DNA of 64,000 bases from Epiperipatus broadwayi. Lineage: Eukaryota; Animalia; Onychophora. Position 1 is the first letter of the stretch, and every line of letters starts with the position of its first letter. The notes under the pieces are model-generated. The model was given only the letters and a program-made list of their open reading frames with translations. It ran no database searches and was not told where the DNA came from. The DNA lies in the NCBI GenBank assembly GCA_028023455.1, contig JAQFVV010000003.1, positions 21,576,001 to 21,640,000 of the forward strand. The letters run 5' to 3'. The translations under genes and the position numbers were made by a program. Of this stretch, positions 1-64,000 are shown piece by piece.

Positions 1-2404
1 ACATTTTGTTATATTCTGGTAGACCTTCTTTTACATACTATAAAGTACAAATTAATCAAACTAAAGTGAAGAAAAATATCTTGTTCCTATTTCCAAAAAC
101 ATAGATATATTTCCTGATTAACTGACCTACCAATTATTATGACCTATGCTGCCAGTGGAATCAGCTTTTTATTTATTTTAATAAGGGCACTAGACTTCTA
201 CAAGAATTTGCTGAGCCATTGGGTTGCATCGCATCATAAATTAAGAAGAAAATAATTTAAAGGATCAGGATTATGATTTCCCATAACTTTATTTTTTTAG
301 AGAATATTACTCTTGGGGCTTAACTTCTAACAAATCTATTGGCAGAGGAAATTTACATATAATAGATTATAAATAAACTAACAATAATAACACATGATAA
401 AAAGTTGATAAAAGTAAAATATTTTATTCAAACAAATTAAAATATTTAAAAGATAAATTACTAATAAATTGGAAAGTCTACACACATGCTAATCCAGACA
501 TTAATCAACTAACTAAAACAGTTTAACAATTAAAGTTCACATCTTAAGTTTCTTTCAGAAAGTTCTTTGAATGATAATTCTGCAAATATCTCTATTAGTA
601 GTATATTATAAATTTATAATAAGGATTGTTTGCAAACATTTAATTTAGTCACAATCAGGATATGAATAATCTTACCGGTAAGTTTTGTAGTATGCATTTT
701 GAAGAACCCATTGAAATTAATTTCTATTGACATTTTTGTATGTTCTTGCCCCATCCTAATGCTAGACTAGATGGTTTTGTGACCTATATGACAAAAGGTA
801 TCTGTAAATGCATCGGTTCCATTCCGCATGATGATTCACCTTAGCATATGAGAGTGGTAATTCTGCATATGAGTAGTCTGGGATAGGACATTTTCTCTAT
901 TCCAGACCTAATGGAAACTGCTAGTTAAGGAAAAGACAAAGACCCAGTTTGAAGTTTTTCTGACCTTTTATATTCACAATCAATTTTTAAACTTCTCTGC
1001 ATATCTATTTTCTTTTATACTTTTATCAGAATACAAGATAATAACCTTGTACATTCTTTCTTAAATTTAAGTTACAAAGTCTTTTATTTTTTCAACATAA
1101 TTCTGCCATCTTTAATTAGCTTGCAAAAAGATTTTACTGATTGTAATCTTTTATTTCGGAATTTCTTTCTTTTTATTTATCTGGATTAGTAATCTGCATG
1201 TCTTTTTTTTTTATTCTTTCAAATTTTTAACTTTAATTAAATTACAGATAAATATTTTGAAACAAAAAAAATCAACTCTCACTGTACATTTAAAAAAAAA
1301 TTATATTAAGCAAATTGCGTCTTTTGCGTGATCTTTAAATTCTATTTTTTTTTAGCTTTAAGTATTCTCAAATGCCAATATATTTGGACCATCTATTTGT
1401 AGATGGTACAATGTATATGTTACACAAAATTGTTTAATTTATGCAGGATATTGTTATGGACTCATTTTAAGTTACTTTTCATAACAGGCTTAACTAAACT
1501 ATGAAGTTCTGAAGATGAGATTTAGTATATGATTTTTAAAAAATGTGTGGAAATGTGGATGTTTAATATATTTATATTATATCTGACCAATGAAATAAAC
1601 ATAGATCAGTCACATAACTAGGTCAGTAAATCCAATTGTTCCCAATGAGTTGTGTTAACTGACTATATAATGGAGATCCATTTAAGACAGCATCAAGCAA
1701 CAAAATAAGATTATTGTGTCATGTTTAAAACAGTAATTTATGACTGTATTTACTCTACCAGTAATATGTATGATTCACTATTTTCTAGAAAGCAGTTAGA
1801 CAGGCTCAAACCTAGAACATGGAGCTTCTAGCATTAAATATTATCACACTTTTGGAGACACAGCAATTCTTTAAACCCCTGGTTGTTATTGTTAATAATT
1901 ATGCATATGTAATCCAACCTAATGTGAACTCTTTTAACTACTGTAAATATGTTATTTACAGATGCAATAAATATTTTGAAATTACTTTACTTGTATCTAA
2001 TTTATGTATCAGATAGAGAACATTTTTTCTTGAAGTAAAATATATATAATCACAAACAAAGACTTGGTTCAATCTTTGGTTGATTATTTCTATCCAATAT
2101 TGACAGCTTTTAAAGTTAGATAGTATTTAAATTGTATTTATAATATTTACTGCTAGATTTCTCATACTCTTTTTTACTTTAACCTTCATTCTGCCTTCAA
2201 GAAAACTCAACCGATTTTTCAGTTAACAGCTATCAGGCAACTAAGAAGAAAGATCATGGTGTTTTTTTTAACTTAAACTTAGAGATAAAAATCCAACTAA
2301 CTCACCATGATAGCTAATGCATGTTAGTGAGAATCTCATCCATGTTTGTACACTATAGGAATAATGGCATAGTAATAATAGCTGTAACAAAAAAACATAT
2401 GGGA

Positions 2405-2480
2405 TGGACATTAAGAAAATTGAACTTGGAGAGATCTTTATCCTGTAGTGAATTGATAATGATTGAAAATATGATTATGA
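2405..2480 (+). mobile_element. RTE-clade LINE 3' tail fragment
   Basis: The sequence aacttggagagatctttatcctgtagtgaattgataatgattg matches the 3' end of the RTE copy at 38645-38917. Confidence 0.6.
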
Positions 2481-2559
2481 TCTCATATTCTTTATAAATT
2501 ATTTATATCACTTATCTATTTAATTTATATTTTATGTTCTTTTACTAAGTTAAAATGTA

Positions 2560-3780
2560 AAACAGATCATTGCAGACAGATTACAAAATGAATTGATGTA
2601 CAGATTATTAAAATCATTTTTCTATTAAAGAAAACAATTTAACTTATATCTCTACTCAAGATGATGCAACAATAGATGTTTTTCCATTCTTGCCTATTCT
2701 TTGGCTCCAAATCTGGATCAAATAAATTTGAAATTTTTATAAACAAGCTAAGGACATGTATTTCAGATAACCAATAAATAGATAATCTATCTAACCATTC
2801 AGTATTAGGTCAATGAGTATCTAGTTATTTCTAACAAAAATATAAAAAATAAAAATGGAAAAATCTCTAATCCTTACCCCTCAAATATTGAAGAACCCGA
2901 TGAGTGCTTCTTTTTCATTGTTTCTGTATGGAGAGGAGGAATATAGAATCTCTATTTTATCTAATACTACTTATTTTATTATATAAACTATCCAAAAATC
3001 TATTTCTTTATTTTTAATATATTCAAATATTGATTTAAATTTATAATTAATAAATTTTTAGCAGAATCAATTCAGAATTAGTACTTTAATATAATTTGTA
3101 AACTTACTTTGTAGTAACATATAAATATCTGCTTTTCTCACTGCAAATGTTTTTTAAAAAGTATTGTGAAGATTTAACTCTATAATAATTTGAGGGTTTT
3201 TTTTGGTAATCTTATCTATGATTTCCAATTTGCCAAAAATATATAGTGCCATAATGTATCCAGAAGGAATCTTATATTTTCACATATTAACAGCAATCTC
3301 CATATTTTCTTTTCTCATTGATGCAAAACTTATGCATAGCAATGCAATCATAAGCAATTTATGCAACAATTTTATTAATATTCTTCAGCTCTGTATTAAA
3401 AATAAATAGTGTTTATTTTTTTTCATCATCTAATAAATCATCTTCATTTTGAAGAGGTATATCTTCCTATTAAAACCTAGATTCTCAAATGTCCATGAAA
3501 TTACAAATTCACCTGCTTTATTCCTTATGTAATACAAGCCCTTTCAGCAAATTTTTTCTTTAATCATAATTTTCTGCAATCTTTTTGATGCTGCTACTGA
3601 TTGATGTTGTTCTACAACTATATTATTGCCATTTTCTTTTATCAGATATTAAGATTTTTTTCTTAGGTTTACATCTCTATCAGTATAGTTCTGGAAAAGT
3701 CTATACCATCAGCCTTTTCATTAGAAAACTATCATTTATAAAATTTTCATTCAGATCATCAGTCCACTATTTTTGAGCCT
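2560..3780 (-). mobile_element. Highly decayed non-LTR (RTE-like) RT relic
   Basis: The minus strand gives broken motifs resembling the RTE pre-RT and RT regions (ENGNNIVVEQ, RDSIFLL, CIILS..IFNNLY), with many stops and frameshifts. Confidence 0.35.
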
Positions 3781-4003
3781 AAAAAAATATTATTTTAGCA
3801 GTCTCAACTTTTTTTTATCTCACTTTAAATTCATTTACATAAAATACATGCCTCTTTTCTGGATTACTATTATATTAATTATTCATCTATTTATTGCTAT
3901 CATTTATAAATGTAATTCTGATATGGATCAAAATTAGTCTTAACTCTGGAAAATATTTCATCATTGGTTGATTTACTTTTTTTTTCCAATTTTTTTACAA
4001 ACA

Positions 4004-4372
<369 letters not shown>

Positions 4373-4401
4373 TTCAATGATAAGCTTTATTTATCTTAGA
4401 A

Positions 4402-4790
4402 CATTACAAGGGTTTTACACAACTTAGATTGTTGTGGTTAAATTGGCAATCCATAGATGTAGATTTAGTATATAAAAGTTGATTTATTGATTTACACAAG
4501 ATTACAAGAATTTTTACATGTTATGGATTAGTTACAAGGGTTTTATATAGCTTGGATTGCTGTGGTTTCATTAGCAATCTGTAGTTGTAGGTTTACATAT
4601 GTGAAAATTGATTGATTGATTTACTCAGGACTGGAGGAATTTTTACAAACAGTGGATTAATTACAAAAGGTTTACATAGCTTGGATTGCCGTGGTTACCA
4701 TTGGCAATCTGTAGTTGTAGATTTATATATATAAAAGTTGAGTTATTGATTTACACAAGATTATGTGAATTTTACATGCTCTGGATTTCT
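4402..4790. repeat. Three diverged tandem units of about 129 bp
   Basis: A ttacaaggg/ttacaaaagg anchor recurs at 4404, 4532 and 4661; the units share ggattg..gtggtt..gcaatc..tag.tgtag.ttt. Confidence 0.9.
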
Positions 4791-5464
4791 GTATTTATAC
4801 ATGCAAACCAGGTTTAGTTTTATAGGTGGTTGAGTTGCTTGAGTAACATATGTGATGGGTTAGTGATTCTCATGGAGTGTGGCAATTGTTTGTGATGTTT
4901 GCAGACACTGTTATTAAATCAGTGTATTATTTTTGACTCTTTAGGGTACAGATTTTTTTGGATAATCAGGTTTTCTCTTGGTTTCATTGGGAATACATTG
5001 GTATGGGTAGGAGGTATGGTGGGATTTGTGTTTATATATTGTTGAAAAGCTTCTATTAACTATGCTATGCTTGTTTTCTAGTGCATTTGAATAGATGAGT
5101 ATTTCAGAGGGGTGTGGAGATACAGCTATATTAAAATTGTTTGTAATTGTTGAATTGGATAGGTTGGTCAAACTCTGGATCTAGCTGTGTTAGAGATGGA
5201 GACTGGATAAGGCTTTTGATGGGATTTAAATATGAGATCTATAGGTAGAGGACCCAGATTTCCAGAGGAGGGTGGCTGCTGTGTTAGAATTATTTGCAAT
5301 TGATGAGTTGGAGTTTGTAATAGGATGATCAGACTCTGAATCTGGTGGTGTTAGAGGTGAGGCTAATGTAGTTTAAGTATGAGATTCATAGATAGAAGGT
5401 TGACATAGAGAGACATGATAAAAGCTGAGGAGGTGGTTAGGTTTGGCATTGGAAATGTCATGTT

Positions 5465-6058
5465 TTTTAAAAAATTATCGTTAGTAACTTGATTTAAAAT
5501 GAAAATACAAAGAAATACATAACCCAAAATAGGAAACAAATTATCAGCTGATTGGAAATTGAAAAAAATATTTAACTTTAGTTTTTTTAACTTGTTATCT
5601 TAAGGTTTTGAGTACTTTATAAGCGTAAAAAAACAGAACTTGTTGACTTAGTAATGAGCAAGTGAATTGATTGCTGGGGAACTTTAGATTGAATTTTTAT
5701 TACTAAATAAATATCATACTTTACTACAATAACATTAAAAATAAGAAGCATATGCTTGACAGATCTTTGGACTTTGAAACATTGCGCTAGTATTTACAGT
5801 CGAAACACTCGTTATGTGATGGCTTCTTCTTTTTTAAATTATCGTTAAGTAACTAGATTTTAATTGAAAATTTGAATAAAAATATAAAACAAAATTATAA
5901 GTTATCAGCTGATTAGAAATTGAAAAAAATATATGAAGGTAGTTTTTTTTCTCTGTTAGAGTAAGATTTTGAATACTTTTTAAGGATAAAGAAACATAGC
6001 TTGATAACTGTTTTCAAGCAAGTGAACTGTTTCCTGAGAACTTGAAACTGAATTTTCT
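5465..6058. repeat. Two diverged direct units of about 230 bp (5465-5700 and 5830-6058)
   Basis: Shared aaattatcgtta.gtaact, ttatcagctgatt.gaaattgaaaaaaatat and agcaagtgaa. Confidence 0.85.
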
Positions 6059-6589
6059 TTTGTTTCCAAACAAAAATTGGAAATTATTACAACTGATTAA
6101 TACCACAATTATCTATAATTTCATTTTAAATCAGAGCTGTCTGCTACATTTATCAATGCATTAGTTCTAGCTTTGAATTTGAAGCCTTCACTTATGAAGC
6201 TATAAATCAGAAATCATCCTGGAGATGGGAATGTAATAGTATTATAATCTAATATCTACTTATTGCTCAAATATACAGTAGATGACTCTGGGATAGAGTG
6301 AATTGCTTTTTGAAACCTAGCAAAGATTTCATGAATATTAGATTGGAACATATATTTTGGATTAAACCATGTTTGCATTAAGCTTGTGTTAGTCTTAGCA
6401 TTATATCAATATTTTGGCTGGTATTCACCAGTGATCATCTATGTTGTAGAAGTCAATCAAAGAAGATGCAAAACCAAAAATTAGAAAATCATGTCATGTT
6501 GTTAACTGTAAAATAAGTATGGAAAAAAATTGAATTAAAATTAAAATTATAATGAATTTATTTTATGCTTCTAAGATATATTGGCTTTA

Positions 6590-6944
6590 AATATAGTTTA
6601 TCCAAACTACTTTGAACACTTTTTGGCAAAACTCTTTATTTTCCCATATATCCTGCAGTCTTCTTCAGAGTTAGTTCAATTTAATCTCTTTTTGAAGAGA
6701 TTAAAGTGAACTGGCTTTGAAGAAGACAGCAGGATAGTTGAAACCTAGGTGTATGTATATATGTACAAATAAAGAGTTTTAGATTAAAATGAACTGGTTC
6801 TGAAGAAGACTGCAGGATAGTCGAAATCTAGATGTATGTATATATGTACAAATAAAGAGTTTTACTAAAAAGTGTTCAAAGTGGTTTGGATGAATTGTAT
6901 TTATAGGATACTACAGCAAAATAAAGAAAAGTTTGAATTTGGTA
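6590..6944. mobile_element. Fold-back PLE-like short element with an internal 83-bp tandem duplication, flanked by a 14-bp direct repeat
   Basis: The left arm (tccaaactactttgaacactttt..tatcctgcagtcttcttcag) is the reverse complement of the right part. atatattggcttta occurs at 6576-6589 and 6945-6958. Confidence 0.75.
6800..6833 (+). ncRNA. Hammerhead-like core, family C: CUGAAGA-A-GACU/AGUC-GAAA-UCUAGAU; second degenerate copy at 6717-6750
   Basis: Core nucleotides, a 4-bp stem II and a palindromic stem III are present. No clear stem I, and G occupies position 17. Confidence 0.5.
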
Positions 6945-7366
6945 ATATATTGGCTTTAGATAATCAAAAAAAATATTTAATATTACCAAAGCATAAGTTA
7001 ATTAAAAGTATTATATTTTTGTATTATGTACAATAGAACCTTAATATCCATTATATTTTGTTCCAAGACTTCCTTGCATACATTATTGTTGTGTTTATTA
7101 AGTCATGTTTTGTTGATAAACTTTGATTGTAATAAAATATGTATTGCTCATTGAACTTCAAATATATGGCACTTTCCAATACACACATATATAATACAGA
7201 TGCTTTTGTATAGGCATAGTATGTGTATATAGATTAAAATTATAGTATAAACAAAACTAAAAATATTAATAAAGTAATTATTAATAAGAAATTAAAAGGC
7301 ATACATTTTAATATATTTTATTTAATGTCTGATCACTTATTCATATTCACTTAAACAATAAAAATT

Positions 7367-7470
7367 AGTCAAGCATTGGTGGTCGAGAGGTCAGCGATGG
7401 CTGCTTTACAAGTAGTTGTCCCGGGTTAGCGGGTTTGCTTCCCAGCTAATGCTATGATGCATGAGAAAAA
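7367..7470 (+). mobile_element. tRNA-Gly(TCC)-derived SINE with 14-bp TSD
   Basis: gcattggtgg A-box, degenerate B-box, A tail; TSD aaacaataaaaatt at 7353-7366 and 7471-7484. Confidence 0.8.
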
Positions 7471-7792
7471 AAACAATAAAAATTTTAAAAAACTTACTGT
7501 GATATATTTTTATTTTTAAAATAAAATGAATAGCAAAGTGTCCAACTTTCATCATAAAGCTTTGGGTAATATTCTTTTTTTCAATAACTTTTTTTTCTAT
7601 TGAAACATAAAATAACTGTCTCATTTTCAAATTGATTTTATAAATGCCCTTAAATTTTATAAAACTTTTAGCATTACACTTAGAAAGCATTTTTGAACAT
7701 CAAATTCAGAAAGGATATAAAGAAAGAATAAAATATATGTACTTTTAACAAAAATCAAAACACTATATTAATAGACATGATCATGCACAGCA

Positions 7793-8113
7793 CTTTCACA
7801 GAAGCAAAACTCTCCATACAGTAGTGCCACTCAGTGCAAGCCAGAGTAATTAATGGATGCAGGAAGGTTTATGCATTAAATCCCTATCTAGTGCCTACTC
7901 ATCCAATATCCCCAGACAAGGTCTAGCTTGTGGCTTTCATCAATGAGGAGCTTTGAATCTGAGAACACTGCACCAAGATCTTAGGAACCAATGCAACCCT
8001 CCGACAGTCATCTTTTACTTTTTAGTTAACTATAAAGCTTTGAGTCCAAAATTGTATCTGTAAAAACAGCTTGTAAAAGCATAAAGAATGGTGATCATGT
8101 GATATTTGATGGT
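7793..8113 (-). mobile_element. Family A PLE/retrozyme-like repeat with an inverted terminal piece and a degenerate hammerhead at about 7910-7950
   Basis: Reverse complement of 48620-48830; 8050-8110 is the family end in the opposite orientation; tcatgcacagca at 7781-7792 and 8114-8125. Confidence 0.8.
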
Positions 8114-10199
8114 TCATGCACAGCATTCTGAAATTTAAAAAATGGGTTGCTATCTTAATGTAAAATTTATTGAATTTAAAAATTTTGATGTTTTTTTCCA
8201 AAATATAATCACGTTGGCACTCCAATATCAAATGTTTTTCTTGTCATTTATTTGTTTGTTTTTTTAATTTATTTATATTTTTATATAGCAGCTTCACTGT
8301 ATTCTAATAACATTATAATAGACGCATCATATCAGCTGATTCATTATCTGCTATTTCAGTTATATGCTATGAATTTAAATAAAATTACAGTTCAGTGGTA
8401 GCTACTGTTTAACATTTACTATTTTAATTACATACTATCTAAAAATTCTAATAATAATAATAACAATAATAGATAACCAAAAAATAAAACTATTAAAATG
8501 TATAAATTAAATTTAAAAATGTAAGTTTTATGCTTTCATAAATGATTTCCAATAGACATCATAACTATTTTTTATCTTACAGCAAACTCCACATTAATTT
8601 TATATTTTTACATACATTTTGCATTCATTTTATTACAGAAATTTAAGTCAGAATGAATTTCTTCATCTTTTTTTTTCAAAATTGATAATTTTATTTAAAA
8701 TGGCTTGAAAGTATAGAGTTAATGACCATAGCAATTCTGCCATGTTTAGAAAAATTTGTGATTTTTTTTTTGTAAATATTAAATAAAATTATTAATTATT
8801 ATTGTAAAATAAAAAATTATTCATTTGTAAAATGAAAAAAATCAAATTTAATAGGATTTTAAAAAGATTTATTAACAAAAAAATACTGGTTTATTATTAT
8901 CACTACTATTTTTTGAAGAAGTTTCGATATGTATGCACAATATGCTATTGATTCAGATTTATTATTTTAGATTTTTTATCTGTATTATTCTACTTTTTTT
9001 AAATTATTTTTATTGATAATTTTAATTTGTATATGTATTATACATATGTGTATTGTGACAATTTATTTTGATTAGAAAATAAATATGGGTACAATCTAAT
9101 ATCTAAATTTTTTATTGTAATTCTAAAGTTTTGCCTGGTGTTAGTTTCATTGACTTAATAATTCTGTATAATTGCATTTTTATTCAAGAATATATCAATA
9201 CTTAGGTAGCTATCTATCCAACCTCTGATTTTTAAAACTAAAGTCTAACTTTCTTAAACTTATTTCTTATTAAACTCCTATTAAAAAAATAAATAAATAG
9301 GTTTTTTTTTTCTTTTTTTTTTTTTTTTTGTTACTATTCAAAGTTAAGTAACTTTAATTTCAAATATCTTAATTAACAAATAATTTTATTTATCTAAATC
9401 ATTTCTGGTGCAAATATTCTAGATTCCCATCAATTGTAATAACCCCTTCTGTTAAATTTGCCCTAATTTGAATCACATATTACTCTCAAAGGAGTATAAA
9501 AAAGACAGTTTTGAAAGCATAGTGGTCACCTCTTCATTAGCAGTATAAATTGGTCACACTAATATTATTTTGCTTGCTGAATTCTACAACCAATTTTATT
9601 ATATTTTAAGTGTTTTGGAATACAAGATAATATGTACTGTTAAATTTATTTTTCAAACAACTTCTTCCAAGTTCTCTCTAAATTTCTTCAAATGGAGAAA
9701 AAGAAAACAACTTTTCTGGTGGAAAAAAAAACTGAAATTTTGATGATGCAATATGATGTATTATATTGTCTTGTGAACTTTTTCAGTTGCATTCAGTCTT
9801 ATTATAATGATTTATCTAAAATTATAAACTTATTGCACTATTATGCCATGAACTATATTGATTTTATTTGATGAATCTATAAACAATGTATCTATAGTTC
9901 ATTATAAAATATAATTAAGATTTTGCACTTATTATGACTTGCTTGTTTTACATTGTATTTGAATATATGGTTTGCTTTATAGTACTTTATTATGGAAAAT
10001 AATTACATTTATATATACGTAATAGTTTATAATGAACTTGTCATATTTATATGCCTGCTCTGATATATATAATTGCAACCTCTTTAATATGTTTCAAAGC
10101 ATACTTTATTGATTAAAAAACAATGATTACATAGGTAAGATTGGACTTACACAATAAGCATAAGTCTGTTCCTGTGTCTAAACAGTTCTGTTGGGCATA

Positions 10200-12990
10200 C
10201 ATTTATTTGTTCACATATATATAGGAGAGAAAAAGCTTTCTCTTGAGTTCTTTATGTTGTGTTTTTGCTACTCTTAAGGCATCAAAAGTTGCCTGAATTC
10301 AGCTTGTCTAATTTTGTTTTATAAATACATTATGTTGATGGACCCCATCATGTGTGTCCTGCTGGTTTTGGTGTATTGTGTTCTTTTTTTTAGCTGTTAT
10401 TTTTTATCTCTTTTGCTGATTTTCAACTATAGTGCTGATTTTAATTTAAACAATGACCAAGTTGCAGCAAAAATATCTGGTGGTGCTAGCATGTTATCTC
10501 TTTCTTTTATTTTTTCTAGCTTGTGGTGGAAAGTGTCGAGGTTTGTTTTGCATTGTAGTCAAAATTGAATTTACATCTGGTGTACCAATATGCATACAAG
10601 CTAAATGTCACTGCTCTTATTGTTGGGATTGTATTTTTTTTGTATACCTGGAGAATTTTTGCCATTGTTGTGTCTTTCTGATGGTAGTTATTTATCATTA
10701 TTTGTCTTACCTTTTCCAAGCCCAGACAATCATTTAGTAAATGATGTTGTGTTTCTTCTTCTCTTTGGCACAATCTGCACAGAGGGTCTATTTTCGTAAA
10801 GAACCTTTTAAAATGGATGAAGTGTGATGTAGGCAAGGCATTCAGATTTACTTTGACTATGAAGTCGAAGAATTTAGGCTCCAGGCAGGAATTTTTATAT
10901 TTTTTTAGGAGCTGTGCATTGCTTATTTCAAGGACCATTTTGTTGTTGATATCTTGTTGTGTCTGCTCTATTAGGATATGTATGTGCCAGTATGTGTATT
11001 TACTTGGGTTAGACAGGGTTATTTTGTTCCTTTTATTTCTTATGCTGTCTAAAAGTGTGGCTATATAGTTGTCTTTGGGAGGTGATCAGTCAGTGGGCAT
11101 TATATCTATTATTTTTTGAATATTTGGAAACTTTGTAAATGTTGTAATCAGTAGGTTTATTATTTTTTGTGTGTAAAAAGTTGAAATTGTATGTAGTCCA
11201 AGCCCATTTAGTTTTGTGGGTTGGCTTAATTGCCTCATTGAAATGGCTACCACCTTTTTATTCCAAAGTAGTTTATTGCACATGGAGTTTACTGTTGATA
11301 TAAATTTTTTGGTGAACTTTATCACTGGTAGGTAGTATGTGATTTTTGTCATTATCAGTTGGTTAAAGAGAGCAACCTTTGAGTATAAAGAAAGGTATGA
11401 TTTAGCAAGTGAGTCTGTGATTCTTTCTGTTTGTGTTAAGATTTTGTCTTGTATTGTTCTTCTCATCTGCCCCATTCGCAAATGAAATGGGAAACCCAGA
11501 AACTTATTCAGTTTTCCTTGGTATATTTGTGTGTTGGTTTTCGCAGTAAAAATTGACCACACAGCTGATTTATTAATATTTATTTTCAGATGAAATTTTG
11601 TTGTATAGTCTTCTATTATTTTTTGGAGTGTATGTAGTTGTTTCTTTAAAGTTAGAAAAACCATAACAAAATTCCATGTAGGCTATACAGGGTATGTAAA
11701 TATTGGTGTTTGGTATTTGTATTCTTGTAATTTTTCCTCAATTTTTTTAAGTAGAGGGTTTATGTATAGTGTGAATAGTAGTGTACTTAGTGGAGATCCC
11801 TGGGGGGTGGATTGGTTAGGGTGGAAAGTGGGTGATGTTCTTCCATTTAGCGTAATGTGTATCTCCCTATTTAGGAGTAGGTTGGCTATTGTGTATAAGA
11901 TTGTTCTTGGTATTTTTGTTTTCTTTAAATGATTGATTAGTTTGTTGATGGGGACAGAGTCAAAGGCACTCTCAAAATCCAATTGTACTACTATGGGCCC
12001 ATGTTTTTTTTCTTTTTATTGTTAAATTTACTATTGTTTTAAATATTAGAGCTGCTTGGCTTGTTGAGGCCCTTTTTTAGCATATTGATGTTTCAATATT
12101 ATTGGTAAGATGTAAGGTTCTATCTTTTTTTTTAGTACTTTTTCTAGAATTTTGATTCCCAATGGCTCCATTAAAATGAGTCTTAAATTTGTAATTTCCG
12201 AGATGGATTCTATTTTTTTCATGAAAGGGACCATTGATATCAGGATTAGACCTTGTATGTTATATAATTTTTGTGAAAGTTGATTTGCTAGTTGACATAG
12301 TAATTTATTTGTAAATTGACTTAGATGAGTTAGTACAAATTTTGGGATCCCGGGTGGTCCTGGGTGACAAATGCTTTGTAATGTTGTGAGTATTCTTGCA
12401 AAATCGTCTATTTTATAGGGGGTTTCATTTTCAGGTTTTCCAAAGTAATTTTCTGGGATCTTCCATTGGTTGTTTGTTGTGAGTTTACTTCTGAAGTATT
12501 GAAAGATGGGTTCTATCATGTTATAGCCTGTTATCTCTTTATTTCCTGTTTTAATTGCCATAGGTACTTTGTTAGTTGATGGATATCCTAATGCCCACCT
12601 AATGTAACCATGGGTCCAAGTGTATTGTTCTGTTAAACATATTTTTTTCTTTTTGATGGCAATGTATTGTTTTAATTGGTTACATGTTTGATTGTATAGC
12701 TATGTAAGTTTAACAATGATTTCTTGGTTATTTTTGATTGGTTTTGCTGTTATGATCTTTTTATGTATTTCTTCTGCTAATGTCATGAGTTTTGTTGGTG
12801 GGGTTGTTTTTTGCATCATTTGATTGATATTATAAGATATGGTTTCTGTGAAAGCTATATATTTTGTTATTGGGTCAAGGTCCATTTGATTTAGTTTGTT
12901 TATTGCTATATATATTTCTGAGAAAAAAACTTCCTGTGTATTGATTGGCAGTAGATTATGCATTTATAACTTATCTATTATGATTATAGT
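10200..12990 (-). mobile_element. 5'-truncated, frameshifted L1/Tx1-like non-LTR retrotransposon ORF2 (RT plus CCHC zinc finger)
   Basis: PGPPGIP, NLRLI, DFESAFDSVP, PQGSPLSTLLF, broken AYM-D, KFLGF, LHTIS, NLNALPT, CRLC-x8-H-x4-C and YWYTRC in ORFs from 12963 down to 10516. Confidence 0.93.
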
Positions 12991-13587
12991 CTGCCTATAT
13001 AAAGTATAGAACTTTTTTGTTTGGATGCAACTTTAATAAACGTTTTCATTGTGAGATATATTCAAATTTAAATGATCACCTTAATATTTGCAATGTTACG
13101 CATGACATGCTGATAGAAAGCTCCTATCATTATAAAGTCAACATGATTTTTTATATATATATTTCACAGAAAAATCACTATCCTGCTGTATTATTTTATC
13201 AAATGTGATCTCATTATTATGGGAAATCTCCAATCTTCTAGCACGGATATATATGTGATCATTTGGAATTGTTCTTCAAATGTACTCTTAAATAAGAAAT
13301 GGAATAAATGATCATTAAACAGATAAAACTTTCAATTAGGGAAAATCATTCTATTTGAAGAAAAAGAGAAGACCACTTAAGATTTCTTTTTCACTTTTAT
13401 ATTTTATTATTGTAATGTTTAAAATGTTATGTGCATTTAATATTTGTAATCTCGTTTTATTTTTTCTTTATTTAGGTAATCTAACAGATATAATCATGTA
13501 TTTAAAGGTGATGTATATAAATGATTGTATTCAAAATTGGAAAGGAATAAAAATTCTTATGCTGCTCTTTCACAAAATAATAATCAA

Positions 13588-13702
<115 letters not shown>

Positions 13703-16700
13703 TCTTTACAACAGCTATATAATCAAATAAGCTGTTGTAAAGAATTATTATTTTTTTGATTATTATTATAATTATATTCATGTCCATAGTATTTTGAGAG
13801 ATCACAATGGGGAATTTATGTATGTTTTATAAATGTCTATAAGAATAGTGCCACTATTTTGATATATATTCTATATTTTGCCTTGTATTGGTGTATAATT
13901 CCCATTATTATTGTCATAAATTTAAAATTAACTATTTATTTATTTATTTATTTGCTATATGTGTTATAATGAGTAGACATGGTTTAAAGTTTGTCATGTA
14001 ATTGTTACCTCATTGTCTCACTTTTCATTATGGGTATTTCTATTTATTATTTATTGTGGCAACTATGTTGGTGATTTTTCATTTTACTTAAATATTGCTT
14101 GTTGGAACTTTTTTTATGTTAGTGGTAGATACTAATGGGTTACATATATGTGTAGGATTGAGCCAGTATTGTCTGCTCACTTTAGTGTAGGCTTGTTTTC
14201 TTTGCCACACCCCATAAATATTTAGGTATTCAAAGTTGTATATTATAAAAAGCATTTGTGTGATTATATTCCCCTACTCTTTATTATATATTTTCAAATG
14301 ATTGTGTGTTGAGTAAAGTATTGAGTTTGTACTTTTCTACTTCACAAGCTTTTTATATCTAAGACCAATATAATGTATTTATTTATATTCTGTACCATTT
14401 AAATTATTAATTATATATTAAGAAATTATAAACTAATTTCATTGTAAATATATCTTATTATATTACTAGCTACAATTATATTATTAGTACCTTCAGATGT
14501 GCTAATTAACCTTAGTATATATCACTGATTATTAAATTCAATCTGTAAGAGGTTTCTCTTTATTTATTTATATAATCTAAATATATCACAGATATTATAT
14601 GTGTATTTATCTAACTTATGTATTCATAAATGTAAAGATTTCTTTAATTTTATTTTGTTGTAAATAGTAGTGGCAAATAATTTATTTTTTTGTTAAATTG
14701 TAAACTAAAAGAAAATATATTTACTTTTTGTAATAAATATTTATTTTATTCTTTAATTATGTTTCTGTGTTGATTGCCATTAATCACATCCATATACCAG
14801 AAAATCCATTTGAATAGTAAGTGTTCAAAGTGTATATAAGAGTACATATTATTCTGAAATTGTCACAATAATACAATTCATGCAATTCATTATGGATGCA
14901 ATTAAATTTATAAGAGTACTTTAATAATGTTCTTGTTGTTAGCAATGAGTTTGGTACAAAAAAAATGTCCTTTTACCTAAATTACTTTAGTTTTGCTTTT
15001 ATTAGACTGTTATTTTAAATTTTAAAAAGATTTGATCATTTTTAGTTGATGATATAAGAACCAAAATAAGAGTTAATTTTTGCTAGCCAATATTATGTTT
15101 AAACCCATCTTTAGATAAACTTGTACTTCATTATAAAAGAAGAGAGTTTTGGTAAGATATTAAGAAAACTAAGAGTCTTATTGCTATTTAGTTAAAAGAA
15201 TCTAAATTATTATTTTAGATTATCATTGCAAAATTAGTATTCTATACAACTGAATTATTTAAGAACCTGAGATTATTATCACTAGTCATTATTATTGTTT
15301 GTAGAATGTAACAATGAATTATCAATCAACCATTGGTCTATCCACAGCTTATAAATTAAATGCATTAATTACTGCATGCTTAGTCAATGAGAAAACTTAT
15401 TTAGTGATTGTTCATTTAGCCTATAAGAGAACTTATCTTAGGTTATATGTTTATTTAATATATTAGATCTTATACTGATTTAGACCTGTGTTTAGAACTA
15501 AACTTTACCTTATGGTAGCTTGATCACCCTTTGTAAGGTTACAGTATATAAATGTCAAAAGAGTATTTGTTTTGCACGTATATGTATGCTAGAAAGTAGT
15601 ATAAATGTACAAAACATTACAGTAAACAATGCATTTTGTAAATAATGTGTAAGCTTTTATCATCTACATTCTTTGATGGGGAACTTGTATATGGCTGCAT
15701 CACTGTAAAAATTTAAAAATGGGTAAAATGTAATGTTATAAAGACTCTTTTTGATGTATTTAGAGCACCAATATAATTAGGCTTGCTATATTACAGAAAA
15801 AAATTTTGAATTACTTAAAATTAATAAATATCTCATTGTTTTTATAATTAAACACTATTCAATAATTTTTATATATATTCATGTTTTAACTTATTACCTT
15901 TTCCAATATTTTTACAACTTATTTGTTTCACTACATTGTGTTTGCATGATGTATCATTGTTTGCTGCTATTATAGTATTGTGCTCATTATAAGTATATAA
16001 TTGTTATACATATTCTGCATGATTTAACATAATGGAGAATGGCAAACTCTAGAGTTCAAAGTTCATTGATCATAGAAGAGCTGTCATGAAGATCAAACTT
16101 TTTATGAACTTCTAAGCAATATACTATTTCATTGTTTCACTATTATTATTATATATATAACCATTATGTAGTGGCTAATGTTGAATGTATATATGCTTGT
16201 TATGCAATTTGAAATAAAAATTTTTATTGTTGATAAAGCATTGTTTGAAATTATAATCATCAGGCTCCTATATTTTATAAGACTGCTATTTACTATAGAT
16301 TAATAAAATATTAAAAACAAAATAACCAAATCAAAAAAAAATAAAGACAATAATGATAAAAAAAATCATTTCTATATGCATCTTGATGGTATTAAAGTTT
16401 ATGATGCAGTTTTAAAGTTAAGTAAATAATCGTAGGATAAATTGCTGTGGAGATTATATGATATTTGAGCAACCTATTAATAGATTTCACATTTAACAAT
16501 TCCATTCAATTAATCCAAACTGAATATTTTTTACTTTGCTAGCTGGGAATTGATTTTAGGATTTTCAATTTTGAATCTTTCTCTCCATTACTGTGCTAAA
16601 TTTTATAAGACAGCTCTAAATTTAAATGCTAATAGAAATTATGTTTAAGAGGGAGATAAACAGTAACAACGACACAAGTGATCAAATATCACTTGATAAT

Positions 16701-17504
16701 AATACTATTTGTTTATCCAATTTGCCTTCAGAAAAAGACTTTATCATACTTAGAAATATAGGCATACAAACTTATATACATGCAAACTTATATACATACA
16801 TGCATATATATGTCGATATATGTACATACAAATATATGTACATATATTTACATCTTATGAAGGGTTATCAAAATAAGAAAGGAAAAGACAGAATACATTT
16901 CAGTAAACAATGAAAAATATAATCAATAAATTTAAAAAATATTCCTAATTATGGTATTCCAGGTTTTCCACATCCTTGCTCGCTTGTTTTATGAATGTAA
17001 ATAGTTTCAGTTTCTATTTATCTTTCTGTATTTATTATACTTGTTAATCAGTAATTTGATTGTCATTTAGGTTTGGGAAGAAGAGTGATAGTCTGACATC
17101 ATTGTTCCATTCAATTGGCCAAGATGAAGCTTGTGTGTGTGTGTGTGTTGTTCTAATATGGAACTGATTCAACAACTTCTCTACTATTTTTTTTTATTAC
17201 TAAGCTAAGTTTCCTAGAGTATATGATATACTTTTCTTTTCTAAATAGCTGTAGTTCAGAATATAGTCAATCTTTTCAAACATTTTTTCAAAATCTTTTT
17301 AATTAGGGTTTTCTTTTTTACAAAAAAGAAAATTTTATTATCAATCGTTACAATATTTATTATGTTTTCTTTATTAAGGCATGTTTAGTAACTGGAAAAA
17401 GTTTTTAGCAATAGTCAACTTTTTGTCCTCCATTCGTAAATGCCATCTTAATACAACTTGTTACAATTAGATATATTGTGAGAGGTGTATGTTGGGAATA
17501 ATAT

Positions 17505-17720
17505 GAGACTGATTGCTAGAAGAGATGATAATAGATAGATGAACAGTTGAAATTTTAAATTAAATTCCAAAAGATTGTAAAAAATCTAAAAAGAGACCGC
17601 CTGAAAGATGGATGGACGAAATAAGAAAGTTTGTTGGTGTGATGATGAAGAAAAGAGGCTATGGGTCGAAGAAACTGGATCAAATTTAGAAATGCATTCA
17701 TCTTGCAATAATATATCCAT
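17505..17720 (+). mobile_element. RTE-clade LINE 3' fragment
   Basis: Encodes IARRDDNR...KKRPPERWMDEIRK and is near-identical to 38730-38840. Confidence 0.85.
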
Positions 17721-20700
17721 AGCAGTTAAAAATCTTGATAATATTATAAATATACACATTAAAACTAAAACTTTCTACTAATATACTGAAAGCCATTTCA
17801 ATTTGTTATTTAAACGTGCGTGCAAAAATATTAATCGCGCGCAGCATTTTTTGCATTAATTAAACAAAAAAATGTACACTTTGTAATAAATGATCATATA
17901 AATTTTGAAAATGTCATAATATCGCAAGAATGTCATTTATTACTTTCACTTCAGTTTATCTGTATGTTTTTGTACAAATATTGATGAATATTTAATGTCT
18001 GATATTAATCTTTTTTCCTCGAACTCACTTATTATGACTATTTATCAGGATTTACATTCCACAATATTCAACACAAGACAATTTGACTTTTAATTTGGCG
18101 GTTTTGAATTATTTTATCTTTTGTTTGTCAAACAGGAAAATTTATTATACTAAAACTTATAATTAAAAAAAATGTTGACCATCTGAGGGCACTAGTGAAC
18201 AATGAAGAATCATGTGATCACCTTCTGCCTCTGGAAAAGATGAAACAAAGTAAATTAATAGAAAGGTCAAAGTTGGAAATAAAATTATAATGTAAAATTA
18301 TTAAGAATTACTTAAATTTTTTATATTCTGTTAAAATATAGATTTTTCAAAGTAAAAATTTTATCATCACTTAATTTTTCTGGTCAAAAATAACTGTTAA
18401 AATGTAACAAATATAGATCGTAATTCCGCTTCATCAATATCTTCGATCAATTTATTTCAAGCTTTTTCACGGAAAATTGGGAAATCATGAATAATAACAA
18501 ACTAAATTTATACAACATTCATGCATAATTTAATACAGTAATAGAATAGTAGTCTCTGAAATTCAAGCCCATATATTATATATGACTCCCTCCATCACCG
18601 AGGTTTTATCTTCTTATGAACTCCTTAATAATAAACTATTCGATTTTTTTTTTTGTATCTATGATACAATTTAATTTATATATATTATCAAAAAAAAACA
18701 CAAAGTTTTTCAGTTAAAAAAAATATAACGTAGTAATAAATCTAAAGATAAAAAGAGAGCAATCACATGACTGATTAAGCGCACAACATAAGGAAATAGC
18801 TGACTAAGAGATGATTCCTGGAGGTGTTTATTAGGTTTCTAACCTGAGAATTCCAGAACAAAAATTCCCATGAATTTTACTTTTTTCCCTAGTCTCAAAT
18901 CCTGAGGAAAAAATTTTCGACACCCAAGACTTTTTTTAAACTTAGTATGCATACATGAGACAAAATTTAAATATTTTTTTATTTATTTAATACTTCTGTT
19001 AAATATGGTATACAACCCTACTGCATAATTATAATCTATTCAATCACAGTGACTATCTAACGTAGATTTATAAATTGTATATTTGAGTATGTGTGCATAA
19101 TCATAAGTAATTGTATTCCATAAATATTTGAGTTTGAAAGCCCATACTTTTTCAGCTAGACTGGAAGTTTCCTTCAAATTAATTTATTACAATTAGGATG
19201 AGTTCATTTGCAGAAGAATATTAGATCAGCATGCATCTTTTAATTTCAAAATAGTTACTACAGTAAATATAATATTAATTTATCTGTATGCAAGAAAATG
19301 TTTTCAATGGCAGGAAATTTTATTATCAAAATATAAAATAAATTGTCTGAAGCAATAAATATATTAATGGCTTTATAAAATTATTTTGGAAAATAAAAAG
19401 TTAAATTAAATTTTTATATACTAATGTATATTTTTTTATTATGATAAGCAAATATTTTTTTTTTATAATTGACTTTTCATATTATATTTATCTATATTAG
19501 TACTTTGCAGTTTGTTTCTTATTTTCATTTCTCTGGTAAATTTGTTTTACTTCATTTTAAAATTTTCTTTTTATTGAAGTTTTTATTTAATTCTATAACT
19601 TACTAATTATTAGCTGGAATCCTTTTATGATGGTAAATATCAATCATCATTCACCTTTTTCATAATAATGGCAAACCAATACAGATGTGTTATGTTCTGT
19701 CACAAGTTAGATTGTGTGTGTGTGTGTATTTTGTTTGTTTGTTTGTTTGTTTGTTGTTGTTTTTTCAAAATCTCAGGGAGTTCCAAAAATTTAAATTTTT
19801 CAATCTCTAAGTCCAGGAAACAGAAAAACAGTTGAGACCTAGAAATTCTAATGTTTCTACAAATAGGTGCATGTGTAAAATTTTTGAATTTCTAATGTAC
19901 TTTTTTGTAGTTTATTTACATTGAGTCTACTGAATCCATTAGAAGTTTTATTATTTTCTAATAAAACTTCTAACAATTCTTATTCAAGTTTACAAAAAAT
20001 TAGTAAATCATTTGTTATTTGAAAACCTGAAGTGTTAGTAAACTTCAACATGGGAACCTTTAGCTTTCAAGCCATCGTTCTCCCTCCACATTAAAATGTA
20101 TTGAATAATCAATTTCAGAGTCAATCTCTAAATATGGACTAAATTAAATAATATTAAGATACAAAAAGCCTATTATTAATAATGATACAAGAAAGTTGTT
20201 CTTGGTTTAGTCACATGATAAATGAAGATGAAAACTATGTTAGTATGACATTACTAGTATGAAGCCACCTAGTAAGAGAAAGATAAACAGATCCAAATTA
20301 TGTAAACTGTTTCATCATAGATGTGATATATTGGAGAACTTGTTATATTTCAGAAGATATGAAAGTAAAGATTTACATCAGCATACATATAAATAAAGCT
20401 AGAGAAAGAAGAGTATCAACTGCTTAGAAATGATACGATATTCAAGATTAAAATTGGAATTAAGAATATACAGATTATATTAGTCATCCAGATTATGATT
20501 TCGCATTTGTATTCATATTCTTTAGAGTTAACTTGAATTCTTCCATTATCATTCAACTCTAGTGCTGAACCATAGTGGATATGTGTTGTAACATATAAAT
20601 GAACTGTGACATTAATAATAGAAACTTTTCATTTTAGTTGGTTGAAGTTGGCTTTGAAGTGCTGATTTTAGTTGTTTTCTTATTCTGAGTATCATTAGGT

Positions 20701-21559
20701 TTAAAAAATGCTTTCAGAAGCAGTAATTCATTCTTTTTTCATTCTATTTTTATTATCATACTGCCTTCTGATCATTCTAACTTGTGATAGATGAATATAG
20801 AATAAAGTATAAATAGATAAATTACTTTTTTTAAAAGTAAATGTTACATGTATATAAAAAATCATGAGTTTTCAGAAACTGTGTTATTTTTTCACTGCTC
20901 TTCTTTTAAGTACAAATATTGTGAAACTACGCGTTCTACAATTTTTAGATTAAGATTTTATCTGCATTAGATGCTGGTTCTTGTTAAACATTTAATTCCT
21001 ATACATATAACATCTTAATAATGTAAAATTTTTATTAACTACATCAGTGCCAAACCCATCTGGCAAATTTTTGAATAGCTTTAGCAACTGTTATTTTTAA
21101 TGTTTAAATTTTTTTGTGTGCAATTAAATTTTTTTTACATATATAATTAGTTTATAAGTTAGAACAAAATATTAGATATTTGAATTTTATGTTATTAAAA
21201 AATGATATAGTTAGAATTAGTTATTATCAAAGAAACAAAAAAAATTCTAAGAATCAATAAATTATTAATTGTTATTAAAATATTTTATTTACAGTTTTCA
21301 CAAAAACTATTTTCTTTTATCTTTCAAAAACCAAATTTATTGTACATTTAGACCATAGAAATACAGACCAAAAAGTAAAAAAAAAAAAAAACAAGTAAAT
21401 GATTATGAAATAGCATGCAAATAAAAAAAGGATATATTTGAGTTAATGTTTGCACAGGAAACTTTTGTGACTTGTTTGTTGTTCCAAAAATAGACCTTAG
21501 AAACACAATTTGTCTAAAGTTCATAGCAGGAAAGATTAAAATGAGATGCTGTTAGTAGG

Positions 21560-23810
21560 TAGTATTAATATCCATGTTTGAGTTTTATGAAATGATGAAA
21601 AGCAACAGCCACCCAATAAACAGCAAAGTTGCGGGGAGCTCTATCCAATTGCAATGGAGTCCCATGTTTGTGCAGCTGTGAAGGGGTCAGCAGTACGCAT
21701 ATCTCTATCCCTTTCCTTGTTTAGTATTTGGAAAAATGCTGTGAATATATTATTCAAGGTCTCAGCCTGGAACACCAGCTTACAGCGCAATGCCCAGATG
21801 GAAAAGTTAATTATGGCCGAAAGCCGGATCTCAGAGAATATGCCCTTTTCAATTGCTGTCTTGAGGTTCATTTCAATTTGATTTCTTGTCTTGTTTTGTT
21901 GAAAATGAGTTCTTAAATTGTTCAAAGTTATGCATTCAAAGAGGAAGTGATCGGTAGTCTATTCCTGTCTTTGACACAATGTGCAATTAGGGTCAATATC
22001 TTGCCCCCTTTTATAGTGGAGGAAGGCATTTGTTGGGAGGGCATGCAGGTTCAATTTCAATAGGAAGTCCATGATTTTTGGCAGCAACTTCCAGAGCTTG
22101 GTCATCCTTATCATTTGAGGGATGTTGATTGAAAGGCAGCTGGGGATCCTCTGTTTTTGATGGTCAAGAAGATCAAACACTTCCCAATACGCAAGTTTTC
22201 TTTGAAATAGGGTTGATGTTGGTTTGATGTTATCAAAGATAAAGTTGATCTGCTGTTGAAGGAGCAAGGCATGTCCTCTGCGGGGTGGCCGATCAGTAGG
22301 TTGAATGTCCTTTTCCGGAAGTGGGCATTGAGCACGTTCATTTTCCTTGAAGATGTTATAGAGTACATTATGGATGCATTGTAAGTTGAATATAGTTAGC
22401 GAGTGTAGTGAGAGACCATTTAAAGTTTTGGGCTTTTGGAGGATTCTCAAGCTAATTACGGGTGATCGGCCCACCCAACACAGTTTTCTTCAGGCAGTTT
22501 CTACTTTGTTGATGAATACCTTGGTGGGGATGAACCCTGCCAAATAGTATATTATTTTTGGAAGAATGAGAGCATTTAAAAGGGCTACTTTCCCAAATAG
22601 GGAAAGGTATATTTTTGACAAAGATGCGATTGTGGTTTCAATTTTCTCTAATAATGAGACCTGTATCTCTTTACGCATCACCGTGGGTGTTTTTGATAGG
22701 TAAAATCCTAGAAATTTCTGTGGTGCTGCTTCAAATCCACCAGAGATCTTCTGGCCAGTAAGAATTGACCAAATAGCTGATTTTTTTGGGTTGACAAGGA
22801 AACCAGATAATTTGGCATGGTGATCAAGAAGTTGTTTTAGCTTACCCAGTTCATCATGGGATGAAAGAAACACAACTACATCATCCATATAGGAGATGTG
22901 ATTGATGTTCTCATTAAGTAGCGGAACAGCGATACTAGAAAACGTGGCCTCGATGTTCAACAGCATTGGATTGATATAGGCAGCAAAGAGAAGTGCACTC
23001 AGGGGAGAACCTTGGGGGATGGAGATGTAGGGCATAAAACCCGGGGCAATGCGACCATCTAGGGACAAGAACACTTCCCGATTGTAAAGAAGGTTCTCAA
23101 TCATTTGAATGTATACGGGTGGTACATTTAGCTGTTCCAAAACACTGAGAAGAACATCAATTCTCACGGAGTCAAATGCCCCAGCTATATCAAGTTGGAC
23201 TGCAATGGGCCGGGACTTCCTTTGTCTCCGCACATGATCGACCAGAAGTCTGAAGTGGCTGACAGCATCAGATGTTGAAGTGCCTTTTTTTGCAAATTGA
23301 TAGCGCAAAAGTTGTTTAATTATGTTATATTGAATCTTTGTCAATAGAGGAATCATCGAGATAGGACGCAGGTTATTGAGATCTAGTTGTGCATCTCGCT
23401 TCTTTAAAAAGGGTACCATGGAGATGGGACATAGGTTTATTAGGTGATGACTTCCAGTGGCGATGAGGTCTATCATTCCATGGATTACTGGGATAGTAAA
23501 AGCTCTTAGGTGTAAAAGTAGAAATCTGGGAATTCCATGCATGCCAGGATGGACACTTTCTGGGAGTTATTGCAGTTTGTCAAGAATATCACCATCTGTG
23601 ATGTTATGTTCCATAGGGTTGTTAGTAATAAAAACTCTACAGATGTTAGTGACACCAATAGGTTGTAATTTTCTTTTGTAAAAGTCTCTTATTTTGGAAA
23701 GCATGGAGAGGCCGATATATTGTTTACTGTGTATCTTGATCGATGAGGGTGCATTTTCTTTTAGCCCATAATGGCTGTTTCAATGACAATTTCCAGTTCT
23801 CATAACATAC
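21560..23810 (-). mobile_element. L1/Tx1-like non-LTR retrotransposon, 5'-truncated, best-preserved ORF2 copy
   Basis: 350-aa ORF with NLRPISM, QLDIAGAFDSV, PQGSPLSALLF, SYMDD and KFLGF; downstream NLHALPT, CTLC..H..C and IWALRC. Confidence 0.95.
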
Positions 23811-25226
23811 TTTCTAATAGCAGTTTTTTTTTAAATAAAATGTTTTTAAAAACAATGTCCTCCCCCAAATGACATAGCTTTTGGTTTAATAATAAGTCTT
23901 TTACAAAAATATTGCATCATAATCAATAACAATTATTGAAAACATGTTATTTATTTCATTTAGCCAAAGGATAAAACAATCAAAGCACCGGCCAATCACA
24001 AATTGCCACTTCCTTCATAGCTTTGACAGAACAATAGAAGATGCTGTCAATCACACACAAAGGTCTAATAAAGGTCCATATACTGCTGACATCTCTTGGC
24101 ATTTTTTTAAAATACATTAAAAATGGAAGCTTCATAGAAAGAATCACAGCAGCCTGTCACACTCTGTAATTTAATATGTACAACATTTTAAAACAACATA
24201 GACAAGCAGTGATTACAGTACCATCATACCACATAAAATGTTAAATATAATAGTGTGATCATAGCTTACTTTTGTTAAGGATTTAACATTTATGATGATA
24301 GGGTAAACATTGAAATGTTAAAATAAAATATATTAGATTGTTAGTCAGTAAAATTATACCATTTTTGACTATCAGGTATTATCATTAAATCATGTTTCAT
24401 TATCCATTTACTTCTTTATATCTTTAGGAACAGTTAATACTACATGATCACAATTTTGATCCCTTACTGGTCCAATACTGGATGAAGGTCACTCTAAATT
24501 TATTCAAATGCTTTTTATCCATAGCTTTTTTTCTAGATCAGAATTTTTTTATCATTTCTCTTATTTATCCATTTCACTGGTGATATTTTTCCAGGTCTTT
24601 CAATATCTTTTGGAATCCAATTTAAGACTTCACTAGCTCATCTACAACATTTGTAAGCTAACTGCATTTCATTCTCTTAATTTTATTGATCTTAATGATG
24701 ACTAGTGACTCTTATTACCTATATACTTTACATTCAATCCTTTTTCATTAAACCTAATATATATATATACACACACTTTTATTTTGTGATCTGAAAGTCA
24801 CATATCCATAAATTAACACTGATGTAATAAATTGCTCCAAATCCCTTTTTTTAAAGTTCAAAGTCATATTTGTGTATAATATTAAAATATTCTGACATTA
24901 GCAACTTTCATTTAAATTTTATTCAATAATTAATTTCTTTCATGATATTTCTATCTATACTAATAATGTGTTTTTCAAAACTTTTAATAAATTTAAGTAA
25001 CTATTATTTCAAAAGTTTGAATTCAATATTGGGTTCAGAGTTGGAAATGTTTTAGAAATGCATAGCTATTAAAAATAAATCTGTAATTATATCAGTAAAA
25101 TGGAAAATGTTTAAAAATTAAATAATATTATTTGGTTGTTTTATAATAGCATGTTGTAACTGCTGGAGGGCATGGTTTGTTTGTAAACAAAGATAAATAT
25201 AATGTTGCCGGGGCCGGGTTTTTTTT

Positions 25227-25330
25227 CCATATGTCATAGCATCGACCGGGATGTGAACCCACAACCGTCTGCAACCAACTACTTGCTTGCAAGGCGGCTA
25301 TGATGATCTCTTGGCTAACGATGCTTGATG
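25227..25330 (-). mobile_element. tRNA-Gly-derived SINE with approximately 11-bp TSD
   Basis: The reverse complement ends gggttcacatcccggtcgatgctatgacatatgg-A(n); gggtttttttt lies on both flanks. Confidence 0.75.
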
Positions 25331-25339
25331 GGGTTTTTT

Positions 25340-25640
25340 TTCTTAGTTTGGTTTGTTTAGCACATTTATAAAAGTAATATCAAATAAATTTTTTAACACA
25401 AAAAAAAAATGCATAAAAAAATCAAAAAATGAATTTACAAAAAGTACTTAATTTTTTTTATTCTTTTCATTACTTATATTTTCGGGCCAGGGTTTTTTTC
25501 TATGTATTTTTTTGTTTTTTGTTTAGTTTAAAAGTACTATCAAATCAATTTTGAACCAAAAAAAAAATACATCAATTAAAAATGAATTTTAAAAAGTAGT
25601 TACTTTTTATTCTTCTCATTACTTATATTTTCAGTTGAGT
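25340..25640. repeat. Diverged tandem duplication, about 150-bp units
   Basis: aaaagta.tatcaaat...aaaaatgaattt..aaaagta...ttattctt.tcattacttatattttc occurs twice. Confidence 0.75.
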
Positions 25641-28583
25641 ATTCTACAAAAATCAGCTTCTTATTTTTTTGTTTGTTTTATTTTTATAAATTACAAATAA
25701 ATCTATTTCCATTTAATGGTAACATTTACAACCAAAAGTCAGACTTTGGGAGAGGGGGGTGTTTACAATTCATAACAGAACGGAATGCAACTCGAAGGTT
25801 GACAAAGTTTTTACAGTAATTACCAAAAACATAAATATATATGGCAATTAAAACCAACTTTTTGGGCTCTTCAGGAACAGCATGCATGCAGCTTCAAGCT
25901 CTTTTGTTTGATAACCCTTACAGCAGTCACAAAATTCTTTGACATTCGGAAACTTTCCTATTTCAGACATTTGATTAAGCTCGCAGTTGTTCTCGCAGAA
26001 ATGTGGCTTAGAGCATGATTTGATCCCAATCGTGCTTGCACCTACACTTGCCGAATATTTTGAGCAGGAAATGTGGGCTAGAAAAGCATGAGACTATGCT
26101 CATAATTGTTAGTAGACATTCCTAAAACATGTGAAATAGAGGGGGAGGTGGTCTTAATGAATATTAAAATAGTTTTGACAATCGGAATTCCAACCACCTT
26201 CACATAATGCTGTAGCCCAAAGTGAAATGTGATCACATATCAAAAATGCTTACCCCAAATCTGAGCTGTAAGCTGACATGGTAGCTTCTGTGGCAGATTA
26301 AATGTCATATTTCTGTGCATTAGCATAGAAATAGACACAGCCACTCCATACAATGGACTATTTCTAGGCTTATGCATTAGAAATAGAATGTTTGATAGTC
26401 GAGGCTGCCTAAACGGCATATTTCTGTGTGCTATCATAAAAATAACACCCTCTGGCAGTTGCAACATGCTATTGTAAAACAACCTGTTATTTTAATATAA
26501 ATTTAAATTTATTTTTTATACTTGCTCAATTACAAAGAAATTTTGCATCATTAAATAAGTGACAAAAATTTGAATTCTGAGCCATAATAAAAGATATCCC
26601 ATTTTTATATATTGTAAAAGTGATGGTAAAAAAGGAAATACTTAAAAACTTACTTGGCAGAAAATATCTAAATTATTTTAAAAATTAAATACAATAATAA
26701 AAATATATTTAAATCCATTGCAGCTTATATTTACTTGATATTTTGCATTATTAAGTGGCAAAAAATGTCATAAAAATTGAAGCTTTTTTTCAATGTTTTT
26801 GCAAAAACTAATCTAACATAAAAATAAACACTTGAAAATTCTTTTAATGTTGGCATTTTTTTGATAAATGTTTACTACAGAATGAATAAACTAGCATGGC
26901 TTTTGTTAACAGTTCAACTTTTTCATAAAGAGATGCTACAATATACTCTGAAAATATATTTTTTTATAAAATTAAAATAATGTAATCTTAAATAAATATT
27001 AAAACTGTAACCATACTCTTATGGTTTTTTTAATTAATTATTAATTTGTTTTTGTTTGTTAATTTGTTTTTTTGTTGTTGTTGTTGTTGGTTTACTTTTT
27101 AAAATAGCTGTACAGAAATTTGGAAATTTCATACAACTTAAGAATAAGAAACTTTTTTATGAAAATATTTATGGGATATTAGACTCTTATTATGCTTATG
27201 TATTTTTTATGTTCATTAATATAATAATTGTGACAATGTATTGAAATCAGTTAACATCTTTTAACCTAGACTAAATTAATAGTAATCTTATATTAGAAGC
27301 TGTTAACATATTCATTCTATCTACTTTATTTATTATTTAAAATAAAATATAGAATCAAAACTTTTTGATTTTGATCTATTGTAGATAATTGGAAGTTTAG
27401 ATAGCTTAAGAATTAATTTAACTTCTCTATAAAAATTGATTATTAAGTGCTTTTATTGAAGTTGAGAAACTGGTTGGTTTGTTATTTTTTTTCTGAGAAG
27501 ATTAGGGCATTTATCTTTGAATGTTTCATTATGTGATATATTAGGCTAGGGAGGTAGTTGGCAAGAGAATTGAACAAAGAGCAAAAACTTCTAAACTTTT
27601 CTCACTGCTTACAGTTGGTAGGCCTACTGAATAATGCATTCATCTTTACTCTTCCTGGTTTGCTGTTAGAGAAATATTTGGCTATTGTGAACGATTAAAA
27701 GATTATGACCTCTTATATTTGTGTTTAGAAACCAATTACTTATTTTCCTGATTATTTTCAATGATTAGTGGTTAACTTAAAACCTAACTGTTCCTAGATC
27801 AATATTTAGCTCAAAAAATAAATTAGAAAAATATAATTTAATCAGTCAAATGGAACAATTATGCTTAACCTGTTTCTTTATTGTTCAAACATCATTCAGT
27901 CTATAGTTTCACATAATCTTTCTAATGTAAGTTAATGATATGACAGAAGAAACACATATTAATTTTTTTAAAGAAATTGTTGTATTAATTCCTTTGAATA
28001 AACTTAATATTTTGATTCACATTTTTTGGAACTGAGTATATAAAAGATTATTGATTACTCAGGCTTGCAACAGATGTCACTGGAGAAGAGAAAGGAGAAT
28101 TTCTTTTGTTTATAATAATATAATAAACTGAATCAAATGATATTGGGATGGCACAAAATATGTAAATCATATCCATATCTAGATTATTATTCCTAATTAT
28201 GATCAACCACAGGATCTCTCTACTGTTATTTTGTGTCACGAATCAGACTTAACAAATTCATGCTATATCAATGGAAATGCATGATTTTTATTTAACTTTT
28301 TAATCTATTTTTTCTAATCCTATTTTTTTTTTTTTTTTAGCTAATATCGGCAATACTATGTCAAGTGTATTTTTAATTTATATGGAGTTTTTTTTTATTA
28401 AATCTTACTGCATAGTTTTTTCATTGTGTTGTTATTACATACTATTTGCTTTTGGATCAAGAAGAGAATTTAAATATTCTTATAATTTTTTTAGATAGAA
28501 GGCATAAGATAAAACGTTTTTCTGTAAAAAAAAAAGTGCATTAGTTCATATTTAACTTAATTGTAATGATATATAGAAGTTAA

Positions 28584-28660
28584 TAAACATCACATGATCA
28601 CCATTTCTTATGCTTGCTTATAACTGTTATTAATATATATAGTGAGTTTTGTCTGTTTTA
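28584..28660. mobile_element. Short family A insertion with internal inversion and 15-bp TSD
   Basis: The family A end (aaacatcacatgatcaccatttcttatgc) is joined to inverted agtgagttttgtctg; atatatagaagttaa at 28569-28583 and 28661-28675. Confidence 0.8.
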
Positions 28661-29420
28661 ATATATAGAAGTTAAGAGTCTAATAGGATAAAATGGTTGT
28701 AGTTTCATATATATAATAATATGAATAAATTTTCATGTCCTATTGTGGATATGACTTAAAATTGATAACTGCTATTCAATTCTAACTAATCTTTTACACA
28801 ACATAATTATGTTTTACACAATACAAGTTATTATCAAGTTTGCTAAAAATATAAATAGTTGTTATTAATATCTCACATTGTATTAATGACACTTTAAAAG
28901 TTGTGTATTTTCAGTCAGACTTGTTTTAATATGTTACATTTTAAAACATGTTTTTGTTGTGAAATAGATATTGAAGGTAAAGATAACATATAAATGAATT
29001 ATGGTCTTATCACATGCAAAAGTCTGGCACCCATTTCATATTATCAAAAGTTGTATCATTTTACTGTGTGTGTTTGCTGTCAGCATATTGATATTCTCAC
29101 GACCATCCCAAATTAAGTTGAAAACATTATCTTCTAGCATGTGTATCCATTTATTAACCAATAGTAGATGAATATAAACTAACTACTTAAAAGAAATTTT
29201 AAAGTTGTTTGTGATCTGAAAAAGTTTTTAAGACTCACCTATCTCATATTTAAATCGCAAATCATTGGCGTAGCAAGTGGATATATGACATACTGAGACT
29301 TTTTTCAAACATGTTATTGATAAAGTAGCATATTAGCAGGATGCCAAAATCATTTAGAGCTATTAAAATTTATCATTTTGATGTTTTGATCAAATTCTTT
29401 ATCCTATAATTAAGCTAAAT

Positions 29421-29520
29421 AGTCAAGTGTTGGTGGACAAGTGGTTAGTACAGCTGCCTTACAAGCAGTTGTTCAGGGGTTCGCTTCCCGGACTATGCTG
29501 TGACACATTAAAAAAAAAAA
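29421..29520 (+). mobile_element. tRNA-Gly-derived SINE
   Basis: gtgttggtggacaagtggttagtacagctgccttacaagcagttg..ggttcgcttcccgg followed by poly(A). Confidence 0.8.
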
Positions 29521-32500
29521 GAATAATGTTCTATTAAACATACCAAGCATGAAGAGAGAAATGTTAAATGAATATTAATTCATACTGTAATTTAATAATT
29601 CATATACTAATCTCTGAATGACTTTAAAATTTGTGTCTGGTCTGGAAAATTAAATATCTCACATGTTAATAAAATGATTAGTATTAACCTAGATGAAGTC
29701 ATTAGAATGTGTGCATTCAGATAATATGGCATAAATTGACTTGTTTGTGCATTAGACAATTTTGTTTTTAAAAAAGGAAGATACATTTTAACTCTTAATA
29801 ATAAGCGGTACTACAGAGCAATAGTTAATATATATATATATATCATCACCATCATTTGTGATGGAATATACTTATTTTTTCCTGCTCTATAATTTTTTTA
29901 TACCATTTAGTTTTCAGTCTAGGAAGTTATCTAATCTTGTACTCAATTCTGTATCAAATGTTGATTTCCAATTAAGGACTTTATAAAACAAAATATTACA
30001 ATGTTGTTGTTGTTTTTTTCATTTTAAAATTTTAATTTATATTACACTTATTTTTTTTTTTTTTAGCTTCCAAGGTTATTAAAGATATTTAATAACTTCT
30101 TATCTGTTTAAAATTTACATAAAATACTCACTAAAACTAGATTTTTAATTAAATTAACAGATTCCTGGTAATTAACCTGAATAAGGCATGAAATGTTAAT
30201 ATACAAGTAATTACTGTCTTAATTAAAATTTATAAATAATGAATTCTAATTACTACTTTTTATTGATGGAATGTTACTTGTAAGAAAAGATTTATTAATA
30301 ACTTTGGGGTGATTTTCTTTAAAGGAAAGACAAGTAATTGATAACTTTGGCTCATAATAGGAATCATTTAGTCGTTAAATGAAAGAATCTTAATATCATT
30401 GTAGTAATTTAGTCATTTAGAGACTCCCACCTCCTTCTACAAAAAGAGGAGATGGAGAGAACGATACTAACGCTAGATGTCTCTTTATTCAATTCAGATT
30501 AATTCTATTAAAATTTCACAAATAAATAAATCTGGGGAGGGGGGTACTTTCATGAGTTTAAATTTTATAACTAAAACCAGATTTATTATAAAATTATTAT
30601 AATTTTGAAGATACTGCAAATAGTTTTAAGGTGTTGGGAGGGTGAGCTACTATTAATAATTAAATTATACTCTATTGTATGGATCTGCACATATTCATAT
30701 ATTTAGATATATAGTTGTTATGTCGTTTAATAATTAGGATAACTATGCATTAATTATCATTGGTAGAAATTGCATTATCTGCCATTCTTTAACACAATTT
30801 ATTTTGTCATCTCAATTCTGAAACTGCCTTGTCAACATTAGTAATTCATTTATAATTCTACTCTGACCTCTCCAACTTAAATAATGTTGCTGGAAAAGAG
30901 AAAAAAAAAACAATGTCAAGATTTTATAGTATCTAGATATTGCCCAAACCAGCTTCATCATTTCCATTTATTTAGTATAAACAAATAATAATCAAATAGA
31001 TTTGTTTGATGTGTCATATGATATTCAAACATCTGAAATCTTTAACATCCAAATCTGTCATTGCTAAATTTTACAAAGCAAAAAAAAGTTTAAATGTTTA
31101 TTGCTTGATAGGTTATTAAGATATTCAAGTGCCAAAATAACATGTAATGCTTTAATTCAAGATTCCTTAGCTCTTGAGTTTATCCTACTACCACTATGGT
31201 ATATCTGTACAGAGCAGTATATGTACTGTAGGAAGTATAAAGATTGTTGTATAACATAAATCTGTAACATTTTTTTTTTGTCATTTACACAATGTGTAAA
31301 CATTTAAAGCATTATCATTTATTTATTTTTAAACACATTGCTCTAATGTGGTTTAGCTATGAGGTGTAGTAGCAAATTCAAGTCCTAATGTTTATGGATC
31401 AATTCTCAGTTGAAAGACATTTGCTAAATAACAAAATCTTTGTCCTTAGGTTGTCATTTTGATGTTTGGGGGTCACATGACTTCTTGCACAAGAGGTCAG
31501 ACTTAGTTCTCTAAAAATATACCTTCTTTGCTAATAGTGAAAAGGACCATGTTGATGTATTTTTTTTAATTTAGCATTTCTATTCATACGATCAGCTCAG
31601 ATTAACTCATACTTTTAGCTTCTAGATAAAAATATTTATTTATTAAACACTAGATTGTTGAATATGTCTGTCTCTAAGCCTGTTTGTTTATGATCTGAAA
31701 AATTTTCAAAATTTTATTAGTCTAAACATGAACCCCAGATTGTTGGCAAAGAAATGGTTATGGCAACCATTATAATACAGTTTGTTTAACTTTGAAATGT
31801 TAAATGCTTATTCACTTTTGTTTAGTATTCATTTAGAAGAAAAAAAAGTTAAATTATTGCTGTTTACAATGGAATAGCAATGTGCGTAAAACAAATTTGG
31901 TGCTTTAATTTTACTGATATTAAAACTATTTGAAGATAGTGTGAAGTGTTTAATCAATATTAAGGAGGATTAGTAAAATGTGCAAAGATTTTTTAAATTA
32001 AAACAAATGTATCTAATTTTATGACTTTGATTAGAAATGAAGATATTAAAAGATCAGGAGTTTGTACTTAGTCAGATAATAATAAGGCAGAGTAACAAAA
32101 ATAGTGATACAAAATTTTAACTTAAAAATAGCTAAGCTAACTTTTTAAAAAAAGTTTATTAACTCATTAATATAAAATATATATTTATGATAGCAATGCT
32201 ATAGAATCTTATATGAAGAATGTGGTGGTAACTTGAGTTTTTTAATTAAAATGTAGAAATCTTTGCATTTATGTGAATATATTTATATAAATTTTAGCTA
32301 TACTTTAAATCAGTAGATAGTGATTCTGATTGCTTGTTTGTTTGTTTTTTAAAAAAACGGCCTCATTCCCACAAGAGAAAATTTAGTTATAAAAAGAGAA
32401 TTAATTAGAAAAGAGTACTTATTTTTTAGACTATAAAAGCCGCCTGATGGCGCTCTAGACTTTTTAATACACATAAATATAAGTTACCTGGCCAGCCTTT

Positions 32501-32770
32501 CTTTATTGTCCGATTTATAGATATTACAAAAAAAAAGTCTACATTCATTATTGTCCCATTTCTTTATTGTCCAATGTCTGGTATTGTATTTGTATAATAA
32601 TAAAAAAGTCTACATTAATTTATCTACTTATTTTTTATTGGAAACGAACAGGTTATTTTTTGTTTTTGATTTTAAAACAGCTTTTATTTTAATAATGTTA
32701 CTGTGTCTGACTTTTTTGCCTTTATTGTGCAATTTCAGTATTATTTGGAGATTAATTTTTTAAAAAAATA

Positions 32771-32910
32771 CATGGAGGCATTTGAGATATTGATTTGAAG
32801 GAGATTAAAAAAATTAAGTTGGATGATTAGCATTAGCAATAATGAAATATTGAAAAGAATAAATGAAAAAAGTTTATTTGTAAAAAAATTATGAATCAAA
32901 AGAATTGGTC
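32771..32910 (+). mobile_element. RTE/BovB-like ORF C-terminal relic
   Basis: Translates to MEAFEILI*RRLKKLSWMISISNNEILKRI, resembling the RTE motif EAFEMWCWRR.L.ISW....N..IL. Confidence 0.55.
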
Positions 32911-34554
32911 ATATATTTAAAAATAAAAGAATAATGAAGAATAAAACTAATATTTAGAATTAAGTTTTTTTAAAAGGATAAGAATCAAAGCAACTATCAT
33001 CAATGATTATTAAGTATTATGACTTTAATTACCTAATTACTGATCCTGCTTTAAGAGAGAGAATTTAATATTTATATATACTCTAAGGGTCTGAGGGAAG
33101 ATAAAAATGATGATTGACTATCTAAAAAGTGAATAGTAGTGAATGGATAGTGCCTATCTTTTGGAAGCTCACTAATGTTGATCAATATGAATAAATCACT
33201 GTAAGAAAAGATCATCTCAATGCTTATATCTAAATATTTATGAATAACATTTATATTTCTGCATGGCTTTGTGCTGTTTAATCAAGAGCAAAATAATGGG
33301 CTCATGAATTAAATATATCTGGATTAAAACAACCTGCCATTTTTAATATTTCAATGTCAGATAACCCCCACCCCAAGTTCATCATTCGATTACATAAACA
33401 CACAAATAGGATGCCTGTATACAAAACAATGCTGCAAGATATTATGTCTTCAATACACAATTTATTTTTCAAGTAATAAAATTGAGATGCCGTTACAAAT
33501 CATATTAAGACCGGAACAAGCAATAGCAAACTACCACTGATGATGATAAAATTATAACTTGGATGTAGTAATCTATTACTTAGTTACTCTACTACTCTTC
33601 CCATAGAAAACTTAACTCAATAAATTTACTTTTATTTTTATTTTGTTGGATATAATATATGTATAAGTATAGGTTGCATAATTTAATGCTTATAATATAA
33701 TGGATTAATGTAGTTTATTTGGAATAATTAGTACCCTTATGTTTAATAATAATAAAAAAAGATAATTATAAAATACAAGGCTATAATTAAACTATGGTAT
33801 GAAATCACTCCTCTTATTTATATCCTGTAGGGCTTATATTTTTTCTCCAGATCTAATAAATTTATTTCTTTTAAATTACAACTTTTGTATAAAGTAAAAT
33901 AATTATTCATTTCATAAACATAAAAAAATCAATGAATACATTGAGTCTAAATATAAAAATATTAATTTAATCAATGAAACATTAACAAGAATAAAAAAAT
34001 ATTTTTTGTTTCTTTGATTTATCTATAAACATAAATAAACTCCTTTTAGCCCAAAGATGAAGTGCTCTTTTCTCATTAGGTACAATTTAAATATTTCATG
34101 ATTTTTTCGAAATTCATTGAATAAATGAAAAATAAAGTAATTATCCGTAAGACCAACTTTAGAGGTTTCCATGTTTTAATTCATATGATATATATATATA
34201 TATAGTATAAATTCGAAGTTAAAAACTTTATATAAATATATTGGTCAGGTTATTAAAATGGGTTGAAAGATAATGCATAAAATTAATCATGGAATTAAAT
34301 TTGTAGGGTGTTTGATAAAAATAATTTAATATTTTTTTAATATATGTGTGTGTGTGTTTTATTTGTCTATAGGGATTGAACAGAAGAATCAAAAGCAATA
34401 TGTGGAGGTGATAGAGAAGACACATTTCTCTAATATCATTGAATGAAGAAGCTGAAATATAATGCCCTAGAAGAGATAGCAATAGGTGAACAGTTATGGT
34501 TTTAAACTGTGATTTGAATGAATGAGATAAAGAAGTTATAGTGATATAGTGAAG

Positions 34555-34640
34555 AAAAATTATGAATTGGAGAAACCGCTATAAACTTAGAGAGATCTTC
34601 ATTCTGCAATGAAATTGATAATGATTTTAAATGGTAATGA
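34555..34640 (+). mobile_element. RTE 3' tail fragment
   Basis: aacttagagagatcttcattctgcaatgaaattgataatg matches the RTE tail at 38860-38917. Confidence 0.55.
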
Positions 34641-35118
34641 TCTAAAGTATTTTGTTCATTTTAAATTTTTCCTATAAAATAAATAATAAGCCTGGACAGA
34701 TGTAATACTTCTAATTAAAACTATCATAGATTGTTTGTTTTGATACTTATTGTTCTTTCAACAAAATAACAATTTATTAAATTACTATTTTTAGATAATA
34801 CTAGTATTGCTTCATATAGGATAAAAGATATTAAGAACACTAATTATAACTTTAATAATAATTAGGGATCATTCCATTACACATGTGTTTGAAAGATTTA
34901 AACATTTAATGAAAACTCATCTTTTGAAACACAAGATAAAGTCTTTTAAAAAAATAGAATGAATACACTCTATCTTTTTAATGTAAATCTATATGCATAA
35001 GAAAAGCTTAAACATTTGGAAATGAGAATGTGAAGAAATTAAATAATCAGTTTCAATTATTTTATATTGTCAATATGCTTAATTAAAAGTGATTATTTAA
35101 TATCTTCATGCTCTCATT

Positions 35119-35122
<4 letters not shown>

Positions 35123-35168
<46 letters not shown>
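35123..35168. repeat. (AT)n microsatellite
   Basis: Directly visible. Confidence 0.97.
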
Positions 35169-35171
<3 letters not shown>

Positions 35172-35341
35172 TAGGTTAAAAAAATAGAGCGGATTCATTC
35201 TTTTTTTTTCAAAAGACTTTATCTTGTATTTGGAAAGGAGAGTATTCAGTAATTGTTTAAATCTTTCCAGTGCATGTGTAGTGAAGTGATTCCTAGTTAT
35301 TATTACAGGTTAAAAACACAGTGCTATATAAATAAATAACT

Positions 35342-35441
35342 CATTAATTATAACTTTAATGCATCTTTAGTAATGAGCATTCCTTGTCAAATATAACTGA
35401 GACTGCTCCAGACTGAAAGTGCATTAAAGTCATATTTAATG
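35342..35441. repeat. Imperfect inverted repeat, arms of about 30 bp
   Basis: cattaattataactttaatgcatctttagt pairs with actgaaagtgcattaaagtcatatttaatg. Confidence 0.65.
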
Positions 35442-36491
35442 TTTTCAATTAGTATTTTTATTTCAGTGGTAAAGTTATCTTAGGTTTTTAAATAATTATT
35501 AATATTTATACATTCAAAGCCGAATTATGCTAATGTTAATCAAGGGATAATACTTTGTTATAGTACCATTTGTTTTAGTTATATCATCCGCCTTTTAAGC
35601 ATAAAACCCAGTGTAACAAAGTTTAAAAGATAATGAAAATCATTCATAATTATGATCAAGGATTTCTCTAATAGTAAAAATTTACTTTAAAAAAATAATC
35701 AAATAGTCATTTGAAATTTTGTAATGTTTGTGTCCAGAAGTGGCAGATTAGAATTTGATCCAGGAACTTTTTGTCTTTGAATCAAAGCCACTTAGGTAAA
35801 AAAAAATACTTTCTAATAATAAACAATTCACAAATGAATAATGATTAAGTTAATTATTAGAATTGTTTAATTCATTAATTGATGTGATAAAATAATTTTA
35901 ATACTAAGTATTTTTTATTGATTCATATTATATAATAATGTAATTTAGATGACTGTAATTTTTTTTAAATTTAAGAAAATAAAGTTTTAAAAAGATTTCA
36001 CCACAAAAAAATAATCAAATTGTTAGTTTCCTAGGAGATCACATGACCTTCATGTACCAAAAATGATAGATTGAACTTTGATTTAGAAATTTTTAGTCTT
36101 GAATTTATCATTCTATAATTATATCAAATAAAATGGGGAAAACATTTTACTTAATTTTATTTATTTTTCATCATTCAATTTTAACCTTGTCTAAAAAAAG
36201 AAGAAAGAGGAGGGTAATAATGTCAGAATTATCTTTATTTATCTTTGAAAATTTCATTTCATTTTAAAAAATAATTTTAAAAAATTATATTTTCTCATAT
36301 CAATATTTTGCATTTAATTAAAGTTAATAGATTATCATAGTTGACATATTATTAACCAAATCGTGATTATTTAAACAAATTTTATTGTAATAAATTATTT
36401 ATCATTAAACAATAAGATATATTTATTATTGAAATATTTTTTATTTATTATTAATTGCTATTCTAATGTAATTTGGCTAAACATAAAATAG

Positions 36492-36585
36492 TTTTTTTTT
36501 TCATATGTCAAATGCATTGACCAGGAAGCAAACTCAGGCAGCTGCTTAGAAGGCAACTATGCTAACTGCTAGGCCACCAATGCTA
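36492..36585 (-). mobile_element. tRNA-Gly(TCC)-derived SINE
   Basis: The reverse complement gcattggtggcctagcagttagcatagttgccttctaagcagctg..tcctggtcaatgca closely follows canonical tRNA-Gly(TCC); tail tttgacatatgA(n). Confidence 0.85.
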
Positions 36586-37010
36586 AATACTCCAAATAAA
36601 ATAAATAATTTGTTTATCTTTGATTAATAAATTATTTAAATAAATAAAAAAATTATAATTTTAATCTACAGTATAGTCACAAACTACGCAGTATCTAACA
36701 ACATATTTTCAATTGTATGCTACCCAAAAAAAAAGATAAATAATAAACAAAAATGTAAATAAACAAACAAAAAACATTAATATTTACAAATTTTATGTTA
36801 TTTAAGCAGCATTTTTTTCTCTGAGAGCTGTAGGTAATATCATAGTAAAAAAAATTATAAATTCTATCTTGGAGTACTTTGCTTGATTATGTTTATTAAT
36901 GTTAAAAGTACATACATTTTATTCTTTCCAAATTTGATTTATAGTAGTTTGCAAAATAAAATATTTTCTGTGCATAATAATGTTAAAGGTTTAACAAAAT
37001 TTTAGAACAT

Positions 37011-37080
37011 GTCAAGCATTGGTGACCTTGCAGCTGGCCTGGGTTCACTTCCCAGTCAATGCATTTGACATATGAAAAAT
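37011..37080 (+). mobile_element. Internally deleted tRNA-Gly SINE
   Basis: gtcaagcattggtg..gggttcacttcccagtcaatgcatttgacatatgaaaaa. Confidence 0.75.
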
Positions 37081-38644
37081 TTTAGAGCATACTAAAAATT
37101 GATACTAATTTAAAATCATCAAAACAATTACAGAAATTCTAATTTTTTTTGGTAACAAGACCATGTAAAAATTTATTGAAAAAAATAATATCATCCAAAC
37201 ATATTTAATAGGAACAAAGTCAAATATTTTACTAGTTATGTTTTTAAAAAAATAAAAATATGGTAGTTAGTTTTTTTTCTTATTCTTAAGCTGCAATGAA
37301 TGCATAAGTGAACACACATTCAGTAAAATATATGTAAAAGACCCCCTCAATTTATTAGGTAATAACTATATTTTTAAAAAAGTTTTTTTTATACTATAAT
37401 CATAATTTATATATCCATACTACACTTATAAAAAAGCTGTTTTATATATGTATGCATGTAGAGCTGTATATACATTTGCAACTCAATGAATAATAGATAT
37501 TGTAATCAAATCAATATTTATCAAACAAAATGTGCACTATTGTATGATATATATATATATATATATATATTACATGAGGGGGGTTGAAACAAAATATAGT
37601 GTAGTTCATGGCTTCACTATATTTGCATTGAAATAAAATCAAAAGGTGATGAAATATTATCATAGCTCATTTATTATTCATCAAACAATATCTACTAAAA
37701 TAATTTTGTAATAAATTAATTATAATAAATTATCAACATGATACTTAATTTGAATAGTCATATAATCAGTTTAATAATATTTGGCAGCAAATTATCAGCA
37801 TGATGATAACATTTTCATTCTATTTTTCAAATTGATATTTTATTCATGTGGCTCATATATAACATTTGAATATATCAATTGCCTTATTTCATTTAACTGT
37901 GAAGAGCATAGTTTAATAGATTATAAATTTTGAACAACAAATATTGTATGACTTTCTTAGTTACATTTAATGCATCCTTTCAGGTAAGGTTCTTTTCATA
38001 TTTCCTCCAGAAACAAATTCCAAAATGGAAAAATCAATGATCAGTAAATGATAATATTATTATAGTTATATCTCAGATGAGTTTTTGGCTTATAGATTTC
38101 TTTTAGTAAGGAATTTGGTCATTCACATTGATCTGATATCTTTTAACTTTATTATATTATCAAATTAATAATCTGAAAATCCAAAAGCATTTACAAGTTT
38201 TGAACCCAAATCAATTTATTTAAACATATACTCACAGATTAAAATTCATTTAATTTATTTTCAATTTTTGGGTTTAAAATAAAATGTGTTATATGTGCTG
38301 AAATTGATTTAACTAAATTATTCTTTAATTTCTCATTTTAAAATATTTTCTGATTTTTTTAAAATTCTCATTTGAACAAAACTTTCTATTGATCATAGAC
38401 AAAAAAATTAAATGAATTAATAAAAAAAAAAAAGTGATATTCTTGTCCAGTATATTTTTTTAAATTAAAAACAAACAAAAAAATATCTTAACTAATCAAC
38501 AAGTATTGTTTATTGTATAAATTATAGAGAACTTTATTCTGGACAATGGGATCAAATAGTTTCCCAAAATGATAAATCATAAACTTCATTTTTAAAAAAT
38601 AAACAATTATAATGCTTACATATAATAAATAATATTGAAAATGC

Positions 38645-38917
38645 AATATATGGGTAAGAGAACAAACAAGTGTTACTGACCTCATTGAAAATATTAAAAG
38701 ACTGAAGTGGAATTAGGCTAGATATATTGCTAGAAGAGATGATAATAGATGGACAATTGAAATCTTAAACTGGATTCCAAGAGATTGTAAAAGACCCAAA
38801 AAGAGACCACATGTGAGATGGATGGATGAAATAAGAAAGTGAATCAGAGAAGATAAATTGAACTTGGAGAGACCTTCATCCTGCAGTGAACTGATAATGG
38901 TTGATGATGATGATGAT
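38645..38917 (+). mobile_element. RTE-1-like LINE 3' end with (GAT)n tail
   Basis: NIWVREQTSVTDLIENIKRLKWN*ARYIARRDDNRWTIEILNWIPRDCKRPKKRPHVRWMDEIRK followed by gatgatgatgatgat. Confidence 0.9.
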
Positions 38918-39279
38918 CACTTTATATCACATATTCAAAAATCCAATAAAAAGAAATCTAAAATTGAAAAAAGTGGTAATTAATAAATAAATTTTTTAAT
39001 AATCATATCATTGATTAAAAAAAGTAATAGTAACCTGTGTGTAAACATGGCATATAATAGATAGATTTAAGTTATGTTTTTTTTTAAAAAAAAAAAAACA
39101 AAACTCAGCAATAATTTTTACATTATTCAGTATTTTGAATTTGCTCTATTAGTCAATATTGATAGACTTTTGAATTCAATTTGTTAAACTAAAATGAGAG
39201 ATGTACAAAAAAAAATTAAGTTAACCTAAAATGATTGCAAATTTGCACCTAATTAATTTATAACAAAATTGGCTTTGAT

Positions 39280-41190
39280 ACCAAACACAAGTCAACCTGG
39301 TATGCATGGCATTCCTCATTTTGTGTTTTGAGCCAGTTTACTGCAAATTTTTTTTTGAAACATAGCTAATTATTTATCAAAAGGTTATTATCATGTTCAT
39401 GGTTTATATCCTATATCAACAGTCCCATTTATCAAAAAATAGCAAAAGATCCCCATGATTACAAATTTAAGACCTATCTCTATTAATCCATTTGTCATAA
39501 GAAATGTTGAGTCAGTATTGAAAAATAAGTTGGAACCATATATCTTGGAAGAGTTGTCAAAAATGCAATTTGGAAAGAAAGAAGCCTCCACTGGCCAAGC
39601 AGCATTTCTCTTTAAGACAGTAATTGAATTCCTTAGGAATAAAAAGAGATATAGTCCACTAGTAGCTCAGCTAGATATTCAGACAGCATTAGACACTGTT
39701 CCTATTTACCATCTTATAAAGATTCTAGCATATACATCAATACAAAAATTGCCTCTTTATGTGCTTACTAATCTTCTCAACAGAGAAATTCATATTACCT
39801 TAAATGGTAAATAGTTTTCACCCTTTGCTCCTCATTGTTTGATACCTCAAGATTTCCCTCTAAGCATGCTCCTTGTCACATGCTATATAAATCCACTACT
39901 AACAAAAATTGAATAAGAACTGCCTGGAATACATATTCCTGAATGAAAAGCTAATATTGCTTGCATTGCTTATATGAGTGATGTGTCAGTTTTTCCCTCT
40001 TCACAAAAACAAATCCCAATACTTCAAAAATATTGGCAGAATATTCAAATGAATATAAGCTTGAATTTAATATAAAGAAATCATGGTGCCTGGTTGATCT
40101 ATACTGGGGAAATAAATGGACAATTTTTTTAAGGAGAGCTGGGTTCATTTCTTGGTTTTCTTTTCTACCTAATCTCTACAACAATGTGCACACACATTCA
40201 AAAAAAAACAAAGATAAAATTAAAAAATCATTAACTTACTTTTGAAATCTTATCTTTCACTCTATTCAAAAATATCACTATTTAATTCCCTTATTAATTA
40301 CAAAAATCACACATTTCTCTCCCATCATACTATTAAATCTTTTTTTAATAACATTTTATGTATTGAAAACTTGTTTGGGTTGGTTAGATGGCATCCATCT
40401 TTCTAAGGTGTCTTCAACAACCATTAATGAAAAATATCTTTGGACTTCATGATAGTAATATATTTAAAATACAAAAAACTATAAATTTAATTTCTTTTTG
40501 TGTAAAATTCTATTCCCATTTAGAGATTGTGGCAAAAATTATACCTACAGATACGTTAATACCAGTTACTGGATATCTTAAAAAACTAATGGCTCTATTA
40601 CATACAATTCCAAGTTTCTCCTTTTATTCATCTATAAATAAATTCAAATACTGGATCATTTATGACCCATCAACAATTAAAACATACTGTTGAAGAAACA
40701 GTATTAAAGTTAAATAAGAAACTTGAATGAAAATTCTTTGATTTACTAATCAAATTAAACCTCGATTCTCTACCTACACTAAATTTCTTCAGATTCAAAA
40801 GATTGTAGAAATGCTGAAGATAAGTGCTGGTTATGTCACAGAGATATGGAAAACAAAACTCTCTTGTCCTTTCAATGTGCATGTTTGGATATCATTTGTG
40901 CAGAAATTCTTAGGATATTTAACAAGTCAAATATTAATATAGAATTATTGTTTAATTCATATTCAAAGAAGTTTTTGCTATAATCAAAGCAAACACATTT
41001 GTATTATATGCATATGGTGTACAAGATGCTCTTTTATGTAAAATCATAACCAAAGAAGATATATAAATATATATTTTTTCAACAAATTAAAGATCTTTAG
41101 AGAGAGAGGTAAAAAGATTGTCCCACATAAAATATTTACAGCCACATGGCCCCTAATGAGACAGAACCTCAGTCACTACCATTATAAGTA
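39280..41190 (+). mobile_element. Decayed L1/Tx1-like ORF2 copy, same family as 10.2-13.0 kb and 21.6-23.8 kb
   Basis: QPGMHGIPHF, NLRPIS, QLDIQTALD, PQDFPLS, AYMSD and CWLC. Confidence 0.9.
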
Positions 41191-41226
41191 TCTCCAAAAT
41201 GACAGAAGAATAATTTAGTGTTATAA

Positions 41227-41415
41227 ATATAGGGGATTTGAACTCAAACTTTCAAGTACCCGTCAACTATCCACACTAATTCATACCACTGATACACATG
41301 ACCACGCACATGTAAAAAAGATAAATAATCACCAATATATGTGTATTTTTTGCTAAACCAGCACTCATCACTTGGTCCAGATTATTGTGTCCCATACATA
41401 TATAATTTAAGTTTG
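41227..41415 (-). mobile_element. Family B PLE-like pLTR fragment with degenerate hammerhead at about 41331-41376
   Basis: Homologous to both arms of 56094-56630. The reverse complement reads ccaa gtgatga gtgc tggttta gcaa aaaa tacacata ta ttgg. Confidence 0.8.
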
Positions 41416-42169
41416 TGTTATTATAAATAAACTGTAATTTCTACCAACTTTGAAAGTATACCAAGAAAACAATGTAATCTTGCATATAATCAATAAAATA
41501 TCTTTGAAAATAAATAGAAAGACATTTAAATTTTTAAAAAAAAAGAATTTTATTTTAGATGCACTTTATATTATTATGTTTTCTGTGTTTTTAGTTTTGT
41601 AATTACTTAACCAATAAAGCTTTGAGTTGATTTTGCAGCGTTGCTAAAATCATTTTAAAAATTAATAGTACTACTTTTTTTTATAGGAAAATCTAATAAT
41701 TTTAATGAAATAAAAATTAAATCAAAAAGTGTAAAGTATAATTGATTACTATAGTTTTAATAACAAAAGTAATGATTTTTTTTTCTTTATCAGTATTATT
41801 CTTTCAATAATAGGTACTTTTGCCTTGTGGGAGCGAGGGGCGGGGGTATTCCTGTTATTTTGAAAATATTAAAAATTGTTTTTTTTTTTTGATAATGTAC
41901 ACAATTTTTGATTTATTTTTAGTCCACTTTGTTTCCATACATAGTAAAAGTTTATTTTTAATTATTTGCTAAATAAAATTTGTCTCCTTTTTTACAAAGA
42001 TTGTTTACATCCACGATAAAAACTTTCCATATTTTTAGAATCTGCATATGAATATATCTTAGAAAGTATTTTTTTATATCAATATCCAATGGCATCACTA
42101 TTAAAAATAATTCTATATATACTTTTTCCTTCTTCTTCTTCAGTAATTTTGCTTATTCATATGTAACAA

Positions 42170-42455
42170 TATATTTTATTAAATAATTATAGTCTTCTTA
42201 CACCTTTAAGCAAATAATTTTTATTAATGTAATAACAGTTTTGATTGTCCCTGGCAGTCTTCTTTAGATCTCAATATTTTGCTCTACCTCTCCCTTTCCA
42301 CCATTTCTAAAATAATAAAATGGTGGAAAGGGAGAGGTAGAGCAAAATATTGAGATCTGAAGAAAACTGCCAGGGACAATTGAAACTGTTATTACATTAA
42401 TAAAAATTATTTGCTTAAAAGTGTAAGAAGATTGTGATTATTTAATAATATATAT
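42170..42455. mobile_element. Fold-back element (arms of about 135 bp) carrying a family D hammerhead-like core at 42357-42395 (+)
   Basis: Arms are reverse complements around 42306-42318; ctgaaga a aactgccagggacaatt gaaa ctgtt. Confidence 0.75.
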
Positions 42456-43336
42456 TATTAAAAATAAATGGGGACATTTTTTAAAAAATAAAAATATTTA
42501 TTTTAAAGATTTCTGTAGCAAATAGAAGCAATGGTTACAAACATATAAGATTACTATTATGAATCATCATAAAAATATTTTTATATGTGAGTCTGTGTTT
42601 TATAGGTATGCCATTAGAAATCCCTCATAATATAGTGGTGTAATACTTACAATCTAGATTCAGATCAAAGGCAGATAAAACTTGGGATTTTTTTAAAACC
42701 ATTTTAATCAGGCTTAGGATTTTTTTTTTAGTTTTCCAGGCAATAGTCAACCAAATAATCATTCAATATTACTCAGCAAATATATTATCTAGCTATTTCT
42801 AGCTAGAGAATAAGCCAAGCTTGGAAAAATGTCTAAATCGTTATCACTATGTAAACAGAAAATATGATGAGTAGTTTATTTTCATTCACTATTCTTCTAT
42901 AGGGATTTCTAGGAAAGCTTTGTCTTACAATAGGCTATTGAAATGTTATTTATCTTACTATTATGGCTTTCAGGCCAAATGATTGTTTTCTCATTCAGTA
43001 GTGTAACACATTGCCTCTGTTGCATCTTGATAAAAATATCCAAATCTTTTTCAGTACTTTTAACTTTAATATCTAATATTCTAATGACATAAAAATATGT
43101 TTTATCCTTTTGTAGATTTTTGACTGGGGCAATCTAGTTTTACTTGGATTTGTAGAGACATCTTCTAACAAGTTATATACATAATAACCCAATCACTGAA
43201 TAATTATTTTTATCCAAATCTTAATTTGGGGGAATCATAAATTCTAGGCAAATCACATAATTTTTTACATTTATTTATTCCTTTTTTTTGTGAAATAAGA
43301 ATATCAGTTACAACTTCTTACTGATGGCATTCCGTC

Positions 43337-43423
43337 ACAACATTAATGGTAGGCTGAACATCAAATCCTTTCACTTTATAACAACATTAATGATAGGCTG
43401 AACATCAACGCCTTTCACTTTAT
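43337..43423. repeat. 44-bp tandem duplication
   Basis: acaacattaatg.taggctgaacatcaa..cctttcactttat occurs twice. Confidence 0.9.
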
Positions 43424-45293
43424 CTTATTTAAAAATATTTTTAACTAAGTAAGGATGATATTGTTAAAAATCATATTCAAACACCATAGCAAAGTCAAAT
43501 AATAATAATTGAATTAAATTGAAAAGATATTTAATTTTATATATGAATGACATTTCATTTTATAGAATTAAATTCTAATGCCAATCAATTATTCATATTT
43601 CCCCCTATATATATATATATATAAATTAAATTAAATTCTAACTTCTTTGAAAATTTCTGATGTAGAAATGTATTCATTTTTTTTTAGCCTTTCTGTTGAT
43701 CTCAGTTCAATTTCCTGTAGAAATAAAAGAAAAAGAAAGTAACATAATTTGTAAAGAGACTTTGGAGTCCTTTGCATCTTTAGTGAAAGCATTAAATAGA
43801 AAGATGAAGTCTGTAAACTTAAAATGTTTTATTTCTTTTTTTACTAGTTACTTTCAAAAGAAATATCTAAGTGCTGATGTCTCGTGTTATTTTGTGAGAA
43901 AAATAAAAAATAATTTCAAGCATGAATAATGTAAGCCAGATGATATCCAAATAGAATTTACGGATCGTGAATAGTTATAAAAATTAAAATAAAATAAAAA
44001 ATTAGCTAATACTTGCATGCACGTGTATATATATATACTTTCAAGTAAAAGCAGTTTCAAATACACTACTGCAACAGAAAAACTTTTTCAAAATCTTAAG
44101 ATCAAAGAATTTTAATACAAGAGAAACAATAAAAAATAAAACAATCATCAAGTTAGTCGCTTATTAATTCGAACAGGATTTTTATTTTTATCTTTTGATT
44201 TACTTTCTAGTTAAAAATGGCTATTAAATAGACCTATGGTAAATTGCTTGGGAAGTCATATAAAATTCAAGCAGAAGTAGCAGATTGGGTATTTGGCATT
44301 TCAGTTAATCCAAGACCAGTTTTTTAATAACATTATTTAGCTGAGTAATGTAATTATCCTGGACCTTTCAACTCTGAATGTACCATTAATGTAATTTTTA
44401 TGATTAGTTTGATTGACTACGAGTATCCAACAAAAAAAAAATATTTCTAGAAAATCTTTAGATACAGTGTTTTTTTTTTTGTATCTTCACATTTGATTTC
44501 AATTTTTTCCATGGATATCCTATGCAATATACATGTGTTTTGCCTTAAAATGGTGCTCATGCAGGAAAATTTGCACATAAAAATTTATATATTTGAATTT
44601 ACAACTGTCCAATGTTTTTATATTTTTTTCAAACCATGAATAGTGTGTTTGTAAATATGATCAGACTACTCTACTTTAAATAATTCCAAGATTTGCCCAC
44701 ACTAAATCCTAAATCATGTCACAACAGGAGAATGGTCTCTTTTAATCAAATGTTGGAAATTGCTAAAATATTAAATTGTATGGAGTATTATCTATGAGTG
44801 AAAGCAGAACAAATATCACTATTTTTTTTTTTTTGCTTCTCTGATTCATTGTTTACATTTTTACCTACACAAATGTTGATTACAGTAAGAGATCTTTATT
44901 ACTGATTTAAATTTTCTTATATAAATAATCATATATTACAATATTATTTGAATATTTAATTACATGCTTGGAATAAATAATTACTGTATTATAGAAACCA
45001 ATATAATCAATCAAATTAATTTATAGGCTTCATACTTTGGTATATATGTGTATTTGATTATGATAATATTCAAGGTTTAACACAAATGGCACTACTTAAA
45101 TAGAAAATCATACTATCATTTCTGGTGGAGAGATTTGGATGTTTATTTAAAGATGATTCACTAATAAGAGTTTGTTCTGAAAAATATGTGTATAGTGAAT
45201 GAGGTCAATCTGATGTTCTTCTCACTTACTTAATAGCTTATACGAGTGTGGAATCAGGAACACTGTAAATTAATTTGTTTTAATATATATATA

Positions 45294-45573
45294 TATACAA
45301 ACCAATATACAATTACAAATATCCAGTAATGCCCTCTGTTTAAAGATCTATATCTCAATAATAGCAAACCTTAAATTGATACCTTTGCTTATTTAAAATT
45401 TCATGCTCTCTGTTTGAGTAGGTCTGTATTTTAATATTTAACATCATTTAGCATACAACCTTAAAGTGGTATCACTTTAATGTGGTATCAATTTAAGGTT
45501 TGCTATTATTGAGATATAGATCTTTAAACAGAGGGCATTACTGGATATTTGTAATTGTATAATGGTTTGTATA
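45294..45573. mobile_element. MITE-like element with near-perfect 90-bp terminal inverted repeats
   Basis: 45294-45383 versus 45484-45573 shows one mismatch by eye; TA-rich flanks. Confidence 0.8.
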
Positions 45574-47221
45574 TTTTCTATAATTATTTCAGTTAGTGTT
45601 AACAGTAACTTTCTTTTCTCATATATATATATTGAAGTTTACTTTGTTCAAAGCTAAATTGGTTTGTAAATGTAAATCACATAAAAAAGCTAATACTTAT
45701 GAACATCTAAAATCCTTGATCTGCCAGAAGTACCAAAAGTAGACTTGATTCAATGATTTTATACTCCAGTCTTACACTCTATCACTGCACTAAGCCATGC
45801 AGGACAAACAATTTCAAAATTTAAATTAACAGAAATGCTGAAATAATGTCATTTAAATCCAAATATCAAAGTAGAATAAACATTTATTATTTTTGAAAAC
45901 ACATTGAAACAACCAAATGTTAACTGGCGATTAAATAAATTATAATAAAACATTTATTCATATCCAGTCATTACTTACCATCTAATATTATTTACATCCC
46001 ACAAACCTTTACACTCATCAATAACATAATATCCTGCCTATTAATGGACCTTTAAAAATATCCATGCACATCATTCATTCCTTCAATACTTAATATGTCA
46101 CCAACATTTTTCTCAATTATTCCTTATCCAAGAAAGGTCTTCATAATCTAACATTATAAATATCCCTAATTCTTTTATCATCCACTAAAATATGTTAACT
46201 TCCTGTTATCCAATGTATGTATAGGGACAATCATATAACTTTTGAAACTTCTTGTACTTATTCAGTTTGACTGACAGATACTTTTCTCAGTAATTGTATT
46301 ATTGACATCGAACACTTAGGGAAAGCTGATAATAGAAGTGTCTACTAAAATGCAATTGAATAAGTGCAAACTTGTGGATTTTTTTAGTAATGATTGATAT
46401 AATTTCACACTTGCTTGATTTGCTTAATCCATCCTTAATTTTGTGAATGTGTGTGTGTGTGTGTGTTGAACAATAGATACAACTCCTTAATTGTGCATTT
46501 ATAGTGAGATAAATTGGAAATTCTTAAATAGATGCTTTGATCAGAAATGATGAATTTGAGTTTCCTATCATAAGTAAATGTTGATTCTTCAGGATGTGAA
46601 TAGTATTTCTACTATGACCTGCCATACTAAGTATGAAATTATAAACTTTAAGAAAAACTCATATCTACAATAAATATTTTACTTTATAGAATGGAAGCAG
46701 TAACTAATAATATATCCAATACTTTATTTGGTTTCCAAGAAATTATTAAATTCAATGAATCATATATAACTTGTTTAATAGTTTATTTTGAACATATTTT
46801 ACTCTTGCTTAATATGAACATTACATATTATAGCAGGTATACATTCAATCAATAAAACTAACTTCATAACATCTATTCTATTTTTCTAGGCCTATAATAA
46901 CCAAATAAATAATGAAGTATACTTACTTTATTTCTTAAATTCATTGGTTTTACTGTCTTCCTTTTCATCTGATTGATATTTTAAAAATATGGTTGTTTAT
47001 TTTATATTGATACTTTACTTTCACAACATGATCACGTTTCTAAACTTAATCATGTGTTTTATTTTCTAAAACATTAATTATTTTTTTCAATTTCTATTTC
47101 TTATTTCTGCAATTTAAATAAACATTACAAATCTGTTTTTACTGTTTTATTCATGGTCAGTCAAATGGTCACAATTATATAATGAGCATGATAACAGCTC
47201 TTAACAAGCTTTTCAGAATAT

Positions 47222-47260
47222 CCTCAGACCAGTTTCTAGCTCTGGCTTTCATCAGTGAGA
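47222..47260 (-). ncRNA. Minimal type I hammerhead ribozyme candidate (family A) in the loop of a 30-bp inverted repeat spanning 47175-47294
   Basis: The reverse complement reads UCUCA CUGAUGA AAGCCAGAGCUA GAAA CUGGUC UGAGG. Confidence 0.7.
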
Positions 47261-47399
47261 CTTATTAAGAGCTATTGGCATGCTCATTATATAACATTTG
47301 TAATACAAGCTTATTAAATTAAGTCACATGATATATGACTTGATTTCCTTGCAATGGGTACAGAGTAGACATTCTCAACACTTAAATATTGTTGCACAA

Positions 47400-48200
47400 G
47401 TTGGAGTGAATAATGATTCAGACTTTTTAATGCTTTGTTCTAAGAATCTTTGCAATAATTTCCCAGAGTAGTTACATTTCTGAAAAAAAAGACTCCATTG
47501 AAATAATCATTCTAATAAGATAAATATAATTAAAGAATTTGAGGCTTTTATGATCAGTTACCATAATCACCTCTTAATAAGATTTTTTTTCTGTTAGTGA
47601 GTTATTTGATTCTTGATATTCCAGTGGTCTGGTGACAAAATAGAAGATGCCTTGTTGGTCAATATTCTAATTGGGAAAATGTAACTCCTAATCCATAATT
47701 ATTTCTGTCTGCTTGCATGTAAAAAAGTGGGTCAAAGTTTGTATATGATAACATTATTACTTTCAAAATATTTGTTTAATTTTACTAAAATTCTTATCAT
47801 GCATGGGTATCCATTTCCATGTGATGTCCTTCTTAAAAGCAGTAGCAAGGACTCTATGTCTGAACCCAAGAATGATTTGATCAGTTTTTAACTTCAGAAT
47901 AGAAAATTCTCTTATTGTAATTATTTTTCCCATTTGTTTGCACTTTTTAAAAAATAGTTCTAGATGTGTCATATGTTCTTTTATAGCTGCAAATGCAACT
48001 ACAGTATTATCCATATATATACAAGTGCTTGATTTTTGGAGAGAGATGACTAGATCAATTTGCCTTAGCAAACCCTATCTTTTTTTCATTGATCTAAATT
48101 ATATGCAGTTATTAGGAACATTGATCATACTTGAAAGCAATATGTAGGGTAATTTTTAAATAAAGTTTAATCTGCCAATAACTGGAGATGAGATTAAATA
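47400..48200 (-). mobile_element. Ty3/Gypsy pol relic (RT and RNase H)
   Basis: CIYMDNTVV...EHMTHLE (YxDD region), LSYTNFDPLFYMQADRNNYGLGVTFSQ, RPLEYQESNNSLTEK and VTDHKSLKF. Confidence 0.8.
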
Positions 48201-48339
48201 TAATAAATATTTATACATTGAATTTTTGTAAAAATTTATGAATAAATAGTGATATATTTTAATGTGGCACTATAATTTTATTCAATGCTTGTGATCTAGA
48301 CAAAGCTCTATTAAGCCATCTTTTTTCCCACTATTACTC

Positions 48340-48440
48340 TGTCTTGCACTGAGTGGCGATACTGTATGCAGAGTTTTGCCTTTTTTAATAACAGTTATAA
48401 GCAAGCATAAGAAATGGTAATCATGAGATATTTATTGGCT
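48340..48440 (+). mobile_element. Partial family A copy (3' end), in tandem with the next copy
   Basis: cttgcactgagtggcgatactgtatgcagagttttgcc..aacagttataagcaagcataagaaatgg. Confidence 0.85.
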
Positions 48441-48599
48441 TAAAACCAATCCTGCCTAATAGAATAGTGGTGGCTATAGTTATTAAAGAACCAAAGATAT
48501 CAAAATGTATAGGTACTGAAATGAGTTCAGACCTATATGACTATATAAGCTGGTGAGCTTGGATTGAAAATATTGTGTTTTCAATTTAAGACTCATAGT

Positions 48600-48895
48600 T
48601 TTGTAGTTAAGTAGAGATAAAAGGTGGCTGCTGGAGAGTTACATTAGATACTAAGATCTAAGTGCAGTGCTCTCAGATTCAAGGCTCCTCACTGATGAAA
48701 GCCACAAGTCCGAAACTAGTCTGAGGATATTGGATGAATAGGCACTAGATGGGGATTTTATGTACTGGCTTTCTGGTATCCATTAATTACTCTAACTTGC
48801 ACTGAATGGCAATACTGTATGGAGAGTTTTGCCTGTTTTAATAACAGTTATAAGCAAGCATAAGAAATGGTGATCATGTGATGTTTATTGGCTTA
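48600..48895 (+). mobile_element. Family A PLE/retrozyme-like repeat, most complete copy
   Basis: Homologous to 7800-8010 (reverse complement), 28584, 48340 and 53263. Confidence 0.85.
48686..48727 (+). ncRNA. Minimal type I hammerhead ribozyme candidate (family A)
   Basis: UCCUCA CUGAUGA AAGCCACAAGUCC GAAA CUAGUC UGAGGA: 6-bp stem I, intact core, palindromic ACUAGU stem III and GUC cleavage triplet; stem II is imperfect. Confidence 0.78.
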
Positions 48896-49269
48896 AGGGT
48901 GATAAACAAATTTGCTTTTCAATTTCTTTGTATTGATTGAAATGCAGATTATTATGATTTAATATATTCTTCTTTTCTCCTTATATCTTTTTTATGCATT
49001 GATAAAATTATAGACCAATTAAATAAATCCATCATTCTTTTATAACTATAGTAATGCTTATATTAATAAAAAGCTTTGAAGTCTGCTAGTCTGTCAAAAC
49101 CATCACAAGATATATTAAGCATTGTTATAGTGATAAAAGAAAGATGAATTTATTTAATTATGATATGAATTAATCTATTACAGATTTATATTTTTATTTA
49201 TAAAACAAAGATTCTAGTTTTATCTGTTATTCTTTTTTAGCTGGATTAATTCCCTGATTTTATCAATCA

Positions 49270-49900
49270 TTTCTTTTTTAAAAAAGAAATTTATTCTATA
49301 AATTGTATTAGTTGATAAGTTACATTATAAATGTTCACTGATTTGCAGAATGCAGGCCCAGTGTCGACCATATAGATCCCATGATATATTTTGGGGCAAT
49401 TAAATGATCTCTTCTTGATTTCATTTATTGTTTCCATGAATATGTAGCCTTTACGGTCTTCTGCCTGCTCCATTACCATCTTGCATCTGAGATACCAAAA
49501 TGTGTAATTGAAGAAAATGGAAAGTCTAATTTGTGAAAAGACACCATGTTCCATATAACTTCTTATTGATAAGATATTTGCATTTATGTTCTTTGTCCCA
49601 TTTGTAATTAATAGTCTGTGAATATTTAATCTGGTGCATCTCATGATGATATGGTTAATTAATTTTTCTTCCTTCCCACACATTTGACAAATTGTTTCAA
49701 TTGTTTGTGGTTTTTTTATTGACTAGAAAGGATTTTGTGGGGAGGGAATCTAAATTGAATTTGGTTTTGATAGAGGGAGTTCTCTCCAATCTTTTTTTAT
49801 GTTTTGTATTGTTAATTTTATCTAGTAACCATTTTTCAATGTTAAACTGTTTATTGTGATGTGATGTATTTTGGCTTCTTCTTAAACAAAGTCAAGAATA
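49270..49900 (-). mobile_element. L1/Tx1-like ORF2 3' fragment
   Basis: CQMC..EKLINHIIMRC and GVFSQIRLSIFFNYTFWYLRCKMV are homologous to GIFSEIRLSAIINFSIWALRCKLV of the 21.6-kb copy. Confidence 0.85.
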
Positions 49901-49939
49901 TCTCAGCAATTATGCCCAGATAAAACTGTCAGCCACTTT

Positions 49940-50960
49940 ATTTTCCATTCCCCACTCTAAGTCTTCCCATATTCTGCCCCATCTCATTTCCACAACATAA
50001 TCTTTGTCAACTCTATGGTCTTTATATCTAAATCCCCCTTATCTTTTTGCAAACCCAATAACTCACTTTCTGTATAATCACTTTGTTCATATCTATTCTC
50101 CCATAACTTCATTATCTGTACCCTTTCTCCTTTCAAGCATTTACATTCAATCAACAAATGCCTAATATTTTCTATACCTTCCTTACACAATTTGCACACT
50201 AAATCACCCATAGTTTTCCATTTATATGTATATTCTCTTGTTGCTAAGAATCATGTTTGAGCCTTAAACAATAAACCACTTTCCTTACTATTATCATAAA
50301 TTAACTCGCATCCAATATTAACGATATTACTGTATTTGTCGCTCTCTAGTGGACTTGACTCATCAATGTTTTTTTCTCCTGCATTATTTCTAGTAAGTTT
50401 TGTTTTTATTGTACTAGGATCATGGCTTGAATTATCTTTAATTTCATTATTTTTTGAGGGTTCTTCATTTTAAACATTTGAATTTCTTTCATGATTATTT
50501 TCTAGATTTTTAGATTTGTTATTAATAGCGATTTTGTCAACTTCTGGCAGTACTTCCTTTTTATTACTTTTATATTTGTGTTTATTTGGGTTGGCTATAT
50601 AATTTTCTTTAGTGTAATTATTTTGTGAATCATTTTCCATGTCATTTTCTTCTGGAAATTCTTTAGGTTTAGTTTGTGAATGTTTTTTTTTTATTTATCA
50701 TTTTTGGGTTTTGTGTAGGTTTTACTGTTGAAAAATCTAGTTTCATTGCCTTCCATATTGGATTTTTTAGCATTGTTGCTAATTTTCTTCCTTTTTGCTG
50801 ACATGAAGTTTTAGTAATTTCTCCTTGCTCAGAAACTGTTAAAAAATGTACTTACCCAAAGGTTGTGCCACTTTTCTGGTTTCTGACTCCCCAAACTTTT
50901 TGCAAAACTTGATTTCAATGTAGAGCTTTATCCAGCGAATGTTGTACTACTAGCACCCAA
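49940..50960 (-). mobile_element. Internally deleted non-LTR element: 5' region and K/N/E-rich ORF fused to a CCHC C-terminal domain
   Basis: MSAKRKK start; one frame runs ...IYDNSKESGLLFKAQT*FLATREY..CKLC-x8-H-x4-C. Confidence 0.65.
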
Positions 50961-52596
50961 AATAGTTAAATAGCTATCATTTCTTGTTGGTTTAAACTAT
51001 CATGAATGCAATAAATTTTGGGGTTAATTTATATAACTAGACTCTACAAATTTTTATTATAATCCAGGATACATCTAGTCTTATGCATAAAGTTAGAGAT
51101 CCTATTATTATTTCATGGATTAGTCCAGACATAAAAAAGAAAATAAGATTTTATTTAACCCATATTTACCTGAAAGCTAGTTTGGCTTTGTGATTATTTT
51201 CTAGGATAACAAGTAACGATTTTAATGTTAAAATGTGAATTTTGGGGCTCAGAAAAATAATTTATTCATATAATTCTTCAGATATTTTTGAAACATGGTT
51301 ACATGAATCCATTAATGCCTCAGTAATATTTTTTCATCACAATCTTTTTGGACAATCATGGTTAAGAAATTGTATCACTCCATTTATCAGTTGCAGCTTA
51401 AGTTTGTTATTTTATTTACAATAACGATCTTCCGGTGTTTAAACCTCCCAAATATTTAATTATTATCGTTAAAATCTTTGATTTTATTTACAAATATATT
51501 TCTTGAATCTGTATCATAATTTATCTTGTTAAAAAGCACATATTTAAAGGTTAATATAATAATATAATTTGGGAAAGGAAGGGGTTATAATTATGATGAT
51601 TGTTAAAAGAAAATACGAAGAATTAAAAAAATGTTTAGTTAAAATTGCATTTTAATTATTAAAATGTTTGAGCTCAAAAAACAAACTTTTTTATATATAA
51701 ACTCAAAAAAATTAAAATAAAAACTATTCTTTATTGTCTTGGCATATTAAAATATATCTGTTTTGAATAATTAAATAATCACTTATGTTTTTGTAAAGCA
51801 TATACCATTTTAATCTTTCTGTTCTCTAATAAAATTTACTGCAAAAATTAAATTATAAAAATATTAGATGTCTAGGAATTAATAAGTTTGCAATAAATAA
51901 ATGTATCCCTTACCAATGACTGAAAAGGAAAAAAAATCCTCATCTTTTTTATATCATATAAAAGTTTATTGAATGATTAGGCAAGAAGGCGGAAAATATA
52001 AAACAGTCTACTTTCTCATTTGAAAAGCAAGAAGATATTTGTGGTCTGAGTTTGAATTTTAGTCAAATAAAAAAATTTCAAAGTTTGAATCAAATTTAGA
52101 ATTTTTTCTGGAATAGCTAGCTAATTTATAGCTAATCTAGCTAACTATCCAACATTCAATAAATGGGTAGCCAACTGCTCTTAGCTATTGGAAAACAAGG
52201 ATAGAAAAATGTTCAAACTCGCCTAAATGGAAAACCTGATGAGTAAAACATTATCGTTCACTATTACTCCATGAGAATTATTGGAGAAGTTTTCGCCCTG
52301 AAGTGACTTATTTGATGGCTGTTTAATCATTGTTTTAATGTGTTGGATATATCTTTTATTAAAGTTATCCAGTTTTATACGTTTATTTGTATAATCTCTC
52401 TTAGATTTTTGGAAATACGCTCGAGCTTATCATAATCTTTACTTTTATACATCGGGATTTTTTCTGTGATGAATTTATTTTTTGTATACTGACCTCATCT
52501 CCAGTTAGCCTATTTTTATCATTTTTTTAGCATATATATATATATTTAAATGGTTTTTAAATATATATATAATATCAAATGATATAAGTATAATAA

Positions 52597-52811
52597 ACAA
52601 AATCCTCTAGAATAATTCTATAAAATTAAAAATGCGTATATAAAATTAAAGATTAATTTCCTTGGCTATAGCCAGCATATTCCGCCATCTTGAGTACGTA
52701 TTGCTATTCAAGATGGCGAAATACGCTGTAAGCTAGCTATAGCCAAGGAAATTAATCTTTAATTTTATATAGGCATTTTTAATTTTATAGAATTATTCTA
52801 ATGGTTTTGTA
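52597..52811. repeat. Long inverted repeat (arms of about 90-100 bp), MITE-like
   Basis: tagaataattctataaaatt..ccttggctatagc is mirrored by gctatagccaagg..aattttatagaattattcta. Confidence 0.85.
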
Positions 52812-53262
52812 TATATAGCTTATAGAAATAAAGAGAAAATGTGATAAATATTTTTAACTAAGATGTTTCATAAATCTCATCTTGTATAAATCTATAATTC
52901 TTAGAAAAATTATAATGTAAAATATACTTGAGAAAAACTTAATGGCAATTATGAAATAATCAATTCAAACGTTATAGAGTCAACCAACTTTAGTCTATAA
53001 TTTTTGAATTGTTTATTTCATAACTGTCATTACGTCTGGAAATTCACTTGAACAATTAATTAATATATTACACTTTATATATACAATTATTATTTTTATT
53101 ATAAATATGATGCATTTACAAAAAATATGTAAGAATCAATATTTAGGAATTTGAAGTATAAAACTATCGGAATATGCTTCCAAATGAGCAAGCATCAGAA
53201 ATCTTTATTCCTCCCATCCCCGATTATAACTGCCATCAAAAACTAAAACAAAATTATAATAA

Positions 53263-53427
53263 ACATCACATGACCACCTCCTTTTATGCTTGTGTATAAC
53301 TGTTGTTAAATCAGGCAAAACTCACTATATATATTTTGCCACACACAGATGCCTTCTGGCATCCATTGATTACTCTAGCTTGCTGTGTGTGGCAAAATAT
53401 ATATAGTGAGTTTTGCCTGTTTTAACA
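53263..53427. mobile_element. Family A-derived fold-back insertion with 13-bp TSD
   Basis: caggcaaaactcactatatatattttgccacacacag is mirrored; aaaattataataa at 53250-53262 and 53428-53440. Confidence 0.8.
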
Positions 53428-55802
53428 AAAATTATAATAAGTTGTGTATTAGATTATAGCTATTCAATGACCAAAGAATAGGATTTATAACAGAAGCAAA
53501 AATAATATTCATTCCAGATATCGGAGAATACATGAAGGGCAAATATAGCATTTATTTGGAATGCATCTCGAAGATTAATCAATATATAAATAGATATATA
53601 ATTCAATGATAATAAAATACTATTTTAATGAAAAGCTTTGATCATGATATATTATTGGAATATATGCGAACAGGGTAAATGTTTGGCTGAAGAAGGTAAA
53701 GTAACTAGGTAACTTGGTATCTATTATATGCAATAACATTTGATCATCATTAATAATGTATTGCTTGTCATTCTATTAATTCATTTTACACCTCAATTTT
53801 ATAGTAACATTATAAACTTTAATAATCCCTTACGTTGTTAAGGTGCATATATTATATATATATATATACTTAATGAATATGTGTTTAAATAATTTTGTTT
53901 ATAATAGTGTAGTTAGAGATGATAATCACCGTTAGAATATTCATATAAAACATTTGAATAAAAATTACAAATTCTTAACGGTTAATGATGCTTTCCTTTT
54001 AATTAACGTAATAAAAGCCAATTACCACACTTTCAGAAACTAATTATTGTAATAACAAAAGAAATACACGTGTTGTTCACTATTTGATATGGGAAAAATT
54101 ATTAACTCACATACAAGTTCATTAAATTCAAAATACTTGGCTGTTTTTCATAGCAGTCGGTGAGGAGATCCAGAAGAAAATTTATTAAATTACGTGGTAG
54201 TTTATAAAACATTAACTTTTGTCTTGATAAGTAAATTATACACATGCATGCACACACAATTTGTGTAAACTATGGAAGTGATAAAAAATTTAAAAATAAA
54301 TAAATAAAATTTGAATTAAAAATTAGATAACATTTGAAATAATTTTTTTTAAAATAATCTACAGTAAATATATATATATATTTAAAATTCATCTCATTAG
54401 AAAAAAAATTTGTTAAATTTATTTTTGAAAAATTGAGATTGCTAACTAAAAATTTTGTTTATAAATAGTCCAGTGACAGAAGATACAATAGAATTTAAAA
54501 GTATGATGTGTACAGAGATGAACACACTTCGCAGTATCTGTATTTACTATATAATCACTTGAAATAAAGACATCTGAATGACATCAGGTCCAATCGTATA
54601 TGTTAAACATTCATTGTTTGTTGGCCATGCAGCATAAAATAGGCAAATTATTCTGCTATATGTATACATTTCAGTTTACAAACCATCATCAACTGCAATT
54701 GGAGTCAAGCCAATTCACTGTGACAGTATAAGGAACTGATTATCCGATATGAAATAAACAATTATTATATTTTGAAGATTTAGCTTTGGTGCAAAACAGG
54801 ATGATTTGTTATCTAAAAGTATACAAGCTGCAAAGTAAGTTGTTCATTTTTATACACTATGACAACAAAGCAATTAGTGTTTAATGCATAAAATGTATAT
54901 ACAGATACCATAGTTAATTATTTAGCACATGATTCTTTTTTTAAGTCAGCCTATAGAAATTGTAACCAGGATATTGATTCACTAATGGCTTTACCAAGGC
55001 CTTCAATTCTGGTATTATAACCATAGATTTTACAATCATTTTTAACTATGTAATTTGTAGATTGTGTTGAACTAATATCTACATAACTCAGTGACTGTTA
55101 AATTCTATTTATGAGGCAGATAAGCACATCAACCATGAGTTATTCTGAATCTATTGATGAAACTCTACTTGCATCTAGAAAGATCAAATAAAAAAATTTA
55201 TTGCTAAATCTGGAAAAAGAAATGTGTTTGGAACATCGTAAATATTCCCTTTTTTATATCTTTGATTGATTGTAGATTTTTGGCTGAAACAAATTTGAAT
55301 CATGTTTTAGAAGGTAAACTATATATTGAGTTGTTGGCAAGTCTAATCTGCTTAGCAGCTTTGGATATTTTTCTGAGAGATAATTTTTTTCCTGATATCT
55401 GATGGAGTCAATAGGTGAAAAAATAGGAAAATTAATAGAAGGGGGATTATAACAATTGAAAGGAATCTAAAAAGCTTTGCATCAGAAATGATTTACATGT
55501 AATTTAAATAAATACTGAGAAAAGTGATTTTTAAGTGTTTTATAGGAATATATATATAATACAATTACTTACAATTACTTGTTAATCAAAACACTTAAAA
55601 TTAAACGTTATCTAACTTCAAATAGTAATAAAAGATAAAAAAAAAAATAACTCATTTTCTTCTTTTTTCTGGTTTTAATAGGAAAATGTAGGCATAACTT
55701 TTTCAAAATCAGCGGTTGGGTAGATAGCAACCTAGGTATTGACATATTCTTAAATAAATAAAATGCAATTATACAGCTTTGAATACATAAAATAGAGCAT
55801 TG

Positions 55803-55848
55803 GCCGGCCGATGCTATGACATATGAAAAAAAAAAAAAGAAAGAAAAC
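55803..55848 (+). mobile_element. 5'-truncated tRNA-Gly SINE 3' end with poly(A) and 13-bp TSD
   Basis: aaatagagcattg at 55790-55802 and 55849-55861 flanks gccggccgatgctatgacatatg-A(n). Confidence 0.85.
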
Positions 55849-56093
55849 AAATAGAGCATTGTGTTGCTAAGTTAAGAGATAATATCAGATAATAATAAAA
55901 AAGATATTAGAGATTGTACCGGTATTTATTTTTACACAATATATATATACACTATATATATATACCCAAAGACTATTATGAGAATTGAAATTTTCTATAA
56001 ATGTCGAAGTTGTAGGAAAGTCTGGAAAAGAAGAATAGGCCTAATTTATATTGAGAGATTTGTAAACGTATATTTAAAATTTATCCAAATGAT

Positions 56094-56630
56094 GATTTGA
56101 ACTCAGACTTTCACATGACCTCAACCATCCATGCTATCTCATATTGCTGATACACTTGATCACACACATGTTGAAAAGATGAATAATCACCAATATACAT
56201 ATTTCATGCTAAACCAGCAATCATCAATTCGTCCAGATTATCATCTCCATACATATATACAATCAAAGCTCAGCTTATGTTAAGATAGCCAATCTTCATA
56301 CTTTAATGGACATGCTTCAAACTACTCCACCTCATAACTCTTCAGCCATCCATTTCATTGAAAATCTGATGATGGAGTTGTGAGGTGGAGTACTTTGAAG
56401 CCTGACCATTAGAGTATGAAGATTGGCTATCTTAATATAAGCTGAGCTTTGATTGTATATATGTATGGAGATAATAATCTGGATGAACTGATGAGTGGTG
56501 GTTTAGCATGAAATATGTATATTGGTGATTATTTATCTTTTCAACATGTGTGTGATCAAATGTATAAGCAGTATGAAATAGCATGAATGGCTGATGGTCA
56601 TGTGAAAGTCTGAGTTCAAATCCCCTATAT
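56094..56630. mobile_element. Family B fold-back element (arms of about 260 bp), PLE-like inverted pLTRs
   Basis: The arms are reverse complements around about 56355; homologous to 41227-41415. Confidence 0.88.
56484..56525 (+). ncRNA. Minimal type I hammerhead ribozyme candidate (family B); mirror copy at 56190-56230 (-)
   Basis: CUGAUGA GUGG UGGUUUA GCAU GAAA UAUGUA UA UUGG; three-copy consensus CCAA CUGAUGA GUGC..GCAC GAAA UACGUA UA UUGG. Confidence 0.72.
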
Positions 56631-59135
56631 ATTACACATAGAAATGCAGGCATGAAAAAGCCTGTACTGTAGAAAAAATTAATATTCCAAATGATGATTG
56701 TAATATTATTTGAAATATTTTCAGCAGGTTATTTATAAGATGGTTTGATACAAAAGTAATCATACACTGTTTATACATTCAATGTAAATACAGAAATTTT
56801 TAGAAAATTAGCATTATTAGAATAATAATGTTCTGTGTACAATTACATCAATATTGTGTTAAACAATTAATTACATTTGTTGAGAATATCCATTTTTGAT
56901 TTTATATGCCCTCATGGTATTGTTTCCTAGGTGAACAGATTATTTATTAGATGCGTACCTGACATTTGATTTATTCAACATTTGTCAAAACCATATAAAC
57001 ATTTTTTTTAGGGTTTGCTTGACTTATCATCACAATATCTTCAACTTTTACTTTTAATAGTTTTAATGTATGTTATATAATTTGATCCTTTAATCAGGAA
57101 TTCATGTAAGGATATTGTTTTCACATGTTAATGCATGCTACTTGCAGAGTGAAGAATATAAAGACTGTCATTCATTCATCCCAGTACTAAAGTGAAACAA
57201 TCTTTAAATATACCACTGCAAAATAAATTTCTTTCCAACAACCTCACATAATAAAAAAAGGTAAAGAAAGAATTGTCCGATAGTAAGGTTATATTTTTTA
57301 TTCTTGTTTTACTTTTTATTAAACATACTTAAATATTTATTTAATGTTCATTATTAGATTGTTAGCAGGATTGTCTATGGTACTGTTACCAGAAAATAAT
57401 CCCTATTCCTGATGATAACCTAAAATGCTTTTCAAATTTTGCCTGAATTCAAAATTAGATTAGATACATCACTACTGTACCATAAAATATTCAATTTAGG
57501 ACCCTATTATTAATAGAAAAAATTGTTTTTTTATTCATTTCTGAAGTTTTAAATCAATTTAACATAAATTCTTAATATCTACTTTTACTTTTCTATCATT
57601 GCTGCTTTTATTTTTGTACAATTGTTCAGCAAGATATGTAAATATGGTAATTTTCTTAGCTCTGACTTAAAATCAAGAATGTGCCATGGTTATGCTTTTA
57701 ATAAACCACTTTGGGTTTCTTTTTAAGATGCCTAATAGTTTTTGAAACATCAGTGTGTGTATGTATATATTTAATAAAATTGGCTAATGAAACTACACAA
57801 GCATGTAAATTAATAAAAATATATTTCATCACATGTATTAATACATAGAAAAAAATTACTATTTCATCATTATATCAAAATTTGTCTCGAAAGAAAATTT
57901 TGTCATGTGATTCTAGGAATAAGCATCATTACCTTCCCTCATACATTCACATGGTGACTTTTAATATATAAATTAAAACTGCATAATAGTATTGAAAAAA
58001 AGAAAGGGAGAAATAAGCTAAAATTCTTGAAAAACTTACATTTACATATACACACTGGGTCTCATTTTATGCAGTAGATAGGTTCCTCAGAAAACACGCA
58101 CAAAAGAAATTGCACAAAAATAGACTTAACTTACCTTGAAAAATGGGGGATACGTACTGTTATTTTCCAAAAATCACATAAAAGCAAAACAACAACATAA
58201 AATTACTTTAAAATTTGCATAAAAAAAAATAAAATAAAATATGATTAATAAAAAATTTCAAATTTGAAAAAAATTGATACAAGACAAACTTTTTTTACTT
58301 TTTTTATTAACTACAGTATTTAATTTTATTCAAAACAATATATTTTTATGCGTAATTTACATTTTTTTTATACATGTATGGTATTTTAATCATTAGCGCT
58401 ATTTAAGACATCAGATTCATCATGATGTGATGTGATGTGAGGTACTGTAGTTTCTCCTTAAATGAAGTCAAGAGGAAATACAACTAAAACATTTTCCAAT
58501 CACTGTTGATCCTTCCCATTTCACTAAGTGATCTAAAATTGAAATTTTTGTTTCCAAAGAAATTCATTTTCTTGGATGTTTTTTTCTCTCCATTAGAGTA
58601 AACTAAAAGTTTAAAATAAAAATAAGAACTTAGACTTACGATAATAAAAAGACACCAACTTACCAATGTAGGGCAAAATTTAATTAAAACAAACAATTAA
58701 AAATTAAATTCTTATTTTTGACTTTAATTTTTTAATTTTCAATTCCGTTTAAAAATCAAATTTCATCATTTCACATCACCTTAATTTCAGATCACGTTAT
58801 GTAATTTTTAAATTGTTAATTATAATTAAAAATCAGATTTTAATTGTCAAGTTTAATTGTGCCCTCTGCTGTTACTCACTTTTTAAAAATAAACTTGCGG
58901 ACACTAAATGATTAATTGATTACATACTCTTTTTATAAAAAGCAAAAATAGAACGTGATTTAAAATGCAAAAACAACATACATAGTATTTTTCATCTATA
59001 ACATTTGAACAGATTTACATTATAGTCTTGTAAAATGGGGAAATTCTGATTTTAAGTGAATTATGAACTTCTTTATTGCATAAAATCTATTACAGTACTA
59101 TTATAAAGCACTGAAAGTATTGAAATTATTAAACG

Positions 59136-59234
59136 GAAGTCGAACTCCGATAATGCGTTATTACTTTAAATATGACGTGAGTGTGCAAAATTTATAATAT
59201 TTAAAGTAATAGTGCATTATCAGAGGTCGACTTC
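59136..59234. repeat. Inverted repeat, arms of about 38 bp
   Basis: gaagtcgaactccgataatgcgttattactttaaatat pairs with atatttaaagtaatagtgcattatcagaggtcgacttc. Confidence 0.8.
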
Positions 59235-62200
59235 TGATCTAATAATTTTTATCACATAAAAGAAAAATGCATACAAAGATATTAAGAAGAAACATGAATC
59301 GCATTAAATAAATCTGCATAAAACGATACCCGGGTGTATAATTCAAATTACAAATAGCATACCAGGGGAAGTACTCCATGCTAATTCCTATTTATAAATG
59401 ATTATTATATGCAATTATTAAAATTAGAAATGTGTGAATCTAATCAGAGAATAATAATGACGATAAAAATCTTGAAAAAAAAATGCATATTTAAATATGC
59501 ATATTATAACATATCACTTGCAAACTAGCAAGCAAATTCCATGAATATAATTACTGCATATAAATGACTATAATATGTAATTTAAAAACACACATTTTCC
59601 TAAAAATATATTCAAGATATATATCAAAAATATGTTTAAATATATGGAATAAAGTTGGTTAATCAAATTTACACAAGCATATAAATTAATAATATATTTG
59701 GTCACAATATCAATGGATAGGGAAAATCAACTAAATATTTCATTTCCAGTACTGGCATCTTATCATACTATTTATATATTTTTTTATGTAAATGTACCCA
59801 TTCCAAAGTTACAGAAATTATTATTTTTCTCTTTAGAATAGTATTAGCATTTTAAATCTAAATGTTAAAGTTGTTATCTGGATGTATGGGGCAGGAAGAG
59901 ACGTGTTGATTTCCAGGGTCATCTGATGAGATTCCTGTATCAAAACAAAATGCTAGTAAAATTAGTGATGAAGTAATTATTAGTTTGCTCTATGCATTGA
60001 AATGTTTGAGTAAATATACTTTTAATAATTTATATGCTTGTGTAGTTCAATTTGCTGATTTATTATAACTATTTAAGCATGTTTTTAGCATACATCTTAG
60101 ATGTAGTATTTATATATGAGTATATGTTTTATAGTATATGTATACATGTTGAGACTGTGTGTTGCATAATTATATAGAAATGTATACATTCTCCATAAAC
60201 ACAGTACACAAAAAAATTAAGTTATAGAAAATTAAATTTGTTATAAATTTCTATTTTGTTGTTGTTTAAATTGTGCTTTATTAAAACCACGATATGGAGA
60301 TCACATATATTTAAGGGAAGATTATAGCAATTTATAATATAGGTAAGTTGTTTATTTGGACATGTTTGTACCCGTTATCTTTTGTACAATACCTATATTA
60401 ACATTTTAAATTTATTTTTTAAATTTCAAATTTGTTCATGAGATCTTATTTACTATAAATTATTTTATTCAACATTTTCTCATCCATAAAAATTTATTTT
60501 TAAACTGACATGAAAAAGATCTAAACTATATAAATATTAAAGGTTTCATGATGTAGAGACTAGTACACCCATCTGCCACACTCTAAATTGGATGAATATT
60601 GGAAATTTCAGATAGCCAATCCAGTTAACTATCTAGTAAGTTACTAAATATTCCAAGTTAATCTAGATTGATCAAATAAATATTGATGCAATGATTTACT
60701 TATAATGGTATAAGATATGGTCTTCAACACTGGCCGCTAGGAAGTTGTGTATGTGCTGGAGAGATCACAGGTTATTTTTTAGATAAAGACTTTAGCATCA
60801 TTTTATTTTATTTTTTAACTTGACCTATTTTTAAAAATGCTACTTTTTGAAAAAATATTCTTTTCACAATTTATTATTAATTAGGAAAAAAAATTAAAAA
60901 ATTAGAATGCAGAGATTTTTAATAATAATGACACCATTAAAGACTATGACTTTCGGGAGGATCAATAATTAAGCTTTTGAGTTCATTGGTTGCAGCAACA
61001 TTGATTAAATATGTTGCAATTTATTGTTACACAAAAGATGAAAATATATCATGAATGTGAATGCAGCTATTAAAAAATTTCATTTGAAAATGCTCCATAA
61101 GATTCTAAAAGCATGATGACAAGATAATAAGACAAAATTGATTCAGTTTTCTGAATGGGATTTGTATCTTTATTAGAATGGCTATATGAAATGAATAAAT
61201 AATAAAAGGCAACTTTCTAGAAAAATATTTTATGTTGAACTTGACCATAGTTCTACAGAAAAAGCAGATTCCATTTATATTATAAAGATTATTTTAAAGA
61301 TAAATTAATTTGTTGTATTTCAGTTCTGTTGCTTTCTAAAAGCTTGAATAATTAATAGATACCAGATAATAGTGTATGATAAATATTCATTTAGTACTGC
61401 TCCACCCATAAAGTTTTGGATCTGGATCTATTGCTCTGGATTTTTTTTTTGGATTTTAATGCATCTTTCCTCCAGCAATATTTTATTCCTTTTTTATTGT
61501 CAAGCTACCAGTGTGAAATTCAAAAATATCTTAATGTTTTAAATCTAAGACAACTTATTTGCATAGTTATATAAATATGACATCTGTTCAGCAGTTATAT
61601 ATTTTGATGTCACAGTTTCTTAATAACTAGACACTTACATTCCCAAGCAGCAATTATGGTAACATCAACAAAATATTGTGTGATCTCTACCTACCTAATA
61701 CTTTTAAGTAGCAAATGTATTTTTCCTATTCTATTTTCTATAAAACATCATATGACTTTTAATTCAAGCTACCACAAAGTAACAGAATTGGAATAGGGGA
61801 ATAGATTGGCAATGATAATGTGGTATTTTGTTGGCATTATTTCAAAGATATTCTAAACCAATGCAATATTGACAGCTTTATTGATAAGATATAGCTGCTG
61901 ATAGAATACAGTAAAGAGCTACAATATGTAAGGTGTTGAATCAATTCAAAAAATAAAGTTTCTGCTGAAGATGTTAACAGACAATATTACAAGTTATAAA
62001 AACACAGATTAAAGGACCAGCATGCAATATACATATATTTCATTTTTTAATCAATTGAATCATAAATAAATTGAAGTATTAGACAACTTGTTTGTATACA
62101 ATTTAATTACATATCATCAAACTGATTTTCACTCACATATGAACTTTTTCAAGATATGTAATTAAATTGTATACAAATTGTCCAGTATTTCAACTTATTT

Positions 62201-62301
62201 ATAATTCGATTTTTAAAAGTTTATCATTTTTTGACAACATTATGATGTATATTTAATGAAAAATGACTGCAAGAAATTATATATATATTATACAATGTAC
62301 C

Positions 62302-62797
62302 AATAGCTCAGATAAGCTCTTAATTCATAAGTGCAGTAAGAAAAAATATTTAAAATTTCTATCTGGAACATTCCTATCCCCAGACCAATTGGTTTTGAGC
62401 TCATGGCTCACCTCAGTGAGTAGCTAGAACATTCAGACATTAGATCTAAAATAACAATTCAAAAACAGCACTTATTTAATATGTAATATTTAAGTAGAAA
62501 CTCTGAAATTTTTGGACATGAAAATGTCTTTAATTCTAGCTATCTAACTTAAATAGCTATATGGGATGGAACAAAATTCATATCTACCATATATTAATAG
62601 CCTTATCATTGCCAAGACCTTAAAGGTAAAATTATAGTATTCAATAAAGCAAGTCATATATAGCATGGCATTGCTTTTATAAGCTTGTATTTACAAATAT
62701 GTAATATAGAGAGCATAGTAATAGCTCAAACAAGCTTTTACTTCATAAGTGTGGTAAAAGAAAATATTTAAAATCTCTATCTGGAATGTTCCTATTC
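62302..62797. repeat. Diverged direct repeat of about 75 bp (62302-62376 and 62720-62797)
   Basis: aatagctca...aagct.tta.ttcataagtg..gtaa...aaaatatttaaaat.tctatctggaa..ttcctat occurs twice. Confidence 0.8.
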
Positions 62798-64000
62798 TAA
62801 TTCATGTATTGGTTTGTATAGTCATCACGAAACATATTTCTGATATTTTATTTTCTTACTTTATTTTTTTCTTCTGAAATTAGAATGGCTAAACTATTTA
62901 TGTATATCTACTAATGATGATAATGACGATGCAACCACTATTGCAGATCCATGGATTTTTAAAGGATTGTTTCTGTTTTTGATTATATAGATTTTAGGTG
63001 CCAATCGATTTTTATTATCTTCAGTGTCGGTATTCACAATGCGAATTGGAATCAAATACGGGTACAAGGAGAACTATTGTATTTTGCTTCTTGTATTTCT
63101 CAGAATTTTTTAAGATTTATTATCTGTAAAGTAATAAAAAAATAAAAATACAATAATTAAATGGATTAAAAATTATTTAAGTTTTTAATAAATTTCTATG
63201 CACTTTTGTTTTTTTGGATGTCGATGATGTGATGCGCTGCCTTTTTCTCAATTTGGTGTCTGAATTCTGATGGGTTGAACCATGAAAATTTTTTCAGATC
63301 AGTAACAAGCATAGAATTTTATTTTAATTAAACTGTTTATAATCAATCCAGATAAATATCCATAATTAATTAATATCTAGCTATAATTAACTGGGGAATA
63401 AAAGATTCCAGAGAAATCTGGGTTGATCCAGTGTATGTTTGTACATTGATTATTTGAACAAAAACTGCATCACTATGGGGAGGGGTCGGTCATACTTTTA
63501 TAGTATTGAGTCTTCTGATAGGATTATATAAGTATATACCCATGTCTTATATTCAGACACACACAATCAAATAATTTATGTGCGCACACATGTTTATAAA
63601 GTATAATAAATTAATTTATATATATTTGTAATAAAGAAATAATGTATTGATGAAGTTTAATAATTGTTTTATTTTGATATTTTTAAACTGTTATTGTTTC
63701 AATAAACAAATGAAAATGCAAGGAAAACAATGAAGAGACCCTCAAGGTTTCTATTTAGTTGGAGTTGAGATTTTCATCCACCTGTCCAATGATTCTTATT
63801 TTCATTTCCTTATTATGGTCAATTAGTTTACCACTAAGTGAACTTTTTGTTTTAAAAAATGATTATTAATTGATATTTATATGCAGAAATGCTAATTATA
63901 GTTTTAAAATTTGATACCTTGAGGCTGCGTCAACGTTTAATAAGTTTTAATAAGCAAAATGTATGAAAAAAATTAATATTTATCAAATCAAAAAAGCTCT

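Follow-up and report, generated by a model that had tools for sequence, protein, structure and literature searches.

Positions 56095–56685 of the window, a 64,000-nt stretch of the Epiperipatus broadwayi genome, very probably represent one old insertion of a non-autonomous, non-coding retrozyme of ~475 nt, inserted head to head in the manner of Penelope-like elements (PLEs). The fold-back that fills most of this interval is an insertion scar, formed anew at each event; it clearly exemplifies a known kind and is not a new device. The original prediction had placed two arms with oppositely oriented hammerhead-like motifs at 56094–56630, and both the complementarity of the arms and the positions of the motifs bear this out. 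That interval covers the fold-back but falls short of the full insertion, which reaches 56685 and is bracketed by 14-bp target-site duplications. The insertion has the following parts, with unit coordinates counted from C3 of the hammerhead as position 1.

56084–56097, no strand: left target-site duplication TCCAAATGATGATT (exact 14-nt repeat)
56095–56374, minus strand: left arm, an antisense retrozyme unit from about unit 324 to 134 (blastn of the 475-nt consensus, inverted repeat and junction comparison)
56178–56247, minus strand: left-arm hammerhead remnant (sequence and comparison with the family ancestor)
56375–56622, plus strand: right arm, a sense unit from about unit 360 (blastn, inverted repeat and junction comparison)
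56468–56537, plus strand: right-arm hammerhead remnant (sequence, comparison with the ancestor and a fold showing distal helix I)
56623–56685, plus strand: 3′ tail with a conserved hairpin, at the right end only (outer-end comparison across copies and hairpin covariation)
56686–56699, no strand: right target-site duplication TCCAAATGATGATT (exact 14-nt repeat)

An inverted-repeat comparison gave two main arms of 220 nt each, 56121–56340 and 56375–56594, that are 92% complementary, and outermost arms of 27 nt, 56094–56120 and 56596–56622, with 100% complementarity. The apparent hairpin loop, 56341–56374, consists of the inner 34–36 nt of the left arm; the 5′ truncation of the right arm lies 36 nt deeper than that of the left. 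At its outer end, the left arm terminates at a short reverse-transcription start site and carries no tail. The right arm continues into the tail, which contains a hairpin stem (GCAGG/CCUGU, 56646–56667) and stops at a long reverse-transcription start site. The TCCAAATGATGATT repeat occurs nowhere but at 56084–56097 and 56686–56699 and is the longest flank repeat for the window copy in our survey of target-site duplications; the final 3–4 nt of the left duplication coincide with the first bases of the element, a microhomology. The window as a whole has a GC content of 26.6% and a CpG observed/expected ratio of 0.24, a composition unlike that of human DNA.

The element belongs to a very large family. 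Searching the 5.6-Gb assembly with the 537-nt fold-back returned 10,598 first-look candidates, and the 40 of these that we scored were all near full length with 78–90% identity. A 25-mer taken from the sequence immediately 3′ of the cleavage site matched 130,445 places at ≤2 mismatches, compared with 0 for the reversed control, giving at least 130,000 units genome-wide by this count; multiplied by the unit length, it puts the family on the order of 1% of the genome. The unit is ~475 nt and occurs in tandem arrays with a period of 473–475 nt. Some arrays contain units that are 100% identical, indicating very recent activity of the family, and some are double, with the two halves pointing apart (<-<- ->->). 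No stop-free run longer than 71 codons was present in a trimer of the unit.

Two further loci illustrate the range of forms. A solo, 5′-truncated copy of the same family lies within the window at 41226–41404 on the minus strand; it ends at the short start site, has no tail, shows a possible short duplication (TTTATAA..CAC) and carries a decayed hammerhead (GTGATGA, GCAAAAAATACACA). Elsewhere in the genome, L080:375-2657 is a double array in which 2.9 minus-strand units stand head to head with 2.5 plus-strand units. Apart from a 15-nt duplication in one unit, its units are 99.5–100% identical to the consensus, and it is flanked by a duplication of ~8–10 bp (TAATGAAT).

Comparing copies revealed how the fold-back arises. 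The inner junction between the arms is different in each of ~40 copies, the longer arm can be the left or the right, and the inner ends span unit 31 to 424; those of the window copy lie at about unit 324 (left) and 360 (right). The outer ends, in contrast, fall into two classes, at about unit 134–155 and 190–210. The stretch between the two classes is the tail, which is usually present on one side only: one end extends through roughly 45–60 nt that include the hairpin, and the opposite end stops after GTTCAAATC or ~13 nt beyond it. Target-site duplications across copies measure 8–16 bp, and duplications of at least 10 nt were found at 23 of 36 copies versus 42 of 300 mismatched-locus controls (Fisher p = 4e-10). 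Orientation is equally skewed: among the first 100 25-mer matches listed, neighbours within 1.2 kb formed 19 (-,+) pairs, no (+,-) pairs and 9 tandem pairs (binomial p = 4e-6). Given its variable junction, its unequal outer ends and the frequency of solo and tandem forms, the fold-back is a recurrent scar of insertion.

These observations also bear on the reading of the fold-back as a designed, functional hairpin unit, which the comparison does not support. Under this reading, the fold-back itself would be functional or mobile, either as a MITE or Foldback-type DNA transposon or as a small-RNA hairpin locus that carries hammerheads by design. An RNA of the fold-back does form a single, highly stable hairpin (-382 kcal/mol, z = -48 versus shuffles), for many copies the matches to the query cover almost its whole length on both strands, and generic miRNA-precursor models match the center of the hairpin below threshold. 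Like MITEs and Foldback elements, moreover, the insertion consists of a long inverted repeat with a short duplication on either side. However, the junctions vary from copy to copy, the ends are asymmetric with a one-sided tail, the length of the duplication is not fixed, and solo 5′-truncated copies such as 41226–41404 occur alongside tandem arrays. The Rfam miRNA matches score 19–69 bits against gathering scores of 52–195, a generic response that any long hairpin would elicit, and we rejected a miRNA precursor as an identity for the element. In addition, the arms of the window copy decay freely, having diverged by 7.7%. The variable junctions already largely refute a functional fold-back, and we consider it highly improbable. 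Since junctions, ends and duplications vary and solo and tandem forms exist, the features of the family point to reverse transcription rather than to cut-and-paste transposition. For annotation, this means that fold-backs in this genome with a ribozyme on each arm are best recorded as insertion scars, not as hairpin-RNA genes.

The tail provides a further landmark. In 37 tails drawn from several subfamilies, the 7-bp stem GUGCAGG/CCUGUAC persists while the loops vary; 88.8% of the alignment cells are paired, and none of 500 shuffles reached the observed covariation score. Three pairs show double-sided changes (G-C to A-U, U-A to C-G and G.U to A-U). The covariation amounts to modest evidence for the hairpin, as one or two splits between subfamilies account for the double changes. 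Its position makes the hairpin a candidate for the element that the reverse transcriptase recognizes or starts from. Directly before the short start site, the arm ends in GAGTTCGAATCC, a near-perfect match to the pol III B-box or tRNA T-loop motif that is also present in subfamily consensuses; in the window (56611–56622) it has decayed to GAGTTCAAATCC. We considered a tRNA-derived SINE in view of the B-box/T-arm-like arm end GAGTTCGAATCCC, but rejected it: ARAGORN found 0 tRNAs inside 39 copies, and the sole Rfam tRNA match obtained with the copies, L003:2243-2314, lies outside the element.

The arrangement of arms, tail and duplications corresponds closely to what is known of PLEs. PLE insertions are highly 5′-truncated, often form partial tandems, often carry an adjacent inverted and 5′-truncated copy, and have a tail of 30–40 bp at one end only (Craig et al., PMC8557442). 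In experiments with purified PLE protein, both target strands were cut and extended, and reverse transcription began at two adjacent internal sites, with the tail being the sequence between them (Frangieh et al., PMC11167929). The family displays the same set of features: 5′ truncation, adjacent inverted 5′-truncated copies, partial tandems and a one-sided tail between two start sites. PLEs are also abundant in this genome, which contains 10,242 GIY-YIG candidates. All 150 of those that we scored exceeded the Pfam cut-off, and the elements have open frames of up to 901 aa, many of them in head-to-head pairs.

We infer that a PLE protein primed synthesis from both strands and that the element passes through a circular RNA, and propose the following course for the insertion. 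PLE enzymes (a reverse transcriptase with a GIY-YIG endonuclease) would cut both target strands 10–14 bp apart, and each 3′-OH would prime reverse transcription of the element RNA. The cDNA begun at the long start site would give the right arm with its tail, and the cDNA begun at the short start site would give the left arm without one. Both would extend towards the 5′ region of the RNA, halting at about unit 360 and 324, and their joining head to head would produce the fold-back and the 14-bp target duplication. The apparent loop would then be the additional 36 nt of the longer arm, and the hammerhead would serve the RNA biology of the element, not the fold-back.

Retrozymes have been proposed to depend on PLEs (PMC7229834; bioRxiv 10.64898/2026.07.22.740005), and those of animals to be non-autonomous PLE derivatives (bioRxiv 10.64898/2026.07.22.740005); PLEs are reported to be absent from mammals (PMC8557442; bioRxiv 10.64898/2026.07.22.740005). 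The insertions of the family described here display, in a single genome, features demonstrated biochemically for a PLE: a pair of start points, a tail on one side and joining head to head. They lend support to the published proposal, still indirect, that the retrozymes of animals travel as passengers of PLEs.

We then consider the motif that each arm carries. On the plus strand, the right-arm motif runs from CTGATGA (56488–56494) to GAAATATGTATA|TTGG, spanning 56488–56525, with its 3′ half, GAAA TATGTA T A | TTGG, at 56510–56525. The left-arm motif is the reverse complement at 56190–56227, with TTGATGA replacing CTGATGA. A consensus of 83 aligned arms, drawn from ~40 near-full-length relatives in the same genome, reads ACCAA CTGATGA GTGC TGGTTTA GCA(C/T) GAAA TACGTA T A TTGGT. 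In this consensus, helix I comprises CCAA/UUGG plus an A-U pair (ACCAA/UUGGU), followed by a 3-nt bulge and a long distal stem; helix II is the 4-bp GUGC/GCAC; helix III consists of two pairs, A-U and U-A, around a palindromic ACGU (palindrome AUACGUAU); and the predicted cleavage triplet is AUA, with A at H17. The original prediction had reconstructed from the window copy alone a 4-bp stem II, a palindromic stem III, an AUA triplet and a CCAA/UUGG stem I, which is the family consensus.

The ancestral CpGs assumed in that reconstruction are likewise present in other copies. Both TG and CA forms occur among copies at GCACGAAA, implying an ancestral CpG there, and a CpG-aware ancestor of the 25 nearest arms contained GCACGAAA, TACGTA and CTGACGA. 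The 34-nt motif with TACGTA intact had 17,910 exact matches in the genome, compared with 0 for the reversed control; 1,621 of these have G10.1, and among the first 100 G10.1 matches listed, 26 have GCACGAAA (C11.1). The conserved core, C3 U4 G5 A6 N7 G8 A9 ... G12 A13 A14 A15.1 ... U16.1 H17, is complete in the consensus and in all 17,910 exact copies, and the helices follow the type I order, with helix I open and helices II and III closed. Metazoan type I hammerheads have a helix III made of a short stem and a small palindromic loop and act as dimers (PMC4209133), a description that the family motif fits. Judged by its sequence, the motif is a hammerhead of the canonical metazoan type, and we infer that it has, or had, ribozyme activity. 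As helix III offers only 2 bp and a palindromic ACGU loop, cleavage would be expected in dimers within multimeric transcripts.

An alternative is that the likeness to a hammerhead is fortuitous or no longer reflects a ribozyme, and that the element is a PLE-dependent short retroelement in which CUGAUGA...GAAA has no catalytic role. Several results are in line with it. Rfam hammerhead models (RF00163 and relatives) gave no match at the gathering score in the window or 20 copies. Relaxing the cut-off to E≤10 still gave none in the window copy, in a young and intact copy or in one with G10.1; other hammerhead families of the same genome do reach the RF00163 threshold. In the dominant variant, positions 10.1 and 11.1 form a U.U mismatch. 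Across subfamily consensuses, 5 of 44 sites in the hammerhead and 50 of 212 elsewhere in the arm were variable, a difference short of significance (p = 0.10) that we regard as uninformative. Finally, PLE insertion in vitro does not require hammerhead cleavage (PMC11167929).

Against this stand the complete core with A at H17 and the three helices in type I order, including a helix I of 5 bp, a bulge and a distal stem. A 200-Mb simulation with the dinucleotide make-up of the window produced 0 motifs equal to either family variant, which makes a chance origin very unlikely; only one palindrome-type motif in the same simulation satisfied even a permissive descriptor, and a looser descriptor that also permitted a hairpin helix III had 7 matches in 19 Mb. 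Subfamily masters differ within the motif only at the free position N7 and at 10.1 and 11.1, with no compensatory change. The element also has the tandem layout of a retrozyme, in which hammerheads are expected, other hammerhead families that pass RF00163 occur in the genome, and the CpG losses within the motif, described below, preserved pairing. We regard this alternative as improbable and retain the reading of the motif as a hammerhead.

Two other measures have little bearing on the choice. Minimum free energy folds of 85-nt hammerhead segments did not outperform those of shuffles (z = -0.3 to -0.7), which is what a small, AU-rich motif of the dimer type would be expected to show, and helix covariation across copies is uninformative on constraint because copies are dead on arrival. 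The combination of CUGAUGA and CUGA also yields weak SNORD matches, at 15.9 bits against a gathering score of 36, and we rejected a C/D-box snoRNA.

The family is dominated by an unusual version of the motif. U10.1/U11.1 is found in ~16,300 of the 17,910 exact motifs and is both the commonest and the youngest variant, and its lineage includes arrays whose units are 100% identical; the canonical G10.1-C11.1 form marks an older and more decayed lineage, and the source of the window copy had G.U. To our knowledge, the G10.1-C11.1 pair is highly conserved and almost always present in hammerheads. It is conceivable, if on balance somewhat doubtful, that the U10.1/U11.1 lineage is either a natural, still active core-adjacent variant or a sign that Penelope-driven amplification needs no efficient self-cleavage. 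The latter, if true, would question the central place of the ribozyme in the mobility of retrozymes, and the dispensability of self-cleavage for spread would agree with the in vitro PLE result. A youngest lineage with a mismatch at a normally conserved pair thus offers a natural test of whether spread needs the hammerhead.

The window copy retains a record of its own decay. Over 247 positions, the two arms show 19 differences (7.7%), of which just one is a CpG transition. At all 7 of 7 inferred ancestral CpG sites, both arms have the same decayed state, indicating that the CpG losses predate the insertion and arose in the source lineage. Departures from the ideal fold had been attributed largely to CpG transitions; about 7 of 12 are of that type, and the remainder are other changes, namely C3 to U and G10.1 to U in the left arm, C10.4 to G in the right arm and a common C to G in helix I. 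At the time of insertion, the source copy already had G10.1.U11.1 rather than G-C, a helix III of UAUGUA that still allows G.U pairing in a dimer, and the C to G change in helix I. Changes that followed the insertion were C10.4 to G and, in helix I, CG to TG in the right arm, and C3 to U and G10.1 to U in the left arm. Among the CpG losses in the source, all 3 inside the motif were C to U, with G.U pairing kept, and all 4 outside it were G to A; with n = 3, the C-to-U bias within the motif is suggestive only.

Both motifs are damaged as a result of these changes. The left-arm remnant combines C3 to U, G10.1 to U and C11.1 to U with a UAUGUA helix III and CGAA in helix I, and is presumed inactive. 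In the right arm, the core CUGAUGA...GAAA is intact, and cleavage is predicted between 56521 and 56522. Its helix II is weakened by a G.U closing pair and C10.4 to G, the proximal CCAA of helix I is now UGAA, and helix III is UAUGUA. A transcript from either strand had been expected to carry one sense ribozyme and to form a long hairpin. The geometry and the fold support one sense motif and the hairpin, but not a working ribozyme, as both motifs are damaged; according to the fold, both would be buried in a ~250-bp duplex in a read-through RNA and could not fold as ribozymes. With 7.7% divergence between its arms, damage to both motifs and several defects inherited from an already decayed source, the window copy is a dead insertion. 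The locus is an ordinary dead repeat copy, and the family behind it is more useful.

Relative to known systems, the family is closest to animal non-LTR retrozymes (Cervera and de la Pena 2020, PMC7229834). Like them, it has a short, AT-rich, non-coding unit in tandem arrays, one type I hammerhead per unit with a weak palindromic helix III that implies dimeric cleavage, target duplications longer than 4 bp and a very high copy number. It differs from them in three respects: at 475 nt, its unit lies at or beyond the top of the 170–400 nt range reported for such RNAs, its dominant variant has U10.1/U11.1, and most of its copies are 5′-truncated single or head-to-head insertions rather than arrays. 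With PLEs and their pLTR hammerheads (PMC8557442, PMC4209133, PMC11167929), it shares 5′ truncation, partial tandems, an adjacent inverted truncated copy, a one-end tail, two start points, variable duplications and an associated hammerhead motif. Unlike a PLE, however, the family element has no open reading frame, making it a passenger; its tail is ~45–60 nt with a conserved 7-bp hairpin, compared with the published 30–40 bp; and its motif is of the canonical type with a 4-bp helix II, in contrast to the minimal PLE hammerhead, which has an extra base after A9.

Newt satellite 2 and Schistosoma Sm-alpha are likewise repeated elements with a type I hammerhead whose short helix III favors action as a dimer, but their sequences are unrelated to the family. 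Sm-alpha is described as SINE-like with pol III boxes. The family has the B-box-like GAGTTCGAATCC, but its copies yielded no tRNA-like structure.

Other repeats in the window and the genome are worth recording. A different hammerhead repeat, family A, is present in the window at 47100–47300 on the minus strand and 48600–48895 on the plus strand, with motifs at 47255 (-) and 48692 (+). Its motif reads CCUCA CUGAUGA ... GAAAC UAGU C UGAGG, in which ACUAGU/ACUGGU is palindromic and the site is GUC. The two copies point apart with ~1.4 kb between them, and the one at 47255 matches the descriptor. At L010:2033-2160, the tail of the family studied here (family B) breaks inside its hairpin (..GTACAGGC) and runs straight into an inverted family A copy, which could reflect a chimeric or nested insertion, or else a switch of template from one retrozyme RNA to another. 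The genome also contains a separate and very abundant family of minimal hammerheads (CUGAAGAG ACC CAUA GGU CGAAAC CGGU C, with a palindromic ACCGGU; for example G000:C809:203831-203874 and L049-L057). Its copies pass or nearly pass Rfam RF00163, and some of them stand in short tandems, 52–95 nt apart. Finally, adjoining open frames of 350 aa and 171 aa at 21959–23542 on the minus strand of the window match RVT_1 (E = 1e-28) and, weakly, zf-RVT. By these matches the region looks like the remnant of a LINE-type reverse transcriptase, and it coincides with a local rise in GC content to 34%.
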